Origin: a virus
Taxonomy: Duplodnaviria > Caudoviricetes
DNA: 64,000 nt
IMG/VR virus record: IMGVR_UViG_3300010882_000013
Coordinates: 1,164 to 65,163 of that record
Reading direction: 5' to 3' (one strand)
Part shown: piece by piece, positions 1 to 64,000 of the stretch
How positions within the stretch are numbered: the first letter of the stretch is position 1
Layout: every line of letters starts with the position of its first letter
The notes under the pieces: generated by a model
The model's input: only the letters and a program-made list of their open reading frames with translations
Told to the model about the DNA's origin: nothing
The model's database searches: none
Made by a program: the position numbers and the translations under genes

Positions 1-27
1 TATGTACGCGCGTGTACGGATTGGCAT

Positions 28-438
28 TTGATGAACGGCAATGGGTATTATATGGGGTACTATCCATTCTATGTTGTTATTCCTAAAAACGATCCGTTAC
101 GGTTCCGCTTGCATGGACAGAGCAGGCCGGGTACTAGGCGGTGTTCTACGAGTGTGCTCAAATACTATGGGGTATGGGACTATTTGCAAGAGGCGATCAG
201 TATGGCCTTGTATGACGCAATATGGGTACAGTCATACTATACTTCTCCAGACAAGCCCGCTTGGTTAGGACTAGAAGAAGACTTTGGATCGCAGATACCC
301 ATTAATGAGGCCGCCTATCTTGACCTTGCCAATGGTAGTCCAGACTCCAGCAAAGAGAGGGAGTTGATCCGGGCTATGCGCAAGGTAGGGTATAGCGTAA
401 GTAAATCAGGTAACTGTATTACAGTTACAAAATATTGA
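28..438 (+). CDS. hypothetical early protein
   Basis: 136-aa ORF; no recognisable motif. Confidence 0.55.
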   Translation: MMNGNGYYMGYYPFYVVIPKNDPLRFRLHGQSRPGTRRCSTSVLKYYGVWDYLQEAISMALYDAIWVQSYYTSPDKPAWLGLEEDFGSQIPINEAAYLDLANGSPDSSKERELIRAMRKVGYSVSKSGNCITVTKY

Positions 439-657
439 CAGTAGACTGTCAAAAGGGGACACTATGCGTATAGTAGACTATGTGGCAAGCAAAGAGCAGA
501 AAAATGCTCCGGGTAAACCTTCCCTGTACATAGGTAGGGTTCACATCGATCTCAAGTCTGGCGCCTACCAGATCAAGGATGACAGTAAGAAGACTGTCTT
601 TGTAGGTCAAGCCCACAATTAGGGCTTGCTCCATAGTGTCTGGTTCAATCCAGACAC

Positions 658-686
658 TTGACATAATCAATCAGATTCAGTATGAT
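658..686 (+). promoter_or_regulatory. sigma70-type promoter
   Basis: TTGACA(658-663)-17 nt-TATGAT(681-686). Confidence 0.7.
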
Positions 687-791
687 TGATTATATCAAGT
701 GTGATACACTTGGAAGGAGCAATACTATGTGTAAGAAAGACAAGCGGTTTAGGAAGAATCGGAAGGCTATGCGTATAGCAAGGGGTAAAGT

Positions 792-1052
792 ATGATCTGT
801 ACTAATGCGGTTACCGGGCAAAGAGCAATGGTTCCAGACAGTAAGGCCAATGCTTCACGCGCAATGGATAGGGACGATATCTACAACACTATCCGTATGT
901 TGTCATTCAGTCAAGGCTCGTATGGGCGGATGCTCCACTCCCTTGATCAATTAAGGCAAGAAGAACCGGACAAATATGATGAAGTCATGACAGAACTGGA
1001 GAATCAGAACTTCCACGATCCGGTTGATCTTGTAATGTATTTAGAGTGTTAG
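792..1052 (+). CDS. hypothetical early protein
   Basis: 86-aa ORF preceded by AAGGGG SD-like sequence. Confidence 0.6.
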   Translation: MICTNAVTGQRAMVPDSKANASRAMDRDDIYNTIRMLSFSQGSYGRMLHSLDQLRQEEPDKYDEVMTELENQNFHDPVDLVMYLEC

Positions 1053-1054
1053 AG

Positions 1055-1088
1055 TATAGCAATGGACTAGTAATAGTCCCTTGCTATA
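1055..1088 (+). terminator. stem-loop after the ORF ending at 1052, possible terminator
   Basis: TATAGCAA..GGACT/AGTCC..TTGCTATA inverted repeat; no clear U-tract. Confidence 0.35.
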
Positions 1089-1117
1089 GATATACTATAG
1101 TCAGGCCATAAGCCCTG

Positions 1118-1147
1118 TTGACAAACTAATCTGATGTTTGATATAGT
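1118..1147 (+). promoter_or_regulatory. sigma70-type promoter with extended -10
   Basis: TTGACA(1118-1123)-18 nt-TATAGT(1142-1147), with TG before the -10. Confidence 0.65.
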
Positions 1148-1184
1148 ATATCTATAGCAAGGTAATACTTGCAAGGAGCGTATT

Positions 1185-1370
1185 ATGAGAGTATCATATA
1201 TGATTGAGCATGGATCAAGGCTCATGGATCATGAGGAAGTGATAGTTAATAACGTGTATCTAATTGACATCCACTTCAAACCGGACGGGGCTCAAGAGCT
1301 TGAGTTGAATACAGAAAACGGAGATCCAATATACATTGATCCCTTGCAATTAAGGAGCGTAACGGAATGA
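1185..1370 (+). CDS. hypothetical protein
   Basis: AAGGAG SD; ATGA overlap with next ORF. Confidence 0.6.
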   Translation: MRVSYMIEHGSRLMDHEEVIVNNVYLIDIHFKPDGAQELELNTENGDPIYIDPLQLRSVTE

Positions 1371-1615
1371 CACTCAAATTATCAGGGAACATGGTAGAAA
1401 TACCCATTGATCCGGTATGTAAGCCATTACAGAAAGAGGATTATAACATCGTGGAGCATGGTGTATATAATAGCAGGGCGGAGTTGATAACTCATATATA
1501 TCAACTATATGAGATAGAACCCATAGATGGATCACTTGACGAGGGTATGTTTTTTGAATCATACACCGAAGCGAAGGACTATCTGGACAAACTAATAGGG
1601 GAGAATGATGAATAA
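1367..1615 (+). CDS. hypothetical protein
   Basis: coupled ORF in early operon. Confidence 0.6.
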   Translation: MTLKLSGNMVEIPIDPVCKPLQKEDYNIVEHGVYNSRAELITHIYQLYEIEPIDGSLDEGMFFESYTEAKDYLDKLIGENDE

Positions 1616-1988
1616 CGAATACGATAATGCCTATGACAAATTGTGTGAGCTCTCTGGAGAAGACGTACTCAAACTGTTCATGGACTATCACGGAACAGAT
1701 ATACTGTATGATGACGACTTCATGGACTATTTACATGATGAGGGCGTGCTCGACTACCCGGATGTATGGTGTGCAAGTTGCGGCTGTAGGATCAATGGCA
1801 ACGAGTATAATGAGGCTTGCGATCCCACTTGCCATGATTGTGGAGAACCATTGTGTCCAGAGTGCTTGACCCATTGCTCGGACGAAAATGATCGATGTCC
1901 TACTTGCGCGGCTCTCTATGAGGAAGAAGTGCAAGAGGATGTGGCAAAGAATAATGAAGCATTAAGGGAGGAAGTAAACCATGGTTAA
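1605..1988 (+). CDS. acidic Cys-rich (CxxC) hypothetical protein
   Basis: several CxxC pairs; GGGAG SD. Confidence 0.65.
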   Translation: MMNNEYDNAYDKLCELSGEDVLKLFMDYHGTDILYDDDFMDYLHDEGVLDYPDVWCASCGCRINGNEYNEACDPTCHDCGEPLCPECLTHCSDENDRCPTCAALYEEEVQEDVAKNNEALREEVNHG

Positions 1989-2175
1989 AGTAAGAATATG
2001 GACATTTTTACCGTACAGTAGTTCAGGCTCAATGTTCAATGTATATGACGCAGAGAGCTTATCCATCGGCGGAGCAATACACATATACCGTAAGGGCCTA
2101 GAGGCAATAACCTTGCGCAAAGATGACGTATATGCTCTGGAATGTGAATCAATGGAGGACAAACATGGCGAGTAA
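1981..2175 (+). CDS. hypothetical protein
   Basis: GGAGG SD; overlaps previous stop. Confidence 0.55.
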   Translation: MVKVRIWTFLPYSSSGSMFNVYDAESLSIGGAIHIYRKGLEAITLRKDDVYALECESMEDKHGE

Positions 2176-2761
2176 TACCAATTTATTACAGGCTCGGCGC
2201 TGTATTCAGGCGTGCAAACAGCAACGGCGGCTAGTCCTGAAACGTGATGAAGTACGGGTCGGGGATCATAATCCTGATGGCTCAATCGGATGTATGATAT
2301 GGGAATACCACGGCAACCCCATTGCTATCTATGACGGCAAGAAGTGGATGGTATCATACTGTGGATGGAATACCATAAGCACGTATAACCGGATACATAC
2401 GCTGGAGTGTCAAGAAGGGGGGAGGCTCCCACGGTATTGGGGAGGTGCTATTGAGCTCAAGAATTACCCAAAGTGTCCAGTGTGCGGGCGCGTGTACCTT
2501 GATCGAGAGAGCATAGAGAAGTGTCAAGAAGTTCATGCAAACAAGGGTAAACGAGATCGCTTCTCATGTATACATGGCGATCAATTTGACGGACGATGGA
2601 ACTTTCCTGATGGTTGCTATATGAATGTAAAGTATTATCCTATAACGAAGTCATTTTATATTATCTTATACGATCCTACCGGAACAGACTATCAACAAAA
2701 TTGTGTGGACGTATATACGCTCAGGAAAGTATTACGATGGAACAAAGGGGTAAAAGCATGA
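2123..2761 (+). CDS. hypothetical protein (likely start 2166, MASNTN)
   Basis: GGAGG SD before 2166; CPVCG zinc-knuckle-like motif. Confidence 0.6.
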   Translation: MTYMLWNVNQWRTNMASNTNLLQARRCIQACKQQRRLVLKRDEVRVGDHNPDGSIGCMIWEYHGNPIAIYDGKKWMVSYCGWNTISTYNRIHTLECQEGGRLPRYWGGAIELKNYPKCPVCGRVYLDRESIEKCQEVHANKGKRDRFSCIHGDQFDGRWNFPDGCYMNVKYYPITKSFYIILYDPTGTDYQQNCVDVYTLRKVLRWNKGVKA

Positions 2762-3003
2762 AGAAATACAGGATGATCTTCATTATAGAAGAAGATGCTC
2801 ACATAGAGGATCATGTAACCAAAGGGGTTGCTAAGATGAGGGATAGGATAAACAATCTTGCTATTGGTAAACAAAACTGTTATAAGGACGAGCGCCATAG
2901 CGTTCAAGACCTTATGGAATACTTTGAAGACTGTAAAGCAAGTGATCCTACAGATGACTTTGATCACTTACATATTGTGTACAGAAGCGTGAGGGAGATA
3001 TGA
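2758..3003 (+). CDS. hypothetical protein (MKKYRMIF...)
   Basis: ATGA overlaps at both ends; C-terminal part of track ORF 2614..3003. Confidence 0.55.
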   Translation: MKKYRMIFIIEEDAHIEDHVTKGVAKMRDRINNLAIGKQNCYKDERHSVQDLMEYFEDCKASDPTDDFDHLHIVYRSVREI

Positions 3004-3410
3004 TAGATAATAACCAATATGTACAGCATAATGGGGTATGCCATATAAAGAATTGGGCTCCGAGGCATATACAATGCTATAAATTGAAACGATACAAGGG
3101 CCTTGATCCATATACCATTGTCTTCACCCATGCCAACAAATGGGCCGGAGCCCTCTACATAGGGCAGGTGTACTATGTGTCAGCAGGGGCCGGAGTGTGG
3201 CAACACGGAGAAGTAGAACGGGGAAAGCAGGGCAATTTCGGGAGCCGGGTTCGGTTTTATGACTTGCCAAAGACTATCCAGCGTGCTATAATAGAAGAAT
3301 ACGAAGAAATCTGGCATATTTCCATGACGGTAACCGATGCGTCCTTGCCCTCTATAGATGGGGAAAAACCGTACCTGTGCATTGATTGGAAAGCAACGCC
3401 GAAAAGTTGA
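3000..3410 (+). CDS. hypothetical protein
   Basis: GGGAG SD; ATGA overlap. Confidence 0.6.
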   Translation: MIDNNQYVQHNGVCHIKNWAPRHIQCYKLKRYKGLDPYTIVFTHANKWAGALYIGQVYYVSAGAGVWQHGEVERGKQGNFGSRVRFYDLPKTIQRAIIEEYEEIWHISMTVTDASLPSIDGEKPYLCIDWKATPKS

Positions 3411-3544
3411 GAGCGCAGAGGGCCTTTTCCTTCTAAAAGTAGGGAGCAAATTATGATCATAATTACCCCTACTGTTTTACCGACTTAAAATCTTTTTTGA
3501 TACATCTTATGTTGACATAGGATGAACCCTAGGAGGTTACGATT

Positions 3545-3587
3545 TTATGATCATAACTGGTAACAACGCGACAATGTGTGATACTAT
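3545..3587 (+). promoter_or_regulatory. repeated promoter/operator unit, copy 1
   Basis: TTATGATCATAA palindrome + CTGGT, then 25 nt to extended -10 TGA-TACTAT; a second palindrome lies at 3449-3464. Confidence 0.7.
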
Positions 3588-3844
3588 GGAGGTATGCGAA
3601 TGAATGACAAGATGACCTGTGTGGAAGCGTGCGAACAGAACAAGTGCCCGAACCATTGTTGGGGTAGCGCCGGGAGGGATTGCATATATCTACCCGGACA
3701 CATTAAGGAGATGCTCAATGCTCGCAGACAACAAGAAGCAAACAAGACACATCCAGTCGGTTAGTGCTTTAATCCAGTTAGTGCAGGGCGACAAGAACAT
3801 TCACCCTGTGTTCAAACAGGCTTGTATAGAAACACTCAAGGAGT

Positions 3845-4051
3845 ATGCTTATGGCAAGAGCAATGATCAAGTTAGTAGTTGAATGGGAACCGGATTGCCC
3901 AGAAATGGTTGAATGGCATGAACTGAATGATGAGTATTCTACTAGTACGCTGGAGGATGTGATGGCTTATATTGAGAGTACCGTTAATTCTAATGCTCAG
4001 TTTGATCATGTACCGATAGAGGTTACTGATTGTGTGGAGGTGATAGCATGA
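3845..4051 (+). CDS. hypothetical protein
   Basis: AAGGAG SD. Confidence 0.55.
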   Translation: MLMARAMIKLVVEWEPDCPEMVEWHELNDEYSTSTLEDVMAYIESTVNSNAQFDHVPIEVTDCVEVIA

Positions 4052-4332
4052 AGTGTGATCGATGTGATGCTGAACTGGATGATAACTGGCAACGAGAAGA
4101 AGATAGAGGGTCGAACAGGTATGGCGGAGTGTGTGATAATTGCGGGGACAATCTCTGCTTTGCCTGCGGCGGACAATGGAGTGAAGATGGCGTATGCCAA
4201 CTCTGCCTAGAGGAGTTAGGGATTCTCTATGACGGTGAACCATGCGCAGATACGTTAAAGGAAATCGCGGATGGTGCAGTAGAGAATCATATCGAAGAAT
4301 ATAAAAATATGGGAGGTACATTCAATGGTTAA
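4030..4332 (+). CDS. Cys-rich zinc-binding hypothetical protein (likely start 4048)
   Basis: four CxxC pairs; GGAGG SD before MKCDRC. Confidence 0.6.
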   Translation: MCGGDSMKCDRCDAELDDNWQREEDRGSNRYGGVCDNCGDNLCFACGGQWSEDGVCQLCLEELGILYDGEPCADTLKEIADGAVENHIEEYKNMGGTFNG

Positions 4333-4356
4333 CTATCATGGTAGATCATATGTCTG

Positions 4357-4635
4357 GTGGCCTATGCTTATTGGTATGTGGGGGATCGGCGTGCTCATGG
4401 GCGTGGTGCTTGTAGCATGGTGGTGTATATGAATCCTAACGGTATGACAAAACTTGTATTAGCAATATGCCAACAGTGGGTTAGTGATGGCAAACCTGCT
4501 AGTAGCAGGGAGAGTATTGAAAGATATGCCGGAGCATTGCGTGAGGCTCAAACACTGCATCGTAGAGCATGGTATAATCAAGCACGCCGGAACGTCCGTG
4601 TTCATAATGAAGATAAAGATTGGTATCAGTTATGA
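4357..4635 (+). CDS. hypothetical protein
   Basis: ORF in the early run; start uncertain. Confidence 0.45.
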   Translation: MAYAYWYVGDRRAHGRGACSMVVYMNPNGMTKLVLAICQQWVSDGKPASSRESIERYAGALREAQTLHRRAWYNQARRNVRVHNEDKDWYQL

Positions 4636-4991
4636 GTGCGACACCACTTGATATACTATTACTCAAGAACTATACCGACAATATTGATCAATTACGAGAG
4701 GACTGTGCTCTACGGTTAGAAGAATTGAAACAAGCCATTAGAGAATCTACTCATAACAGGAACATTGTCGGTGGAGCGCTCACTAAGGCTAGTGCTCAAC
4801 GTTTACGGACAATGAGCAAGCGAGATATAGCAATGATCAATCTACTTGATGCATTGTTAGCAAACATTGGTATAAGCGTAAGGGACAAAGAGCCTGCACG
4901 TTTACAGTTATCACCTAATGCTTATAAGGGTATTGAACGATTATTGTATCCTTGTAGGCGGTTTATAAAAAAGGAGGATAAACATGATTGA
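4620..4991 (+). CDS. hypothetical protein
   Basis: 123-aa ORF overlapping neighbours. Confidence 0.55.
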   Translation: MVSVMSATPLDILLLKNYTDNIDQLREDCALRLEELKQAIRESTHNRNIVGGALTKASAQRLRTMSKRDIAMINLLDALLANIGISVRDKEPARLQLSPNAYKGIERLLYPCRRFIKKEDKHD

Positions 4992-5147
4992 TAGAAAGGA
5001 AGTTGTATCTTGCTTAGACAAAGCGGCGTGTATCATAAGTGATTGTAATTATGATACTTGTAATCAATGCCCGCAGTTAAAAGCCTGTAATATACTGGCT
5101 GATAGGCTCATGTTCTTTGTAGCAAGTAAGCAGGGAGGTGGAGGACA

Positions 5148-5486
5148 ATGAGGAAGTTAAGACAGAAACTTACATTTGATCAGATGCTGTTTGTTTCAAG
5201 TAAGATACATGATTGGAGCAAGCCTGTTACGGAAACAGTACATCGTTCCTTTGAACTCATTGATGCTTGTGATTCATTCATGAGCGCATACGATCATGTG
5301 GAGGAGATGCAAGATGAAGGGCTTAGTTTAATACAGATGCTCATGAGTCAAGGTATAACTCTCGACACGGCGCTCGATGAGTTACGAAAAAACTATGAGA
5401 GGGCTGGTAAGAATGATCCAGAATCTCTTGCTGATGATCTAGAAAAGATGAGGAGGGAGTGGCATGATGCCGAAGCAAGGAGATAA
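5148..5486 (+). CDS. hypothetical helical protein
   Basis: GGAGG SD. Confidence 0.6.
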   Translation: MRKLRQKLTFDQMLFVSSKIHDWSKPVTETVHRSFELIDACDSFMSAYDHVEEMQDEGLSLIQMLMSQGITLDTALDELRKNYERAGKNDPESLADDLEKMRREWHDAEARR

Positions 5487-5667
5487 AGGCCATGTGCCTA
5501 CACAGCATGAGTATCAAAAGAATTACGAGGAGCGAGAGTATACCCGCATGAAGTATCAGTACGGAGATTTCACCGCAGGGGAAACTATTACTGCTCTGGT
5601 TATGATGGGCTACTCTAAAGATAGAGCCGAAGTGTTAGTTCGAGAATGGAGGGGCAAACATGGATGA
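5464..5667 (+). CDS. hypothetical protein
   Basis: GGAG SD; overlaps neighbours. Confidence 0.55.
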   Translation: MMPKQGDKGHVPTQHEYQKNYEEREYTRMKYQYGDFTAGETITALVMMGYSKDRAEVLVREWRGKHG

Positions 5668-5829
5668 TAGATGGGTTCCTGAATGGAAAGGGTATGAACT
5701 TGAACGACAAATTGACATCTGCTTGAAAAAGATTGTAGAGCTACAGTCTTTAGTGAGCCGATTGGAAGGCAGGTGTGATGGCATTGATCATCGCTTACAA
5801 CAACTAGATTACTATAAAAAGGATGCATA

Positions 5830-6234
5830 ATGAGTGAACATGATGATAGCCGAAGAATAGTTGGTACGCTACGGCAACACGGTTGTATGGTACAGCCTAT
5901 TGAAACGAAAGTGCGGAACGGAATCCCGGACTTGTATATTGCGTGTCGGGATGGTAAGAAATGGGTGGAACTCAAGCACGTCCGGGCCAATTTTGATGCG
6001 AGCAAATTGATTAAGGTTCCGTTCAGGCCGGGCCAACAGGAATGGGCCTTAGAGCATTTGCAGGCTACAGGTGATACAGTTTCTTTACTCATTTTGTTTC
6101 AGGACATTGGGTTATTTGGAATGGAGTTAACTCACTTATATCCCGATAAGTGTGTCCCGATGTCAAAATTATACCGTATTGATGGTAGTGAGATTGGCCT
6201 TGCGACCGGGATTATAAAATATTTGTTTAATTGA
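5830..6234 (+). CDS. PD-(D/E)xK nuclease, VRR-NUC/Holliday-junction-resolvase-like
   Basis: GIPDLY...WVELK and RPGQQEW motifs. Confidence 0.8.
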   Translation: MSEHDDSRRIVGTLRQHGCMVQPIETKVRNGIPDLYIACRDGKKWVELKHVRANFDASKLIKVPFRPGQQEWALEHLQATGDTVSLLILFQDIGLFGMELTHLYPDKCVPMSKLYRIDGSEIGLATGIIKYLFN

Positions 6235-6241
6235 TACGATT

Positions 6242-6284
6242 TTATGATCATAACTGGTTTTAAGCCCTTAATCTATGATAGAAT
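6242..6284 (+). promoter_or_regulatory. repeated promoter/operator unit, copy 2
   Basis: TTATGATCATAA-CTGGTTTT-N12-TATGATAGAAT; same spacing as copy 1. Confidence 0.75.
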
Positions 6285-6401
6285 AAGGGTATGATTTGAG
6301 AACCAAGGTACTTAATACCTGTGGTGTCAGGCGTTTCAAGTAGCCCTGTGGTGAAAAGAAACGAAGAACCTAGATAACCTACACGGTAGAGGAGGTATAC
6401 T

Positions 6402-6872
6402 ATGGGACTGTTAAATAATCAGGGTGCTGGTGCGCCCGCTTCCGGCGTTCAGGGTAATGCTGCTTCGGCTCCTGCTGCCGCTCCGGTGGACAATGCTGAA
6501 CTTGCGAAGAAACGTGCGGACGCCAAGGCTGCTAAAGAGGCTGCCAAGGTAGTGGTAAGAGCATACTTTGAACCACTCCGGGCTAACATGAAAGCCGATA
6601 TAATCGCGGCTTTTGAATTGCTTACGAAAGCGGCAAAGGCTGGCGGCGGTGGTGTTGGTGAGCCTATCTTCGATAAGATCTTCGGATCGAATCCGCAGGT
6701 TGGACAATCGGTTACTGTTGGTGATGTATTCAATAAACTGTACAAGGGCATTGACTACATGAACAGCAAGTGCAGGATTTGGAAGCAGAAGAATGTGGCT
6801 ATTGTGAAGTACGTTCATAATCCGCAGAATCCTATCCAGAGCCAGTACGTGATCGAGAAGATCGGGGCATAG
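6402..6872 (+). CDS. Ala/Lys-rich hypothetical protein
   Basis: strong GAGGAGG SD; followed by terminator. Confidence 0.75.
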   Translation: MGLLNNQGAGAPASGVQGNAASAPAAAPVDNAELAKKRADAKAAKEAAKVVVRAYFEPLRANMKADIIAAFELLTKAAKAGGGGVGEPIFDKIFGSNPQVGQSVTVGDVFNKLYKGIDYMNSKCRIWKQKNVAIVKYVHNPQNPIQSQYVIEKIGA

Positions 6873-6882
6873 TGTTTCAACT

Positions 6883-6910
6883 GACCCCGGCATATGCCGG
6901 GGTCTATTTT
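6883..6910 (+). terminator. intrinsic terminator
   Basis: GACCCCGGCATATGCCGGGGTC perfect inverted repeat followed by TATTTT. Confidence 0.7.
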
Positions 6911-6927
6911 GGCAAGGAGGTTTAATC

Positions 6928-7167
6928 ATGTCTGATGATACTGATCCACAGTTAGAAGATGACGACACTCTTGATGATGAATCACAACTTGAAGAAGATG
7001 ATGACGATTTACTTGAACAAGAGGCCGAAGAACTCGACACCGAAGAAGACATAGACTATGAAGACGAAGATGACGAGAACTTCGATGATGAAGAAGACTA
7101 CGATGATGATTACGAATCTGACGAGGAAGACGATTACGATGATGATTATAATGAGGTAGTGGACTAA
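6928..7167 (+). CDS. hyper-acidic small protein (DNA-mimic candidate)
   Basis: 50 of 79 residues are D/E, no K/R/H; AAGGAGG SD. Confidence 0.7.
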   Translation: MSDDTDPQLEDDDTLDDESQLEEDDDDLLEQEAEELDTEEDIDYEDEDDENFDDEEDYDDDYESDEEDDYDDDYNEVVD

Positions 7168-7850
7168 TGCCCACACCGCAGGCACCGTCATCAGGTGATG
7201 CGTTTTGGAACGTTGCTCTGGAGTGTTCGTTAAGACGAGCACACGGCAAATGTAAGTGTAACTTCGATGATCCAGCGTGTAATAACTGTAGGGTATACTT
7301 GCGAAAGTATACTCAAGCAAGTGAAGCAGGAATCCAGATGCTTCTATTGCATACAGATACAGCGGCGAATGGGGATAGACGTTCTAATAGAAAGCATCAC
7401 ATATTCTTTGCAGTGCTAGAGGCTATCTTTATCTTAATTGCTATTAGTGCTTGGCGCTTTGATCATAGGCCAAAGCCTATGGACATACCACAGAGTGTTG
7501 TAGCATCGGTAGATGTAGATAAGGAGATCAGAGACACGCTGGTATTGGTCAAGCGTGATCTTATTAACAGAGTTGATATGAACCATGATGGGCTTATCAA
7601 CTGTATTGATTCGGCGTGCTTATTCTATAAATACTTTCCTGATAAAAGCAGGGTGTGTATCGAGTTGAATTACAATCCGCCGATGAATCACCTGTTCTGT
7701 TGCGTGCTTGTTAACGGAGCATGGAGAGCAGTGGAACCGCAGACATACTGGTTAGGCAGACAAGAGTATTGGATGTCTAGCGTATGGAGCAATTATGATA
7801 GTAGATACAACACGGACAGGACGTCTGAATATCTACAGTATATTAAGTAA
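7167..7850 (+). CDS. membrane-anchored transglutaminase/papain-like Cys peptidase candidate
   Basis: TM segment (IFFAVLEAIFILIAISAW); NCIDSA...NHLF...WRAVEPQ Cys-His-Glu-like arrangement. Confidence 0.5.
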   Translation: MPTPQAPSSGDAFWNVALECSLRRAHGKCKCNFDDPACNNCRVYLRKYTQASEAGIQMLLLHTDTAANGDRRSNRKHHIFFAVLEAIFILIAISAWRFDHRPKPMDIPQSVVASVDVDKEIRDTLVLVKRDLINRVDMNHDGLINCIDSACLFYKYFPDKSRVCIELNYNPPMNHLFCCVLVNGAWRAVEPQTYWLGRQEYWMSSVWSNYDSRYNTDRTSEYLQYIK

Positions 7851-7898
7851 TCTACGAGGGATTACCTTCCCCTCCTGATTATACTTTTTGCCAAACCT

Positions 7899-8016
7899 TC
7901 GCCTACTGTGGGTTATCAGTAGGACTTGCGACTATAATGTAATGGGAGCATACCGGGTTCGTTCTGCATAGGACACTCCTTTTCCGGTAGTGTAGGTTCG
8001 ATTCCTACTAGGCGCA
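7899..8016 (+). ncRNA. tRNA-like element with enlarged central region
   Basis: T-arm GTAGG-TTCGATT-CCTAC (7992-8008); TAGGCG (8009-8014) pairs with CGCCTA (7900-7905); no canonical anticodon loop. Confidence 0.45.
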
Positions 8017-8021
8017 TAGTT

Positions 8022-8106
8022 TGTAAAGCAGTTTGCATTGTAGGTGTCAGTTACTTCTACCATCAATGAAAACTACTGATGCTGTTGTTTATCAGACTGC
8101 TTTACA
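8022..8106 (+). ncRNA. Ro60-associated Y-RNA-like module, copy 1
   Basis: 14-bp terminal stem; CATTGTAG; inner stem GTGTCAG/CTGATGC; TTACTTC; TGTTTAT. Confidence 0.7.
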
Positions 8107-8107
8107 A

Positions 8108-8225
8108 AGCACTTTGTATTGTAGTAGTCGCTTACTTCTTCTGTCAAAAAGAACCTGCGCCGTTCAACTCGGTGCGTGAGCCGGATGCTCGGTAAATTAG
8201 CGGTTACGTTGTTTATCAAAGTGCT
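8108..8225 (+). ncRNA. Ro60-associated Y-RNA-like module, copy 2, with T-loop hairpin
   Basis: AGCACTTTG/CAAAGTGCT stem; TATTGTAG; TAGTCGCT/AGCGGTTA; TACTTC; T-arm-like GCGCCG-TTCAACT-CGGTGC; TGTTTAT. Confidence 0.7.
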
Positions 8226-8229
8226 GTTT

Positions 8230-8375
8230 GAGAGTATAGCTCAGTGGTAGAGCGCGTGCATAGCAAGCCTGTTGTCGATTATGCTTATCGGGAGTCGCCA
8301 AGCGTCTTCTGTATTGTAGATGACAGTTACTTCATCAGGAGCACGATGTCGGGGGTTCGACTCCTTCTACTCTCG
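8230..8375 (+). ncRNA. tRNA body with an 81-nt circularly permuted Y-RNA-like module replacing the anticodon loop (copy 3)
   Basis: acceptor GAGAGTA/TACTCTC; D-arm GCTC-AGTGGTA-GAGC; anticodon stem CGTGC/GCACG; T-arm GGGGG-TTCGACT-CCTTC; insert 8260-8340. Confidence 0.8.
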
Positions 8376-8444
8376 TAGCCTAGTAGTGCAGATAACGGTT
8401 ACTTCGTGGTTAGATAGCCCGCTATCGCTTGTTTCTCTAGGCTA
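8376..8444 (+). ncRNA. Ro60-associated Y-RNA-like module, copy 4
   Basis: TAGCCTAG/CTAGGCTA stem; TAGTGCAG; ATAACGG/CCGCTAT; TTACTTC; TGTTTCT. Confidence 0.7.
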
Positions 8445-8474
8445 TATTTCTTCCATCCAGTAGAGGAGGACAGT

Positions 8475-9956
8475 ATGGCAAAGTTCAATGGTTCAAATGT
8501 TGGCATCAATCGGACAGTCAACAAAGACGGTTATCCTGCATACAAGATGAAGGATAAGGATCGTTTAGTTACGCAGGTACTCACTACATTCTTCGGTGAG
8601 CCAAAGTTCTATGGCGATAACTCCAATGAAATCGTAGCAAGTGCACAAGAAATAATTTGTTGTTCAGGCCATGCAGATTTCGTTGCGAAACTCGCTGTCT
8701 ATGCACGTAAGGTATTCAATATGAGGTCGGTATCTCACGTTCTTACTGCTGTCCTTGCTAACTGCAAGGAAGGTAAAGCAGTAGTACGTAAGCTCATACC
8801 CGCCGTGGTTGTACGTGCTGATGATGTAACCGAAATACTTTCAGCTTATTTATCTATGTTTGGTAAGCCTATACCCAACTCATTAAAGAGGGGCATAGGT
8901 GATGCGTTTAAGTGCTTTACTGAATACTCTCTTGCGAAATATAAAGGTGATGGCAAGTCGCTCTCGATGAAGGACGTGCTTCGTATATGCCATCCTAAAC
9001 CTACAACTAAATCACAGTCTGATCTCTGGAAGCGTTGTATTGACGGAGTGCTTGAGACTCCTAATACATGGGAGACACAACTGTCAGCACATGGCAACAA
9101 CGCTGAAACATGGACAAAGCTCCTTGATGATAACTCATTAGGCTACATGGCATTGCTCCGTAATCTTCGTAATCTCTTACAGGCTAACCTTGACTCTGTA
9201 CATTACAATGCTGTGTTTGCACGCATCGCAGACCGTGATGCTGTAAAGCACAGTCGTCAGTTGCCATTCAGATTTTTGTCTGCGTGGCGTGAACTACAAG
9301 AAATTGGCTCATCGAAAGTGTTCGATGCTCTTGAAACAGCTCTTGATTATTCCGTTGAGAATATGGAGAAGTTACCGGGCAAGACGTGCATCGTAGTAGA
9401 TGTATCCGGTTCTATGTCTAGCTCTATATCTGCAAGGAGCACGATACGGTGCTCGGATATATCGCGCTTGCTCGGTGTTATGGCTGCTCATATTTGCGAT
9501 GATAGTATCTTCCTTGCGTTTGATGATTATATATACATACCTGCAATATCAAGTAAAGGATCTATACTTAGTCAAGCGATGAGTATTAGATATCCGGGTA
9601 ATGGTACTAATATGCATCTACCAATACAGCATCTTATTGAACATAAAATGAATGTAGATCGTATTATTATATTATCAGATAATGAAGTGAATCGAGGAAT
9701 GAACACAGTGCAACAAGATGTAAATGAGTATCGTAACACTGTGAACAAAGACGTATGGGTACATGCGATTGACTTACAGGGCTATGGTACACAGCAGTTC
9801 CTCGGATCAAGAACGAACATTATAGCAGGATGGAGTGAGAAAGTTCTTGACTTCATTCGGTACGCTGAACAAGGCATGGACACATTGGTAAAGTGCATCG
9901 AGTCGTATGATTATACAACTATGAAGACTGCTATAAGAGAGGAGGATGTTGGATGA
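8475..9956 (+). CDS. rsr: TROVE-domain RNA-binding protein (Ro60/Rsr) with C-terminal vWA domain
   Basis: FFGEPKFY, KLAVYARKVFNMRSVSH, YMALLRNLRN and LPFRFLSA TROVE motifs; vWA MIDAS DVSGSM; GAGGAGG SD. Confidence 0.93.
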   Translation: MAKFNGSNVGINRTVNKDGYPAYKMKDKDRLVTQVLTTFFGEPKFYGDNSNEIVASAQEIICCSGHADFVAKLAVYARKVFNMRSVSHVLTAVLANCKEGKAVVRKLIPAVVVRADDVTEILSAYLSMFGKPIPNSLKRGIGDAFKCFTEYSLAKYKGDGKSLSMKDVLRICHPKPTTKSQSDLWKRCIDGVLETPNTWETQLSAHGNNAETWTKLLDDNSLGYMALLRNLRNLLQANLDSVHYNAVFARIADRDAVKHSRQLPFRFLSAWRELQEIGSSKVFDALETALDYSVENMEKLPGKTCIVVDVSGSMSSSISARSTIRCSDISRLLGVMAAHICDDSIFLAFDDYIYIPAISSKGSILSQAMSIRYPGNGTNMHLPIQHLIEHKMNVDRIIILSDNEVNRGMNTVQQDVNEYRNTVNKDVWVHAIDLQGYGTQQFLGSRTNIIAGWSEKVLDFIRYAEQGMDTLVKCIESYDYTTMKTAIREEDVG

Positions 9957-10438
9957 TAGTAGGAAAGCCAATGATCATCGCCGTTGATTTTGACGGCACC
10001 TGTGTTACACATGAGTATCCTAAGATTGGAAAGGAGATTGGTGCTGCTCCGGTATTGAAATGGCTTACAGATAATGGTCATAAGATCATACTGCATACGA
10101 TGAGAGGCAAACTTGATAATGGTAAGGGTGATCTTGATGATGCGTTATGGTGGTTCAAGGAGCATGATATACCGCTCTTTGGAGTGAACGAGAACCCGAC
10201 ACAAATAAGCTGGACTCAATCTCCTAAGCCATACGCACAACTCTACATAGATGATGCTGCTCTCGGATGTCCATTGATGCTTAACCCTGCATTATCTGAT
10301 AGGCCCTTTGTAAATTGGGCTCGCATTAAAACAGAACTAGAAGGCATCTTTGAATCTGGATTTGTAATTGGGTTTACTGATTTAATAGGAGTGGAGAATG
10401 GGAGCCATAACAGCGCTCGTTTTGACAATAGCAACTAG
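9953..10438 (+). CDS. HAD-superfamily phosphatase
   Basis: AVDFDGT motif I, ILHTMR motif II, YIDD motif IV; ATGA overlap with the TROVE stop. Confidence 0.85.
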   Translation: MIVGKPMIIAVDFDGTCVTHEYPKIGKEIGAAPVLKWLTDNGHKIILHTMRGKLDNGKGDLDDALWWFKEHDIPLFGVNENPTQISWTQSPKPYAQLYIDDAALGCPLMLNPALSDRPFVNWARIKTELEGIFESGFVIGFTDLIGVENGSHNSARFDNSN

Positions 10439-10841
10439 TGTCGGTGTACCGCCTAACTTTGTTCTTGCTGTAGCATTGGAGGAGAATCCTACGCTTAATG
10501 TTAGGTCATGTGCTATAAATAAAAATGGTACATGGGATGTAGGTGTAATGCAATTAAACACCTGCTGGTATACTGGCCCGTGGTTCAATGCAGAAAAGAA
10601 TATTACAGCAGGGTGCATACACATTAAGCATCTGATCAATAATCCTACACTGAATACAATGTGGGATGTTGCAATCAGTTACAATGCTGGCACAGCATGG
10701 GCGCGTAAGCATCGCCGACCGCCGGAGTCTAGTATCAACTATGCGATGCGCGTGATGGGTAGATGGGAGCAGTTGGAGCTACAAGATTCGTTGTCGCTCC
10801 GAGCTGCTCAAATACCAGTTGTACTATCAAGGGGGTATTAA
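10398..10841 (+). CDS. soluble lytic transglycosylase (SLT) domain protein
   Basis: AVALEEN catalytic Glu, NKNGTWDVGVMQLN, ISYNAG motifs; N-terminal hydrophobic segment. Confidence 0.85.
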   Translation: MGAITALVLTIATSVGVPPNFVLAVALEENPTLNVRSCAINKNGTWDVGVMQLNTCWYTGPWFNAEKNITAGCIHIKHLINNPTLNTMWDVAISYNAGTAWARKHRRPPESSINYAMRVMGRWEQLELQDSLSLRAAQIPVVLSRGY

Positions 10842-11160
10842 ATGTTTGGAATATCAATGTTCTTTGTTGTTCTTATTGCAGTCATATGGATTGCAACGAG
10901 TCTTGCGTAGTGTTGAAGAGCTTCGTAAATTATTGGATGATCCGGCGTACATAAAGCACGCTGTTGAATCCATTGCAGATGATCTAGTTGACGGTAAAAA
11001 GCAATTAAGCCTGATGTTAAGATGTAGTAAATGCAAGCAATGGAAGCCAGAAGATGATTTCTCATTCTGTCATGGTGAGGGTACTAAGTGTCGTCACTAT
11101 CGTAACTGGTGGTGTCGAGCATGCTGTAAAGAAATGAGGGAGAGCAAGAAGCATGAGTGA
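10819..11160 (+). CDS. membrane-anchored/Cys-rich hypothetical protein
   Basis: CxxC pairs in the C-terminal half; true start uncertain. Confidence 0.45.
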   Translation: MYYQGGIKCLEYQCSLLFLLQSYGLQRVLRSVEELRKLLDDPAYIKHAVESIADDLVDGKKQLSLMLRCSKCKQWKPEDDFSFCHGEGTKCRHYRNWWCRACCKEMRESKKHE

Positions 11161-11241
11161 AGATATAGCAGGAATGATCATGGCGTGCGCTGCCTCTATT
11201 TGCTTCACGGTAATTTTTATATCTATATTGATGAGGCATAA

Positions 11242-13971
11242 ATGAACTGTGACTTTAATGGGGCCGGAGGGTTATGTTGTCAGTGCCAGCATTGGCAAGC
11301 CGTACAATGGGACGGCTGGATGTGGACAGACGAGATAGCTCTCTGCGGCTTGTGCCTTAATGAAAAGAAACGAGGGCATAGGTGCATAGAGTATAAAGCA
11401 CACACCATTACTACTATTGCTGCTAAGAACCTCGAAGCGCAAAAGATACTTGCCTCACAAGTTCATGTTGGAGATGGATCTATTGGAGCACGAGTAAACG
11501 ATGTTGACTTAAATCACAATCAGTTCATAGATGCTATGCAAGAATGGTATAAGAACAATCAGTCTAAGTTTGATATGGTCAATGTAATAGAAGATGTAGA
11601 AGATGAATACTACAAGCACCAAGACGAAGATTTTGAAAGGTTTAAGGACTCAAAAGAAATGGCCTTGTTCTGGACAATGGGGTGTATAGCAGAGGGTACA
11701 ATAATACAGTATGGATATAAAACTGCTACTTATAGAATACCAATTGAGACAGCTTACTTAAAACAGAGACGAACTACTAAACAAAGGTATGTTATAGGGC
11801 TTCTTGAAGATGATACCTTTGGCCTTATAGAAGTATACGATATGCTCTATTCAGGAGAGAAGGAGTGTATCGGTATAACTACTGAATCAGGAAATACATT
11901 GTCTCTTACTCCTGAGCATGAGGTACTTACTGATAATGGATGGCTTCGTGCAGATAAATTAACATTAAATAGCATCGTTATATGTAATGGATATAAGCGT
12001 GTATATGAAAGCGAATCTGTTTATTCTGATGGGTATGTACGATTGCATGGATATAAATATAAGGGATATCCTAATCGACGCACAGATGGTCTGCTCAAAC
12101 ATCGTTATGTTATGGAGCAACATTTAGGAAGGTACTTACTTCCTACGGAATACGTTCATCATAAAGATGGAAATAAATTAAATAATGATATATCTAATTT
12201 AGAGCTTTTGGACAGCATGTCGGCTCATGCTGAAAGGCATCATGCAATAAGTGTCCATAATCTTAACTCTACAGATTATACTCATCCTACTGGTACTACA
12301 GTAGTTAAAGTTCCTAAGTTTGAACATGTCATAGGAATAAAAAATGTAGGTATTAAACGTACCTACGATATTAAATGTGCCGACCCACATAACTTTATCG
12401 CTAATAAAATCGTAGTGCATAATTGTGGAAAATCAGCTATTGCCTTACGCATCGCTGCCTATAAGTATGATAAAGGAGATATAGATAGTCTTCTTATAAT
12501 CAGCCCCAACGATGTCCACCGACAGTGGTCACAGGAGCAGATCCCAAAGTGGTTGCCTAGACATATTAATAGGGAAGTACAAACACTAGGTGGAAGGGGA
12601 GGAATGAAGGAATCTCATCCTTTCTACTACCCTGATTATCTTCATATAGTAAGCGTAAATATAGACACGTTCAGCACGCCGAAGAAGTGGGAGCAAATAG
12701 CTGAATGGGTCAAAGCAACTAAATGTATGGTGATTCTCGATGAGGCTACATCAATAAAGAATGTTAGTAGTAAACGAACAGAGAGGTTGCTATATGAGTT
12801 CAATGATGTCGTGCGAAGGAGGAAGCAAGTTATATCGAGCGTGCCTCATACTGTGGCTCGTGCTATCCTTACAGGTACTCCTGTTACTAACGGCGTTCTT
12901 GATCTCTGGTCACTATTTGAATTCCTTCGTCCTAATTACTTTAATCGTAACTACTATAGCTTTCGTAACCACTATGCTATGCTTGCGAGTATTACGACTG
13001 CTTATGGATCTGCCCAAATACTAATAACACCAGAGTTATGGCAAGGGATAAAGGACTGTGCAACATGGGAGATGGCTAATGCTGTTTTTGGTGTGAGTGT
13101 TGACACGTATAATATCATTCAGTTACAAGATACATTTAGAGGAGCGTACAAGCATGAGGAAGAACTTAAAGAACTCATTGCCCCGGTTAGTTCTTTCAGG
13201 GCTATCGAAGATTGCGTGGATATGCCACCTACCGTGTATAATAAACATGTTGTTACGATGTCAACCGAACAGACTAAAGCATATAAAGAAATGGAAAACG
13301 AACTGTTGGCGATGTATGGAGGCGCTACAACTACCGCAGCTAATAAGTTGTCCGCACTCATTAGATTGTCACAGATTAGCTCAGGCTTTATTGTGCAGGG
13401 ACAGTTAGCACTAAATGAGGAGGGTGAAGTTCTTGAAGACTACGATGTCCTACCCGGTGAATCAGTATGGCTTGGAAGCTCTACGCCAAAGCTCAACAGT
13501 CTCTACAGAGATATTGATGAGACTGATAGGCCGTGCATTATCATCACTCGATTTACCTGCGAAGCCGATAGAATATTTACGGATCTTTCCAGACAGTATA
13601 GATGTTGTTTATACACTGGATGGAAAAAAACAGGAACTGTTGAAGAATTCAAGGAGGGTAAATATGACATCATGGTTGCTAACATTAGGTGTATCAGTAG
13701 GGGTTTTAATTTACAAAATGCTTGTCAGATGTTCTTTTACTCTAATACATTTAGCCTTGAGGATCGCTTGCAGACAGAAGGACGTATATTCCGCATCGGA
13801 CAGAGTAAGACGTGTGTATATACAGACTACATCAACGAAGGCACCATCGATCTTAAAGTGGTCGGTGCGCTTAGACAGAAACGGACATTACTCGATTATA
13901 TCAGAGGGACAGGTTTAACAGCATTTGTTAAAGACGATGACGAGATAACACAAATGGAAACGACTATATGA
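11242..13971 (+). CDS. SNF2-family helicase containing an intein
   Basis: Walker A MG|CGKS split by the intein; LDEATSIKN; LTGTP; SRGFNL; QTEGRIFRIGQ. Confidence 0.9.
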   Translation: MNCDFNGAGGLCCQCQHWQAVQWDGWMWTDEIALCGLCLNEKKRGHRCIEYKAHTITTIAAKNLEAQKILASQVHVGDGSIGARVNDVDLNHNQFIDAMQEWYKNNQSKFDMVNVIEDVEDEYYKHQDEDFERFKDSKEMALFWTMGCIAEGTIIQYGYKTATYRIPIETAYLKQRRTTKQRYVIGLLEDDTFGLIEVYDMLYSGEKECIGITTESGNTLSLTPEHEVLTDNGWLRADKLTLNSIVICNGYKRVYESESVYSDGYVRLHGYKYKGYPNRRTDGLLKHRYVMEQHLGRYLLPTEYVHHKDGNKLNNDISNLELLDSMSAHAERHHAISVHNLNSTDYTHPTGTTVVKVPKFEHVIGIKNVGIKRTYDIKCADPHNFIANKIVVHNCGKSAIALRIAAYKYDKGDIDSLLIISPNDVHRQWSQEQIPKWLPRHINREVQTLGGRGGMKESHPFYYPDYLHIVSVNIDTFSTPKKWEQIAEWVKATKCMVILDEATSIKNVSSKRTERLLYEFNDVVRRRKQVISSVPHTVARAILTGTPVTNGVLDLWSLFEFLRPNYFNRNYYSFRNHYAMLASITTAYGSAQILITPELWQGIKDCATWEMANAVFGVSVDTYNIIQLQDTFRGAYKHEEELKELIAPVSSFRAIEDCVDMPPTVYNKHVVTMSTEQTKAYKEMENELLAMYGGATTTAANKLSALIRLSQISSGFIVQGQLALNEEGEVLEDYDVLPGESVWLGSSTPKLNSLYRDIDETDRPCIIITRFTCEADRIFTDLSRQYRCCLYTGWKKTGTVEEFKEGKYDIMVANIRCISRGFNLQNACQMFFYSNTFSLEDRLQTEGRIFRIGQSKTCVYTDYINEGTIDLKVVGALRQKRTLLDYIRGTGLTAFVKDDDEITQMETTI
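11683..12423 (+). mobile_element. intein (247 aa) with HNH homing endonuclease
   Basis: starts CIAEGT; block B LTPEHEV; HNH HRYVME...VHHKDGNKLNN; block F TYDI; ends VVHN followed by Cys. Confidence 0.9.
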
Positions 13972-14169
13972 AAAAGATATTATGTTGGCTTCAAAAGACT
14001 TTAGGTAGATCACATCCTTTAATAGGATATACCTATTGTCAATATATAGGTTGTAGGAACTGTACGAAGTGGTGGAATAAGTAATATTAGGCCGGGCTCC
14101 GTAGGAGAAAGGTTTGATATAGCAAGAGGAGCGGCTTTATATAGTGGGCCACGCCTCAAGGTGCGGGAT

Positions 14170-14232
14170 GCTAGGGATATGCTGTATAGTTCCCCTCCCA
14201 AAATCGACTATGCAGAACAACATAGCCCTAGC
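14170..14232 (+). ncRNA. long imperfect hairpin upstream of the tRNA
   Basis: GCTAGGG/CCCTAGC, TATG/CATA and CTGTATAGT/ACTATGCAG nested stems. Confidence 0.35.
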
Positions 14233-14239
14233 GTTTTAT

Positions 14240-14312
14240 GCTGACATAGCGCAGTGAGTAGAGCAGGTGCCCCGTAAGCATCAGGTCGGTAGTGCAAATC
14301 TATCTGTCAGCT
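14240..14312 (+). tRNA. tRNA-Thr(CGT)-like, non-canonical
   Basis: 73-nt cloverleaf: GCTGACA/TGTCAGC acceptor; GGTGC-CCCGTAA-GCATC anticodon arm; GGTAG-TGCAAAT-CTATC T-arm; C33, no D-loop GG, T-loop TGC; no encoded CCA. Confidence 0.65.
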
Positions 14313-14328
14313 TTAGAGGATATAACAA

Positions 14329-14889
14329 ATGAACGAAGGGCTCACTAATTATACACTTACAAATGGATCAGAACGTAACCATTTTGATACACCTGCTTAT
14401 GCAGTATACCCCTTGTTGCCTTACATTAATCCTAAGTGGAAGGTATGGGAGCCTACTGATACATACGGTCGATCAAAAATTACTTCTGTGCTCAAACAGC
14501 ATGGATGTAATGTGATTGCTACTAATGAACAGGAGATTGATTTTATCCATGAGCCTACAAACTTTGATGATGAGCTATGGAAAGGACAGGGTATACCAGA
14601 TTTAATTATTACGAATCCACCGTTCAATATTAAGGATGACTTCATTGATTCGTGTATCTATTATCAACGTAAATCTGATATACGTTGGGCCTTGCTCCTT
14701 CCTATTACATCCTTGGAGGGTATTTATAGAGGTACTCTCTTTCGTATGACGCACTTACAGTTAATGATTTTTGATAAGCGTGTAGAATATTTACAAAAAA
14801 CTGGTTCTACCTTTTTCAATTCTTCGTGGTTTTGTTCCGGCCTAAGCCTGCCATCGGATTTATTTTTCTATCCTTTGCAGAAAGTATGA
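14329..14889 (+). CDS. N6-adenine DNA methyltransferase-like protein
   Basis: catalytic IITNPPF motif; VWEP...G SAM-binding-like region. Confidence 0.75.
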   Translation: MNEGLTNYTLTNGSERNHFDTPAYAVYPLLPYINPKWKVWEPTDTYGRSKITSVLKQHGCNVIATNEQEIDFIHEPTNFDDELWKGQGIPDLIITNPPFNIKDDFIDSCIYYQRKSDIRWALLLPITSLEGIYRGTLFRMTHLQLMIFDKRVEYLQKTGSTFFNSSWFCSGLSLPSDLFFYPLQKV

Positions 14890-14926
14890 TCATAACTGGT
14901 TTTCAGGCCCCAAAATATGATAGAAT
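14885..14926 (+). promoter_or_regulatory. repeated promoter/operator unit, copy 3
   Basis: TATGATCATAA-CTGGTTTT-N12-TATGATAGAAT. Confidence 0.75.
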
Positions 14927-15510
14927 TAAGCCATAATCTACAGAAAGGAGACTCGGACATGGAAAATCAAGCCCCGGATTTAAGTTTTTTACAGGGAGTT
15001 TCGGCTGCCTCGGACGTTATTGCCGAAGTAAAGGCAAAAGTTAAGCATATGCGCGAGCTCGAAGTGGATATGCTTAACAAACAACTCATCGCGCAACAAG
15101 CAAGTAAAGACTATGAAGACTATAAAGCAACGGTTGTACTAACAAGCATGACATCAGCAGGTCTTAATAGCATTGAGGATGACGAGGGTAACTTCGTTAA
15201 ACTTGAGACAAAGTTTTATTGTAATCCTAATAAAAATGATCTTGATCGAGCAAAGATTGTAGCATGGTTGAACAGCATGGGTGGCGACTTCCTCGTGAAG
15301 AAGCAGGGCATCGTAGCTGCTGAGCAGCTTGATATGATGCGCAATGCTGGTATACCCTTTGATGAAAAATCTGACATGAATACCAATAGTCTTAAAGCTT
15401 TCCTCAAAGACTTACTTGGCTATAACAAAGGTGGAGTGGCTAAGATCCAGATAGAAGATATACCTGATCAAATCCATTTCGTTATATCACCAGAGGTAGT
15501 AACAGGATGA
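14917..15510 (+). CDS. phage replication-module protein (likely start 14959, MENQ)
   Basis: AAGGAG SD before 14959; coiled-coil N-terminus; no firm family. Confidence 0.6.
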   Translation: MIELSHNLQKGDSDMENQAPDLSFLQGVSAASDVIAEVKAKVKHMRELEVDMLNKQLIAQQASKDYEDYKATVVLTSMTSAGLNSIEDDEGNFVKLETKFYCNPNKNDLDRAKIVAWLNSMGGDFLVKKQGIVAAEQLDMMRNAGIPFDEKSDMNTNSLKAFLKDLLGYNKGGVAKIQIEDIPDQIHFVISPEVVTG

Positions 15511-16115
15511 AAGAGGTTAATTCATCATATGAGATTCTTTGGCCTAATTCACCAGTTGCATGGAAACGAGAGCTTCAATTCATCGAATATGCGGCCCGGA
15601 TTTCACATAGATCCGAAGATAAAACGTCATATGAACCAGACAAAAGCTTCATACAGCGCCTCGTTGATCTTGGTCATGATTCAGTATTAGAGTTTGGCAA
15701 TATGATTGTTGAGTTCATAACTGATCGTGGCATAAGCCATGAGCTAGTTCGTCATCGGTTATGCTCATTTATACAAGAATCAACACGCTATTGTGACTAT
15801 GAAGATAAACCTATAGAGTTTATATCTCCGATATTTGAGCCAGCCTCTCGTAAAGGTGATTGGATGGTAGCAATGGCAGACGCAGAAGCTGCATATAAAG
15901 AGATGAGGAAGCTTAAAGTATCTCCTGAGCTTGCACGATCTGTTCTTCCTAATAGTCTTGCTACTAAGATAATTGTTAAAGCTAATTTTCGTGAATGGAG
16001 ACATATTTTTCAGTTGCGTACATCAAAGAAAGCTCATCCTGATATGGTACGGCTTATGCTTCCTTTATATAATGAATGTTTGACATACGCCTCGGAGGTA
16101 TTCACATGGAAATGA
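15507..16115 (+). CDS. thyX: FAD-dependent thymidylate synthase
   Basis: HDSVLEF, RGISHELVRHR..SFIQESTRY, ARSVLPN signature. Confidence 0.95.
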   Translation: MKEVNSSYEILWPNSPVAWKRELQFIEYAARISHRSEDKTSYEPDKSFIQRLVDLGHDSVLEFGNMIVEFITDRGISHELVRHRLCSFIQESTRYCDYEDKPIEFISPIFEPASRKGDWMVAMADAEAAYKEMRKLKVSPELARSVLPNSLATKIIVKANFREWRHIFQLRTSKKAHPDMVRLMLPLYNECLTYASEVFTWK

Positions 16116-16336
16116 ACACAGACACTACGTTAAACTGCTCTTGCCCTAAATGTGGGGCCTCTATCGTTGTTCCGATGAAACATAGTGTCGGTGAAGATGG
16201 TGTTATGAAAGCTGTATCAGATATGATGGGTGACGAACTCAAACTTGTAGGCTCATATACGTTCATGGGAGAACTAAAGTGTTCCTGCGGTAGCTCTATT
16301 ATATCTTGTCTTACTGTATCCGCTCAATCCGTATAA
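16076..16336 (+). CDS. small Cys-rich protein
   Basis: CSCPKCG and CSCG motifs; GGAGG SD before 16106. Confidence 0.55.
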   Translation: MFDIRLGGIHMEMNTDTTLNCSCPKCGASIVVPMKHSVGEDGVMKAVSDMMGDELKLVGSYTFMGELKCSCGSSIISCLTVSAQSV

Positions 16337-16356
16337 TCCAGTAGGGAGGTAGTCTC

Positions 16357-19128
16357 TTGTTAGTCGATGACAGCACAAGAGATTACAATAATGTTCAGGG
16401 TATAACGTACAAAGAGGCTGCTGATTTAATGCAACAACAAGAGTACATTGTAGGTGAAAGAGCAGGTAAAGGATTTACTTCCCAAGATGCCTGTATCGAG
16501 TTTGCCCACAATAACCACATGGACGTTATTGTATATATGAAATCGTTGGGCACTTACAGAAGTGTCAATCATCGTGGGGATTCTTTAACTCACGCAGAAT
16601 GGAAACGTCTGTATAAAGACATACTATTCTATACTTATGAGGATGATAACGGAGATGTCCGTAAGGCACAATACACTGCGGACAATTATGCCCAATTAAG
16701 TAAGGCTAGGATCTATGGTGAAGCAAGTGATGGTAAGTATACTCCGCTTTATTACCGTGACTATTTCGTTCCTAGTGGGTATTTCAATAGCGAGAATGGT
16801 CTTTTCAACATCGCTCGACCATTCAATACCTTTGCAAAAGAAACTCATGCTGACACGAGTGCTATTCATACTCTGTTGCGCCACCTTGCTGGTGAATGTT
16901 ATCCTCATCTTTTGTCTTGGTTACGACATAAGCTAATATACCCTACCCAGAAGACAGAGGTAATACCAGTGTTCACTGGTGAGCAGGGGACAGGTAAGAG
17001 CACATTCGGAGAAGTAATATGTAAGGCACTGTTTGGAAAGGACAACGTGATAGTCAGCTATCAGTACGATAGTACGTCACGGTTCAATTCTGATCAGGCA
17101 GATGCTTTAGTCGTATGTATAGAGGAAAAGACACAAGAGGATGCACGTAATACTTCTGGAGCATTAAAGAGTTCAGCGACTGCTACACAAGTACGTAAAG
17201 AGAATAAGGGTGTTGATCCTTATTATCAGGATAGTTATACCGACTTTGTGTTATCAACCAATGAGTTTGTCCCGGTTAAGTTTGAGGGCAGAGGGAACCA
17301 ACGGAGGTTTATGATCATGGAAGTTGATCCTGACTTCACACGAGAACGATCACAATTAGCTGATGAGGTATTTACAAAACTCTATGGCTATAATGCAAGA
17401 GGTGAACGTGTTGGAAAAGGGATGATTGAAGATAAAGCAATGATTGAGCAGTTTAAGTTTGAGCTACTCAATAAGGCCAATAATGTAAACTATCGTGACT
17501 TCCCTCATACTGATGCATATCAACGATGCTTTAATATTCCACGCACCGGAGAGGCTGTGGAGGTTGAAACTACAATAAAGGCTCTAGCGCCTTTCATTAA
17601 GGCATCTCTTGAGCAACGTAAAGAGGTTACACGAATCGTATTAAAAGATGATGATGGTCAACTTAATGTCAGTGATCTTGATGGAGTAGTAGCAGACTGT
17701 AATGCAATAGAGTTTATCGCAGCAAAGTTAGGACGTAATAATAGGGTCGCTGTGTGTAAGGCTTTAACATTTGTCGATAGGCAAGGTAGACCATATAGTC
17801 CATCTGTAGTAGAACGTATTCTATTAGATATGCGTACATGGTTGCGTGATGAATATGATCTTGTCTTATTAGGGAATACTAGTGCTCCTGCTCGCGGGTT
17901 CAGGGGCATTACAACTAAATTAAAGCACTCACCCGCAGCGTGGTTTATCTTAAAGAGTGAGCAGGATGAAGATGATAAGTATTATCTTGATACTCTGGAT
18001 GATCCCATCATTCGTACTAACAGTAATAATACTAATTCTACTATTGCGGTTAAAGAACAAGGAGAAGAAATAGATGAGTTACGACAACGAGAACAACCTA
18101 GTTCTGATAATGATACTGATAGCAGTCCTAGTACAGACATGCGACATCAGAACGATCAAAGACAAGGTGAACGTGTTAAGTACAACGGTCAATTCCTCTT
18201 TGATCCAGCAGGAGAATTCGAGACCTTAAATGAAATACTTCCAGAGCATATTGAAGCATGTAAGAGCTGCTCTCCAAGTATGACTAGGTGTAAGGCATGC
18301 CCACATAATCGGCGTAAAAATAATGCTGCTTATATAGATACATTTTTACTCGAAGCTGATGCTGTACCGGCACAAATTGAAGCAATGGAAATTAAGCGAG
18401 CAGAGGATACAACTCGACTAAAGAAAGAGTCTATAAACGCAGAACTGTTCTATAAGGAGCGATTGAAGATTCAAGACAGTGAAGCAGAGCGGCTGTTCAA
18501 AGCGGGTACGGTATGCCGTGTTGTGTATTCAGGAAGTAAGTCTATACATTTGCTCATTCGTGTAAAGGATAGTCCAACCAACTTAGAAGAACGAGCATGG
18601 CTAGATGCTTATCTTAAAGCAACGGTGTCGGATAGACTAATCTTTGATCAATCTACTAAAGATCCTACGCGCTTGACTCGAAGTCCAATTACTAAAGAAC
18701 GTACTACCTACTATAAAGATAATAAGTTCAAGATTATAGGTACTCAAAGATTATTAGTAGAGGATTGGAATAACTTATACGACATAAATTGGAGGGGCAT
18801 ATATGAAGCGTGGAAGGCTGCACCACCTACATCATACGAACAAAGAGGACGGATGCTACCTGCAAAGCCGATCTACCACGAGGCTACTAAGAGCATACTC
18901 ACAGGCGATTACTTCACTAACAAACGATGGACAGGCATTAGACAAGAAACATTCTTCCCCGCCTATCGGTTGCTACGTGCTATGGGGTACTCGCATGATG
19001 AGCTATGGAAAGAGCTTGACGTTCAGATTGACAGTTACAGTAAAATAAATGAACGAGACTATTGGCGTACACGTAAGTCCAGTGAGATAATTAAATCTAT
19101 AGATAAGGAGTTCGATCAAGATGTCTAA
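16357..19128 (+). CDS. SF3/D5-like (DUF5906-type) helicase fused to a C-terminal AEP primase-like domain
   Basis: Walker A GEQGTGKS, Walker B CIEE, TN motif; C-terminal FLLEAD, YSGSKSIH, FDQSTKDPTRLTR; TTG start with GGGAGG SD. Confidence 0.75.
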   Translation: MLVDDSTRDYNNVQGITYKEAADLMQQQEYIVGERAGKGFTSQDACIEFAHNNHMDVIVYMKSLGTYRSVNHRGDSLTHAEWKRLYKDILFYTYEDDNGDVRKAQYTADNYAQLSKARIYGEASDGKYTPLYYRDYFVPSGYFNSENGLFNIARPFNTFAKETHADTSAIHTLLRHLAGECYPHLLSWLRHKLIYPTQKTEVIPVFTGEQGTGKSTFGEVICKALFGKDNVIVSYQYDSTSRFNSDQADALVVCIEEKTQEDARNTSGALKSSATATQVRKENKGVDPYYQDSYTDFVLSTNEFVPVKFEGRGNQRRFMIMEVDPDFTRERSQLADEVFTKLYGYNARGERVGKGMIEDKAMIEQFKFELLNKANNVNYRDFPHTDAYQRCFNIPRTGEAVEVETTIKALAPFIKASLEQRKEVTRIVLKDDDGQLNVSDLDGVVADCNAIEFIAAKLGRNNRVAVCKALTFVDRQGRPYSPSVVERILLDMRTWLRDEYDLVLLGNTSAPARGFRGITTKLKHSPAAWFILKSEQDEDDKYYLDTLDDPIIRTNSNNTNSTIAVKEQGEEIDELRQREQPSSDNDTDSSPSTDMRHQNDQRQGERVKYNGQFLFDPAGEFETLNEILPEHIEACKSCSPSMTRCKACPHNRRKNNAAYIDTFLLEADAVPAQIEAMEIKRAEDTTRLKKESINAELFYKERLKIQDSEAERLFKAGTVCRVVYSGSKSIHLLIRVKDSPTNLEERAWLDAYLKATVSDRLIFDQSTKDPTRLTRSPITKERTTYYKDNKFKIIGTQRLLVEDWNNLYDINWRGIYEAWKAAPPTSYEQRGRMLPAKPIYHEATKSILTGDYFTNKRWTGIRQETFFPAYRLLRAMGYSHDELWKELDVQIDSYSKINERDYWRTRKSSEIIKSIDKEFDQDV

Positions 19129-19711
19129 AGACTTAAACATAAATGATCCAGTCTTTCAATATGTCCTTATAGATAAGCTACAACCGTATATTGTAGCTGC
19201 TCGTAAGTGGTGGAAAGAGAAAGAGGGTCATAGCTTCTTGACTACAAGTACATTTCCAATTAAGTGGGGGCCTCCAGGTTTTTATGAGAAGTGTACACGA
19301 TCACCACGTCAGTCACCAATATACGGTGTTCAAGCATTTCCTATAGTGGCAGTATCATTCTTAGATCTACCACGTATGGCGATGGGCGCTATGTCAGCAG
19401 TAGAGAAGATTGCAAAAGATGGACTGGAGATTGATGAGTTCATTGTAACTTCTAAGCAAGGGTTACAGAGCACAAGTAGATGTGGGTTATTTCTATGCTT
19501 AATACCAAAAGAAGAAATGAACCTACGAACACCGTCACGTTGGATCTACCTGAAACCAAATGATATACTCGAACTAGTAAATGGGTTCGTATCAGCCGAG
19601 CTTATTGAGCGGTTAATTCCTTTTGCTAAAGAGTATCGAGGAGAGGTTACATACGAAAAGCACGATGCAGCACAAGATCATTTGCATCGAACTGGTATAC
19701 CTAGTCATTAA
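19121..19711 (+). CDS. hypothetical protein
   Basis: 196-aa ORF overlapping the primase stop. Confidence 0.6.
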   Translation: MSKDLNINDPVFQYVLIDKLQPYIVAARKWWKEKEGHSFLTTSTFPIKWGPPGFYEKCTRSPRQSPIYGVQAFPIVAVSFLDLPRMAMGAMSAVEKIAKDGLEIDEFIVTSKQGLQSTSRCGLFLCLIPKEEMNLRTPSRWIYLKPNDILELVNGFVSAELIERLIPFAKEYRGEVTYEKHDAAQDHLHRTGIPSH

Positions 19712-19757
19712 CTCTCGTATGAGAGTTTAGTATAAGTTTCTATGAGGAGAAGAAGCC

Positions 19758-20528
19758 ATGGCGACAAATGCAAGCAGTCAGGGTCAAGCGCAGGGTGCAG
19801 CCGAAGCACAGGGTTCGGCAGAAGGAATTGAGTTTCTTAACCAATACGCTGGTGTAGGAACAAAGGACATAGGCCAAGAAGCAAAGTCAACGAATTACTT
19901 GTCGATTACCAATGCCCTATCTACTGATGCGAAAGCTAATGGAGCAGTAGATGGAGACTTCTACAACTCTGGGACTATGCACGTACTCGGTAAAGAGGTT
20001 AGGGTAGTGCTTGTTGCCTTCAAGACGGTGTGGGATGAGAAAGATGCATCCGGTAAAACGCTTGCTCGATATGAGAAAAAGAGTATTCCTGTTCAACTGG
20101 TGCCGCCTCCCCCCGGTAAAACTGGCTATCCGACAATGATTAACCCGGACACCGGAAATAAAATCGTTGAAACTTTTGCCTATGCTCTTGTGCTTCCAGA
20201 TGACTCATCTGCTGGTTTCGTAATGATGACGGCGGGTGTTGGAAGCATGAAAGCGTTCCGCAGATGGAACACTACGCTCGGACAGATACGGCTTCCCAAT
20301 GGGGATCAAGCTCCTATTTTTGCAAAGATATGGAAGCTCGTATCGGGGAAGCGAATCTCGCGTACTACCGGGAAAGAGTTCTATGGACTCGAATCAGTTG
20401 TTGACAGTGGCAATATAAATAGCGAAATGTTCAACACCCTGATACTCCCGGCCCGTCAGCAGTCAACACAATTCCTCTTAGCTGCTCCTGATTCTGAACC
20501 TGTAGATGCTACAGGAGATGCAGAGTAG
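19758..20528 (+). CDS. phage ssDNA-binding/annealing-like replication protein
   Basis: position in replication module; acidic C-terminus; GAGGAG SD; family not firmly recognised. Confidence 0.45.
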   Translation: MATNASSQGQAQGAAEAQGSAEGIEFLNQYAGVGTKDIGQEAKSTNYLSITNALSTDAKANGAVDGDFYNSGTMHVLGKEVRVVLVAFKTVWDEKDASGKTLARYEKKSIPVQLVPPPPGKTGYPTMINPDTGNKIVETFAYALVLPDDSSAGFVMMTAGVGSMKAFRRWNTTLGQIRLPNGDQAPIFAKIWKLVSGKRISRTTGKEFYGLESVVDSGNINSEMFNTLILPARQQSTQFLLAAPDSEPVDATGDAE

Positions 20529-20537
20529 CTTTGACAT

Positions 20538-20569
20538 TAGACGAAGGGGATTTATTTCCCCTTCGTCTA
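20538..20569 (+). terminator. stem-loop terminator candidate
   Basis: TAGACGAAGGGGA/TCCCCTTCGTCTA 13-bp stem; a TTATGATCATAA palindrome follows at 20577-20588. Confidence 0.65.
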
Positions 20570-20628
20570 TGCCAGATTATGATCATAATTCGCATATAGT
20601 AAAGGAAAATATATAAGGAGTCTGAGCA

Positions 20629-20988
20629 ATGGAAAAAGAATCGGAAGAAGTTGGAAAAAAATACGACTCCGGTAAGCTACGTTGGAATACCATGCAGCCA
20701 CTGTTCAAAGAGCTAGAACAAGTTGTACAAATACTTGATGAAGGCATTGATAAATATAGCCTAAATAATTGGCAGTCTGTTAAGCCATTTGAAGAGCGGT
20801 ACTCTAACGCACTGATGCGTCATGTTGTTGCATATATGGAAGGTGAGTATAAGGATCAAGAATCTGGACATGCTCACTTGGCACACGCTATCTGTAATTG
20901 TTTATTTCTTATGTGGGGATATGACATACAGGAGATACAAGAAAATGGAAAAACCAACAAAGATAGAGTCACATTATCATCTACCTAA
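20629..20988 (+). CDS. dATP/dGTP diphosphohydrolase domain protein (DUF5664-like)
   Basis: GKKYDSGKLRW...KY..NNW...ALMRH...ESGHAHLAHAICN pattern. Confidence 0.85.
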   Translation: MEKESEEVGKKYDSGKLRWNTMQPLFKELEQVVQILDEGIDKYSLNNWQSVKPFEERYSNALMRHVVAYMEGEYKDQESGHAHLAHAICNCLFLMWGYDIQEIQENGKTNKDRVTLSST

Positions 20989-21246
20989 TACCTGTTGTGC
21001 TACGTGTAAGTATGCACGGTATAATAGTTATAATGATAGTGTCTGTGACTTGTTACAATCTGGCAATACAATAGATGCTGGAGGAATATGCGATTATCAT
21101 ACACCGGAGGCTTCAATTGGAACAAATAACCCGATGTAACTTATGTAAGCATTATAGCGGAACTGTTGTACAGTATATAAATTGTCCAGCAGTTGTTCAT
21201 TGTAAAGAGTTAGGTACAATACAACCGAGTACCTTACCATATCCTT

Positions 21247-23106
21247 GTGCATTTTGGGAGAGCAGAGATAATGTCACAATCAATCCTAGCCGTTGATATA
21301 GAGTGTCAAGAAACAAATCTCGAAGATCTAGGGCCTGGAGATATACGTCAAGACGGAGGGGTTCTATCAGTCGCTTTCGCTGATGAGACAGGTTCATTGG
21401 TCTTGAACCCTGGAGTACCAGATGATCTTGCGACTATTAAAAAATTATTAGCAGATCCAACAACGACAAAAGTAATGCACAACGCGGTCTACGATGCTAC
21501 ATGGTTGCAAAATGGATTAAAACTACAGATCAATGGTAAGATAGATGATACAATGACAAGAGAGGGTCTGATCAATGAGTATTCAGGACAGTATGATCTT
21601 GACAGTTGCTGTTTACGTGAGCACGTAGAAGGTAAGAACTATGCTGACACGATTGATATGTGGTGGCAATCGCACGGTGGTACTGGTAAGGCTATTGCTA
21701 ATCTTGCTCTTATTCCGTCAGAGATACGCAATAAATACAATGTACAAGATGCGAAGGCTACACTGCAATTATATAATAATCAACAGCCTAAGATCAACTC
21801 TATGCGCTTACAAGAGGTTAATGATCTTGAGTGTGCTCAATATCCTATTATCCTTGAGATGCGTAAGAATGGAATCAGAGTTGATGTCCCGAAAATAGAA
21901 CAGCTACGAATAGAGACCGAGCAGAAAGTTGCTGACGGTATGGAGGCGTTATATAAGGAATATGGATTAACATCCCTGACTAAGAAGAAAGGTCCAGGAA
22001 CTGTACCGTATGTCATTACATCATTGGGATTAGCTCCTATGTGTGATAGGACACCCGGAGGTGATCTTAGTGTTAGCACACAGTCACTCGCTAAAATTGA
22101 TCATCCGTTTGTTGATAAGCTTACTGAAATACAACGTGAGAACACGATGCTTATTAAGTATCTTAATTCAGCCTTCGTTGACTTCCGTATAGGAGATAGA
22201 ATACATGGTACGTTTACGCCTACGCTTAGGGACGAAGGGGGAACTATTACAGGCCGATACAGCAGTAAGCAACCAAACATGCAAAACTTCACATCACGCG
22301 AAGAAAAAGGAGGAGATCTTATACGATCTATCTTTTTGCCGGATGAAGGTTGCCTACTCGGTGCATTTGACTATAAGCAAATTGAGTATAGACTCCTTGC
22401 ACACTTTGCAATCGGCCCAGGCTCAGAAGAGCTTCGAGAGAATATTAGACGAGGTGCAGACTATCATAAACTCGTACAGTCAATGCTCGGATGGGATTTC
22501 CCGGACGCTCGTAAAGTCGTCAAAAACTTCAACTTTGGAATGATCTATGGCATGGGTTTGAATGGTTTCAAAAAGAAGTTCGCGGTGGAGGTTCGTAAGG
22601 CTGCTCGTGCAGTAGGAATGACAACTGATCAATACACTGAAAAGTATTATAATGAGTATATGCGAAGGATGACATTCATACGTCCTACTACTAATGCAAT
22701 ACAGGTACTTGCGAGGCAATATGGATCAATTAGGAGTGTGGGAGGAAGGATACATCGGCTTCCCCCAGATGGACGTGACTACGCTATTGTCAATTATCTC
22801 ATCCAAGGCAGCGCAGCGGACATCCTTAAAATGGGATTACGTGATGCTTGGAAGGCAGGTATCTTCAACGAGCTCAAGCTCCATCTTACCGTCCATGACG
22901 AGAACGTATTCTCAATACCTAGAACTAAAGCAGGAGTAGAAGCAGCGATTGAATTTAATGAATGTATGATTAACTGTGTTAAAGGATTAAAGATTCCGAT
23001 AGGTGTTGATACCGAGATAGGATCTAATTGGCACGATGTTAAAAGTCGTCATTTTATAGGATTACAAAACGATCTTAATTATGGATTACGGAGGTATGCA
23101 GCATGA
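21247..23106 (+). CDS. polA: family A DNA polymerase with 3'-5' exonuclease (likely start 21271)
   Basis: exo AVDIEC and MHNAVYD; motif A FDYKQIEYR; motif B KNFNFGMIYG; motif C TVHDE. Confidence 0.95.
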   Translation: MHFGRAEIMSQSILAVDIECQETNLEDLGPGDIRQDGGVLSVAFADETGSLVLNPGVPDDLATIKKLLADPTTTKVMHNAVYDATWLQNGLKLQINGKIDDTMTREGLINEYSGQYDLDSCCLREHVEGKNYADTIDMWWQSHGGTGKAIANLALIPSEIRNKYNVQDAKATLQLYNNQQPKINSMRLQEVNDLECAQYPIILEMRKNGIRVDVPKIEQLRIETEQKVADGMEALYKEYGLTSLTKKKGPGTVPYVITSLGLAPMCDRTPGGDLSVSTQSLAKIDHPFVDKLTEIQRENTMLIKYLNSAFVDFRIGDRIHGTFTPTLRDEGGTITGRYSSKQPNMQNFTSREEKGGDLIRSIFLPDEGCLLGAFDYKQIEYRLLAHFAIGPGSEELRENIRRGADYHKLVQSMLGWDFPDARKVVKNFNFGMIYGMGLNGFKKKFAVEVRKAARAVGMTTDQYTEKYYNEYMRRMTFIRPTTNAIQVLARQYGSIRSVGGRIHRLPPDGRDYAIVNYLIQGSAADILKMGLRDAWKAGIFNELKLHLTVHDENVFSIPRTKAGVEAAIEFNECMINCVKGLKIPIGVDTEIGSNWHDVKSRHFIGLQNDLNYGLRRYAA

Positions 23107-23241
23107 ACAAAGAAGATTATTCAGCACTGGAAGGATGTATATCTGTTGCCCTTACAGTATTGCTCAATGGATGTCAGTTTGGCGAAGCAGTCAAGGCTCT
23201 TGAGCAGGCACAGCGATTGATCGGAAAGATCGAGGTGAAGG

Positions 23242-23424
23242 ATGAGTTGGGAGACTGATTATACACAAGCGAACAAGGATACACCGGATGCAAAGAAAGC
23301 CGCGATGAAGCCACAAGATTGGTTTCGACTAGGCTGGCAATATGGTGCACAACAACGTATGAATCAAAGGCCATCGGCCTATGATCCAGTATATAATCCA
23401 AATGGAGCTACAGGAGGGTTTTAA
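23242..23424 (+). CDS. hypothetical protein
   Basis: 60-aa ORF coupled to the next gene. Confidence 0.45.
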   Translation: MSWETDYTQANKDTPDAKKAAMKPQDWFRLGWQYGAQQRMNQRPSAYDPVYNPNGATGGF

Positions 23425-23699
23425 TGGAAACAAAAGAGCATTGTAAAGATTGCTGTCATGACATGAGATGTGTTGAGGTATACAGGAAGACACAGTTTTG
23501 TCCAGTGGATAAACGAAAGAATATGCCTATATCTCTCATGCCTAAAAGATATCGTATCAGTAATACGTTTTTCGGCAATGCAGTTCATACCTGCGGGAAT
23601 AACCGTGTATGGAAGCAGACTAAGAATGTTAGCAAAGCATCTATACTTAACGGATTCATGTATGACAATTCAATAACGGAGGTATTAAATGTTAGATGA
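23424..23699 (+). CDS. Cys-rich hypothetical protein
   Basis: GGAGG SD; TAATG overlap. Confidence 0.5.
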   Translation: METKEHCKDCCHDMRCVEVYRKTQFCPVDKRKNMPISLMPKRYRISNTFFGNAVHTCGNNRVWKQTKNVSKASILNGFMYDNSITEVLNVR

Positions 23700-24300
23700 G
23701 TTCCTTAAACAAAAGCATACAGTACAGGAGTATATGAAACAAGTTCATGATATACTCCCTGCGGGCACAGAAAAACTATGGGAATGGGTCTGTAGTACAG
23801 ACTTCTTTATAGCACCTGCGAGTACGCAGTATCATGGTGCTGAACAGTTTGGGCTTGTCAAGCACAGCCTTGCTGTATGGTATGCACTAAAAGAAAAAAC
23901 ACAAGTGCTTATACCGGCTTCTGGTACACGAGATCTAGGTACAGATTCCTATGATCGAGATGGTTTAGTAGCCTCGATATTCCACGATGCCGTAAAGTGT
24001 AACCTTTACAGTCGTGTACAAAAATGGCGCAAGGATAAAAGTGGTAAATGGGAAGGGTATGATGGTTGGGAAGTAAACACAGATCTTATCCAACTCCCCC
24101 ATGGCTGTGAGTCATTACGCTTAATCGAAAAGTATTATACGTTTGAACATGAGTGCTGGGCTCAGGCAGTGGCGAATCATATGGGAACACCGGATGACTA
24201 TATCCAGAAGAAACAGTATTATCAGGCTATGGAAACATATCCAGAGGTACTGGCATTACATACAGCCGATGTATACGCTACGTTTATGATGGGGTATTGA
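23689..24300 (+). CDS. HD-domain phosphohydrolase
   Basis: FFIAPASTQYHG...GLVKHS, FHDAVK, NHMG, LHTAD. Confidence 0.85.
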   Translation: MLDEFLKQKHTVQEYMKQVHDILPAGTEKLWEWVCSTDFFIAPASTQYHGAEQFGLVKHSLAVWYALKEKTQVLIPASGTRDLGTDSYDRDGLVASIFHDAVKCNLYSRVQKWRKDKSGKWEGYDGWEVNTDLIQLPHGCESLRLIEKYYTFEHECWAQAVANHMGTPDDYIQKKQYYQAMETYPEVLALHTADVYATFMMGY

Positions 24301-24301
24301 A

Positions 24302-24499
24302 ATGACAGCAGGTCAAAAGATGGCAATAGCAGAATGGCTAGCAGGAAAGGAATTATCTAATCGTCTTTCTTTCCATGACGATTGTGGTCATCCTAATAAA
24401 CGTGTTATATGTAGCTCACGTATAGCTGATAAGTGTGTTGACAATCACAAACAAGCATGTCCATTTAGAGAAGGAGGTATATATGCCGAAAAAAGATGA
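24302..24499 (+). CDS. hypothetical protein
   Basis: 65-aa coupled ORF. Confidence 0.45.
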   Translation: MTAGQKMAIAEWLAGKELSNRLSFHDDCGHPNKRVICSSRIADKCVDNHKQACPFREGGIYAEKR

Positions 24500-24689
24500 T
24501 ATGACACTTAAAGATGCTCTCGATAAGATAGCACGCTGTTATGACATGCAGAGCAATGATAAGAACGAGTGCTTCCAACATGGCCTTAATCCAGAAACCT
24601 GTAAAGCCTGTGTCCATTTTGTAACACCGGGTACTGCATGGATGATGCTGGCTGCTCTAAGCAAAACATCTATAGCACCGAGGTAATAT

Positions 24690-25040
24690 ATGGCAGTAGC
24701 AACAGCACGAAGACAGACTAAAGGATTTAATCGAGAGGTTTTTGCACGTAGGCTATCAGTAGCGCGTCATGTTCGTGGGTTTAATCAAGCTCAATTAGCT
24801 CGTAAATCAGGGACTATTCAATCTTCAATATGTAAGTTTGAGACCGGAGAAAGATCTCCTAGTGTTGAAAACCTTTACGCTTTAGCCTCTGCTCTTTATG
24901 TATCATTGGACTATCTAGTAGGTAACACACCTGATGAGCAAGAATTAAATTGTTATGATGGGCTACAAGAAAAAGACATAACGTTGTTATGTTTGTTACA
25001 AGAAAATATGAGACAGTATAACGAGGAACTATATGAGTGA
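24690..25040 (+). CDS. XRE-family helix-turn-helix regulator
   Basis: FNQAQLARKSGTIQSSICKFETGERSPSVENLYALASAL. Confidence 0.9.
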   Translation: MAVATARRQTKGFNREVFARRLSVARHVRGFNQAQLARKSGTIQSSICKFETGERSPSVENLYALASALYVSLDYLVGNTPDEQELNCYDGLQEKDITLLCLLQENMRQYNEELYE

Positions 25041-25443
25041 CTTAAATTGTATTAGTTTAACAGGAAGACTTACACGAGACTCGGAACTAAAGTATTTCCC
25101 ATCCGGCACATCGTATTTATCATTTGACATAGCTAATAATACAGGCTATGGAAACTTTGCTAAAGTTAACTACTTCCATGTAATGCTCCTCGGCAAAAGT
25201 GCAGAAAGCATCAGACAATATATGCTCAAGGGTCAAATGATTGCACTGTTTGGAACATTAGAAACAGACGAGTGGACAGGTCGTGATGGAGCTAAACATA
25301 GAGATTGGAAGCTTACTACAACTAATGTACAATTAATCGGTAGTAGGAAACAAGAGGGAGGTAACGGAGGGAATGGGGCTTCTCATGACGATTATCCGAA
25401 TCCTCCAGATGTCTTAGATGAGGTATCTAATATAACCTTTTAA
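25033..25443 (+). CDS. ssb: single-stranded DNA-binding protein
   Basis: LNCISLTGRLTRDSELKY OB-fold start; acidic/ITF C-terminal tip. Confidence 0.92.
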   Translation: MSDLNCISLTGRLTRDSELKYFPSGTSYLSFDIANNTGYGNFAKVNYFHVMLLGKSAESIRQYMLKGQMIALFGTLETDEWTGRDGAKHRDWKLTTTNVQLIGSRKQEGGNGGNGASHDDYPNPPDVLDEVSNITF

Positions 25444-25618
25444 TGCGTGTACATTTAGTATATGTAGGATGCGCCCCGGCTCAAGCTCCTGATCAATATT
25501 TTTATCATGGGCTAACCGAGACCGGAGTTGCATTTGATTTTTATGATTCGAGCTACATTAAAGAAGAAGAAATTATTATTGATGATAGCACGTTATTACC
25601 TTATTTACAGGAAGGAGA

Positions 25619-25936
25619 ATGGATATGAACAATGTATCAGCAGTTAAGATCGCATTTCCAGATGGCTACAACACATTTATAGTTGGAATGAAGCCTGCTG
25701 TATGGGAACTAAATGATGGAAAGGTTATACGTATAGACACGTTTCCTGAACCACAACCAGATTGCATCGTATATTTTGAGGACGGGACACATATGAGAGC
25801 CTGCGGATTTCCATTTATGCATATTTGTACAACTACATACGAAGAACCAGAACAAGATAGTCAAGGAGATCCAGAAGGAGATCTAGGAGATCTAGGAGAT
25901 CAAGGAGATCCAGAATTGCCAGATGCTCATGAGTAG
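25619..25936 (+). CDS. hypothetical protein with an acidic (xGD)n tail
   Basis: 9-nt GGAGATCYA-type repeats at about 25864-25915. Confidence 0.55.
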   Translation: MDMNNVSAVKIAFPDGYNTFIVGMKPAVWELNDGKVIRIDTFPEPQPDCIVYFEDGTHMRACGFPFMHICTTTYEEPEQDSQGDPEGDLGDLGDQGDPELPDAHE

Positions 25937-26055
25937 TGAAAGCCTAAAGGAGCTCGCTAACGCAGTATTCAACCAATGGGAAAAAGATGGTTACCCCGAA
26001 GATTTCAATAAGCAAGATAAAGACATGTACGATTTTCTTCGGGGTATAGATGATG

Positions 26056-26463
26056 CTAAACAAGCACCCTATAACTATCGGGGGTATACGAATCAGCAGT
26101 CGGACGATTAGGATCAAGGCTATCCCATCGTTTGCCGTTCTCTATTAATGTAAAATGAGTATACATTGGCTTTTTACCACATACAATGTATATACTAAGA
26201 TCGGGTTTATTATCAGATTTTGAAATAACACGATATGCATTTTGTCCGCATACAAGATTAGCTAATCCTACAGGATCAATTACTGTGCAATCTTGTTCTA
26301 CAAACTTTTTATAACGTGCCACATAATACCACATCATTGCATCATCTTCTGAAAGATTTAATTGTTGCTGTATCTCAACCTGACGTAGAATATCGAAAAA
26401 GTAACATCCGCAATCTTTAAGAGATGGAATGAGGCAACGAGACTGAATACCCTGTGCTAACAT
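26056..26463 (-). CDS. DUF261-like papain-fold peptidase, probable endolysin
   Basis: GCYFF Cys motif, THF His motif, WDSL; last gene of the lysis region; family recognised from memory. Confidence 0.55.
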   Translation of the reverse strand: MLAQGIQSRCLIPSLKDCGCYFFDILRQVEIQQQLNLSEDDAMMWYYVARYKKFVEQDCTVIDPVGLANLVCGQNAYRVISKSDNKPDLSIYIVCGKKPMYTHFTLIENGKRWDSLDPNRPTADSYTPDSYRVLV

Positions 26464-26471
26464 ATTATCCC

Positions 26472-26942
26472 CTATAATAATATATTAAGCCATTCAGGTA
26501 GCTTAATATGTTTTGCATATAATATAAATGCAGCAATTTTAAGGAGTAGTAAAATTCCCCCCACTATCCCGATCCACATCAGGATTGTGTTGCGAGTCGA
26601 GATCTGTTGATCCCGAAGAGCGACTGTCACGTTCAAGCTCTGTAATGCGATTGATGCAATATTGAACGAACTCATCGTATCTGTCAAGTGCTGCGAGAGC
26701 TGCATCAATTCCGCTGACTGCTTGTCCTTGGTATTGTTTAATTGCACTATCATAGCTTCGTATGATGTCGTTAAGTCCGTCATTGATTGTTTGGAGTCTT
26801 GCAACGCTTTCCTTACTTGCGACGACAGATCCATCTGTTGTTGCAATAATTGGTTGGGGGACTGTGGTACATCCTGTGAATAAAGTGGCAGGAATCCATA
26901 TACACAGAGCAACAAAAATAATAACCAATGCTTCACGCACAT
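26472..26942 (-). CDS. signal peptide + coiled coil + C-terminal TM protein (spanin-like)
   Basis: MCVKHWLLFLLLCVYGFLPLYS leader; heptad-rich middle; ILMWIGIVGGILLLL TM; GGAGG SD. Confidence 0.6.
   Translation of the reverse strand: MCVKHWLLFLLLCVYGFLPLYSQDVPQSPNQLLQQQMDLSSQVRKALQDSKQSMTDLTTSYEAMIVQLNNTKDKQSAELMQLSQHLTDTMSSFNIASIALQSLNVTVALRDQQISTRNTILMWIGIVGGILLLLKIAAFILYAKHIKLPEWLNILL
26539..26940 (-). CDS. lipoprotein nested in an alternative frame (o-spanin-like)
   Basis: GTG start; hydrophobic leader ending in lipobox-like FTG-C; helical body; 133 codons open inside the previous gene. Confidence 0.6.
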   Translation of the reverse strand: MREALVIIFVALCIWIPATLFTGCTTVPQPIIATTDGSVVASKESVARLQTINDGLNDIIRSYDSAIKQYQGQAVSGIDAALAALDRYDEFVQYCINRITELERDSRSSGSTDLDSQHNPDVDRDSGGNFTTP

Positions 26943-26949
26943 ATCCCTC

Positions 26950-27243
26950 CTAATAAGGATTACCTGTTTTATCTTGACCAACAGACTTAATGTAGTCTTC
27001 TGCAGCACCAGACATACCAGTACCTAATACAGCATCCTCTAATGCTTTATTCAATATGTCCTGCTTTTCACTGTATTGAGGAAGCTTTTTAATCTGCTCC
27101 TGTATAGCTGGATGCCATAAGCATAACAGTATAGAACTAATCTTTGCTAAATCAGATATACTACTAGAAGTTATACGTTCAGTGTGTTTAACTTCATCAA
27201 AGAATATACGAGTTAGAGTATCATCTAACTTTCTTATATCCAT
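26950..27243 (-). CDS. hypothetical protein
   Basis: coupled ORF. Confidence 0.55.
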   Translation of the reverse strand: MDIRKLDDTLTRIFFDEVKHTERITSSSISDLAKISSILLCLWHPAIQEQIKKLPQYSEKQDILNKALEDAVLGTGMSGAAEDYIKSVGQDKTGNPY

Positions 27244-27737
27244 TTGGGAACCTCCTCGGCTTCACACTGCTTCATCTTTTTATGAAGTATATCATCGCAC
27301 ATATGAAGGTCATGTAGGCCAGCCTCGTTGAAACGTTTTGCCATACGGATAGACTTACACTTTTCCTTATAGCACAGCTTTAGTACATCTTCAACATAAC
27401 AGTTTTGTTTACCGATAGCAGGTATTAAAACTTTATTTGCCATAACAAGATTGCTTACCACATCCCTCATCATAGCAGCCCATTTGGTTAAATGATCCTC
27501 TATATTAGAAGGATGATAAGCAGGGTACGCCTCCTCATTAAGAGGAGCCGCGAGCTCATGGTAATCGTACATTTCACATTCTATTTGTCGAATGGCATAA
27601 TGTAGATATGTACTATATAAACGATACTTCCGTTTAAGGCCATTGAAGCCCCATGATTGGCAAAGTATCATTGCATTTTCCATTGCGTGCTCTAATGCAT
27701 ACAATGTTTTAAGGATACGAAGGAATGTTTCATTCAT
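27234..27737 (-). CDS. ferritin-like four-helix hypothetical protein
   Basis: helical; His/Glu pattern; WGFNGLKR motif. Confidence 0.45.
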   Translation of the reverse strand: MNETFLRILKTLYALEHAMENAMILCQSWGFNGLKRKYRLYSTYLHYAIRQIECEMYDYHELAAPLNEEAYPAYHPSNIEDHLTKWAAMMRDVVSNLVMANKVLIPAIGKQNCYVEDVLKLCYKEKCKSIRMAKRFNEAGLHDLHMCDDILHKKMKQCEAEEVPKWI

Positions 27738-27866
27738 TTAATTTATCCTCAATATTTTTCAATATAACTTCACGGCGTTCTCCACCATGCTTAATATCAT
27801 AGTTAACCTGCAAGTTCCATATCGTTGCGATCAATGTCAATAGAACTAGCAGGTCACGATCATCCA

Positions 27867-28364
27867 TTATACCCTTCTTTCGTGATCATCGTCATCAGGA
27901 CGCGAGAAGTGACGCCGACAATCTTCAAACCGTTCCGACTTCCATATTTGTCTGGTGAGCCGATCAACGATTCGATCTTCACTAGCAGCAAGCTGCAAAG
28001 CAGCAATAGTATCTGCTTGTCTCCTGATTGTCTCATCTTTTTCAAGAGAGATCATAAGAGCACGAGTCTTTTCACCCTGCTCTGCCACTTCACACTTAAC
28101 ATCTTTAATATTTTGGTTTGTCTCACAGCAGCATTTCAAATCAGCAATACGATCTTCGTATCCAGATTTCAAGATCTCTTTCTGTTGCTGCCAATTCTCT
28201 GTCCGAAGTTCCCGGAAGTCAGCATCACGCCTGTCATACCGATTATGATCACGTTCATAATCTCCGCCATCGTGGTGTCCGTCCCTTCCATCCCATCCGC
28301 CTCTCATAAATAGAAAAGCAAGTAGGATAACCCATACCCAACTACCGTTTCCTTCGTGTTCCAT
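27867..28364 (-). CDS. conserved phage protein with WVWVILLAFLF..GGW and CCCETN motifs
   Basis: motif pattern recalled from gut phage hypothetical families; CAGGAG SD. Confidence 0.6.
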   Translation of the reverse strand: MEHEGNGSWVWVILLAFLFMRGGWDGRDGHHDGGDYERDHNRYDRRDADFRELRTENWQQQKEILKSGYEDRIADLKCCCETNQNIKDVKCEVAEQGEKTRALMISLEKDETIRRQADTIAALQLAASEDRIVDRLTRQIWKSERFEDCRRHFSRPDDDDHERRV

Positions 28365-28380
28365 GTTTAACTCCTGTTTA

Positions 28381-28602
28381 TTAATTTATACCAAGGGCCT
28401 TTAGAGCCTCATTGATATTCATACCACGCTTATCGAACTCGGCCCGTACATAGTTCTCCAATGCTTTAGGATCTTTGCCTTTAGCAATATCCATAGCTTG
28501 CTTTAGTGCCGGGTTACTACCACCTAACATACCAAGCATTGCACTTGGATCTCCGCCACCTTTTAATAGAGCAGCCACGGAGCTTAACATACTAAAGTCC
28601 AT
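28381..28602 (-). CDS. small Gly/Met-rich phage protein
   Basis: NPALKQAM..KGKDP pattern; TAATG coupling. Confidence 0.6.
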   Translation of the reverse strand: MDFSMLSSVAALLKGGGDPSAMLGMLGGSNPALKQAMDIAKGKDPKALENYVRAEFDKRGMNINEALKALGIN

Positions 28603-28901
28603 TATCTTCGTATCCTTTTAATTTCTGTTTTAAGATCGTCTATATCTTTTTTCATATACTGTAGAGCAGTAAGTATTTCAGTTATGTTATTACTCGTAAG
28701 ATTTATTTTAGATATAAGGTCTTCTTGATCAGCCTGTTGACGTGATATTACAGACGTTATTTTAGATCCAAGACCATCTATATCTCGTGCATTAATTTTT
28801 ATATCATGAGCAAGACCAGCGGCTTTCCAGATGATGCCAACTATAGGTGCGAGGAATACAATTGTTTGAATAAGTAATACAATATATTGCCCTTGATCCA
28901 T
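28602..28901 (-). CDS. holin-like protein (N-terminal TM + coiled coil)
   Basis: YIVLLIQTIVFLAPIVGIIW TM followed by heptads. Confidence 0.45.
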   Translation of the reverse strand: MDQGQYIVLLIQTIVFLAPIVGIIWKAAGLAHDIKINARDIDGLGSKITSVISRQQADQEDLISKINLTSNNITEILTALQYMKKDIDDLKTEIKRIRR

Positions 28902-28931
28902 ATTTTATTATACCTGAGCTTGTGGCCTTTA

Positions 28932-29624
28932 TCAACCACCAAATTGTTTTTTAACTTGTTCTAATCGTTCCGGTGTACCAATATCTTTTATATACTCATC
29001 AGTACAATATGCTTTAATGACTTCCCCACTCATCAGTGCCGCAGGAAATATGTCATGTGTAAAGTCGCTGTAGTCGTCTACGTTAATATATTTGAATATA
29101 TCGGGGGATAGTATGTATACTCCTGCATTTGTCCAATGTGACATAGATTTATGAGTTCTTGAAAAGACGTGAACATAATAATTATTCATCTCAATTACAT
29201 CACTATCATAGAGATGATCACTTACATGAGATATAAGTGTACATAACCGTTTACCTTCATTTGCATAATCTATAAATCTTTGAACATTAAAATCCATCAT
29301 TAAGTCACCATAGAATACCATAAAAGGTTCTATAAGATAGCTTTTTATAGGAACTAAACATCCAGCAGTGCCTCTCAACTGATCATCCACACGGCACTGT
29401 ATATTTGTTCCATGAGGGTTAAAGTTACTAAGAAAATCCTTTACCTGTTGCGAAAAGTATGATGCCATGATATAAATATCTGTTATACCGTATTTAAGGG
29501 CAAGCTCTATTTGGTATTGCAGTATAGGCTTATTATTTATTTTAACAAGACACTTCGGAATATCTATATTTCCGAGACGTGTTCCTTTTCCACCTGCTAA
29601 TATTACTAATTGCATTGTGTCCAT
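28932..29624 (-). CDS. sugar-phosphate nucleotidyltransferase (NTP_transferase family)
   Basis: LAGGKGTRL...PKCLV..NKPIL, GTAG, FYGD, DIGTPERL. Confidence 0.9.
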   Translation of the reverse strand: MDTMQLVILAGGKGTRLGNIDIPKCLVKINNKPILQYQIELALKYGITDIYIMASYFSQQVKDFLSNFNPHGTNIQCRVDDQLRGTAGCLVPIKSYLIEPFMVFYGDLMMDFNVQRFIDYANEGKRLCTLISHVSDHLYDSDVIEMNNYYVHVFSRTHKSMSHWTNAGVYILSPDIFKYINVDDYSDFTHDIFPAALMSGEVIKAYCTDEYIKDIGTPERLEQVKKQFGG

Positions 29625-30460
29625 CCCTTAATATATTCCTCTTTGCTGTTTGCCTCACACCAATTAGTTAATGCTGGATCAGAGCAATGAGTACAAAATT
29701 TTAACGATCCCTTTTTTAATAATCCTTCAAAGTCATTCAATGATTGTCCATATATGTTAATATAATCTTCTTTATATGTAATATAGTTACTATCTAAATT
29801 ACTAATATATAATGGTATATGACATGTACACAACTTCTCTTTATAAAGAGTTACAGAACAAACTACATTACAGCTAAAATCATCCGTAAGTGTTCTTGTA
29901 TTATTTATCGTCATTGTACTCCATCCATTCGGAACCAAAGAATTGTTTGCTATACTCATTAGTCCACGATATTTATACATATATCGTTTACATAAACTTA
30001 TAGCATCTGTATTAAATGGATACACAGAGCAATGGAATATTATATGTTTTTTTGCTAATAGCCGTATAAATGATTCTCCTTTTGTTGGAACTAGCTCGGC
30101 GTTACTACTTAATTGAATAGATATACTTTCTTTTTCGCATATGTTATGAGCAATACATATTATTTCTTCAATATCTTCATGTAGCAACGGTTCTCCACCA
30201 GTAAGATTAATTGCTCGAAGCCGTCCATTAAAAAACTTTATAGCCTGCTTTAAGTCTTCTTGAAAAGACCTAGTTGAGATACTATACGGAATGGCATATG
30301 GGGCAAAATGAGAACAACATATACAAGAATGATTACAGTGTGAAACTATTTGAAAATCCATAAATATATCTTTAGGAAGCCTGTGTCGATACTCTTTATT
30401 ATAGCACTTGGCCCAATACTCTCGTAACATTAGATGATGCTGTATATCTACATAGCTCAT
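29606..30460 (-). CDS. radical SAM protein (paralog 3)
   Basis: CNHSCICC CxxxCxxC; LTGGEPLLH; C-terminal C..C/FCTHC cluster. Confidence 0.9.
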   Translation of the reverse strand: MSYVDIQHHLMLREYWAKCYNKEYRHRLPKDIFMDFQIVSHCNHSCICCSHFAPYAIPYSISTRSFQEDLKQAIKFFNGRLRAINLTGGEPLLHEDIEEIICIAHNICEKESISIQLSSNAELVPTKGESFIRLLAKKHIIFHCSVYPFNTDAISLCKRYMYKYRGLMSIANNSLVPNGWSTMTINNTRTLTDDFSCNVVCSVTLYKEKLCTCHIPLYISNLDSNYITYKEDYINIYGQSLNDFEGLLKKGSLKFCTHCSDPALTNWCEANSKEEYIKGWTQCN

Positions 30461-31302
30461 TTTATCACCTTTCCATTTAAGTATTGCTCAAGACTTGTAG
30501 ACTCACGCCAATGATCAGCGTGTTTAATACAATGATCACAAAAAGACAATGGATGCTGCATTAACTTAATGAAGTCATTGAACTTTTGCTTATATATATT
30601 AATATAATCTTGTGGATCGTCTTTCACAAGGTTTGGAATAAGCTCGTTTAAGTTAAGAAATGAAGATCCATCACATGAATATAATCTTCCTCGATAAACC
30701 GTAGGACACATACCAGCAAGACAAGATGATTTGTTATTCCATATACTGTGTTTAACAGGTTTTACACTATAAGCACGCCGACTCCAGGTTGTTCTCCATG
30801 AAGTAATTTGACAGTTATGATAATCGTATTTAGTTAATAGGCTATCAAGTAACTTTATTTTATCCTGATTAAAGTCATAGTCAGACACACTTATGTGTAT
30901 ATTATATTGCTTACATACAGTAACAAACTGTTCTCCTAAATCTTTTGTTAACGGCATTATATTTGTTACAATTCCGGTATATAAAAACTTATCTTGTACA
31001 TATGACAAGATTTTAATTATATCTGGGTGTAATAAGGGCTCTCCCCCCATTATGGATACACATGGCTTATTAAAGAAAACTGCAAGTTGATCTATATCTT
31101 GCCTAATTTCTTCTAACGGAACAAATGAAATGGGTAAATACGGAGCGCACAAGCTACAGTTCATACATCTATTCGTACAATGATGGAGTAGCTGATACGT
31201 TATCTCAAACCCATTATTAACTGGAATATAGTTAATATTAGCAAGCTTTTTCCAACGCTCTTGAGCACACTCTAATGCTTTGCCATAATTCAATGTATCC
31301 AA
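30457..31302 (-). CDS. radical SAM protein (paralog 2)
   Basis: CTNRCMNC; MGGEPLLHP; FCDHC. Confidence 0.9.
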   Translation of the reverse strand: MDTLNYGKALECAQERWKKLANINYIPVNNGFEITYQLLHHCTNRCMNCSLCAPYLPISFVPLEEIRQDIDQLAVFFNKPCVSIMGGEPLLHPDIIKILSYVQDKFLYTGIVTNIMPLTKDLGEQFVTVCKQYNIHISVSDYDFNQDKIKLLDSLLTKYDYHNCQITSWRTTWSRRAYSVKPVKHSIWNNKSSCLAGMCPTVYRGRLYSCDGSSFLNLNELIPNLVKDDPQDYINIYKQKFNDFIKLMQHPLSFCDHCIKHADHWRESTSLEQYLNGKVIK

Positions 31303-31306
31303 TTAA

Positions 31307-31951
31307 TTATCCTACCTGCTGAATGAATACCCAATTTATATCTGTCTTGGTAATAAATTTTCTAAATAACTTATACCCATTCCGAAGTAATAAATTAGTA
31401 ATCTCTTGTTCGTATTTATTAGGTTCAACTATGATACAATCAAATGTAATATCATCAAAATTAATAGACGTAAGTACCTTATACTCACTTCCTTCTATAT
31501 CAAGAGAAAGTAAATCAATATGTTTAATATTTGAAAATAATGAATGATACATCTCCATAAAAGATACAGTATGCACAAGAGATTTAGTAACTGGAAGATC
31601 CCATCGTTTAATATCATTTAATGTAATATCTGTAATGTCTTCCTCTAATCCACTACGCCCTGGGACTAACTGATCGGGTATTTCTAAAAATACTGTATCT
31701 TTAGAGTCTCCCGCTATTACCATATGATAACATGAACATTTACGATTCTTCTTTAACGAATCTATTAAATCTGGTTTTCCTTCTATGCAAACTCCATCCC
31801 ATCCGAGAGATTCAAATAATAATGTATTGTTAGCAAATATTCCATCATTAGCTCCAATATCAAGGAATATCCCTTTATGTATATCTTCTTTGCGATGCTT
31901 AAAATATTCATATACAACAGAATCAACATTATTCTTACTGTATGATCTCAC
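31307..31951 (-). CDS. FkbM-family methyltransferase
   Basis: FLDIGANDG...WDGVCIE; IDLLSLDIEGSE. Confidence 0.9.
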   Translation of the reverse strand: MRSYSKNNVDSVVYEYFKHRKEDIHKGIFLDIGANDGIFANNTLLFESLGWDGVCIEGKPDLIDSLKKNRKCSCYHMVIAGDSKDTVFLEIPDQLVPGRSGLEEDITDITLNDIKRWDLPVTKSLVHTVSFMEMYHSLFSNIKHIDLLSLDIEGSEYKVLTSINFDDITFDCIIVEPNKYEQEITNLLLRNGYKLFRKFITKTDINWVFIQQVG

Positions 31952-31952
31952 T

Positions 31953-32846
31953 TCACTCTACCTCACCAATCCAACTTTGTATATAGTCATCTTTATCTAT
32001 AGCTTGACCCCAAGCTCCACGTTTAATAAAATTACAGTGTTTACAAAAGCTTAGACACTTCCTATTTAGAATAGCCCTATAATCTGCCAATGTTTGACTA
32101 TACAGATTTGCTCCATCTTCTTTATATGCTACACAATACTCTTGATTTAATACATCGTTTAATCGAGTCCCGTACACAGCATAGCTACAAGGATATACTA
32201 CACCTTTATATACTTGTGGACATCCGCCATATTCACAATTAAACGTGGTTAAATCTATAGTCTTTGCACTATTACTAATTTGTACATAATTCCATCCATT
32301 AGGTAATAATTTTGGGTCATATCGAATATACTTTCCACCATATTTATATATCCATCTCCGACACAAATCAATAGCTGCAAAATTAGTTCTATACATAGAA
32401 CATTGAATTATAACATTATTGTCCATGCATAATTTAATAAATAACTCACCCTTAGATCGAATTAGAGTAGCATTAGTTCCTAAGCCTATTTGTATATTTT
32501 GATTAGCACAGATAGAATGAGCAATTCTAATAATCTCATCTATTACTGGATGCAATAACGGCTCCCCGCCTAATATATTAACAGTACGGAGTTTTCCTTC
32601 AAAAAATTTAACCGTCTGTATAAGATCGTTTCTAAAACTTTCTATACTGATAAAATAAGGTTTTGAATATGGCGCACAATGGGAACAACATTTACATTTA
32701 TAATTACAGCAAGACGTTATATCAAAATCAACAGAGTATTCATCTGGCATACTCCCATTAAAGTCTTTATTATAAATCTTTGTCCACTTCTGTCGTATGC
32801 TTTCAAAACGACTTATATAATCATAAGTTAATAAATTATTTTTCAT
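31953..32846 (-). CDS. radical SAM protein (paralog 1)
   Basis: CNYKCKCC; LGGEPLLHP; FCKHC. Confidence 0.9.
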   Translation of the reverse strand: MKNNLLTYDYISRFESIRQKWTKIYNKDFNGSMPDEYSVDFDITSCCNYKCKCCSHCAPYSKPYFISIESFRNDLIQTVKFFEGKLRTVNILGGEPLLHPVIDEIIRIAHSICANQNIQIGLGTNATLIRSKGELFIKLCMDNNVIIQCSMYRTNFAAIDLCRRWIYKYGGKYIRYDPKLLPNGWNYVQISNSAKTIDLTTFNCEYGGCPQVYKGVVYPCSYAVYGTRLNDVLNQEYCVAYKEDGANLYSQTLADYRAILNRKCLSFCKHCNFIKRGAWGQAIDKDDYIQSWIGEVE

Positions 32847-33741
32847 TAATTATATCCTCATAATAAGGGCCATGCGATTTCCAATTTATGGAATGAAGAT
32901 ATTGAGCACCAGCAGATATTATATTATTATCTCGTATATGCTCAAGTAAGCGGTTCAATTTTTTACTGTACGTTAATCCATTTCTTATATATGCGTTCAT
33001 GCCAAGAGCAGAAAGTGTAACACCAACGGCAATAGGATTAAGCGTTATGCCACATATACATGTCCCATACTTTAGATATAATTGAAGATTTGTTATTACC
33101 CGATACTCATAATTAAATAAAGATAAATTATTCTCATTCTCAACAGGATGTACACGAAACATTAAAAAATGAATAGTTATTAAATCGTTTATATATGCAA
33201 GAATACTAAAACTGGCATCTTCACATCGATCTTCAATATCATATTGTAATCCTTTATTATATGCATATTTCGATATATAGATAAACTTTACAAACACTGG
33301 CATATAGTCAGGATTTTTTTCGTATACATTCTTTCTCTCAGCCCTCCACCGAGGAAGAGCAAGAATATCAATATTACGCAAAGATTCTTTATTAATCGCC
33401 TCACACACTAATGAAAATGGAACATATTCCAAAAATGAACTTGTACCAGTACGCTGTAAAAATCGTTCAAAACACTCAATATCATCATCAAGCATAAGCA
33501 TATTATGATTTAGCGTATACTGATGATACTGCATAAACTTACGAATAGCACTAATCGTCATTTGTAATTCTGGAAGAATAACAATCTGAGCTATATCTTT
33601 TTGTGCCTGATAGTATTGATCATACTGATCTTTATGAACATATATATATAGTTGAATAAATATATGCTCTTTACGAATTATATTAAAGGTTGCACCATCC
33701 GGCCTATTTTTAGAGGCTACAGCAATTACAAAATTATACAT
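32836..33741 (-). CDS. GT-A fold glycosyltransferase (TAGT/GREB1-like), paralog 2
   Basis: IAVASKNRP start; IRKF; MLDDDI DxD motif; CED. Confidence 0.7.
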   Translation of the reverse strand: MYNFVIAVASKNRPDGATFNIIRKEHIFIQLYIYVHKDQYDQYYQAQKDIAQIVILPELQMTISAIRKFMQYHQYTLNHNMLMLDDDIECFERFLQRTGTSSFLEYVPFSLVCEAINKESLRNIDILALPRWRAERKNVYEKNPDYMPVFVKFIYISKYAYNKGLQYDIEDRCEDASFSILAYINDLITIHFLMFRVHPVENENNLSLFNYEYRVITNLQLYLKYGTCICGITLNPIAVGVTLSALGMNAYIRNGLTYSKKLNRLLEHIRDNNIISAGAQYLHSINWKSHGPYYEDIINEK

Positions 33742-33749
33742 ATCAACCT

Positions 33750-34688
33750 TTAATAAATTAGATCTTCAAAAAACGGCCCTGTTGATTTCCAGTTACGATC
33801 ACATAAATATTTATGCCCTAGCTTAGTAGGATCATCCATAATACCCTTTAACACACTGTCAAGTTTTTTACTATACGTTAAACCGTTACGCATATAAGAA
33901 TTAATCCCTAATGCACTTATAATAACATAATAATATAAAGGATCACAGAATAGTGTACGTACACAAGTTCCATAAGTTAAATACGCATCAAGCATCGCTT
34001 CAACGCGCCATTCTAATGAAAAATGCGTATCTGTATAATCTGGATCAATATGGACAAAGTACATTAAAACTTTAGAGCAAATTAACTCATTCACATAAGA
34101 TAAAATACTAAATGTAGTATCCTCACTCCATGCCTTTTCATCATACTTTAATCCTTTATCATAGGCTGTTTTAGACACAAACACTGCATTTGCTAATATA
34201 GGAAGAAAGTCAGGATCTACAGAATATTGACGTTTATTAGTCTTAGTCCACATTATTAAATGAACAATATCATATCCTTTTAACGACTCCTTATCAACTA
34301 CATCACAAACCTCTACTATAGAGCATATATTAGTACGACAATCAGATCCTTTTTGCTCTATGTATTTCTCAAAGCATATAATGTCGTCGTCTAACATAAA
34401 TAAGTTATTTCCTAATTGATATTGATGATCTTGAATAAATCTACGAAGCTCACATATAGTCATATTATCATTAGGAATCTTTATAATTTCACAAATATCT
34501 CCTTGTGATTTTATATATTCATCATATTGAAAGCTACGTACATATACATAAGTAGGTATGATTAATCCAGCCTCACGAATCAGATCAAATGTAGACCCAT
34601 GAGGACGATCAGCAGAGGGAAAAGCTAAAACAAAATTATATTTATTAAGAGCCGAAGGTAACACGAGGAGTCTCCATAGTTTCACCAA
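33750..34688 (-). CDS. GT-A fold glycosyltransferase (TAGT/GREB1-like), paralog 1
   Basis: AFPSADRP; LRRFI; MLDDDI; SED; visibly paralogous to 32836..33741. Confidence 0.7.
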   Translation of the reverse strand: MVKLWRLLVLPSALNKYNFVLAFPSADRPHGSTFDLIREAGLIIPTYVYVRSFQYDEYIKSQGDICEIIKIPNDNMTICELRRFIQDHQYQLGNNLFMLDDDIICFEKYIEQKGSDCRTNICSIVEVCDVVDKESLKGYDIVHLIMWTKTNKRQYSVDPDFLPILANAVFVSKTAYDKGLKYDEKAWSEDTTFSILSYVNELICSKVLMYFVHIDPDYTDTHFSLEWRVEAMLDAYLTYGTCVRTLFCDPLYYYVIISALGINSYMRNGLTYSKKLDSVLKGIMDDPTKLGHKYLCDRNWKSTGPFFEDLIY

Positions 34689-35229
34689 TTAGATCTTCTT
34701 CATTAATAACTTTATCAACAGGAACGTATGTCTCTCCTGTGAGCTCTTCATAATCTTCAACAACATCCTTATAATAAGTTATTGCATTAAGATACCATTC
34801 CCGTTCTCCGGGATATATATCCTCTATATCTACACCAAGCTTAATAGCCTTTAGTGCACGATAATCACGTTGTGAAATTTGATATAAAGCATTATCAATA
34901 GCTCTAAGAACAGCAGATTTATATTCATGCTTATATTCAAATGTATCTTCATCCCAATATACATTAGATAGATATGATTTCCAATATTGTGGATCAGGTG
35001 CTATAGTAGGACGAATCTTAAACTCTCTTGTCTCTGGGATATACCGATCTTGTTCTTTAATATTATCCATCGCTGTAATATCAATAATAAAAGGACTTGA
35101 TCCATCTGGATATGAAGGAAACTTCGGAAGCCCTGTCTTATTATCCCTAAAACAAGGAGCAAGAGCTTGTATAGCTTCGTCCTCAAATATTTGATGAACA
35201 TAATTATTGACAATGAGTGCAGCTCTCAT
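34645..35229 (-). CDS. tail-fibre-associated hypothetical protein
   Basis: directly follows the fibre gene; GGGGGAG SD. Confidence 0.55.
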   Translation of the reverse strand: MRAALIVNNYVHQIFEDEAIQALAPCFRDNKTGLPKFPSYPDGSSPFIIDITAMDNIKEQDRYIPETREFKIRPTIAPDPQYWKSYLSNVYWDEDTFEYKHEYKSAVLRAIDNALYQISQRDYRALKAIKLGVDIEDIYPGEREWYLNAITYYKDVVEDYEELTGETYVPVDKVINEEDLIGETMETPRVTFGS

Positions 35230-35244
35230 AACTCCCCCTACTAT

Positions 35245-38064
35245 TTATGTAACAACTGTATAACTTATCGTGACAGCAGAACCCTGCCCTCCACTTCCAG
35301 CAGAACCAGTAACACCAGATGCATATCCATCGCCACCACGTCCACCAGCGCCATAGCCTATTGCTCCAGTTCCACCAGAACCACCACCTCCAACCTGACC
35401 AGTCCTATTCCCACCTGTTATACCAGGCCCTCCAGTAATACCTCCAGAACCTACAGTACCAGTACCAGATGCTACAGTACCACCAACACCACCAGCACCA
35501 GTTGCACCATATTGACCATTATAAGGCGATGTACCCGGTGCATTACCACCATTACCGCCATTCAATCCACGAGCACCACCATTCAACGTAAATGAAAAAG
35601 CAGGCTGCTGTACTCCACCTTTAACACTAACAACAGATAACAGCCCACCAGCAGCACCCGGTTGAGGAGAAGCGTTACCCGCAGTACCACCAGCACCACC
35701 AGCACCAAGAGTTATACTTATATAATCTCCTAAAGCAAAAGTAGTAGTAAACGCGCTTGTCGCTCCACCACCACCTCCACCTCCGCCTCCACCAGATCCA
35801 CCAAATCCATATGAAGATAGATTTGATCCATACCATCCGCCGCCGCCACCCCCTCCTCCTCCACTTACAGCAGAAAGCGTTATAACTACACCTTTTGCAG
35901 CATTAGACGGTACAGAATATGTGACACTAGAGCCATTAGCAGCATAAGAGTATGTTACACTACCCTGTGTCATTCCAACACCGGGAGGCCCTGGAGGGCC
36001 TTGTATTCCTTGAGGGCCTTCCGCCCCAGCGGGGCCGGGATCACCTTGCGCTCCACGAGACGATACACCTGTATCAACACCGTTAATAAACCAGTTCAAA
36101 AAAGTAGAAGAGTCAGGATCACCATAATCAATAGTTAATACTGGCATCTCTCCTTGTATACCTTGCTCACCTTGCGGCCCTTGTGCTTGAATAGACGTAT
36201 CAACATCACCGATAAACCAATTACCATTAGCCCCAATATGAGGTGCAAGAGATCCAACATCTTCCCAATCACTAGAAGTATTCATCCAAACATACAGATT
36301 ACCATCATCACGAATAATATATCCATCACCTATATTACCTATAGGCTGAGCTTCTCTCAAATCATCAATGGTTTGATAACTACCTAATATCTGTACTGAT
36401 GTACCTGGATTTCCTTGCGGCCCCTGCAAACCAACAAAACGACCCACATTATGCCAATCATTATCAGATGACCACCATGCATATAGATCAGTACCTACAA
36501 TATATAGGTCTCCTAAATTACCAATAGGATGAGCTTCACGAAGATCAGTTTCCGTTGGATATGTTCCTAATATACTAGGAGGATTACCTTTAGGCCCAGT
36601 TGCAGGTACACCTAGATCAGTACCAGCTAAATACCAATTACCACTAATCCCAATATAAGGAGAACTGCCATTTGGACCCGGCACACCTTGTATTCCTTGA
36701 GCACCTGCATCACCAACTATACGACCACGATTGTCCCATGAACTATTAAACTCGTTCCATATATACAATAGTCCACCATCATCTACTATATAAGCATCCC
36801 CAGGATCAGCGGTAGGATGCTCTGCAACAAGTTGACTATACGTTTCAACTCGTCCCTGTATTGTAAGACCTGGCCCTGTGTCACCAATATCTCCTTTATC
36901 ACCTTGTGGCCCCTGCCATGGCCCTACATCCTGCCATTCATTAGTTGTAGTAATCCATACATATAGATGACCCCCAACTACAGCAGCCTGTCCGGGTTGA
37001 CCTATAGGAAGCTCACTCACATCATCAGCAGTATAGTTAATATCAAATCCTGTACCTGCTGGCCCTTGAACACCTGCTGGCCCTTGTGGGCCAAATGTAC
37101 CACCAGATATAATATGCCACTGTACTTGATCACGAGGAGTCCATAGTATAAAGTTTAACGTGAATAATAAAGAGGCCGAAAGTTGTGTAAACCCAAACCA
37201 TATGAAAGCAGCCTGACCCGGAGTAGGAGCAAGCTGTAATCCCTGATCCATCCATACACCATCTGTGAATGTATATAACCGTGCATTTTCTTGTACAAGA
37301 GCAGTATCGCCATTAACAAAATAATAAGGCACTACTATTCCGCCCTGTACAGTATTAATAAATAACTGTTGGCCCGGAGTTACAGATGTTTGTACATCTG
37401 AAAGATTCTTGAATGTAACAGTAACTCGACCCTTCCATGAAAGCTTACGAACAATATCACTTGTATAAGCGATACGCTTATTACGATTTTTAGTCTCTGG
37501 AATAGATGTATCCCAAACATGTGGGCGAAAGCGAGAATCTAAAAATGTAGTCCTCGATGGATTACCTACTATGACAGCCCTACGACTTGCCATAGTACCA
37601 CGTTGTAGTATGGGCTTACGATTAAGAATATTGCCATCAAGATAAGTATCTGTACCTAAAAATCCAAGAGGATCTGCCTGTGTACCTTGACCTTGTAATG
37701 TAGAATCATGCGATACTAAAGTAGCATTTTGAGGAACAACGCGAAGAGCATCCCCCGGAGCTCCAGAACCTAACAAAGATTTATCAGTATATACCCTTCC
37801 AAGACGGAGACGATCACCGGGGTTAGGAGTTGATCCATTACCTTGTATCGTATCACCATCAACATTCACCTGAGCAAGACGTAATGGATTTTGAGGTAAC
37901 CCACCACCAGCAAGAGTATTATTAGTTACGATAGCATCAAGCTTATCACCTACCCTATTTTCAAGACGATTCACCTGCTCACGTATTGCAGCTAGCTCAC
38001 GCTGCATCCGAATTTCTAAACCACCGCCTTGATCTGGGCCATTCCATTGACTAAATGTACTCAT
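35245..38064 (-). CDS. collagen-like tail fibre/spike with Gly-rich C-terminal domain
   Basis: multiple (Gly-X-Y)n runs separated by repeated GD.YIV..G.LY.W...W..VG modules; GNW.IG repeats; poly-Gly C-terminus. Confidence 0.85.
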   Translation of the reverse strand: MSTFSQWNGPDQGGGLEIRMQRELAAIREQVNRLENRVGDKLDAIVTNNTLAGGGLPQNPLRLAQVNVDGDTIQGNGSTPNPGDRLRLGRVYTDKSLLGSGAPGDALRVVPQNATLVSHDSTLQGQGTQADPLGFLGTDTYLDGNILNRKPILQRGTMASRRAVIVGNPSRTTFLDSRFRPHVWDTSIPETKNRNKRIAYTSDIVRKLSWKGRVTVTFKNLSDVQTSVTPGQQLFINTVQGGIVVPYYFVNGDTALVQENARLYTFTDGVWMDQGLQLAPTPGQAAFIWFGFTQLSASLLFTLNFILWTPRDQVQWHIISGGTFGPQGPAGVQGPAGTGFDINYTADDVSELPIGQPGQAAVVGGHLYVWITTTNEWQDVGPWQGPQGDKGDIGDTGPGLTIQGRVETYSQLVAEHPTADPGDAYIVDDGGLLYIWNEFNSSWDNRGRIVGDAGAQGIQGVPGPNGSSPYIGISGNWYLAGTDLGVPATGPKGNPPSILGTYPTETDLREAHPIGNLGDLYIVGTDLYAWWSSDNDWHNVGRFVGLQGPQGNPGTSVQILGSYQTIDDLREAQPIGNIGDGYIIRDDGNLYVWMNTSSDWEDVGSLAPHIGANGNWFIGDVDTSIQAQGPQGEQGIQGEMPVLTIDYGDPDSSTFLNWFINGVDTGVSSRGAQGDPGPAGAEGPQGIQGPPGPPGVGMTQGSVTYSYAANGSSVTYSVPSNAAKGVVITLSAVSGGGGGGGGGWYGSNLSSYGFGGSGGGGGGGGGGATSAFTTTFALGDYISITLGAGGAGGTAGNASPQPGAAGGLLSVVSVKGGVQQPAFSFTLNGGARGLNGGNGGNAPGTSPYNGQYGATGAGGVGGTVASGTGTVGSGGITGGPGITGGNRTGQVGGGGSGGTGAIGYGAGGRGGDGYASGVTGSAGSGGQGSAVTISYTVVT

Positions 38065-38087
38065 CGTGGTATTCCCTCTGCCATATC

Positions 38088-38270
38088 TTAAAGTTTTTTC
38101 TCAACCGCTTCAATAGGTTTTTCAAGTAGTGCAATCACGTCTTTAGCAGATTTGATTGTCTCACTTTCAGCAATAACACCTAAACGAATGAGATCATTTA
38201 TAAGAGCTTCATACAAAGGCTCTCGCCTCATTGCGCGCTCTCTAAATGGATTCATAAATGCCATACTCAA
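38088..38270 (-). CDS. hypothetical protein
   Basis: GGAG SD; coupled ORF. Confidence 0.5.
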   Translation of the reverse strand: MSMAFMNPFRERAMRREPLYEALINDLIRLGVIAESETIKSAKDVIALLEKPIEAVEKKL

Positions 38271-39181
38271 CTCCTATCTAACCAGTTCTTAGGCACCCGA
38301 ACCTCTCCAAGTTCACTAAGCTTTGCAGCCTTTTCACGCTGCTTTGCTCCTTTAGCAGTACCCTCATATTGTAAAGCACCAGAACGAAATGCTTCGTGTC
38401 TAGCCTTTGTTATATTCTCCTCACGTTGCGCAGCAGACATAGGAACGATCTCGCCTTTATCGAAATCCATACCAGTCGTACCACGCCGTGTACCCGGTGT
38501 ATATCCATACTCCAATGTAGTATATGGATACTTTACACTACTCTTAACAAAATTACTCTTTTTAGGATGATATGGCCCACCGGGTTGCAAACTAGCACGT
38601 TCAAACTGGTTCATTAAATCCCAAAAACGAGCACCCAACACACTCTTACCCGGTGTACCACCGGGGTTATATGAAAACTTTAGCTCTGCAAAAACACTCG
38701 CAGGAACGTGATCATACAGCACCACAGATCCTTTATTTACAAATGTTACTCGCATTACCATACGAGACGGTGCATACTCAATCTTTGAAATCATATTAGA
38801 TCGAGATACATCCAATACTTCGGTAAATAACTCATTACCCTCTAATCCAAGATTCTGCAAGAAATCATCAGATGAACTCTCGCTAATAGACTTATTATGA
38901 AATATTAAAGGTACAATACCTTCCATCTTCTCTGTAGGTACAGAAGGCATTGACGTACTTGGCAATTTCTGAAAAGGCCCTTTATATATCTTCTTTTGTT
39001 TAGTCAAAGGTTGACGTTCTGTATAACCAGTTCCAACTTTATGGACTAAACCATGCTTAACCTCAACCTCTGAATCTAATGGGCCTTTACTCAATGCCTT
39101 TTGAAATGGCTTGGAAGCGATAGTGCCACGCTTATTAAAATACTGCTCAAGCGTAGATGTCGCTTCCTTTAATTCAGCCAT
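38267..39181 (-). CDS. KTSC-like domain-containing protein
   Basis: SNMISKIEY...VTF..GSVVLYDHVPASVFAEL...S.LGARFW pattern. Confidence 0.55.
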   Translation of the reverse strand: MAELKEATSTLEQYFNKRGTIASKPFQKALSKGPLDSEVEVKHGLVHKVGTGYTERQPLTKQKKIYKGPFQKLPSTSMPSVPTEKMEGIVPLIFHNKSISESSSDDFLQNLGLEGNELFTEVLDVSRSNMISKIEYAPSRMVMRVTFVNKGSVVLYDHVPASVFAELKFSYNPGGTPGKSVLGARFWDLMNQFERASLQPGGPYHPKKSNFVKSSVKYPYTTLEYGYTPGTRRGTTGMDFDKGEIVPMSAAQREENITKARHEAFRSGALQYEGTAKGAKQREKAAKLSELGEVRVPKNWLDRS

Positions 39182-39186
39182 ACCGT

Positions 39187-40761
39187 TTAATCAGTCCAGT
39201 TCGCTGCATCTGCCGGATTGATGATCTCATTCCGCAGATTGATAACCGTGTATGCATACGGTACTTCGGTGAACAACGCTCCCATCTCATGAAAGGCGAT
39301 GGGCAGTACATTGCTCGGATGTGTAAAGCCAAGATAAGTTTTACCATCTTGAAGTATAGGCGCACCGTAAGTAATCCTATTTGCGAGATCCAACTTTGCC
39401 ACGAAATCATTCGGAACACTTATGTCTTCCGCTTTCGGAGGCTCTGTCTTCGCCCACAGCTCATGGATATACTCATCAATCCGATACATCGAGTTATCCC
39501 AACAGTTATATGATAGATCATCCATCGGCCCTATCACAACGATATTGGTCGGAAGGTTATGATCTTCCAAAGTATTCGGTATAATCTTAGATCCAATCGA
39601 ATAGGTGTGTGAGGTTACACCACGTTGAAAGATAAGAGGACTTGCCTGAGCAAGCTCTTTGATCAACCGAACTTGATCATGCTCCTGATACCCCATTGCG
39701 ATCATAGTATCAGGATTCATCCAAACACCAATATTCGCATGAGGAACAGTAGCAGCAGTCATAGCTACAGCAGCCATGATAGAATCAATAATCGATTCAC
39801 CTTGACGCCGTACATAAAAACCACCAGCCTGTTCAGTGCTGAACCGTTGACGATTCGTCTGATCGCGGAACGGCATATCCAAACCAAGTCGGTTATTTGC
39901 TGTGTCCACATGCCATGGGAACAGGTCAGCAAGCCCTTCCATAGCACCAGTAACAGCAGTAGCTCCGGTCGTATATGTACCACTTGCTGTAATAGTATCA
40001 CCATTCCATACAAGCGATCCACCGGGACTAAACGCACGATTTCCAGCAACTTCGAGGAACTCACCAGCGTTCCATGCCGTAGCAGTTGCGCCATCGACAC
40101 GCATGACAGTGAGACGTTTGGGCTGATTGTCAAGGATCATATAAAGCTCATTGACATTCGCAGGCCCCCAAGGTGAATTTCCACCGACTCCAGTTGTCTT
40201 GATGAGATATTTACCCATCTTGAACCCACTCGCAAACACATTGATAGGAACATCAAGAGTGAAAGGAGTACCAGCAGCCTGTGTATCAATGCCAGCAACA
40301 CTATTTACGTTAGCCGCAGAGATACGATGCACGACACCAAAACGACCATTGATAGCAAAGTTCTTAAATAGTGATGCAACGTTGACTCTCATTGAGTGAA
40401 CCTTCATTGCATAATCCGATATGAACGATGCCTTTGCACTTGAGGTTTCCAGATTGACAGCCATGTCAACATCAAAACCATCTGATACAGTACCATACGT
40501 TGCCCGGAAAATACCGTAGGTAAGCTCGTTGGGTTTCAACAGAGACACGTCCCTATTGAATACCTGACTGTTCAACGTACCACCAGTATTAGTAGTGGCT
40601 AACAACATACGGTATTCAAACCGATCTGCGAAAGTCCACTCTTTCTTTTTGGTACGAATCGACCGAACTATATCAGACTGACATGGAAACATTCCATTCA
40701 GGATATAGTCACGGATGAAGACCTGACGTGTCAGGCCGTCAATGTAGTTTTGAGTTATCAT
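39187..40761 (-). CDS. major capsid protein
   Basis: 524 aa; follows the scaffold-like gene; GAGGAG SD; position-based, no diagnostic motif. Confidence 0.65.
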   Translation of the reverse strand: MITQNYIDGLTRQVFIRDYILNGMFPCQSDIVRSIRTKKKEWTFADRFEYRMLLATTNTGGTLNSQVFNRDVSLLKPNELTYGIFRATYGTVSDGFDVDMAVNLETSSAKASFISDYAMKVHSMRVNVASLFKNFAINGRFGVVHRISAANVNSVAGIDTQAAGTPFTLDVPINVFASGFKMGKYLIKTTGVGGNSPWGPANVNELYMILDNQPKRLTVMRVDGATATAWNAGEFLEVAGNRAFSPGGSLVWNGDTITASGTYTTGATAVTGAMEGLADLFPWHVDTANNRLGLDMPFRDQTNRQRFSTEQAGGFYVRRQGESIIDSIMAAVAMTAATVPHANIGVWMNPDTMIAMGYQEHDQVRLIKELAQASPLIFQRGVTSHTYSIGSKIIPNTLEDHNLPTNIVVIGPMDDLSYNCWDNSMYRIDEYIHELWAKTEPPKAEDISVPNDFVAKLDLANRITYGAPILQDGKTYLGFTHPSNVLPIAFHEMGALFTEVPYAYTVINLRNEIINPADAANWTD

Positions 40762-40797
40762 AAACTACGACTCCTCGTTCCCTGTCACGCAGGGCTT

Positions 40798-41778
40798 TTA
40801 TATACTAAGACCTTTAAGGGCCTTATTGATGATAGATCCTTCGTCTAATTCTGATTCTGGTTTGTCATTCCCCAGATCCAAATTAAACTCCTCTTTCTTC
40901 GGTTCTTCCTTAGTCTCTGCTGGTTTAGTTTCAACAGTTTTAGGCGTCTCCGTTGATGCTGACTCTATCGTAGGCGCAGCAGTCGTGTCCGGCGTACTCA
41001 CTTGAACCTCCACTGACGATGCCTGATCCTCCGGTATTGCACCTATAGCATCAATAGCATCTTCTATTAACTTAAAACGTTCATCAGACAACGTACCTAA
41101 CCCTTTAAGCTTATTTGCAGGAATATTCAACGAAGTCTGAATAGACTGTATCTTCTTCATTCTCTCATCAGATAATATAGGTAATGGTGTACCCGGAGGT
41201 ACAGGAGGAGATGCACCACCTGTTGCTCCCATACTAGGAGGTAACGGAGATGCACCGCCTGCCGCTCCCATATCAGGAGATGAAGGCATACCACCTGCGG
41301 CTCCTATATCAGGAGATGAAGGCATACCACCTGCTGCTCCCATGTCAGGAAGTGAGGAAGATGTACCTCCTGCCGCTCCCATGTCAGGAAGTGAAGGAGA
41401 TGTACCACCTGCCGCTCCCATGTCAGGAGATGGGGGCACCCCCGCATCAGGAGGTGACGTTGTGTCAGTACCAACTTCCTCTTTCACTGCTTTATCTACT
41501 TTATTAATCTTGCTTGATAAAGCATTAACTTCGGTACGAAGATCATCAAGAATAGAATCAACAGCAGCTACTATAGCACCAGATGTATCAACTCCCTGCA
41601 TATCGAGTTTATTCAATATGGCTACACCTATACCACGATCATTAGAGAACTTGTCTCCAAACTTTCCCATGAAGTCATTCATGCGATCTTCATCTTTGCG
41701 ATTTCTACTTTCAGATTCCAATGAGCTAATACGCTCGGCAATTTTAGACAGGTCGGATTCGTCCATAAATAACTCCAT
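40798..41778 (-). CDS. capsid scaffolding-like protein with internal PDMGAAGG repeats
   Basis: acidic, coiled-coil, low complexity; immediately upstream of the MCP. Confidence 0.6.
   Translation of the reverse strand: MELFMDESDLSKIAERISSLESESRNRKDEDRMNDFMGKFGDKFSNDRGIGVAILNKLDMQGVDTSGAIVAAVDSILDDLRTEVNALSSKINKVDKAVKEEVGTDTTSPPDAGVPPSPDMGAAGGTSPSLPDMGAAGGTSSSLPDMGAAGGMPSSPDIGAAGGMPSSPDMGAAGGASPLPPSMGATGGASPPVPPGTPLPILSDERMKKIQSIQTSLNIPANKLKGLGTLSDERFKLIEDAIDAIGAIPEDQASSVEVQVSTPDTTAAPTIESASTETPKTVETKPAETKEEPKKEEFNLDLGNDKPESELDEGSIINKALKGLSI
41210..41452 (-). repeat. imperfect 36-39-nt tandem repeat in the scaffold gene
   Basis: five PD(M/I)GAAGG units plus a degenerate sixth. Confidence 0.85.
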
Positions 41779-41820
41779 CTTAATAATATCATATTGACCC
41801 GTACTGGATCAATGCTATAT

Positions 41821-42897
41821 TTATATGAAATCAGCCCATGTTGGCCCGGTCACATTATTCATTCGTGACCATGCCGACTGATCTCTTTTCAAAAATTTAC
41901 TCATCTCATTAGCCGATGACACTAGAGCATCCTCTACTGCCATGATTGTCGAATTATTCAAACTTGCAAATCGCTTGGCAATATTAGCACGAAGATAATT
42001 AACTATTACATTCGATGGATAGGTAACAAGTGTATCAGGTGTCCACCCAAGCTCTTTGGCTAATCCATCATTATGATCAAGTATCACAGCACTTAGTCCT
42101 GTATAGTCATTATACTTCACACTAAGATACTCTATACTAGATGTACGCCCCATATAATCAAATGGATTATACCTATCCTTAAAGAATCTATTAAGTATAT
42201 CCTTGAGAATAAAGGAACTAAACTCATGTGTTTGATTATGTTCATACGATGCAAAAGCATATGGATAATCTAATATAAAAGTACGTAATGTATGATCAGG
42301 CCGCTGTATTCCTTCTGTAAGATCTGTCTCCTCACTAGAATCTACTGATCCTCTAGGTCTAAATATATAATGCTCTTGACTTGCTATATCTACATTCGAC
42401 TCATTAATCAACTCAAACATACCATAATTATAATTATCTGCCTGTTTGTCAGGAACATTATCTAAGATTCGATAGTCTCTATTATTCTTAGTAAACGTAA
42501 GAAATGGAGGCTCTGGAACATACTCAAGCCACACCTTTCGTGTAGGAGCATCCCAACAATACATATCATTACCAGATATACGGTATGTCCACGGAGAGTT
42601 CAAATCATTGTTACTCGCCTCTTTATATACCTTACGACTATACCCAACAGGATCAATTGACGCATACACAAGTATAGATTGTTTAAGAAGTGGTGGCAAG
42701 TGCGTAAGCTTCTGTGTTATAGGAATCGTAGTTGAATAAAATCCAGCATCCACCTGTGCTATTTTTTCATAACAATAGGCCCATTGCTCTGTAAGCGTAT
42801 TCGTTATATCACGAAATGAGAATGAATTAATTGCTTTCGCCTGCGCTAACTCCATAGCATCATATACTATGTCAGACGCATAACAACTAAGCTGCAC
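41821..42897 (-). CDS. head-tail adaptor-like protein (likely GTG start at 42897)
   Basis: GGAGG SD 8 nt before GTG; YASDIVYDAMELA N-terminus; position in the virion operon. Confidence 0.5.
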   Translation of the reverse strand: MQLSCYASDIVYDAMELAQAKAINSFSFRDITNTLTEQWAYCYEKIAQVDAGFYSTTIPITQKLTHLPPLLKQSILVYASIDPVGYSRKVYKEASNNDLNSPWTYRISGNDMYCWDAPTRKVWLEYVPEPPFLTFTKNNRDYRILDNVPDKQADNYNYGMFELINESNVDIASQEHYIFRPRGSVDSSEETDLTEGIQRPDHTLRTFILDYPYAFASYEHNQTHEFSSFILKDILNRFFKDRYNPFDYMGRTSSIEYLSVKYNDYTGLSAVILDHNDGLAKELGWTPDTLVTYPSNVIVNYLRANIAKRFASLNNSTIMAVEDALVSSANEMSKFLKRDQSAWSRMNNVTGPTWADFI

Positions 42898-43132
42898 CTG
42901 CTTGACCTCCACCACCTTGCGGTGAAGGAACAAGTTGAGATCCTGCTTGCTCACCGCCTCCACCACCTTGCGGCGCTGGCTGTGACTGCTGCATGCTTAC
43001 TAGAGCTCCTTGATACTGACTCTGAAACCAATCAGTAAAAGATTTTTCAACATCTTCAACTACTGTATTCGCATCAGTAATCTGCTCTTGTAACCGTTGT
43101 TCAACTTTATCGTTTATCTGCTGACGAGTCAC
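42887..43132 (-). CDS. small Gln/Gly-rich virion protein (GTG start)
   Basis: GGAGG SD; GTGA overlap with the upstream stop; part of track ORF 42887..43249. Confidence 0.45.
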   Translation of the reverse strand: MTRQQINDKVEQRLQEQITDANTVVEDVEKSFTDWFQSQYQGALVSMQQSQPAPQGGGGGEQAGSQLVPSPQGGGGQAGAA

Positions 43133-44460
43133 TTCGGCGTACCTCCACCAGCAGGTTGATTCGTCCCATATCGTAGGGATGTTTGACCTAAGCCTGTTTC
43201 TTGAGCTCCACCCATTCCGGCCCCTACATTCGCTTGCCTCTGCGCCCAATAATCAGCACCCCTTCCAGCTACTACACGCGACCACAAATCACCCCACCAA
43301 GAGTTAACAGGAGAATCTATGTCTACTCCCAATGCACGAGCAGCCATAGCAAAATCCGCAAATGTCCCTCCTGATTGAATAGCCGTCTTCATAACGGCAT
43401 ATAACTTCATCTCGCTCAATCCAACCTGTGCCGCTGCCATCTGCATAGCATTTTTATAAGGTAACTGCGCATTTATTCTCTTAATCTCATTCTCCACTTG
43501 CGCAGTACCCATATTCAAGGTTTGCCGTATAGTCTCATCGTCTATCATACGAACTTTTTGTATATCGTTCAATGACACACCGCGATTCTGAATAATATTA
43601 TTCATTACTTGATCTGCATTAACAATACGATCCAGTGTCTGATAACCTTCTTTTTTATTCTGTAGTGCTAACTGATTAGCCTGTTCCATTTTATCTTGCA
43701 ACTCTATATTAGGAGTCATCTGATAAATCTCCGCTGCACGACCCGTCATACCAATACCCGGAATAAATGTCATAGTAGATGCGTGTTGATCACGTTGTGC
43801 TTGTAACCGTTCAGCCATACGAGTAAAATATTCTGCACGTTGAGCAGCCGGAGTTTTCGGTACAGCCGAATCCGGTAGCCCAGAAGTATCTTGTGATAAG
43901 GACTTTGACTGTGCTCCAGTTCCAGTATCTATTGTCTTAGGCCCAAGATCCGCAGGTTGATTACCAAGTAGCTGTGCTCCTTCTTGACTACTAATAGGTA
44001 TACCACCGCCTGTTGCAGGAGGTAAAGATGGAGTATTCACAACAGGAGGAGTAGTAACTCCAGCTTGGTTAGCCGCTGCTACAGTTCGCTGTTGTGTAAT
44101 AGCAGAACTTATTAATGCCTTTCTAGCTCGTTCCTGCTCCTGTAATGATTGATTATGTACACGAGCATAATCTTCAAGCATATCATTTGCTTGAACTCCA
44201 GACGGATCAACAAGATACGACTGACCTATTCTTTTACGCTCATCTGAAGTGAGCCATGCTGGAAACTCTAATCCACCTACAGGCTTATTAGTAGGAGACT
44301 GTGACTCTATTTGCGCAGTTGTAGGATGAGATGCTGACTGTGCCATCTGCTGTGCTAGCGTATTACGTTGAGCCTGCAAAACAGTTGTATCCTGTCCAGC
44401 TTTACGTGCATCAGTTATTTGTTTGTCAAGATCAGTTATTTGCTCAGACAGAGTAGCCAT
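43129..44460 (-). CDS. internal virion/ejection-like protein
   Basis: Ala/Gln/Thr-rich, helical; TAATG coupling. Confidence 0.55.
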   Translation of the reverse strand: MATLSEQITDLDKQITDARKAGQDTTVLQAQRNTLAQQMAQSASHPTTAQIESQSPTNKPVGGLEFPAWLTSDERKRIGQSYLVDPSGVQANDMLEDYARVHNQSLQEQERARKALISSAITQQRTVAAANQAGVTTPPVVNTPSLPPATGGGIPISSQEGAQLLGNQPADLGPKTIDTGTGAQSKSLSQDTSGLPDSAVPKTPAAQRAEYFTRMAERLQAQRDQHASTMTFIPGIGMTGRAAEIYQMTPNIELQDKMEQANQLALQNKKEGYQTLDRIVNADQVMNNIIQNRGVSLNDIQKVRMIDDETIRQTLNMGTAQVENEIKRINAQLPYKNAMQMAAAQVGLSEMKLYAVMKTAIQSGGTFADFAMAARALGVDIDSPVNSWWGDLWSRVVAGRGADYWAQRQANVGAGMGGAQETGLGQTSLRYGTNQPAGGGTPK

Positions 44461-44954
44461 TATCTTCCTTCTTTCAGCTCTGCAACTTCGCGTGCAAGCT
44501 CGGCAATAGCTCCTGCGTTCATTAACGCAAGACGACTTGTATCAACTGTCTTTACACCTTCTGGTGTCTCAATAATAGCAGCAGGATTCACTTTCTCTAT
44601 ATCCTGTGCCATAGGCCCAATATGCTCTTCGTTAGGATCAATTGATGGATCAATCTTAACAGCTTCTGGCTTATACTTATATAAATAGTTACGTATATGC
44701 CTCATATATCCATTAAGAACATCATCTTTCCAAACATCCACATCTTTCACATCAAACTTATATTTATTCTTCTCTCCAAGAAGGTCATCAAAAAACTCAA
44801 GCTCATTAGCATTGAATGGAGGCCCTTCAATGAGTAATCCTATAGCAACCTCATAAGGATCGATACCTTCAAGAGTCTTATAATCTTCATCAGAGAGCAC
44901 GCCCGACCGCAACATACGAGCTGCTACATGGCCTAATGTATATACTTTACCCAT
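44460..44954 (-). CDS. stand-alone peptidase-S74-like (tail chaperone) domain protein
   Basis: YLYKYK...HIGPMAQDIEKVNP...VKTVDT...GAIAELAREVAEL. Confidence 0.75.
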   Translation of the reverse strand: MGKVYTLGHVAARMLRSGVLSDEDYKTLEGIDPYEVAIGLLIEGPPFNANELEFFDDLLGEKNKYKFDVKDVDVWKDDVLNGYMRHIRNYLYKYKPEAVKIDPSIDPNEEHIGPMAQDIEKVNPAAIIETPEGVKTVDTSRLALMNAGAIAELAREVAELKEGR

Positions 44955-44955
44955 A

Positions 44956-46239
44956 TTATACCTTTGTGTCCAACCCTAACGAAGCACCACGACGCTCACG
45001 AAGATTAAGCGTTCCACGAACTTGGCGAATATCGTTATCGTAGGAATCTCGAACTTTACCAAGTAAACGTGCCTTAGTAGCTTCATCCACAACCCTCCGC
45101 CTACCAGTAGGAGATGTAAGATCACTAATCTCTATAGTTGGAGGATGAGCTTCTATCCATGATGATTGATTATCACGTATCTCGCCACGAGTATCCATAT
45201 ACTCACGTAATATCCCACCAAGTACAGTATCACGTCTATTCGCAGATATATCAGATATATATTGTGCAGCCTTATCCAGAAAGTTAGAAGACTGCTGTCC
45301 TACTCCACCTGCACCGGACATCGTACTTAATAAACCCGCAACAATATTTCCAATAATTAACTTTGTTTCAGCACTCTTTGATCGCTTATTAACAAAATCT
45401 AACGCATCCTTAATTTGGCTACGTGACGTTGGAAATCCTTCTGGTGTAGCCGGAGGTGTAGCCGGAGGTGTAGCCGAAGGTGTAGCCGAAGGTGTAGCCG
45501 AAGGTGTAGCCGGAGATGTAGCCGGAGATGTAGCCGGAGATGTAGCCGGAGGTGTAGCCATAATGTCAGGAGCAGAACCTAATAATGGCTCCGCCAAACG
45601 CTCCTCTATAGGCTTATGAGTTACTGACTTACGTGCTGCCTCGGATACTGACTTCTTAGTGTCCTCTCCAGTAACCTCTGATAATATATCACGCTCTTTC
45701 TCGCTTATACCTTTACCTTCTTTTGACGCTTTCGCTCTGTCAACAGCCTCACGCAACTTCTTAGCCTGACCAGTAAGCTCTTTCTCAACCGTCTCTGCCT
45801 TCTTAACTTTAGCCGGAGCTTTCCCTTTTTTAGACGCAATAATTTGCATTGCTAATGAGTCATCCTTCGTATCAGAAAGCTTATCAGTATTCTTATTTTG
45901 TTGATCTACATCTTTATGTACTTGCTGTAGTATCTGTTCATCTCTTTTACGAACAGTACCTTTAGTAGTAGGATGAATATTTCGTTTTTGCCCAACGCAA
46001 GAGACATCATCACCACTAGCTGATAACCCTGCCGCCTGAGCACGAAGTTGAGTCAATGCCTCTAATCCTTTTTGGAAATCCTCATCACTACTATTATTAT
46101 CAAGTAGCTGTAAAGATCGCAACAAATCTTCTACTCCGATTTCAGATTGCCCACCTTGTACACTTCCACCCTTGGTAACCCGACTACCAACATCTTGAGT
46201 TAGCTTAGCTATAGCAGCAATTTCTTGTGGAGAAGGCAT
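44956..46239 (-). CDS. internal virion/ejection-like protein with an AT(P/S)(P/S) repeat
   Basis: Lys/Glu-rich helices; Pro/Thr linker. Confidence 0.55.
   Translation of the reverse strand: MPSPQEIAAIAKLTQDVGSRVTKGGSVQGGQSEIGVEDLLRSLQLLDNNSSDEDFQKGLEALTQLRAQAAGLSASGDDVSCVGQKRNIHPTTKGTVRKRDEQILQQVHKDVDQQNKNTDKLSDTKDDSLAMQIIASKKGKAPAKVKKAETVEKELTGQAKKLREAVDRAKASKEGKGISEKERDILSEVTGEDTKKSVSEAARKSVTHKPIEERLAEPLLGSAPDIMATPPATSPATSPATSPATPSATPSATPSATPPATPPATPEGFPTSRSQIKDALDFVNKRSKSAETKLIIGNIVAGLLSTMSGAGGVGQQSSNFLDKAAQYISDISANRRDTVLGGILREYMDTRGEIRDNQSSWIEAHPPTIEISDLTSPTGRRRVVDEATKARLLGKVRDSYDNDIRQVRGTLNLRERRGASLGLDTKV
45443..45559 (+). repeat. 12-nt tandem repeat G(G/A)TGTAGCCG(G/A)A, about 10 units
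   Basis: read directly; encodes ATPP/ATSP/ATPS on the minus strand. Confidence 0.95.
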
Positions 46240-48059
46240 TACGCAAAACTCCTTATCATATCACGCTGAACTCCCTGTATAACTTTAAGATCAAAATCAC
46301 TCAATACAGGTTTAATATTCTCTTTAATACGAACATCAGATCCAGTAATAGGAGCCATACCTAACTTAGCACGGGCACTGTTAATATCTCCAAGATTAAG
46401 AGGATATGGTACACCGTCAGCACGAATAATCCAGTCTCCTACTTTTGCATTAGCCACAGCAGTATTCGTATTATCAACCTTTTTTGGCTGGCTACTCTGC
46501 TGTGCAGTTATCTGTTGTTGAACTTGTGATGGAACATGAGGATTAGATGCCGTCTGAGCTATAGTATTTACTGGATTCTGACTCTTGATCTGCTGCTGTA
46601 CAGAGGATGGAACATTAGGATTATTAGCAGTTTGCTGTATCGCCGCAGCAGATCGATTAGCATTAGCTTGTGCATTTTGAGCACCTTGATTGACTGCCTG
46701 TGTCGTACTCGTTGATCCAGCAGCACTAGCCCCACCTTGACGAGCCATCTCTGCTTTAGCTTGAGCTAACATATTAGCATCAACAGCTGCTTTAACTCCC
46801 TTACTATTAACAAACCAATCACCTACATTCGCTGTAGCTATAGTTGACCATTTACCATCAGCTAATCTCTTACCAGTAGCACCGGAAGGTGGAGTATTAT
46901 CAGTCGCTTGTTGCGTCCCACCACCAGTCGGAGCGTTAGGATTATCTGTATTACCTAATGGCCTATCACCACCAAGATTGAAATGAGCATCTTGTGGCTT
47001 ACCTCCATCAAGCCAATCCTGAAATGAAATCTTATTACGAAATTGAGGAAACTTATTAAGCCAACCTTGATAATCTAATTTATCACGGGTCTCTTGTTGA
47101 GATGCCTGTTGAGCTTTCTGCATAAGCTGACTTTGTTCACGATTATGTTGCAACATACGAATATAATCATTCTGTGCAGCTAAACGCTCCTTCTCCTCTG
47201 CTGCTTGACCACCCTGCAACTGAAATGCTTGTTGCTGCCATTGCGGAACTAACTGCTGCATCTCAAGTTGACGCTGTAAAGCCAATTGCTGACTAGGCTG
47301 CTGTGCTTGAGCACGCGCTTGCTCAGCCGCTTGAGCACCCGCCAACGCCGCTGCTCCAGCTCCCGCAGCACCACCTAACTGTTGGCGTGCCTGTAAGCCA
47401 GCCGCTGTACCAGCTTGTTCAACAAGACCTGCGGTGACTGCCGCAGGAGAACGTGCAGCCTGCGCTGCCATCTGATCAGCTAAAGACTGTTGCTGTGCTG
47501 CCTGTTGCGCTAATTGAGACTCATGTTGTATAAATGCTTGGTTTGTAGGTGCCTGACCGTATCCAGCAGCACTTTGTAATATATCTCCTGCTACCTGTTG
47601 TCCTACCTGCTGTAAATCAGGAGTAAGACTCGGCTGCGCGGCACTTATGCCATCTTGTAATTTCTGTTGACCAAACGTACCTGATGATATATCAGATGGA
47701 GGTCTATTAACTGTTAAAGGAGGAGACGTAGGAGTAGGAACCTGCCCTATATTCATTGCAGATTGTGGAACCTGTGGAGGAGCAGCTAAAATACCTGCTG
47801 CTGCATTACTCGCTGGACTTACAGGAGGTGGGTTAATAATATGAGTAGGAGCCATTGGAGTAGGGTTAGTCATCCCCGGCCCAAGTATAGAAGACGGTTG
47901 TTGAACGTTAGGTGTTAGAGCAAACAGCTGCCCGCTCAGATTAATACCATAACCAAGAGAAGACAACGCCTGACTTACGGATGCCTGTTGATTAGGCAAC
48001 ACGCTAGACCATTGTTGAGTTCCATTAATTATAGCTCGTGCAATATCTATAGGATTCAT
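46239..48059 (-). CDS. Gln/Ala-rich ejection/pilot-like protein ending in an S74 start motif
   Basis: AQQ-rich helices; C-terminal GSDVRIKENI. Confidence 0.6.
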   Translation of the reverse strand: MNPIDIARAIINGTQQWSSVLPNQQASVSQALSSLGYGINLSGQLFALTPNVQQPSSILGPGMTNPTPMAPTHIINPPPVSPASNAAAGILAAPPQVPQSAMNIGQVPTPTSPPLTVNRPPSDISSGTFGQQKLQDGISAAQPSLTPDLQQVGQQVAGDILQSAAGYGQAPTNQAFIQHESQLAQQAAQQQSLADQMAAQAARSPAAVTAGLVEQAGTAAGLQARQQLGGAAGAGAAALAGAQAAEQARAQAQQPSQQLALQRQLEMQQLVPQWQQQAFQLQGGQAAEEKERLAAQNDYIRMLQHNREQSQLMQKAQQASQQETRDKLDYQGWLNKFPQFRNKISFQDWLDGGKPQDAHFNLGGDRPLGNTDNPNAPTGGGTQQATDNTPPSGATGKRLADGKWSTIATANVGDWFVNSKGVKAAVDANMLAQAKAEMARQGGASAAGSTSTTQAVNQGAQNAQANANRSAAAIQQTANNPNVPSSVQQQIKSQNPVNTIAQTASNPHVPSQVQQQITAQQSSQPKKVDNTNTAVANAKVGDWIIRADGVPYPLNLGDINSARAKLGMAPITGSDVRIKENIKPVLSDFDLKVIQGVQRDMIRSFA

Positions 48060-48113
48060 TCAACCGCTCCAAGTTTATCATATCATAAATTAACACGCCG
48101 ATCAATCACAAAC

Positions 48114-48395
48114 TTATGGAAGCAAAAATGGAGGATACGGAACGATGCTCTTAGCATGGCCCAAAAGATTCTCCAGTTCCAAATCATGCCTACGTGAGTG
48201 CGGCTGATCTACAACGGTTCGTGTACCTTTTTTAACCGATAAATCCACTACTGGATCATCCTCATTAAACATTGTAGCTGAATTGCTTCTTGACGCCGCC
48301 TGTGAACTAGTCATTATCCAATCCTCAATACGGGATATATTCTGATTGATCAAGTCAATCATCTGTGGATCTACTCCACTTGCATCAAATCTCAT
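48114..48395 (-). CDS. hypothetical virion protein
   Basis: TAATG coupling to the large tail gene. Confidence 0.55.
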   Translation of the reverse strand: MRFDASGVDPQMIDLINQNISRIEDWIMTSSQAASRSNSATMFNEDDPVVDLSVKKGTRTVVDQPHSRRHDLELENLLGHAKSIVPYPPFLLP

Positions 48396-51300
48396 TACAT
48401 CTCCAATCTATCTGCAACATCAGGTCGAGTAATAAGAGGTGCAGTCTTCGCAGCACTAATTACAGAAGTGTGTAGTTTAATCTGCCTGATAGATACTATA
48501 CCATCCGACCAAATATATAATTTTTCACTACTGCCTGCACCATTACGTCCATTAAACCTAAAGTTATAATATCCACTTGTGCCTTCTTTCCGTGTAAAAG
48601 AATCTTCTTTCAGATAGAGATGAGTAACTTCACTTCGTTTTATTCCTCCAACTGTCTGCATCTCTGATGCAAAATTTACAACTACATATCTATCCTGCAA
48701 AATTTTCTTCATTAGTTCAGTTAGAGCAAAACTTATTTCCCATTCAAATTGACACTCGTTATTTTCATCTACGCCTAAGAAAGATGTTGCAAGTTTGAAT
48801 GGCTCTATAAAATAACCCTCAATAGGATTAATACGTTGATCCGTATAATCATACTGACGCTCTAACCAAAAATCATCAATACTCTGTGCCTCTGGTTTAA
48901 GCCAGTGCCAGAAATGATTTATATCATTAGTAGTACGCGCATTAAACACTATGCCATCTGTATCACGTAACATATTATCTTGAAGTACGAATCGATTTAT
49001 TTGACCACGCCTTGGCCCCTGTAAAGCAAGGCCACTCGATAGTCCGTAATATTTGAAGTTATCTGGAGTATCTTTAGACCATGTAACATTTTCATTAGGA
49101 TGGTATATCTGTCCTAAGAACGATCTATCTACACGGACTAGGGACAGACCATGTTCCATCATAGTTCGGAACGCCACTTCCTGTGAGACAAAATCCCATG
49201 TACCGTCTTCTACATCTTTGAAACGATACGCCGTACTTACTCGTTCCAATGTATCAGATCCAGTAAACATACAGAACATATGTAGAGTAGGAGAATAGAA
49301 CCAAGCAACCTTTGGGGTTGAGCCAAGATATGTTAATCCTAATGTAGCAACAACATCCTGTACAGCAATCGCGCCTAACGCTGGATTAAGCCTCGATATA
49401 TATTCATCGTTTGCGCGATATAGCTGTCCATATATCATAAAGTCATGCGCTATCGGCTTTTTATTCTTACTGTTCGTAGTACGTAGATCAGAAGTAAGTG
49501 ATGTAATACCTTCAATAACAAATGCTTTATACGAGGCAATCATTTGAACAGCAGCAGGAAGCAATGCTATATTATTATGAACGATAGGTATAGAGTATCT
49601 ATATCCATTTAAGTTTTCAGATGATACACCGAGATTACCAAGAAACTTTGCATTAATTTCAACCTGATGTAAATAAGGATCAAACTCCGGTACTTGTGCA
49701 AACTTCCCAAAATAAGAAGTCGGAGGTGGAAGAGCGGCTGTCTTAAATGAATCCTGTTTTACATGACTATATAATGAGTTTTGAACCTCTGCATCTAATC
49801 CCACCTCTCCTGTTAAACGAGCAATACGATTAGTATATCCGTCAAACCCATGATATGTTGTGAGCTTTTTAATCGTATTATATCCAGTAAGATTGAATAA
49901 AACAGTATCACCAGAGAATACTCTCGGAAATAATGTATCATCTGTTATATCATTTCTAACTTCAACACAAGCATACGAACAAGCCACAAGAGGAAGATTC
50001 GCATTTATAACAATATTACTCGGAGCTCCATCAATCAGCAAAGTATCACGTACACTCACACCAATAATCTCTCCGGCAATAGCTGAAAAAAACAATTCCG
50101 CAGATGGATATACACAGAAATCAAACATACCCGGCTCAGAAAACACTGGATACCCAGAGTCCACTTTAATAGGAATATCCAATACATCATCAGTATCATA
50201 GAAACTATCAACACCCTGAACTAAGCTACAGTTATCATAAAAACTAGAACTCTTAGTCATATGTGCATATTTTAATAATCTACGCTCATAACTTTTCGTC
50301 ATTGAATATGTACTGTCTCTATATAGCTCAATCGTTTCAGGGATCAGTACAGGAGTTAATAACGTCTGATTAATCGTATGAGAATGAACTTCCTGCGTTG
50401 GGTATGAATACACAAGATGCTTTGATCCTATATTAACATTCGGCTGAAATTCCATCTTTATATCGTACGAATTAACACCAGAATACGGCTGAACACCAAC
50501 AAGGCCAGTATTATTTAAGTCTAATGGGCCAACGAAAGGTATTGGCAGAGGAGGTATTCTGATACCTAACATTGACCCACCGCCTTGAGCAGCATGTGAA
50601 TTACTATAACTTCCAGAGATACGAGCTCCTTGCACAAACTGAATCTGTACAAACCCCGGCCCTGCAAATACATTCTGATTTGCTGATACACTATATATTC
50701 CAGACATACCTAATCTACATTTAGCTACGGCTATCGCTGTAGGCTGACTAGATATACCAGAGTTAAAAGCGTTAATCGCAGCAACTAGTCCAGAAGAAAC
50801 CTTGTCCTTATAATATTTCTTGTCACCAAACACAGGCTTCCCCAACTTACGAGCATCTTCAAAATCTGCGTCTGTTTTCTGTGGCTCATCCCATACACGT
50901 TTAGCATTAGACTTCCACGCATTGTTCCTACGTTCCTGTGCCTGTGCGTCTGTCTCACCATCTCGTGTTCCACCAAACGCATCTTTAAGATCCTGTTTAG
51001 ATGTCTCATTAATAAGACGATCTACCACATTATGTACTTTATCAGCAGCTACACTCGCTGTAGTAGCAACTGCTGACATAAGAGCTAGTGCTACACGGAA
51101 TAGAGTATTGTTTATAGCTCCAGCACTAACTGAAATAGACTGATCATCAGAATAAAAATCCTCATCTTCTGTCAGTGCATTTACAGACCAATAATTCATA
51201 GCGATTGCAGATGACGCACGAGCCCAGACCCATGCAGTAGCAAGGAATATAATCAACGGATTAGGAAATACAAAATCCCCTTTAACGGCTAAGTCAATAC

Positions 51301-54300
51301 TCGTTGCTGCTTTGGACTCACTCACATTAGATCGACTAAACGTCAACGGTAAATTATTCAATCTAAATTTATTATTTCCTAAATACTTCGCATTTACACA
51401 AACACCACCAGCAAAAATATCATCCAAGAAACATAGACTTTGACCAGATATAAATGCTTGCCTCTTTGAACTTAGCGCCGCTGTAGTATCTGGTTTACTC
51501 CGTACAGGAACACGATTACCAGATTGAGTGTTCATTGCATATGCTGGAACGGCTCCACCAGTAACTGTACCATCAATTCCAACACAACCATATCCATTAA
51601 ATATTGAATAATTATTATTAGTAGATGGATTAATAGTAATCGTCCATTGATGTATACCTTTGTCAAATTGCATACCAACAAGGAGGCTTCCCTGAACATA
51701 CGATGCAGATAGTCTAATGTTATTTACAAAAAATGAAGGAGTAGGGGGTTGATTCACAAATGCCAGTGTACGTGTTGAAAATCCAGTATCCCCTAGATTT
51801 GAAAAATTTATATTACAATAACCCCATGATGGATTCCCACCGCCTGCTTTCTCAAATTGAAGATCCGTAATCCGTGTAAGTACAAAATAAATAACAATAC
51901 CTGTCGCAGTCGGCTGAACTCTATACATATATGGTCGCTCTTCAACTGCACACGATACACCATATTTATATCCATCTGACCTGTCACCAAAGATTAATAC
52001 CGGATAATCATCCGTCATATAGCCACGAGGTCTAGTCGCTATAGCAGACCAATAACCGCCATCCTTCGGAGATCTAGCACCAAGTTCTTCACGTTCAAGT
52101 AGTATCAAGCTATCAGTTGTAAGCTGTAAAATATGTTCGCTATCTATATACCAAAATGTTTCTGTAGAGGCATCAGCTTCAAATTGTGTAGTTAATATAG
52201 CATAGTCATCTTTAGGAGAGGCAAGCTGTAAATCTTTGGCTGTTCCAGTTCGTAGGTCATATGCAGTACATCCAATATAAGCTTCACCATCAAAATCCAC
52301 AGATATATCCGTTCTATGAATTTTATCATCATCTCGTGGGATATACTCAAAATCTACACTAATCTTATCAGTATCAACAGTATGATCAATATATGTAATA
52401 TTCGGATCATCACGTTTATATATTCCTTTAGGAAGAAACGTTACAATGCCTTTATCAGAGTCCCTAAATAAAAACCTATTCACACTACCATTTATTGACA
52501 TATTGAAAGAATTAGATGCATATAAATCATCAAGTTGACGCTGTAATTGTTCACTTAATACATCATCTTGATTTATCTCGGCAAGAGCAATTTGATCAAG
52601 AAGAACTTGCTCATCGCTATTTCCTTCACCAACTTGACGTATATAATCAGTAACAGCTCCTACCTCGATTTCATCGCTCACTTGATTAAATATATAAGAT
52701 CCATTATCCCAATGAATTATAAATTGATCTGATCTATTATCTTGAAATACCAGATCCATCACTGTAGCAAGCCCCGATGCAGATATAAGATTATAATATT
52801 GAACCATATTCGTCATATTAAGATCAGAAATCCATGTTGGTTGCGCTAACATAAACAATCTACGTATTTTAATAGTCCTAATCGTATCATCAGACAAACC
52901 TTGTAGACGGTATTTTCCAGCCTGATCAAATACTGGCTCTACAATAGCACCCCATCTATTAGATCCATCAACTGTACTAGGAATGAATGTTCCAGACATA
53001 TTAAAAATACTCTCTGGATATGACGTAGAAGGAGTCTCATTAACTGGATCACTCCCAATCCGTAGTGGTGAATATCGAGGAACAGGAACAACTCCAATAT
53101 ACTCATGTATACTAGGTAAATCAACTGTATATCGTAAGCGTAAAACTTCTGTATCATCAAGACCTTGATATTCTACTGTAATATTTTGACGATTAGTGTT
53201 ACTCTTATTATACACAGTAGGAAGACTTACTCCATCAGCTTCTAACAAAGTATCCGTAAAGTCCCAATCATCTACAGATAAAGACGCTTTAATTATTTCA
53301 TCACCCTGTATCATGCTAAGAATATTTTTACCAGTCGCAGCCCATGTAACATTTTTAATATACTTTGTCTTAATAGCAGCGAATGAAAATACAATCCCAT
53401 ACTCGGCACTTCTACTAGATTGCTTAACCTGTAATAAATCTACTTTAATTGTTCCACTCATATTATCATCATTCATGACAATACTATTACGAACCGTCAA
53501 TGGGAATCCATCATCAGTCTCCAATGGAATTGCTGACCAATCACCCGACTCTGGATTATTACATACAACCAAAACATTCTGTGTAGTGTCTTGTTGAATA
53601 GTCTCAAAAGATGACTGATTCCATGTAACCGTGGCTGTAAAATTGCCTAGTAATTGAATTCGTGTAACCTGCAAAAACTGAGCGTTTAGCTGAACAACAA
53701 ATGCATTAATCTTTTGCATTAAATCACTATCACTCGTACCAGAAAAATTTGCTTGCTGACTAATTATTACAGGAACATTACTTGTTGTCATTCCAGCCTT
53801 TAGAGTAAATGTAAATCCTACATACCCTCCAACAGATACATCTGGCTGTATCTCCCCTAACCAATAATTAGGAGTTATTGACTCCGGCCTACCAGATGTA
53901 CCATGTGTTAAATTAACTTCAGTAACGATCAGTCTATTCTCATCAATATTAATACTACGTAATGCCTCTGTAACAGAAATAGTATAAATTGACAACATAG
54001 AATTATTCGTAGGACTAGATATAACACTTCCTTCCGCAACAGCAATAACCGCCTCTCCACACTCTACCAATATATCACTCATACCAGCTAACGCTGGCAT
54101 AGGACGATTTGGATCAGGATAAATAGTAGCAGTATTTTGAACATTGAATTGATCATACTCATTAACTGTATCAGGATAAAAAACAGCATGACCATCATGT
54201 ACTAATGTTAAATTAAGATCATCTCCAATATCACCTTGACTAAATGAATGATCATCATGTATATTAAAAAACCGCTTTGGACTATTACCAAAGCCAAAAG

Positions 54301-55150
54301 TTGTTATACCATTATCTTTAACTAGCTTAGTAATGCTCAAATCATTAGCAACATTACTCTCTACCACTAATGGAAATACAACAACAAGATTATTTTGATC
54401 ATGTATTTTTCTTACTATAGAAGCAGCTATAGTATCTCTCCCAAATGTCATAAATGCTTCATAATCATTCGGTATAAAAGAGAGCCACTCCGTATCTTCC
54501 AAAAAAATAGGTGCATTGTCTGATCGTTCATCTGGTAAATCCATTAAACGCTTATATGGATCTGCTAACAGTCTAAAATCATAACCATATTTATATGTTT
54601 TACCTGTAATAATGTATCTTGGATCACGGAGTTCACCAATATCCAAAAAAGGATCAAGCCATAGATTTAACTTAATGTATGCAACAATATCATCACCATC
54701 TGCTATACGCTGTAACTGTAACTGTATACCTTTGGATTCATTCTGAACTACATCACCAAATCCAACAGTGAATCCTAAATTTTTAAGATGCGTAGTCCAT
54801 GGAAACTGTAAATCCAACGCATATCGTATATCTTCATAAAAATAAAAGTTCCTCATTACCTGTGGAAACTTAATATTATACACTTCTTCAAGAGGTACTA
54901 ACTCATTTGCAGGATCAAGCTCATTAATATCAAATGTTATAAGATGATTATATAGCATCCGATAATAATACCGGAACCAATCTGCAAAAATACCATCACC
55001 TTCATACTTTATAGCATTAGATAAAAACCCACTCACCGGAGATTGAGGGTTATGAGAGAATGTAGGTTGTTGTACATTAACTATAGCTTCCTCAAGAGAA
55101 GGCTCAAGAGGAGATGTAATAGGTATCTCGAATACTTGCTCTTTATCCAT
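48395..55150 (-). CDS. very large tail/virion structural protein (about 2250 aa; likely ATG start at 55150)
   Basis: long beta-rich ORF after the portal; TAATG overlap at 55150; no diagnostic motif. Confidence 0.7.
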   Translation of the reverse strand: MDKEQVFEIPITSPLEPSLEEAIVNVQQPTFSHNPQSPVSGFLSNAIKYEGDGIFADWFRYYYRMLYNHLITFDINELDPANELVPLEEVYNIKFPQVMRNFYFYEDIRYALDLQFPWTTHLKNLGFTVGFGDVVQNESKGIQLQLQRIADGDDIVAYIKLNLWLDPFLDIGELRDPRYIITGKTYKYGYDFRLLADPYKRLMDLPDERSDNAPIFLEDTEWLSFIPNDYEAFMTFGRDTIAASIVRKIHDQNNLVVVFPLVVESNVANDLSITKLVKDNGITTFGFGNSPKRFFNIHDDHSFSQGDIGDDLNLTLVHDGHAVFYPDTVNEYDQFNVQNTATIYPDPNRPMPALAGMSDILVECGEAVIAVAEGSVISSPTNNSMLSIYTISVTEALRSINIDENRLIVTEVNLTHGTSGRPESITPNYWLGEIQPDVSVGGYVGFTFTLKAGMTTSNVPVIISQQANFSGTSDSDLMQKINAFVVQLNAQFLQVTRIQLLGNFTATVTWNQSSFETIQQDTTQNVLVVCNNPESGDWSAIPLETDDGFPLTVRNSIVMNDDNMSGTIKVDLLQVKQSSRSAEYGIVFSFAAIKTKYIKNVTWAATGKNILSMIQGDEIIKASLSVDDWDFTDTLLEADGVSLPTVYNKSNTNRQNITVEYQGLDDTEVLRLRYTVDLPSIHEYIGVVPVPRYSPLRIGSDPVNETPSTSYPESIFNMSGTFIPSTVDGSNRWGAIVEPVFDQAGKYRLQGLSDDTIRTIKIRRLFMLAQPTWISDLNMTNMVQYYNLISASGLATVMDLVFQDNRSDQFIIHWDNGSYIFNQVSDEIEVGAVTDYIRQVGEGNSDEQVLLDQIALAEINQDDVLSEQLQRQLDDLYASNSFNMSINGSVNRFLFRDSDKGIVTFLPKGIYKRDDPNITYIDHTVDTDKISVDFEYIPRDDDKIHRTDISVDFDGEAYIGCTAYDLRTGTAKDLQLASPKDDYAILTTQFEADASTETFWYIDSEHILQLTTDSLILLEREELGARSPKDGGYWSAIATRPRGYMTDDYPVLIFGDRSDGYKYGVSCAVEERPYMYRVQPTATGIVIYFVLTRITDLQFEKAGGGNPSWGYCNINFSNLGDTGFSTRTLAFVNQPPTPSFFVNNIRLSASYVQGSLLVGMQFDKGIHQWTITINPSTNNNYSIFNGYGCVGIDGTVTGGAVPAYAMNTQSGNRVPVRSKPDTTAALSSKRQAFISGQSLCFLDDIFAGGVCVNAKYLGNNKFRLNNLPLTFSRSNVSESKAATSIDLAVKGDFVFPNPLIIFLATAWVWARASSAIAMNYWSVNALTEDEDFYSDDQSISVSAGAINNTLFRVALALMSAVATTASVAADKVHNVVDRLINETSKQDLKDAFGGTRDGETDAQAQERRNNAWKSNAKRVWDEPQKTDADFEDARKLGKPVFGDKKYYKDKVSSGLVAAINAFNSGISSQPTAIAVAKCRLGMSGIYSVSANQNVFAGPGFVQIQFVQGARISGSYSNSHAAQGGGSMLGIRIPPLPIPFVGPLDLNNTGLVGVQPYSGVNSYDIKMEFQPNVNIGSKHLVYSYPTQEVHSHTINQTLLTPVLIPETIELYRDSTYSMTKSYERRLLKYAHMTKSSSFYDNCSLVQGVDSFYDTDDVLDIPIKVDSGYPVFSEPGMFDFCVYPSAELFFSAIAGEIIGVSVRDTLLIDGAPSNIVINANLPLVACSYACVEVRNDITDDTLFPRVFSGDTVLFNLTGYNTIKKLTTYHGFDGYTNRIARLTGEVGLDAEVQNSLYSHVKQDSFKTAALPPPTSYFGKFAQVPEFDPYLHQVEINAKFLGNLGVSSENLNGYRYSIPIVHNNIALLPAAVQMIASYKAFVIEGITSLTSDLRTTNSKNKKPIAHDFMIYGQLYRANDEYISRLNPALGAIAVQDVVATLGLTYLGSTPKVAWFYSPTLHMFCMFTGSDTLERVSTAYRFKDVEDGTWDFVSQEVAFRTMMEHGLSLVRVDRSFLGQIYHPNENVTWSKDTPDNFKYYGLSSGLALQGPRRGQINRFVLQDNMLRDTDGIVFNARTTNDINHFWHWLKPEAQSIDDFWLERQYDYTDQRINPIEGYFIEPFKLATSFLGVDENNECQFEWEISFALTELMKKILQDRYVVVNFASEMQTVGGIKRSEVTHLYLKEDSFTRKEGTSGYYNFRFNGRNGAGSSEKLYIWSDGIVSIRQIKLHTSVISAAKTAPLITRPDVADRLEM

Positions 55151-55311
55151 TACCGCCCGCCCCACACCTGTTCAGCAAAATCTATATCACCAGACTTCAT
55201 TTCTTCACACGGACACAAAAGCCCATCAACAGCAGAACATTCCCTTGCATAACGACAATGCTTAAAAGGATCTTTATACTGTGTAAGCCATCTAATAAAC
55301 TTTTTAATCAT
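55150..55311 (-). CDS. 53-aa Cys-containing protein absent from the ORF track
   Basis: MIKKFIRWLTQYKDPFKHCRYARECSAVDGLLCPCEE...; ATGA and TAATG overlaps on either side. Confidence 0.55.
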   Translation of the reverse strand: MIKKFIRWLTQYKDPFKHCRYARECSAVDGLLCPCEEMKSGDIDFAEQVWGGR

Positions 55312-57077
55312 TCTGGTATTGCCGCCTGTGACCCAATATCACTAGATCCTCCCCCACTATCCGTAGGAGATGACCCCACATCACTAGGAGAAGATGGCTC
55401 TGTTCCTTGTCCAATAGGCTGAACTAAAAACACAACACCATGCCTCATATCCTCTACATACAACATAATAAGTAATTCAATAAGCCTATCAAGCTCTTCA
55501 CATGGAGAGTCATCTATAGATTTTAATTGAACAAGCCTCAAGGCTGCGGTCTGCCGGAGTATAGTAGGATCAAGAGTAAAATCAACATCAAAATAATCTT
55601 TAGCTCCACGCATTACCTCAATAATGAACTTCTCAATCTGCATTTTACCATAGTCAGGATCAGTAGGATCACTTCCTACACCAGAAGTAGCATCATTATC
55701 GTGCACAGGAAGAATATTAATATATGCCTCATTACAAAGCTTATAAATATTACCCCAATGTAATGTTTCGTCTGTCTTAACAACAGATTGAAACTTAATA
55801 TACATCAAAATAATCGTTCTAATGAACTCCGCAAGAGATGTAAGCTGTGATTGAAACCCTGCGTCATGTATTTGATTAATAGCAATAACTGTAGCAGCAG
55901 ATCTAAGATTATCTAAGTCCAAACTCATCTGTTGTACACCCGCTAATTCAAACATTTGCCCTTTTAATGCCTCTACTTCGGCATTTAACTGTGGATCAAG
56001 AGGTGTTGGCTGCAATACTGTCATCAATTCAGCAGGATCACGCCCTGTATCCATGAATAAACACTCACCTGCACCATTAGAAAGCTGCTTTACAACCACC
56101 TCCGAGTCCCTATTAAACACCGGAACAGGCCCTTTATAGTTGATTAAAAGCTGTGTTTTCTTCGCCAAAAGCTTATTCATAGCCCTTTGAATAGGGTATA
56201 AAACGTCAAATAATGACGCTGCTGTCGTCTTTCGTACCCCTAAATCCCATGAATATGTAGCTAAAAGTACCTCATCGAATGGATAATCAGTCTCCGGCCC
56301 CATATCTGACCCTATTGTAACATACTTTTTATGCCTAAAACAATCAATATACAGCCGTAAATCAACTCTTTGACGCTGATTACCTATCTTTTTCACCCTT
56401 TCATCATCAAAACCATCCAAATAAGGCCCTAAAGCACTCACTGGAAAGGCAAAATCACGTATCATTGCACGTTTTATATGCCCTTCACTGAATTCTGCCT
56501 CATATGTACCGAGTTCCCAATCAGTAACCTTACGTATTTCACCACTCCAAGGGTCTATAAACACATGAGCAAAGCATAAAATAGCCGCATCATGAAAAGA
56601 TTCAATCCCAATACGATTAACATTGTTCTTCCTCACTATAGATTTCAATACACGCTCTATTTCATCCTTATAAATCGTATATAAAGCAGTCGGAACGTCA
56701 GCGACAAGACGATAATCGAAGCTCGTATTTCCGATTCTAGCCACAACTACATCAATTACTCCCTTTAAGTAGTTAGCTGACATGCCTGTACCTGTATCTG
56801 TACGCTCTTGATCCTGTAAAGTGAATGGAACAGTGTTATATGACGACCTAGACCAATCATAATCCTTCAATGAAGGGAATAGCTTATTATAAAAGGCACA
56901 TATTTTAAGATATTCCTTAGTATATTTGTCCTCGATGAGTGATGTAAGCTTAAAAAAGTCAGATCTAATGCCTTCCGGCACCTGCATATTGTCTCCGTAC
57001 TCGCTCTGACGTACTGGATACTGCGCCGGAACATAAAAACCAGAGACATTATCCTTTACAAAGTTAATTTTAGGCAT
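55308..57077 (-). CDS. portal protein
   Basis: 589 aa; helical; first large gene after the terminase cluster; GGTGG SD. Confidence 0.65.
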   Translation of the reverse strand: MPKINFVKDNVSGFYVPAQYPVRQSEYGDNMQVPEGIRSDFFKLTSLIEDKYTKEYLKICAFYNKLFPSLKDYDWSRSSYNTVPFTLQDQERTDTGTGMSANYLKGVIDVVVARIGNTSFDYRLVADVPTALYTIYKDEIERVLKSIVRKNNVNRIGIESFHDAAILCFAHVFIDPWSGEIRKVTDWELGTYEAEFSEGHIKRAMIRDFAFPVSALGPYLDGFDDERVKKIGNQRQRVDLRLYIDCFRHKKYVTIGSDMGPETDYPFDEVLLATYSWDLGVRKTTAASLFDVLYPIQRAMNKLLAKKTQLLINYKGPVPVFNRDSEVVVKQLSNGAGECLFMDTGRDPAELMTVLQPTPLDPQLNAEVEALKGQMFELAGVQQMSLDLDNLRSAATVIAINQIHDAGFQSQLTSLAEFIRTIILMYIKFQSVVKTDETLHWGNIYKLCNEAYINILPVHDNDATSGVGSDPTDPDYGKMQIEKFIIEVMRGAKDYFDVDFTLDPTILRQTAALRLVQLKSIDDSPCEELDRLIELLIMLYVEDMRHGVVFLVQPIGQGTEPSSPSDVGSSPTDSGGGSSDIGSQAAIPE

Positions 57078-57087
57078 CTATAACCAC

Positions 57088-57540
57088 CTATTTCCATAAT
57101 GCAGTCACACAAAACGAACATGCCGCCGCTACGCCAGACATATTATATGTAAATATCTCAATCGTACTAGAACTACTAGGATATACATTTATAATCATAG
57201 GATAACCGGAAGGAGCAATAGCAGAAGCAGTAATTATTACAGATCCTGCATTAATTGTGCCAGTTTGCAACTGATAATGTCCTGCTGCCATCCCATAAAC
57301 ATTCACAACAAACGGATTTACATTACCCGCTATCGTATTTAACGTTCCACCTGCATTAATCAACATAGCGCACATATTAGGAGCATCAGTAATATCAGTC
57401 CAACTAGGAGGTGCAGACGATCCTCCTAATCCACCCTCTAATAATTTACGTAGCGCAGTAGATACTTGATTAAACGGTGTCCCTTCACCTTGATTAATCA
57501 ATGCTAATAACTGTGACATCAGGTTAAAATCACCAGCCAT
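57088..57540 (-). CDS. virion-associated hypothetical protein
   Basis: PPSWTDIT fibre-like motif; beta-rich C-terminus. Confidence 0.5.
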   Translation of the reverse strand: MAGDFNLMSQLLALINQGEGTPFNQVSTALRKLLEGGLGGSSAPPSWTDITDAPNMCAMLINAGGTLNTIAGNVNPFVVNVYGMAAGHYQLQTGTINAGSVIITASAIAPSGYPMIINVYPSSSSTIEIFTYNMSGVAAACSFCVTALWK

Positions 57541-57542
57541 TA

Positions 57543-57815
57543 TTATTTTCCACCACTCTGTTTAATAAGATCCGCAAGTAATGGCCCACTACCAGCAATC
57601 ACACCTTGCGTAGCAATAAGCGCAGTAATTAAGGGCATTGCGGACAACCAAGAAGTAAGACGATCAGTAGGAAAAGCAATAGTACCAACGAATGTATATA
57701 AGATAACAATCGCTACCTCCAATACCCACGCTACTTGGAGTAGCCACAACGAAAATCCCTTCTTCTTTTTATCTACAGCAATAGGTAGTACCTCTGTAGC
57801 ATCCTCATCTGCCAT
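57543..57815 (-). CDS. two-TM membrane protein (holin candidate)
   Basis: basic N-terminus and two hydrophobic helices. Confidence 0.5.
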   Translation of the reverse strand: MADEDATEVLPIAVDKKKKGFSLWLLQVAWVLEVAIVILYTFVGTIAFPTDRLTSWLSAMPLITALIATQGVIAGSGPLLADLIKQSGGK

Positions 57816-58435
57816 TACTTATCCTTTAAGAGAACCTCTCCCTTAATCAACCAACCAATACCGAAGGCCCATAACGCAACAGTCTCACCAAGATACACGA
57901 GCCAACCAATACCGAGCAGTGCAGAAAGACCAAATCCTACGATTAGAGCACCTGCCATTGTACATCCACATACAATGTAGATTATATTACGTAGCCATTT
58001 ACGTAATCCCTTCTCAACAGGCGTAGCTGACTTCGTAAATTGGAATATCATAATCCAGCACAAGCAGCCAAAAAATGCAGCAGCGCCCAATAAATGCACA
58101 ATGTTCGTGAACCACATAGGTAACATCAACCAGTTATGCACTGTATCACCATACTTACATGGGAATAGCACAAGCGCAATGCCTCCAACTCCAGCCGCCA
58201 TCGAAAGAGTCGCATCTTTTACGTCATACCCTTTATAACAAATAAGAAATATACCTGTCGCAAATACAAGTCCTACGAACAACGCCGATGAGTTCATGTA
58301 ATACGTAGATGATATAGATGGAAGTAACCATCCATTCCTACCAAATACTGCCGCACTTATCCAGTCTACAATTGGAAGTAAGATACCCATCACACCGAGA
58401 GCTTGACGCTGCCTGAGCATATCTTTATTCATCAT
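57815..58435 (-). CDS. multi-pass membrane protein (DUF998-like)
   Basis: about six hydrophobic segments; SISSTYY and VHLLGAAAFF motifs. Confidence 0.6.
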   Translation of the reverse strand: MMNKDMLRQRQALGVMGILLPIVDWISAAVFGRNGWLLPSISSTYYMNSSALFVGLVFATGIFLICYKGYDVKDATLSMAAGVGGIALVLFPCKYGDTVHNWLMLPMWFTNIVHLLGAAAFFGCLCWIMIFQFTKSATPVEKGLRKWLRNIIYIVCGCTMAGALIVGFGLSALLGIGWLVYLGETVALWAFGIGWLIKGEVLLKDK

Positions 58436-58554
58436 TTCCCCTTATAGCCAGACGCATATATCGCTCTAGCTTGTTTTTGTGCCTTCTTCTTCGATTTATA
58501 TACCTTACCATGCTTGCCCCATTTCCAACCGCCCTTAACCTTATGCACAGGCAT
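58432..58554 (-). CDS. 40-aa highly basic peptide absent from the ORF track
   Basis: MPVHKVKGGWKWGKHGKVYKSKKKAQKQARAIYASGYKGK; GGAGG SD; ATGA overlap. Confidence 0.65.
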   Translation of the reverse strand: MPVHKVKGGWKWGKHGKVYKSKKKAQKQARAIYASGYKGK

Positions 58555-58557
58555 ATG

Positions 58558-58833
58558 TTAATCCTCCGGTTCTTCAATATCTTCTGTCGGTGCTTCTGTG
58601 CAAGCTACATATGTTTGAAGAAGCTCCCATACTTCACCCGGAGTATATTTCATATACCCATCTTTGACAGTTCCAGCACTCATAACCACTGTCTTCATAC
58701 GCTCATACGTAGCGTCTTTAAGAGCAGCGATCTCTGTATCCGACATCTTTGTCCGTACACCACGACCATGTGTATCAAATGGAGCGACTTCCTTATAAAT
58801 AGGATCAAAGAAAAATGATTGCAAGTTACTCAT
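58558..58833 (-). CDS. hypothetical protein
   Basis: GAGGAG SD. Confidence 0.55.
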   Translation of the reverse strand: MSNLQSFFFDPIYKEVAPFDTHGRGVRTKMSDTEIAALKDATYERMKTVVMSAGTVKDGYMKYTPGEVWELLQTYVACTEAPTEDIEEPED

Positions 58834-58857
58834 ACATTAAACTCCTCGTTAATAAAA

Positions 58858-59076
58858 TTAAATTTTCCCAAAATCAGAAGGACTCCCATGCAGACTCGTG
58901 TCTTCCGGTTCTTCCTCAACAAGCCTATTACGCCGAATTAATTCATCAACTACCTGTGACACAGAGTTATGCCCCATGCCCTTTGGAAGTAGCTGACCCG
59001 TAGATGACGTAGTTAAAGTAACAAACCTGTTTTCTAACTCCGTATCACTCAACGATCTGATACCTAACATATACAT
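58858..59076 (-). CDS. hypothetical protein
   Basis: AGGAG SD. Confidence 0.5.
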   Translation of the reverse strand: MYMLGIRSLSDTELENRFVTLTTSSTGQLLPKGMGHNSVSQVVDELIRRNRLVEEEPEDTSLHGSPSDFGKI

Positions 59077-59079
59077 CTC

Positions 59080-59388
59080 CTATAATATACCTTGAATCTC
59101 TGCTTGATCAAGCACATCTTCAAGAGTTATATTCCCTGCTAACACATCAAGCTGCTGATCCTTTTTAGCAAGATCCTGTGTCATAGGTATATCTGCTCGA
59201 ATCACAAGCTCTTGCCCATTCTTATTCTTTAACGTCATCTGAACGTTCTGTTTCTTGTACTGCATCGCTTTATTAAGCAGGCCCATAAGAAACTCCAATG
59301 ACCATTCCTGATCTTTCAGTATCCTCATTGCCCGATGTATTTGCATTTTCTCATATTGTATATCAATTAATTGCCGAATCAACCCCAC
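59080..59388 (-). CDS. hypothetical protein
   Basis: ORF in a tight minus-strand run. Confidence 0.55.
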   Translation of the reverse strand: MGLIRQLIDIQYEKMQIHRAMRILKDQEWSLEFLMGLLNKAMQYKKQNVQMTLKNKNGQELVIRADIPMTQDLAKKDQQLDVLAGNITLEDVLDQAEIQGIL

Positions 59389-59389
59389 A

Positions 59390-59731
59390 TTAATCCTCCG
59401 TAGGCCCTATCGCAGCCAACTCATCATAATACTTTTGGAGCTCGACATCCTTCTTATCAATCTCTTTCCATTTATCCTCATCCCACTTACTCGCTTGTAA
59501 AAGCTGCCTCTCGATGATACACTGCTGTATATCATCCTCAATCTCTTTTTTATTATGCATTTTTCTAAGCTTATCAATGAGTGAAGCATATCCCTTATCC
59601 TTCTGTATCATCTCATAAATATCTTCCGTTATTTCATCACGAGTATCTGGAGACTTGGGCACCTTCTTTGGGAGCCAAAATGAAGAAAACTCATTCAATA
59701 ACTGCCTATCCGTTTGTTCTGTCCGGGCCAT
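59390..59731 (-). CDS. hypothetical protein
   Basis: AGGAG SD. Confidence 0.55.
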   Translation of the reverse strand: MARTEQTDRQLLNEFSSFWLPKKVPKSPDTRDEITEDIYEMIQKDKGYASLIDKLRKMHNKKEIEDDIQQCIIERQLLQASKWDEDKWKEIDKKDVELQKYYDELAAIGPTED

Positions 59732-59732
59732 A

Positions 59733-60407
59733 TTATTCTCCTATCATCTTCGCTGCACTAATCGCAGCATTTATAGTTTTAGGATCAATACCAGCAGCAC
59801 CAGTATCCTTACTATCACCACTCTTTACTTCACCAGCATGAGATATTTTCTCAAGTATAGTCGCAGGTATAGAAACTTCCGGTACAGGCACATCAGATGC
59901 AATACCAAGTAGCTTAGATAATTCGTCTTCGCTCATCCCGCCAGCATTTTTTGTTTCAGACCCTAGCTCGCCACTAGCATCAAGAGCAGATGTATCACTT
60001 GCTGGCATTGAATCACCCTGTGTGTCTCCAAGTACACCAAGTATATCCTTCATCTCCTCGGAAGAAATCTCAATATCATCTTTCTCTTTACCTGCACGAG
60101 CAGCCTCCATCTTATTGAATATATCAGTAAGATGCCCTGCGACAACTGCACGTATGAACTTATCAGAAAGAGCCTTGTCTCTTTGACCACCAATCTTACT
60201 ATGTATTGCTATCATAAGCTTCTTACGATAATCAGGATCGGTCATATCCGCCTTACCTGCTTCTTCTTTTGCAATCTCATCCACCTTCTCACCAGCAATT
60301 TGATCAGGCGTCTTTTTTGATTCTTCTTCCTTATTAGCATTGAGTATATCTTCACCACTCGGAGGTGTAAAGAACCCTGTTGAAGATTTCATAAACGGTA
60401 ACTTCAT
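59733..60407 (-). CDS. acidic hypothetical protein
   Basis: AGGAGG SD. Confidence 0.6.
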   Translation of the reverse strand: MKLPFMKSSTGFFTPPSGEDILNANKEEESKKTPDQIAGEKVDEIAKEEAGKADMTDPDYRKKLMIAIHSKIGGQRDKALSDKFIRAVVAGHLTDIFNKMEAARAGKEKDDIEISSEEMKDILGVLGDTQGDSMPASDTSALDASGELGSETKNAGGMSEDELSKLLGIASDVPVPEVSIPATILEKISHAGEVKSGDSKDTGAAGIDPKTINAAISAAKMIGE

Positions 60408-60415
60408 ATGTCCTC

Positions 60416-62272
60416 CTATTCGTTCCCATCTAATACTTCAAGCCCAACCGCAGGCCATAGTCCATATCTCATAGCCGGAAGCAGATCAGGATGAAAAGCT
60501 TTGTCATCAATCTCTATCATAAGATTCCCCTGTGGATCTCTCATCAACACTGTCATCTCACACTCTGCCGCTGTCAGCCCACCATCAGGTAATAACAAGT
60601 TACCCGTCCGAAGCAAATCTCTAATCTTATCCTGCATAATGATCTTATCTTGTTTATGAGCATTAGCTATCTGCATCCGTAGTTCAGGAAAATTATCAAG
60701 CTTAACATTATACGCAAGCTCCTGTGTAAGCTGTTGATCACTACTATCTGCTTCCCATGATATAAGCTTATTAGCCTCTTTTGCAGAAAGATGAAGCTTC
60801 GACATCATCCAATCAAGAGAATATCCCCACAGCGCTCTACATTCTTTCTTCAACTGTTGGAGCATCGTTATATTCTTATCGCACGTTAACCGATTAAACT
60901 TAGATTCGTAGAATACAAATCCTCGCCGCTCACTATCAGACCATGCAATACCATTGATTGCATTATTATCATCTACGCCATAATCAAGTCCAACAAGAAT
61001 CCGAGATACCATAATGGTAGGAACAAGCTCCTCTGTCCATGTATGATACTCTGGATATAATAAGGCATCTTCATCATATGCCCATTTGCCCCAATACTCA
61101 CGCTGCGCCCACGGTGACGTTTCATCAAGGCCCTTCTCACGAAGTTTCTCGGTAACAAACTCCAACGCACTAGGAACATATGGATTCTCGAACACTGTCC
61201 ACTCAAAGTGAGGAACATCAAGATTTGTCCAAACCTTCTCACCATATGTACCCTTAATCTTCGGAGGAGTCCCAACCAGCAAGAGCTTATAATCCTGTGC
61301 ATACGCAAGCTGCATAGGCTCAAGAACTTCTTGCTGCATGTATTCCAATAGATCAGACTTCAAATGGAAGAACTCATCAATGATAATTACTTTCGCATTA
61401 ATCCCACGGATAAGATCCGGATCTTTTGTATTCGACAACCCTCTTACGATAATCTCCGATCCATTCTCTAACCGCTTCCAATTCAACCTATTACCTTTAC
61501 TATCACGAAGATTACACTTCGTAATAATAAGGTTCATTGCTTTATCTAACAGACTCTCTGCCATCTGCATCGTCTCACCAATATACAAACATGTAGTATT
61601 AGTGTTACGTAACGCCTCTATAAGAAGCGTAGCAGCGCACATCTGTGTCTTACCAGCCTTACGTGAACAGCATACCATTACTGTCCCTGGCCCACAATTC
61701 AAGACCTGTAATTGCTTGTCAAACAACGTATGTACAATAAGGAACACACTACCAGCATTATTATAATCCAACTCTTGAGGTATTGCTTCTGGTATACGGC
61801 CCTCGACACGATCTATAATATACGTTGCAGCCTTCACATCCCCCTGCAATGCTTTATTATACAACGCTTCTATTATCCTATCTTTCCTAGCCTGATCACT
61901 CCGGCCTGTATTAATCATCAAATTAACAAGAGAAAGATCGTCTCTTGCGTTCTGCACCGACTTCTCAATAAGCCGCACAGTCTCCCTCGTAACCGTGCTG
62001 TTGCCAACACTCGTCGTTATCTCACCAGTGATCGCCGCCTGCTGAAGCACGCCCTCCCACGAAGCCACGATCCGTTGCCCATACCGCAATATCTCCGCAG
62101 GATTCTCCGAGACCCACTGCTGCAAAGTCACCCCACGCTTTGCTGCAATAGAATATAAGGAATCAAACGTATCCTCTATTACAGGATTTGGATCTTGGAT
62201 CTTGTCTACTCTATTAAGAAGAAATGACTTTAAGTCACGAGTAATATTTAGTACCGCAGTCGCGTCTTCCAC
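60416..62272 (-). CDS. terL: terminase large subunit with an N-terminal extension
   Basis: SRKAGKT Walker A; IIIDEF Walker B; VGTP; nuclease GLDYG..DNNA and FHPDLLPAMRY. Confidence 0.88.
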   Translation of the reverse strand: MEDATAVLNITRDLKSFLLNRVDKIQDPNPVIEDTFDSLYSIAAKRGVTLQQWVSENPAEILRYGQRIVASWEGVLQQAAITGEITTSVGNSTVTRETVRLIEKSVQNARDDLSLVNLMINTGRSDQARKDRIIEALYNKALQGDVKAATYIIDRVEGRIPEAIPQELDYNNAGSVFLIVHTLFDKQLQVLNCGPGTVMVCCSRKAGKTQMCAATLLIEALRNTNTTCLYIGETMQMAESLLDKAMNLIITKCNLRDSKGNRLNWKRLENGSEIIVRGLSNTKDPDLIRGINAKVIIIDEFFHLKSDLLEYMQQEVLEPMQLAYAQDYKLLLVGTPPKIKGTYGEKVWTNLDVPHFEWTVFENPYVPSALEFVTEKLREKGLDETSPWAQREYWGKWAYDEDALLYPEYHTWTEELVPTIMVSRILVGLDYGVDDNNAINGIAWSDSERRGFVFYESKFNRLTCDKNITMLQQLKKECRALWGYSLDWMMSKLHLSAKEANKLISWEADSSDQQLTQELAYNVKLDNFPELRMQIANAHKQDKIIMQDKIRDLLRTGNLLLPDGGLTAAECEMTVLMRDPQGNLMIEIDDKAFHPDLLPAMRYGLWPAVGLEVLDGNE

Positions 62273-62281
62273 CGTATACCT

Positions 62282-62818
62282 CTAATTAAAGAGTTGTCTA
62301 TTAATCTCTGCTATTATCTTATTGTAATATTCATTCTTGTCATCCATTACATGATCATAATGATCACGAACAACCGTCTGCCAGTCATCTTTATTGTCTA
62401 ATATTAAATCTTTAGCATACAGCGTAGCCCCACCATCACCACCGAGCTTAACATAATCATTGTATGCAATAAGCCGTTTTAGTATAGGTAGTTCTACTGT
62501 ATACAATAAGCCTAATAGCGTATCACGATAAAAATACGTATTCGTCCGAACAGTATCTTGAATCGCCTCTGACAGACTCGTCAGCTTCGACAAAATTTGA
62601 TCTTGCTCTACCTTTTGTTCTGCAAGAGCCTTATTCAATTTCTCATCAACAGATTGTTCTCGTATCGTATTCCTATGTATTCTCCTATTCAAAATTAACG
62701 TCACGAGCAATATTACTACAAGCGATAAGAACATGCCAATAATAAATACAAAATCAGCTAGTTCTAACGAACTGTTCATATTATCCCCAATGAATAATGC
62801 ATGTAACACACGAAACAC
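62282..62818 (-). CDS. membrane-anchored coiled-coil protein
   Basis: single TM (FVFIIGMFLSLVVILLVTLIL); YVKLGGDG motif. Confidence 0.55.
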   Translation of the reverse strand: MFRVLHALFIGDNMNSSLELADFVFIIGMFLSLVVILLVTLILNRRIHRNTIREQSVDEKLNKALAEQKVEQDQILSKLTSLSEAIQDTVRTNTYFYRDTLLGLLYTVELPILKRLIAYNDYVKLGGDGGATLYAKDLILDNKDDWQTVVRDHYDHVMDDKNEYYNKIIAEINRQLFN

Positions 62819-62830
62819 GATCCACCTCTT

Positions 62831-63448
62831 TTATATTATCTGTACAGACGGTATACCCTTGAATACATTCACTATATTCGGTACATCTGCTCTAAGCACC
62901 CTCAACCTCATCACAACATACTCATCCTTCGGTTGTTCAACAGGCTTTGCCTGTACCTCATTGACCTTGAACTTCACTCCTAACCTACTCACATCAATCT
63001 TAGGACAGTTCACGATAAATTGAGCAAGGCCCTTCTGCGTTATCTTGCCATATTGTGAAGACACTTGAAGAAGTGTATTCTTCGCTTCCTCCAACGTCTC
63101 CTCAACAATGGTTATATACGGATAGCTATCGGCTAATACCGAAGCATCCTTATGATCTGCTATCCAATGAATAGCAGCTATTCTCCCATGACCATCGAGC
63201 ACGTAGTTAGGCTGATCCTCGAACCACTTCTGCTCGTCTTCCAATGTAGCTGCACTCTGTTGTCGCAACTCATCCGGCCACGGCTTCTTCCATATATAGA
63301 AAGGAGCTTTCATCCCATCTTGCAGCAACGAACCTGCAAGGTTCTCTACGTCTTGTTCTGTACGCTTCTTCAAGTTACCCTGAAACGGAAGCAACTGCGT
63401 GAACGGAATCATATCCGCTATCTGACAGCTAAATTTTATAAGGCTCAT
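62831..63448 (-). CDS. ParB/Srx N-terminal-domain protein
   Basis: FQGNLK...SLLQDG...YVLDGHGRIAA. Confidence 0.8.
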   Translation of the reverse strand: MSLIKFSCQIADMIPFTQLLPFQGNLKKRTEQDVENLAGSLLQDGMKAPFYIWKKPWPDELRQQSAATLEDEQKWFEDQPNYVLDGHGRIAAIHWIADHKDASVLADSYPYITIVEETLEEAKNTLLQVSSQYGKITQKGLAQFIVNCPKIDVSRLGVKFKVNEVQAKPVEQPKDEYVVMRLRVLRADVPNIVNVFKGIPSVQII

Positions 63449-63464
63449 GTCCGATTATCCTCCA

Positions 63465-64000
63465 CTATTGATTTTCCCAATCTATACCTGCATCAACAAG
63501 TAATGATTTAAGTTTTTCATTCTCTTGCTTCACTTCATCTAGTTCTGCTTCTGCATCAAGTTGTGCATTATAGTAAGCATCAATAGAATTAGACGTAGCT
63601 GTTAGTCTTTTAGTAATAAGAGCGTTCTCATCAAGTAACGTATCAATAAGTTCTTGTTGCTTCTCAGGGCTATCCTGCATCTGTAGTAATGTATGCTTCG
63701 TAATATATGCTCCATGCTTACGAATAGATGGGAGCACTTCGGTGATCACCCATCGTTGAAACTTTAATGCCTCCTCTTTACGAGACTTAAAAATCAATGC
63801 ATATAGACCACATTCATTAATAGCGTAGGGTTTGCGACCCGGCAGACCTATATCGAACATATGTTTGTCACTCTCATCAAGGGAGTCTAAGGCTTGTGCT
63901 ACGTTCTGCACTCCTAGAACTCGGCATACATCTGCCGCGACAAACCACTCACTTCCATCTTTAGATAAGATTCGAACACCAAAACCATTAAAATTAAATA
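63465..64000 (-). CDS. Bro-N domain antirepressor-like protein (start lies beyond the window)
   Basis: WFVAADVCRVLG (read from 63901-63960), INECGLYALIFKSRKEEALKFQRWVITEVLPSIRKHGAY. Confidence 0.9.
   Translation of the reverse strand, partial: FNFNGFGVRILSKDGSEWFVAADVCRVLGVQNVAQALDSLDESDKHMFDIGLPGRKPYAINECGLYALIFKSRKEEALKFQRWVITEVLPSIRKHGAYITKHTLLQMQDSPEKQQELIDTLLDENALITKRLTATSNSIDAYYNAQLDAEAELDEVKQENEKLKSLLVDAGIDWENQ

What the first reader, a model, noticed from the sequence alone, without database searches (positions are those of the whole stretch)
7899..9956. Phage-encoded Ro60 preceded by a gap-free array of four Y-RNA-like modules
Seen: four copies (8022-8106, 8108-8225, inside 8230-8375, 8376-8444) share one architecture: outer stem - YAKTGYAG - inner stem - TTACTTC - variable loop - inner stem' - TGYTTMT - outer stem'. 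Stem sequences differ completely between copies, yet each pairs, which amounts to within-genome covariation. Only the unpaired/bulge motifs are conserved, and an apparent bulged A lies in the TGYAG helix. The RNAs abut one another (0-5 nt gaps) and end about 30 nt before the TROVE start. Established: Ro60/Rsr binds Y RNAs through a conserved bulged helix, and bacterial Y RNAs are usually encoded next to rsr. Inference: one protein scaffold loads several RNAs with different variable loops, giving a modular multi-RNA Ro60 system in a phage. CAGTTAC also occurs in human Y1/Y3 as I recall, but it is too short to weigh.
Basis: partly seen in the sequence, partly recalled or inferred. Interest (0 to 1): 0.92.

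Follow-up and report, generated by a model that had tools for sequence, protein, structure and literature searches.

The report
Phage Ro60 gene with Y-RNA array
A 65-kb termite-gut phage carries a Ro60 (Rsr) RNA-binding protein gene preceded by a tightly packed row of four Y-RNA-type small RNA genes, one built "inside out" within a tRNA-shaped RNA. This is a real but divergent and unannotated branch of the known bacterial and phage Ro60/Y-RNA system, not a new kind of system.

Summary
TGYAG-N7-TTACTTC occurs four times in 64 kb, all at 8039-8405 on the + strand (0.63 expected). ORF 8475-9956 is a Ro60 protein (TROVE + Ro60-vWA).

A covariance model seeded only from other phages hits copies 1, 4 and 2 (E 8e-10 to 4e-8) and nothing else in the window. 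Across 71 Ro60 loci it finds 190 copies, 189 on the Ro60 strand. Of the best 150, 145 lie upstream, in arrays of 1-10. Both helices covary strongly (96.5% paired against 42-45% in slid controls).

Relatives carry YrlA-type tRNA-like domains in the loop, which Rfam YrlA scores below threshold (28-50 bits, cut-off 69). These are therefore YrlA/YrlB-type Y RNAs with UGYAG in place of the CGAA motif.

Copy 3 is a circular permutation: a tRNA-like RNA whose anticodon position holds the Y stem. It recurs in two other loci.

Phage Ro60 with upstream Y RNAs is published (Chen 2014; Thermus phage phiLo 2025), and this scan has noted similar arrays on other DNA. No expression or binding data exist. Verdict: new variant of a known kind.

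The parts
7928..8016 (+). tRNA-like element 1. It has a cloverleaf with acceptor (one A.G mismatch), D and T arms, and about 25 nt in place of a 7-nt anticodon loop. It carries no Y-handle motif.
   Evidence: Rfam tRNA 49.8 bits (cut-off 29), with a 22-nt insert in the anticodon loop. Default ARAGORN finds nothing. With introns allowed, ARAGORN reads tRNA-Arg(cct) plus an 18-nt insert at 32/33.
8020..8108 (+). Y-RNA module 1 (YrlB-like, short 18-nt loop): 16-bp outer stem, CATTGTAG, inner stem GTGTCAG, TTACTTC, loop, CTGATGC, TGTTGTTTAT, outer stem.
   Evidence: Model R2 46.8 bits, E 7.6e-10. MFE fold z = -4.1. Sequence read.
8108..8225 (+). Y-RNA module 2. Its 61-nt loop holds a T-arm-like hairpin (8157-8175; 6-bp stem, loop UUCAACU) and two further hairpins, which together form a partial tRNA-like domain.
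   Evidence: Model R2 40.3 bits, E 3.9e-8. MFE fold z = -3.0. The T-loop was read from the sequence.
8230..8375 (+). tRNA-like element 2 with a circularly permuted Y core in the anticodon position. Order: inner 3' strand 8269-8276, 3' loop 8277-8288, capped outer hairpin 8289-8311, TATTGTAG 8312-8319, inner 5' strand 8320-8326, TTACTTC 8327-8333.
   Evidence: Rfam tRNA 47.8 bits with an 80-nt insert. R2 hits only the 5' half (E 0.18), as expected for a permutation. The MFE fold forms the 8-bp inner helix and the capped outer helix. The same topology occurs in L053:1722-1851 and L044:576-701.
8376..8444 (+). Y-RNA module 4 (YrlB-like, 13-nt loop). It has TAGTGCAG with ..TTCT on the 3' side, so the covarying pair is G-C here and U-A in copies 1-3.
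   Evidence: Model R2 45.4 bits, E 1.8e-9. Sequence read.
8463..8469 (+). Shine-Dalgarno GAGGAGG, 5 nt before the ATG of the Ro60 gene.
   Evidence: Read from the sequence.
8475..9956 (+). Ro60/Rsr gene (493 aa): TROVE ring domain plus Ro60-type vWA domain with MIDAS DVSGS.
   Evidence: Pfam PF05731 E 5.7e-36 and PF25045 E 9e-14. PHROG 850 'RNA-binding protein' E 1.6e-46. Nearest solved structure is Thermus phage phiLo Ro60, 9KOP/9L5Y, E 7e-28. D309, S311 and S313 are invariant in 40 homologues.

Best explanation
The region 7928-8444 is a cluster of small non-coding RNA genes that serves the Ro60 (Rsr) protein encoded directly downstream. Three genes (8020-8108, 8108-8225, 8376-8444) are Y RNAs of the bacterial YrlA/YrlB type. 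In each, the 5' and 3' ends pair into a two-helix 'handle' with a conserved core: a 1-nt bulge, two base pairs, the internal loop UGYA/GNUUUU, an 8-bp helix, then the nearly invariant UUACUUC. The handle carries a variable loop. The fourth gene (8230-8375) has the same handle, capped by a hairpin and inserted where a tRNA-shaped RNA would have its anticodon loop. That makes it a circular permutation of YrlA, in which the tRNA-like domain normally sits inside the handle. Inferred mechanism: the array is transcribed with, or just ahead of, the Ro60 gene. It is cut into individual RNAs, with RNase P and 3'-end tRNA enzymes probably acting at the two tRNA-like elements. Each handle then binds the outer surface of the Ro60 ring, while the different loops recruit different partners. 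By analogy with Deinococcus, Salmonella and phage phiLo, one partner is the host exonuclease PNPase, and tRNA-binding enzymes are likely partners for the tRNA-shaped copy. Shown here: the RNA family, its structure, and its linkage to Ro60. Inferred: transcription, processing, Ro60 binding and partners.
For: The motif count is far above chance. Model R2 was built only from other phages' copies. In the 64-kb window it hits exactly modules 1, 4 and 2 (E 7.6e-10, 1.8e-9, 3.9e-8) plus the 5' half of the permuted copy. In 71 Ro60 loci (440 kb) it gives 190 hits at E<=1e-4, 189 of them on the Ro60 strand. Of the best 150 hits, 145 are upstream of Ro60, 4 downstream and none inside. Arrays hold 1-10 copies and the median gap between core hits is 17 nt. 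As a negative control, 80 genomic loci (597 kb) were chosen only for carrying the 5' motif. Only the one with a Ro60 gene gave strong hits, three copies. Covariation on 150 sequences: 96.5% of cells are paired against 42-45% when partners are slid, the score is 0.941 against 0.09-0.15, and all 16 pairs change on both sides. Three pairs that were not in the model covary: G-C 90 / U-A 50 / C-G 10 in 150 of 150 sequences, A-U 147 / G-C 3, and G-C/U-A/A-U/G-U. Link to YrlA: Rfam RF02553 hits the loops of these modules in relatives at 28-50 bits, E 1e-8 to 0.05. The UUAC sits where Chen et al. place the conserved YUAY. CcrColossus, a phage listed with YrlA in 2014, has GGCGUAG at the UGYAG position, bridging to GNCGAA(N)G (PMC4201824). 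The flanking genes are not conserved next to related Ro60 genes, so only the array and Ro60 travel together. Published precedents: M. smegmatis YrlA and YrlB lie upstream of rsr and are processed from one precursor, and RNase P cleaves YrlA (PMC4201824). Phage phiLo Ro60 binds two upstream Y-like RNAs and host PNPase (PMC12135203).
Against: There is no RNA evidence: the only public runs holding this DNA are termite-gut DNA metagenomes. No sigma-70-like promoter or intrinsic terminator is predicted on the + strand in 7600-10100, so transcript boundaries are unknown. The literal GNCGAA(N)G motif is absent, and Rfam YrlA scores only 21 bits in the window, on a chimeric stretch. Single-sequence folding is significant only for modules 1 and 2; z is about -1 for modules 3 and 4. 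The alignments used for covariation were fitted to the model's structure, except for the three added pairs. Which conserved element contacts Ro60, UGYA/GNUUUU or UUACUUC, is not known.
Confidence: 0.85

Rival explanations
1. The array is not a set of separate trans-acting RNAs. It is one long structured 5' leader of the Ro60 mRNA, a cis-regulatory element through which Ro60 binds its own leader to autoregulate translation or stability.
For: The last module ends 30 nt before the start codon, and in relatives the median distance from the last core hit to the Ro60 start is 64 nt. No promoter or terminator is predicted between the array and the gene. All copies are co-oriented with Ro60.
Against: Some loci have handles downstream of Ro60 (L083; PhiCrAssBcn24 L253; L044). 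In relatives the handles are interleaved with ordinary tRNA genes, which are cut out of their precursors. Homologous YrlA/YrlB RNAs upstream of rsr in M. smegmatis are processed from the precursor and bound by Rsr as free RNAs (PMC4201824). The two readings are not exclusive.
Confidence: 0.08
2. The modules are decayed remnants of a phage tRNA gene cluster, or processing signals for it. They lie beside Ro60 only because both sit in the same early or accessory region, and they have no functional tie to Ro60.
For: Two elements score as tRNA. Relatives place true tRNAs in the same arrays. This phage has no tRNA that default ARAGORN accepts.
Against: The handle core is nearly invariant (UUACUUC in 143-150 of 150 copies) and its stems covary, which indicates selection and not decay. 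The handle tracks Ro60 across loci whose other genes differ. It is absent from control DNA without Ro60. Modules 1 and 4 contain no tRNA part at all.
Confidence: 0.04
3. The Y stem inside tRNA-like element 2 is an intron-like insert at position 37/38. It is excised to give a working tRNA and a free, possibly circular, Y RNA.
For: ARAGORN with introns allowed places a 74-nt insert exactly at 37/38 and leaves the loop A-U-AGC-A|A, with U33 and purine 37. In many bacteria rsr/yrlA are linked to the RtcB ligase (PMC7790460).
Against: Bacteria lack the bulge-helix-bulge splicing endonuclease. Known bacterial and phage tRNA introns are group I and far larger (background knowledge). Anticodon AGC is not a normal bacterial Ala anticodon, and the acceptor has G3-C70 rather than the G3.U70 Ala identity pair. 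The other two permuted copies show no anticodon-loop-like flanks.
Confidence: 0.03

Closest known systems
Bacterial and phage YrlA/YrlB Y RNAs with Rsr (Rfam RF02553; Chen et al. 2014, PMC4201824)
   Same: They are encoded within a few hundred bases of the Ro60 gene, on the same strand. The 5'/3' ends form a long stem with a conserved internal loop. A YUAY element (here UUAC) lies at the junction to the loop. The loop carries T, acceptor-like and D arms in relatives, and a T-arm in module 2. Several RNAs serve one Ro60. In M. smegmatis the RNAs lie upstream and are cut from one precursor.
   Different: UGYAG replaces the CGAA(N)G motif. Rfam's model stays below its cut-off (21 bits here, 28-50 in relatives). 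Arrays reach 10 copies, whereas two are reported per locus in M. smegmatis, S. Typhimurium and phage phiLo, and a few in D. radiodurans. Two of the four window copies have no tRNA part. One copy is circularly permuted, with an open acceptor stem and a capped handle. M. smegmatis YrlA reaches a similar state only after RNase P cleavage.
Thermus phage phiLo Ro60 with Yrl1 and Yrl2 (PMC12135203; PDB 9KOP, 9L5Y)
   Same: It is a phage-encoded Ro60 with Y-like RNAs directly upstream. It is the nearest solved structure to this protein (E 7e-28). Binding of the RNAs and of host PNPase was shown there.
   Different: phiLo has two RNAs with the CGAA motif and no tRNA-like parts are described. Here there are four handles of the UGYAG type plus two tRNA-like elements. 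Nothing has been tested biochemically here.
Metazoan Y RNAs (Rfam RF00019)
   Same: The general plan is shared: the terminal stem carries a bulged, conserved Ro60 site and the variable loop binds other factors.
   Different: The Rfam search of 7800-8500 at E<=10 listed no metazoan Y RNA family, and the conserved nucleotides differ.

Membership tests
YrlA/YrlB-type Y RNA (Rfam RF02553) | Encoded within about 4 kb of a Ro60/rsr gene, on the same strand | tested here: met
   The window modules end 30 nt before the Ro60 ATG. 189 of 190 hits in 71 loci are on the Ro60 strand, and 145 of the best 150 are upstream.
YrlA/YrlB-type Y RNA (Rfam RF02553) | 5' and 3' ends pair into a long stem interrupted by a conserved internal loop or bulge (the Ro60-binding module) | tested here: met
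   Two helices with 96.5% pairing. All 16 pairs show changes on both sides. The conserved loop is UGYA/GNUUUU, with a 1-nt bulge.
YrlA/YrlB-type Y RNA (Rfam RF02553) | GNCGAA(N0-1)G motif on the 5' strand | tested here: not met
   The window has CATTGTAG, TATTGTAG (twice) and TAGTGCAG. The family consensus is (C/U/A)A(G/U/C)UG(Y)A(G/U/A). CcrColossus has the intermediate GGCGUAG at this position, so I read this as a variant of the motif. That reading is an inference.
YrlA/YrlB-type Y RNA (Rfam RF02553) | tRNA-like domain (T arm, closed acceptor-like hairpin, D arm) inside the loop (YrlA only; YrlB lacks it) | tested here: inconclusive
   Modules 1 and 4 have none (YrlB-like). Module 2 has a T-arm-like hairpin only. 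Module 3 has D and T arms and an open acceptor stem, in permuted order. Relatives carry the canonical domain.
YrlA/YrlB-type Y RNA (Rfam RF02553) | Reaches Rfam's gathering score of 69 bits | tested here: not met
   21.2 bits in the window, on a stretch spanning two elements. 28-50 bits on relatives' modules.
YrlA/YrlB-type Y RNA (Rfam RF02553) | Expressed as a discrete small RNA and bound by Ro60 | not testable with these tools
   No RNA run holds the sequence. Binding needs EMSA or immunoprecipitation.
tRNA (Rfam RF00005), for 7928-8016 and 8230-8375 | Cloverleaf with acceptor, D and T arms that scores above Rfam's cut-off | tested here: met
   49.8 and 47.8 bits against a cut-off of 29.
tRNA (Rfam RF00005), for 7928-8016 and 8230-8375 | 7-nt anticodon loop that presents an anticodon | tested here: not met
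   The anticodon loop carries inserts of 22 and 80 nt. Default ARAGORN finds no tRNA in the whole window. It calls these two only when introns are allowed.
Ro60/Rsr protein | TROVE (HEAT-repeat ring) domain followed by a Ro60-type vWA domain with a MIDAS DxSxS motif | tested here: met
   PF05731 E 5.7e-36 and PF25045 E 9e-14. DVSGS is invariant in 40 homologues. Matches phiLo Ro60 over residues 14-470.
Metazoan Y RNA (Rfam RF00019) | Match to the family model | tested here: not met
   The Rfam search of 7800-8500 at E<=10 lists no metazoan Y RNA family.

The most novel reading that the evidence does not exclude
The handle is a portable Ro60 tag placed on tRNA-shaped cargo in every possible topology: cargo inside the handle, a whole tRNA inside the handle, or the handle inside a tRNA. 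Phage Ro60 would then be a tRNA-directed machine. The tagged RNAs would mature through the host tRNA-processing enzymes. They would let Ro60, with a recruited nuclease such as PNPase, act on tRNAs or tRNA-binding proteins. Possible roles are quality control or protection of phage tRNAs, or decoys for host anticodon nucleases and other tRNA-targeting defences. The window's tRNA-shaped chimera, which lacks a cleavable anticodon loop, would be such a decoy or adaptor.
Probability: 0.15. Interest if true: 0.8.

Novelty: new variant of a known kind. Interest (0 to 1): 0.55.

Why it matters
Ro60 and Y RNAs are best known as lupus and Sjogren autoantigens, and their function is understood mainly from one bacterium. 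This locus belongs to a large and so far unannotated clade. Rfam misses it at its curated cut-off. It includes hundreds of gut, rumen and environmental phage contigs, and also cultured phages of Xanthomonas and Bacteroides. In this clade one Ro60 gene is served by 1-10 handle-tagged RNAs, some of which are tRNA mimics, real tRNAs, or permuted tRNA chimeras. That gives three things: a covariance model for annotating these RNAs, a defined conserved core to mutate (UGYA/GNUUUU and UUACUUC), and tractable phage-host pairs for asking what phage Ro60 does during infection. The natural circular permutation also argues that the tRNA-like domain works with an open acceptor end, a question left open by the RNase P cleavage of M. 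smegmatis YrlA.

Tried and rejected
- **blastn against phage records:** 7850-9956 found nothing.
- **Single-protein scan of viral contigs:** it found no relative. A scan with an alignment was needed and worked.
- **The look-up of encoding contigs:** The contigs of the closest Ro60 homologues (P0002-P0008) were reached only in part, through the metagenome scan.
- **MAFFT on 12 modules:** it misaligned the 3' halves (A2). I seeded the model from four equal-length copies instead (A3).
- **Genome-collection scan with the 5' motif alone:** this was a poor choice. By my own arithmetic about 2000 chance matches are expected in 596 Gb, and 79 of 80 loci had no Ro60. I used it only as a negative control and draw no taxonomic breadth from it.
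- **Public RNA data:** no RNA holder is listed. The two runs that hold this DNA are termite-gut DNA metagenomes that may be its source.
- **Listeria phage P100:** a 2025 paper (PMC12282133) reports three highly transcribed non-coding regions upstream of an Rsr-like gene in the related phage CKA15. P100 has no hit to my model, so that expression evidence cannot be transferred.
- **cmscan YrlA alignments:** they put Rfam's outer stem on my inner stem. I rejected that register because stem lengths, the YUAY position and the CcrColossus GGCGUAG fit the other register better. This is a judgement, not a test.
- **The 25-nt loop of tRNA-like element 1:** I considered it a degenerate handle (TGCAT + 7 nt + TCCTTTT), but the model does not support this.
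- **PNPase or RNA-repair partner in the flanks:** I looked for one. The downstream ORF 9953-10438 matches only PHROG 1238 (labelled 'phosphoheptose isomerase') and is not conserved beside related Ro60 genes.
- **Papers not held:** PMC10870794 and PMC6047535, both Wolin-lab reviews, are not in the library.
Full report
**What is in the sequence**

The window is almost the whole of a 65,163-bp IMG/VR virus record, rated 99% complete. The only public runs that hold this DNA are termite-gut metagenomes.

ORF 8475-9956 (+) encodes a 493-aa protein with a TROVE domain (E 5.7e-36) and a Ro60-type vWA domain (E 9e-14). It matches PHROG 850 'RNA-binding protein'. Its nearest solved relative is the Ro60 of Thermus phage phiLo (9KOP/9L5Y, E 7e-28, residues 14-470). 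The MIDAS residues DVSGS are invariant among 40 homologues.

Between the stop of the upstream ORF (7850) and this gene, the pattern TGYAG-N7-TTACTTC occurs four times. These are its only occurrences in 64 kb on either strand. With up to 1 mismatch, 0.63 are expected and no shuffle reaches 4.

| Element | Coordinates | Gap to the next element |
|---|---|---|
| tRNA-like element 1 | 7928-8016 | 3 nt |
| Module 1 | 8020-8108 | 0 (A8108 could belong to either stem) |
| Module 2 | 8108-8225 | 4 nt |
| tRNA-like element 2, holding module 3 | 8230-8375 | 0 |
| Module 4 | 8376-8444 | 30 nt to the ATG, including a GAGGAGG ribosome-binding site |

The inner and outer stems of the four copies have unrelated sequences, and each pairs.

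**Is it a real RNA family?**

I built a covariance model from four equal-length copies taken from other phages, none from the window (A3/R1). I collected 84 hits, all on the Ro60 strand, and rebuilt the model as R2.

- **In the window:** R2 finds module 1 (E 7.6e-10), module 4 (1.8e-9), module 2 (3.9e-8) and a partial hit on the 5' half of module 3 (E 0.18). It finds nothing else.
- **Across Ro60 loci:** the loci came from IMG/VR and JGI/ENA metagenomes and were found through the protein alone. In 71 of them R2 gives 190 hits at E<=1e-4, and 189 are on the Ro60 strand.
- **Position and copy number:** of the best 150 hits, 145 lie upstream of Ro60, 4 downstream and none inside it. Arrays hold 1 to 10 copies. 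The median gap between core hits is 17 nt, and real gaps are shorter because the model covers only 6 bp of the outer stem.
- **Negative control:** I used 80 bacterial and archaeal loci (597 kb) that each carry an exact copy of the 5' motif, mostly by chance. Only the one that also encodes a Ro60 (a Clostridia MAG, L137) has strong hits, three copies on the Ro60 strand.
- **Flanking genes:** the genes that flank the window's locus are not found next to any related Ro60 gene. The conserved unit is the array plus Ro60.

**Structure**

On 150 aligned copies, 96.5% of cells form standard pairs, against 42-45% when the 3' partners are slid by 1-3 columns. The covariation score is 0.941 against 0.09-0.15. 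All 16 pairs show changes on both sides.

That alignment was fitted to the model's 13 pairs. Three further pairs that I added were not in the model, and they covary cleanly:

- The base before UG pairs with the penultimate base of the 3' loop: G-C 90, U-A 50, C-G 10, which is 150 of 150.
- The neighbouring pair is A-U 147 and G-C 3. The G-C form is also seen in Xanthomonas phage Olaya and CcrColossus.
- The last base of TGYAG pairs with the first base after the inner 3' strand.

The window's own copies show the first of these: U-A in copies 1-3 and G-C in copy 4.

The refined core is therefore, in order:

1. the outer stem;
2. one bulged base (C/U/A);
3. two pairs;
4. the internal loop 5'-UGYA / 3'-UUUU(N)G, with an A opposite G in 129 of 150 copies;
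5. an 8-bp inner stem;
6. UUACUUC, each position conserved in 143-150 of 150 copies.

Single-sequence folding supports modules 1 (z -4.1) and 2 (z -3.0) but not modules 3 and 4 (z about -1). The case rests on the comparative data.

**What family is it?**

In many relatives the loop after UUACUUC holds, in order, a variable hairpin, a T arm, a closed acceptor-like hairpin and a D arm. That is the architecture Chen et al. (PMC4201824) defined for YrlA.

Rfam's YrlA model hits these loops at 28-50 bits (E 5e-9 to 0.05), below its 69-bit cut-off. It never reaches the cut-off in 20 loci. In the window it gives only 21 bits, on a stretch that spans two elements.

UUAC sits where Chen et al. place the conserved YUAY at the start of the variable arm. 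Their proposed Ro60 contact motif, GNCGAA(N)G, is absent. At the corresponding place this clade has (A)KUGYAG. CcrColossus, a phage already credited with YrlA, has GGCGUAG there. I read this as a bridge between the two motifs. That reading is an inference from position, and the low-scoring cmscan alignments choose a different register. The Rfam search of 7800-8500 at E<=10 listed no metazoan Y RNA family.

I file the modules as divergent YrlA/YrlB-type Y RNAs:

- Modules 1 and 4 are YrlB-like, with short loops.
- Module 2 is a reduced YrlA. It has a T-arm-like hairpin at 8157-8175 with loop UUCAACU, but no D arm.
- Module 3 is a permuted YrlA.

**The permuted copy**

Rfam's tRNA model scores 8230-8375 at 47.8 bits, with an 80-nt insert in place of the anticodon loop. 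The insert contains the handle with its halves swapped, in this order:

- inner 3' strand (8269-8276)
- 3' loop
- an outer helix capped by a CAA loop (8289-8311)
- TATTGTAG
- inner 5' strand
- TTACTTC (8327-8333)

The inner helix (8 bp) and the covarying U-A pair are intact. In this copy the tRNA-like acceptor stem is open and the handle is closed, the reverse of YrlA.

The same topology occurs at L053:1722-1851 (Rfam tRNA 43.8 bits) and at L044:576-701. Both have different stems, so it is a recurrent form and not an accident of this genome.

A simple origin is permutation by duplication. Reading from the D arm of one YrlA copy to the T arm of the next copy in a tandem array gives exactly this order. 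That origin is an inference.

Element 7928-8016 also scores as tRNA (49.8 bits). It has about 25 nt in place of the anticodon loop and no handle. Default ARAGORN calls no tRNA anywhere in the window. With introns allowed it calls only these two elements.

**How it probably works**

- **Shown here:** a conserved, covarying RNA handle tightly linked to Ro60 genes and carrying variable cargo.
- **Established elsewhere:** Ro60 binds the stems of Y RNAs. Y RNA loops tether PNPase in Deinococcus and Salmonella. M. smegmatis YrlA and YrlB lie upstream of rsr and are cut from one precursor. Phage phiLo Ro60 binds two upstream Y-like RNAs and forms a complex with host PNPase (PMC4201824, PMC12135203).
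- **Inferred for this locus:** the array is transcribed with or just ahead of the Ro60 gene. No sigma-70-type promoter or terminator is predicted on the + strand. The transcript is cut into single RNAs, with the two tRNA-like elements offering RNase P and 3'-processing sites. Each handle then loads onto Ro60, while the different loops engage different partners.

In relatives the handles abut genuine tRNA genes. In some cases they enclose an ARAGORN-called tRNA: L012 tRNA-Leu(cag) and a CTA-anticodon tRNA, and crAss-like cr111_1 tRNA-Gln. This ties the system to tRNA processing.

**Novelty**

Phage-encoded Ro60 with adjacent Y RNAs is published: 22 phages in 2014, and phiLo with biochemistry in 2025. 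In the papers I could search, I did not find any of the following:

- this handle variant, which Rfam misses;
- arrays of up to 10 copies;
- the tRNA-outside/handle-inside permutation.

Earlier notes of this scan describe comparable Ro60-plus-array loci on other DNA, so the phenomenon is recurrent. My verdict is a new variant of a known kind, with moderate interest.

There are no expression or binding data for this locus.

Noticed in passing
L012:725-838 and 855-990; L249 (crAss-like phage cr111_1):1890-2019; L052:965-1097; L044:864-990: In relatives the Ro60 handle encloses complete tRNAs called by ARAGORN: tRNA-Leu(cag), tRNA-Gln(ttg), a tRNA with the stop-codon-reading anticodon CTA, and tRNA-Ile(tat). 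The handle then looks like a paired leader and trailer of a pre-tRNA.
   Followed up: partly
L250 (Xanthomonas phage Olaya) 2476-2931; L253 (Bacteroides phage PhiCrAssBcn24) 4394-4475: Cultured phages carry the same handle beside their unannotated or 'hypothetical' Ro60 genes. Olaya has three copies upstream and PhiCrAssBcn24 has one just downstream. Both are tractable systems for experiments.
   Followed up: partly
L053:2277-2340: A stretch inside the loop of one handle scores above cut-off for Rfam DUF3800-VIII RNA (45.4 bits, cut-off 40.2). That orphan motif may be a cargo domain of Ro60-linked RNAs.
   Followed up: no
L067:574-922: A full tmRNA gene (119.5 bits) lies upstream of a seven-copy handle array and Ro60 gene in a 115-kb contig.
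   Followed up: no
window 7901-7922: A perfect 7-bp hairpin (CCTACTG-TGGGTTAT-CAGTAGG) lies 5 nt before tRNA-like element 1. Its function is unknown.
   Followed up: no
window 9953-10438: The ORF overlapping the Ro60 stop codon (ATGA) begins with a HAD-type DFDGT motif and matches PHROG 1238 (E 1.8e-30). It has no Pfam hit and is not conserved beside related Ro60 genes.
   Followed up: partly
window 11242-13971: An SNF2-family helicase gene is interrupted by an intein that carries an HNH endonuclease (Pfam Intein_splicing, HNH_3).
   Followed up: no
L011:1589-1724 (- strand): This is the only handle among 190 that lies on the strand opposite to Ro60. Rfam YrlA also hits it, at 33.7 bits.
   Followed up: no

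What the first reader, a model, noticed from the sequence alone, without database searches (positions are those of the whole stretch)
8230..8375. tRNA whose anticodon loop is replaced by a circularly permuted Ro-binding module
Seen: canonical acceptor, D, anticodon-stem and T arms, with an 81-nt insert (8260-8340) in place of the anticodon loop. The insert holds the array module with its halves swapped. The 3' half comes first (CTGTTGT 8269-8275, TGCTTAT, CGGGAGTCGC 8289-8298), then a CAA loop, then the 5' half (GCGTCTTCTG 8302-8311, TATTGTAG, ATGACAG 8320-8326, TTACTTC). Both module stems still pair. Established: bacterial YrlA has free ends in the Ro-binding stem and a tRNA-like domain with a closed acceptor stem. 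Inference: this RNA has the inverse topology, with free tRNA ends and a closed Ro stem. It could be matured by RNase P, receive CCA and possibly be aminoacylated, tethering Ro60 to a tRNA mimic. Processing at its ends would also release copies 2 and 4 from the precursor.
Basis: partly seen in the sequence, partly recalled or inferred. Interest (0 to 1): 0.9.

Follow-up and report, generated by a model that had tools for sequence, protein, structure and literature searches.

The report
tRNA-shaped Y RNA beside phage Ro60
Just upstream of a phage's Ro60 (Rsr) gene lies a small RNA gene built like a complete tRNA whose anticodon loop is replaced by a hairpin-closed Ro60-docking module. It is the circular permutation of the published bacterial YrlA Y RNAs, and the design recurs in many other phages.

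Summary
Window 8230-8375 (+) has a 7-bp open acceptor stem, a D arm, a 5-bp anticodon stem and a T arm (Rfam tRNA 47.8 bits against a cut-off of 29). An 81-nt insert replaces the anticodon loop.

The insert is the Ro60/Rsr-binding module of YrlA-type Y RNAs with its halves in reverse order, closed by a 10-bp helix and a CAA loop. The element lies 100 nt upstream of a phage rsr gene (TROVE + vWA), inside an array of three ordinary Y modules and a second tRNA-like element.

Relatives of this Rsr carry canonical YrlAs (ends in the Ro stem, acceptor closed). At least 14 other copies, from about 12 phage or metagenome contigs, have the window's topology. Most of their records encode Ro60, and most copies end in an encoded CCA, though the scan that found most of them required CCA. 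Acceptor, D, T and module stems covary.

It is best read as an acceptor-open, circularly permuted YrlA. It is probably cut from a polycistronic transcript by RNase P and RNase Z, given CCA, and bound by phage Rsr. Nothing supports aminoacylation, and no identity element is conserved. Expression, processing and binding are untested.

I found no published description in the papers I could search. Earlier agents of this scan noted the same design on other DNA.

The parts
8230..8375 (+). Whole element: acceptor-open, circularly permuted YrlA-type Y RNA (tRNA cloverleaf with the Ro-binding module in place of the anticodon loop)
   Evidence: Rfam tRNA 47.8 bits over model positions 1-71 with an 80-nt insert. 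Model R1 built from it finds homologues of the same topology. Family covariation.
8230..8236 (+). Acceptor 5' strand GAGAGTA; predicted RNase P site between T8229 and G8230
   Evidence: Pairs 7 of 7 with 8368-8374. No T arm or credible closing strand upstream.
8239..8253 (+). D arm (GCTC / AGTGGTA / GAGC) with A14, G15, G18, G19 and A21
   Evidence: Rfam alignment. D stem is 100% paired across 15 family members.
8255..8259 (+). Anticodon-stem 5' strand CGTGC
   Evidence: Pairs with 8341-8345 GCACG. Ensemble probability is low, 0.19.
8269..8275 (+). Module inner-stem strand of the 3' half (CTGTTGT)
   Evidence: Pairs 7 of 7 with 8320-8326. This stem has changes on both sides at 6 of 7 positions in the family.
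8276..8288 (+). 3'-half internal-loop strand CGATTATGCTTAT, counterpart of the conserved CG..TTTATC of canonical modules
   Evidence: Compared with copies 1, 2 and 4 and with related loci.
8289..8311 (+). Outer module helix closed into a hairpin: CGGGAGTCGC, CAA loop, GCGTCTTCTG
   Evidence: 9 of 10 pairs, mean pair probability 0.89. Other members close it with shorter hairpins, some ending in GAAA-type loops.
8312..8333 (+). 5' half of the module: TATTGTAG, inner-stem strand ATGACAG, TTACTTC
   Evidence: One of four signature matches in the window against 0.12 expected. The same signature is conserved upstream of rsr in dozens of loci. It occupies the position of the published GNCGAAN0-1G motif of YrlA (PMC4201824).
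8341..8345 (+). Anticodon-stem 3' strand GCACG
8351..8367 (+). T arm (GGGGG / TTCGACT / CCTTC); C48 at 8350 can form the Levitt pair with G15
   Evidence: Rfam alignment. T stem is 100% paired in the family.
8368..8375 (+). Acceptor 3' strand TACTCTC and discriminator G; no encoded CCA (TAG follows)
8020..8108 (+). Y module copy 1: minimal Y RNA hairpin in the normal order
   Evidence: Fold -30.7 kcal/mol, z-score -4.9. 16-nt inverted repeat.
8106..8227 (+). Y module copy 2, normal order, with a T-arm-like hairpin (GCGCCG / TTCAACT / CGGTGC) in its loop domain; YrlB-like
   Evidence: z-score -2.5.
8376..8445 (+). Y module copy 4: minimal Y RNA hairpin, starting directly after the discriminator of the permuted RNA
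7928..8016 (+). tRNA-like element 1: cloverleaf with a 27-nt anticodon 'loop' and no Ro module, 3 nt before copy 1
   Evidence: Rfam tRNA 49.8 bits. Not called by ARAGORN. Fold.
8475..9956 (+). rsr: Ro60 orthologue of 493 aa
   Evidence: Pfam TROVE E 5.7e-36 and Ro60 vWA E 9.1e-14. 4034 homologues found.

Best explanation
Window 8230-8375 encodes a Y RNA of the YrlA kind in a circularly permuted, 'acceptor-open' form. The body is a tRNA mimic with the usual tertiary-interaction nucleotides. Its anticodon stem continues into the Ro60/Rsr-binding module, whose distal helix is closed by a small hairpin instead of carrying the RNA ends.

Proposed mechanism (inferred):
1. The array 7928-8445 is transcribed with rsr.
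2. Host RNase P cuts at 8229/8230. A 3' tRNA-processing activity (RNase Z in Bacillota-like hosts) cuts after G8375, and CCA is added.
3. These cuts also free Y module copy 2 upstream and copy 4 downstream.
4. The mature RNA of about 149 nt docks phage Rsr on the module and presents an authentic tRNA elbow and acceptor end to a tRNA-recognising factor. In this way it tethers or gates Rsr as Y RNAs do elsewhere.

Shown here: the sequence architecture, its homology to both halves of YrlA, its recurrence and covariation, and its linkage to rsr. Inferred: transcription, processing, CCA addition, Rsr binding and the partner factor.
For: 1. tRNA body: Rfam tRNA 47.8 bits over the full model with an 80-nt anticodon insert. 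T8, A14, G15:C48, G18, G19, G53, T54, T55, C56, A58 and C61 are all present.

2. The module is the genuine Ro module. The signature occurs 4 times in 64 kb against 0.12 expected. The same signature sits next to rsr in dozens of loci. Canonical neighbours score as Rfam YrlA at 33-37 bits over model positions 1-114. Rfam YrlA also aligns the window's D arm plus 3' half at 21 bits.

3. Permutation: model R1, built from the window, gives collinear hits across the junctions of tandem canonical YrlAs (D arm and 3' half of copy n, then 5' half and T arm of copy n+1) at E 1e-8 to 1e-4.

4. Same topology elsewhere: L042, L071 and L073; L222 (two copies), L233, L238, L255, L261, L263, L274 (two copies), L289, L312 and L320. 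Rfam scores L071, L222 and L320 copies as tRNA at 44-45 bits.

5. Covariation on 15 members: 89.6% of cells paired against 40-44% when partners are slid, and 0 of 500 shuffles reach the observed values. Acceptor, D and T stems are 100% paired. The inner module stem has changes on both sides at 6 of 7 positions (own parse).

6. Ro60 linkage, not imposed by the pattern scan: rsr lies within about 2 kb in the seven records tested by tblastn (L042/L217, L071, L222, L255, L261, L312, L320). TROVE is present elsewhere in 3 of 4 further records.

7. Precedent: M. smegmatis YrlA is cut by RNase P in its acceptor loop and receives CCA in vivo (PMC4201824).

8. No sigma-70-like promoter on the + strand and no terminator in 7600-8700. 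This fits a processed polycistronic array.
Against:
- Thermodynamic folding alone does not favour the anticodon and T stems (pair probabilities 0.19 and 0.04). The whole-molecule z-score is -1.09.
- The window copy lacks an encoded CCA and lacks the CGAGAGGT element seen in several relatives.
- The family members were picked for a 7-of-7 acceptor partner, and most for CCA, so those two features are partly selected for.
- The MAFFT alignment misplaces the module in two or three rows.
- The published YrlA motif GNCGAAN0-1G is only loosely matched by TATTGTAG.
Confidence: 0.8

Rival explanations
1. It is mainly a processing signal. The tRNA-like body serves to recruit RNase P and RNase Z so that the neighbouring Y RNAs (copies 2 and 4) are released from the polycistronic transcript. 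The excised piece itself is not an Rsr partner.
For: Its ends are flush with the flanking modules: a 4-nt spacer to copy 2, and copy 4 starts at 8376. tRNA-like element 1 at 7928-8016 has no Ro module and sits 3 nt before copy 1. No promoter or terminator was predicted inside the array.
Against: A mere punctuation element would not need a complete Ro module. Yet the module's inner stem is kept by compensatory changes in 15 copies. In L042, L320 and L312 the RNA is flanked by true tRNAs or sits alone next to rsr.
Confidence: 0.1
2. It is an ordinary tRNA gene interrupted by an intron. The 81-nt insert is spliced out and a decoding tRNA results.
For: The bases right after the anticodon stem read AT-AGC-A. 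Followed by the A that precedes the 3' strand, they could mimic a 7-nt loop with U33, anticodon AGC and A37.
Against: No group I intron or other intron family is detected at E up to 10, and 81 nt is far below the size of bacterial group I tRNA introns (own knowledge). The U33/anticodon-like reading is not conserved: relatives have CTAAAATTT, CCTAACA or CCGAAAA at that place. The insert is the conserved Ro module linked to rsr. ARAGORN, which allows tRNA introns, finds nothing.
Confidence: 0.03
3. It is a decayed or chimeric leftover with no function: a tRNA gene hit by a Y-module insertion, or a remnant of a tandem YrlA array.
For: Tandem YrlA arrays are common and can generate such junctions. 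The window copy has two G-U pairs in its T stem and one T-T mismatch in the outer helix.
Against: All four cloverleaf stems and both module stems are intact, and all tertiary-contact nucleotides are kept. The same architecture recurs in about 12 unrelated contigs with compensatory changes, and most copies have an encoded CCA.
Confidence: 0.05

Closest known systems
YrlA (Y RNA-like A; Rfam RF02553; Chen et al. 2014, PMC4201824; structure in Wang et al. 2018, bioRxiv 10.1101/312249)
   Same: Encoded next to Ro60/rsr. Has a Ro-binding module (outer helix, asymmetric internal loop with a conserved 5'-strand motif, 7-bp inner helix) joined through an anticodon-stem-like helix to a tRNA mimic with D arm, T arm, acceptor stem and tRNA tertiary nucleotides. 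Both halves of the window RNA align with the matching halves of canonical YrlAs.
   Different: The connectivity is circularly permuted. In YrlA the 5' and 3' ends lie in the Ro helix, the acceptor stem is closed by a loop, and the T arm precedes the D arm. Here the ends lie in the acceptor stem, the Ro helix is closed by a hairpin, and the D arm precedes the T arm as in a tRNA. The Rfam YrlA score is 21 bits against a cut-off of 69.
Mycobacterium smegmatis YrlA after processing (Chen et al. 2014, PMC4201824)
   Same: A Y RNA with a 7-bp acceptor stem that RNase P recognises. It acquires free acceptor ends and CCA in vivo while the Ro module stays attached.
   Different: There the open acceptor arises by cleavage of a canonical YrlA and yields two base-paired pieces with four ends. 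Here, and in the CCA-encoding relatives, the open acceptor is built into the gene and the RNA is a single chain.
Deinococcus radiodurans Yrn1 (Chen et al. 2013 and 2014)
   Same: A Y RNA with tRNA-like features in which the D-like and T-like arms come in the native tRNA order.
   Different: In Yrn1 the Ro helix takes the place of the acceptor stem and a closed stem-loop takes the place of the anticodon arm. Here the Ro helix takes the anticodon position and the acceptor is free.
tmRNA, including the two-piece circularly permuted tmRNAs (own knowledge)
   Same: A tRNA-like domain formed by the two RNA ends (acceptor + T arm, CCA end), with a foreign functional domain in place of the anticodon arm. 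The family is known to exist in circularly permuted gene forms.
   Different: tmRNA has G3:U70 and is charged with alanine, carries an mRNA-like reading frame and pseudoknots, and binds SmpB. None of these features is present here.
Phage tRNA-array genes next to a Ro60-like protein (Bas63 gp130; PhageMaP preprint, PMC11482910)
   Same: The authors suggest that some annotated tRNA genes next to a phage Ro60-like gene may in fact be Y RNAs, and they report that gp130 counters the Ppl defence system.
   Different: That is a suggestion without sequence or structure analysis. It describes no module in the anticodon position.

Membership tests
YrlA (RF02553) | Gene lies next to a Ro60/rsr gene | tested here: met
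   It ends 100 nt upstream of rsr (8475-9956; TROVE E 5.7e-36).
YrlA (RF02553) | Ro-binding module: outer helix, asymmetric internal loop with a conserved 5'-strand motif, 7-bp inner helix | tested here: met
   Both helices pair. The signature is enriched (4 against 0.12 expected) and shared with rsr-linked modules elsewhere. Actual binding to Rsr is not testable with these tools.
YrlA (RF02553) | tRNA-like domain with D arm, T arm, acceptor stem and tRNA tertiary nucleotides | tested here: met
   Rfam tRNA 47.8 bits over the full model, with G15:C48, G18G19 and T54-A58 present.
YrlA (RF02553) | Connectivity: RNA ends in the Ro helix, acceptor stem closed by a loop, T arm 5' of the D arm | tested here: not met
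   The order here is acceptor 5' strand, D arm, 3' half, hairpin, 5' half, T arm, acceptor 3' strand. There is no T arm upstream and no D arm downstream.
YrlA (RF02553) | Score at or above Rfam's gathering cut-off of 69 bits | tested here: not met
   21.2 bits, covering the D arm and 3' half only. Canonical YrlAs of related loci also reach only 33-37 bits, so the model is weak for this clade.
tRNA (RF00005) | Cloverleaf with acceptor, D, anticodon and T stems at or above the cut-off | tested here: met
   47.8 bits against 29, model positions 1-71.
tRNA (RF00005) | 7-nt anticodon loop with U33 and an anticodon | tested here: not met
   81 nt lie between the anticodon-stem strands. ARAGORN finds no tRNA. 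No loop-like consensus is seen in relatives.
tRNA (RF00005) | Aminoacylation and decoding | not testable with these tools
   No G3:U70 and no long variable arm. Discriminators vary among members: G, C, T and A.
Intron-containing bacterial tRNA (group I intron in the anticodon loop) | Group I catalytic core within the insert | tested here: not met
   No intron family matches at E up to 10 in 7700-8600, and the insert is only 81 nt.
tmRNA (RF00023) | tRNA-like domain plus tag reading frame and pseudoknots; G3:U70 | tested here: not met
   No tmRNA call by ARAGORN or Rfam in the window. Position 3:70 is G-C.

The most novel reading that the evidence does not exclude
The tRNA-shaped Y RNAs are a distinct functional class. 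Because they carry a genuine CCA acceptor end, they would be handled by the tRNA machinery (CCA-adding enzyme, perhaps a synthetase, EF-Tu or a tRNA repair or ligase enzyme). They would thereby bring phage Rsr to damaged tRNAs or to the translation apparatus, for example to counter host defences that attack tRNAs or nucleic acids. They may also be the ancestral form from which permuted YrlAs arose through tandem arrays.
Probability: 0.12. Interest if true: 0.85.

Novelty: new variant of a known kind. Interest (0 to 1): 0.6.

Why it matters
Y RNAs work by tethering Ro60 to other factors, and the partner of the tRNA-like domain of YrlA is still unknown. A natural form of the same RNA with true tRNA ends, most copies found here with CCA encoded, narrows the search to factors that read the acceptor end and elbow of tRNAs. 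It also gives a one-piece substrate for testing RNase P, RNase Z, CCA addition and charging.

It shows that Y RNA genes can hide among annotated or rejected 'tRNA' genes in phage tRNA arrays. It also supplies a concrete route between tRNA and YrlA, through tandem arrays and circular permutation, which bears on the origin of Y RNAs. One preprint reports that a phage Ro60-like protein counters a defence system, so these RNAs may be part of phage counter-defence.

Tried and rejected
- DNA search of the array against the phage GenBank collection: no match.
- Rsr as a single sequence against IMG/VR: no relative. An alignment of homologues was needed.
- A first regex screen and the R1 covariance model gave many 130-160-nt 'permuted' hits near bacterial rsr genes. 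Inspection of the flanks showed that nearly all are junctions of tandem canonical YrlAs with closed acceptor hairpins. They were not counted as members.
- MAFFT alignment of four members misaligned the module. The 15-member alignment is usable but still shifts L255, L263 and L274b, so the module pairing is a lower bound.
- Rfam's weak YrlA alignment at 8189-8281, pairing copy 2's tail with the 3' half, was rejected as a real unit. It has no T arm and scores 21 bits.
- A closing hairpin upstream of the acceptor (TGTTTAT, 6 of 7 pairs, four of them G-U) was rejected. It lies in copy 2's conserved loop and no T arm precedes it.
- Relatives of the virus record cannot be drawn.
- These papers could not be opened: Sim et al. 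2020 (Annu Rev Microbiol), Boccitto and Wolin 2019, Burroughs and Aravind 2016. The statement 'not described' therefore rests on the searchable library only.
- No protein-RNA complex prediction is offered, so none was tried.

Full report
**What is there.** The window is nearly all of a 65-kb IMG/VR phage record, about 99% complete. Its genes include an SNF2 helicase carrying an intein, a D5/VapE-type primase-helicase and a lytic transglycosylase. ORF 8475-9956 (+) is a Ro60/Rsr orthologue with TROVE (E 5.7e-36) and Ro60 vWA (E 9.1e-14) domains.

The 620 nt between the previous ORF (stop at 7850) and rsr hold an array on the + strand:
- a tRNA-like element at 7928-8016;
- Y module copy 1 at 8020-8108;
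- copy 2 at 8106-8227;
- the element in question at 8230-8375;
- copy 4 at 8376-8445.

The module signature (K-Y-A-G, seven bases, TTACTTC) occurs four times in the window. All four are in this array, against 0.12 expected.

**Check of the observation.**
- Rfam's tRNA model aligns 8230-8375 from position 1 to 71 (47.8 bits, cut-off 29), with an 80-nt insertion where the anticodon loop should be. ARAGORN calls nothing.
- The acceptor stem is 7 of 7 Watson-Crick.
- The D loop has A14, G15, G18, G19 and A21. The T loop is TTCGACT. C48 can pair with G15.
- In the insert, 8269-8275 pairs 7 of 7 with 8320-8326. 8289-8298 pairs 9 of 10 with 8302-8311 across a CAA loop.
- The minimum-free-energy fold contains the acceptor stem, the D stem and both module stems. 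The full cloverleaf-plus-module fold lies 2.7 kcal/mol above it. The T and anticodon stems are thermodynamically weak, and the whole-molecule z-score is -1.09. Folding energy alone therefore proves little; the case rests on comparison.

**What the module is.** Homologues of this Rsr are abundant, at 55-62% identity, mostly in Clostridia, rumen and termite-gut metagenomes and phages. Their upstream regions carry RNAs with the same signature in the canonical YrlA order: 5' half, T arm, acceptor hairpin closed by a loop, D arm, 3' half (N7', then CG..TTTATC). Examples are L044, L046, L017 and L029. Rfam's YrlA model matches these end to end at 33-37 bits, below its cut-off of 69 but at E 1e-4 to 1e-3.

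The motif before the inner stem reads GGCGTAG, AGCGAAG or GGTGAAG in relatives and TATTGTAG in the window. It sits where Chen et al. place the GNCGAAN0-1G motif of the presumed Rsr-binding site (PMC4201824).

**The permutation.** In the window the D arm is followed by the anticodon-stem 5' strand and then the 3' half of the module. The 5' half is followed by the anticodon-stem 3' strand and the T arm. These are the same neighbour relations as in YrlA, and the linker lengths are similar: 9 and 14 nt here, 7 and 13 nt in L044.

Only the break point differs. The RNA ends are in the acceptor stem, and the distal Ro helix is closed.

Rfam's YrlA model weakly aligns the window's D arm plus 3' half. 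The model R1, built from the window, gives collinear hits across the junctions of tandem canonical YrlAs at 25-40 bits. This confirms homology of both halves. It also suggests how one form can turn into the other: a tandem array contains the permuted order.

**Is it a one-off?** No. After discarding tandem-array junctions, the same acceptor-open topology remains in L042, L071 and L073.

A pattern scan of IMG/VR looked for TTACTTC, a T arm and CCA at the tRNA distance. It added L222 (two copies, one without CCA), L233, L238, L255, L261, L263, L274 (two copies), L289/L306, L312 and L320.

On 15 members:
- acceptor, D and T stems are 100% paired, with changes on both sides at 7 of 7, 3 of 4 and 3 of 5 positions;
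- the inner module stem has such changes at 6 of 7 positions;
- overall 89.6% of cells pair, against 40-44% when partners are slid by one to three columns, and no shuffle out of 500 reaches the observed values (own parse).

Caveats: members were chosen for a perfect acceptor partner, and most for CCA, so those two features are partly selected. The D arm directly after the acceptor strand, the module pairing and the Ro60 linkage were not selected.

The seven records tested by tblastn (L042/L217, L071, L222, L255, L261, L312, L320) have rsr within about 2 kb of the RNA. Three of four further records encode a TROVE protein elsewhere.

**How it most likely works.**

*Shown:* architecture, homology, recurrence, linkage.

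*Inferred:*
- The scan finds no sigma-70-like promoter on the + strand and no terminator in 7600-8700, so the array is probably co-transcribed with its neighbours and must be processed.
- The element has what bacterial RNase P needs: a 7-bp acceptor stacked on a T arm, with U at -1 and G at +1.
- It lacks CCA, so in a Bacillota-type host RNase Z would cut after G8375 and CCA would be added (own knowledge of CCA-less tRNA maturation).
- These cuts fall 4 nt after copy 2 and exactly at the first base of copy 4. tRNA-like element 1 likewise ends 3 nt before copy 1. The tRNA-shaped units therefore also punctuate the array.
- The mature RNA would dock Rsr on the closed module and expose a real tRNA elbow and acceptor end.

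The precedent is M. smegmatis YrlA, which RNase P cuts in its acceptor loop and which receives CCA in vivo (PMC4201824). Here the open acceptor is built into the gene.

Aminoacylation is unsupported. Discriminators vary, there is no G3:U70 and no long variable arm.

**Rivals.**
- *Spliced intron-containing tRNA.* Unlikely: there is no intron family hit, the insert is only 81 nt, and no anticodon-loop consensus is conserved among relatives.
- *Dead remnant.* Unlikely, given intact stems and recurrence with covariation.
- *Pure processing signal.* Possible as a second role, but it does not explain the conserved Ro module.

**Novelty.** Two published topologies are described in Chen et al. 2014:
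- YrlA: Ro helix at the anticodon side, carrying the RNA ends;
- Yrn1: Ro helix at the acceptor side.

The present one is a third: Ro helix at the anticodon side but closed, with the ends at the acceptor.

I found no description of it in the searchable library. The nearest statement is a suggestion that some tRNA genes next to phage Bas63's Ro60-like gp130 may be Y RNAs (PMC11482910). Several reviews and Burroughs and Aravind 2016 could not be read.

After my own analysis I looked up this scan's notes. Other agents had reported the same design next to Ro60 genes of other phages, giant viruses and cyanobacteria, also without finding a publication. I treat this as agreement, not as evidence.

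**Verdict.** The feature is real. It is a new topological variant of a known RNA kind and a member of a recurrent, apparently undescribed phage-borne class. Function is inferred, not shown.

Noticed in passing
window 7928-8016 (+): A second tRNA-like element (Rfam tRNA 49.8 bits; one A-G mismatch in the acceptor). Its anticodon 'loop' is 27 nt, folds into a 5-bp hairpin, and has no Ro-module signature. It ends 3 nt before Y module copy 1. ARAGORN rejects it.
   Followed up: partly
window 14240-14312 (+): A 73-nt degenerate tRNA-like sequence in the gap after the SNF2 helicase: 7-bp acceptor GCTGACA/TGTCAGC, anticodon loop CCCGTAA, T loop TGCAAAT. Model R1 found it at 34.9 bits, but neither ARAGORN nor Rfam at its cut-off did.
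   Followed up: partly
window 8106-8227 (+): The loop domain of Y module copy 2 contains a T-arm-like hairpin (GCGCCG / TTCAACT / CGGTGC) and a short second hairpin, but no D arm. This resembles the published YrlB type, which has a T arm only.
   Followed up: partly
window 7851-7927 (+): Two small hairpins lie directly after the upstream ORF's stop codon. One has TTACCTTC in its loop. The other (CCTACTG / TGGGTTAT / CAGTAGG) has a loop resembling the module's 3'-strand motif. They may be remnants of a further module.
   Followed up: no
L020:2070-2210: Another topology: a Y module in normal order whose apical loop holds a complete, unpermuted tRNA-like cloverleaf with a 7-nt anticodon loop (Rfam tRNA 47.6 bits, model positions 3-68), attached through its acceptor end.
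   Followed up: partly
L213, reverse complement 3332-3437: A tRNA-shaped gene with encoded CCA. A 36-nt insert between the anticodon-stem strands carries TTACTTCGG and CGTTTATCG in the unpermuted order, like a miniature module.
   Followed up: no
L071:1277-1340: A match to Rfam DUF3800-VIII RNA above its cut-off (45.4 against 40.2 bits) directly upstream of an rsr gene, in an array of Y RNAs. This raises the question whether that motif family is a Y RNA.
   Followed up: no
window 11242-13971 (+): The SNF2-family helicase gene is interrupted by an intein with an HNH endonuclease domain (Pfam Intein_splicing and HNH_3).
   Followed up: no
L029, L032, L033, L035, L036, L040 (upstream of rsr): Several phage rsr loci carry a tmRNA gene and true tRNA genes within 1-2 kb upstream of rsr. 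Phage Ro60 genes thus tend to sit in clusters of tRNA-like RNA genes.
   Followed up: no
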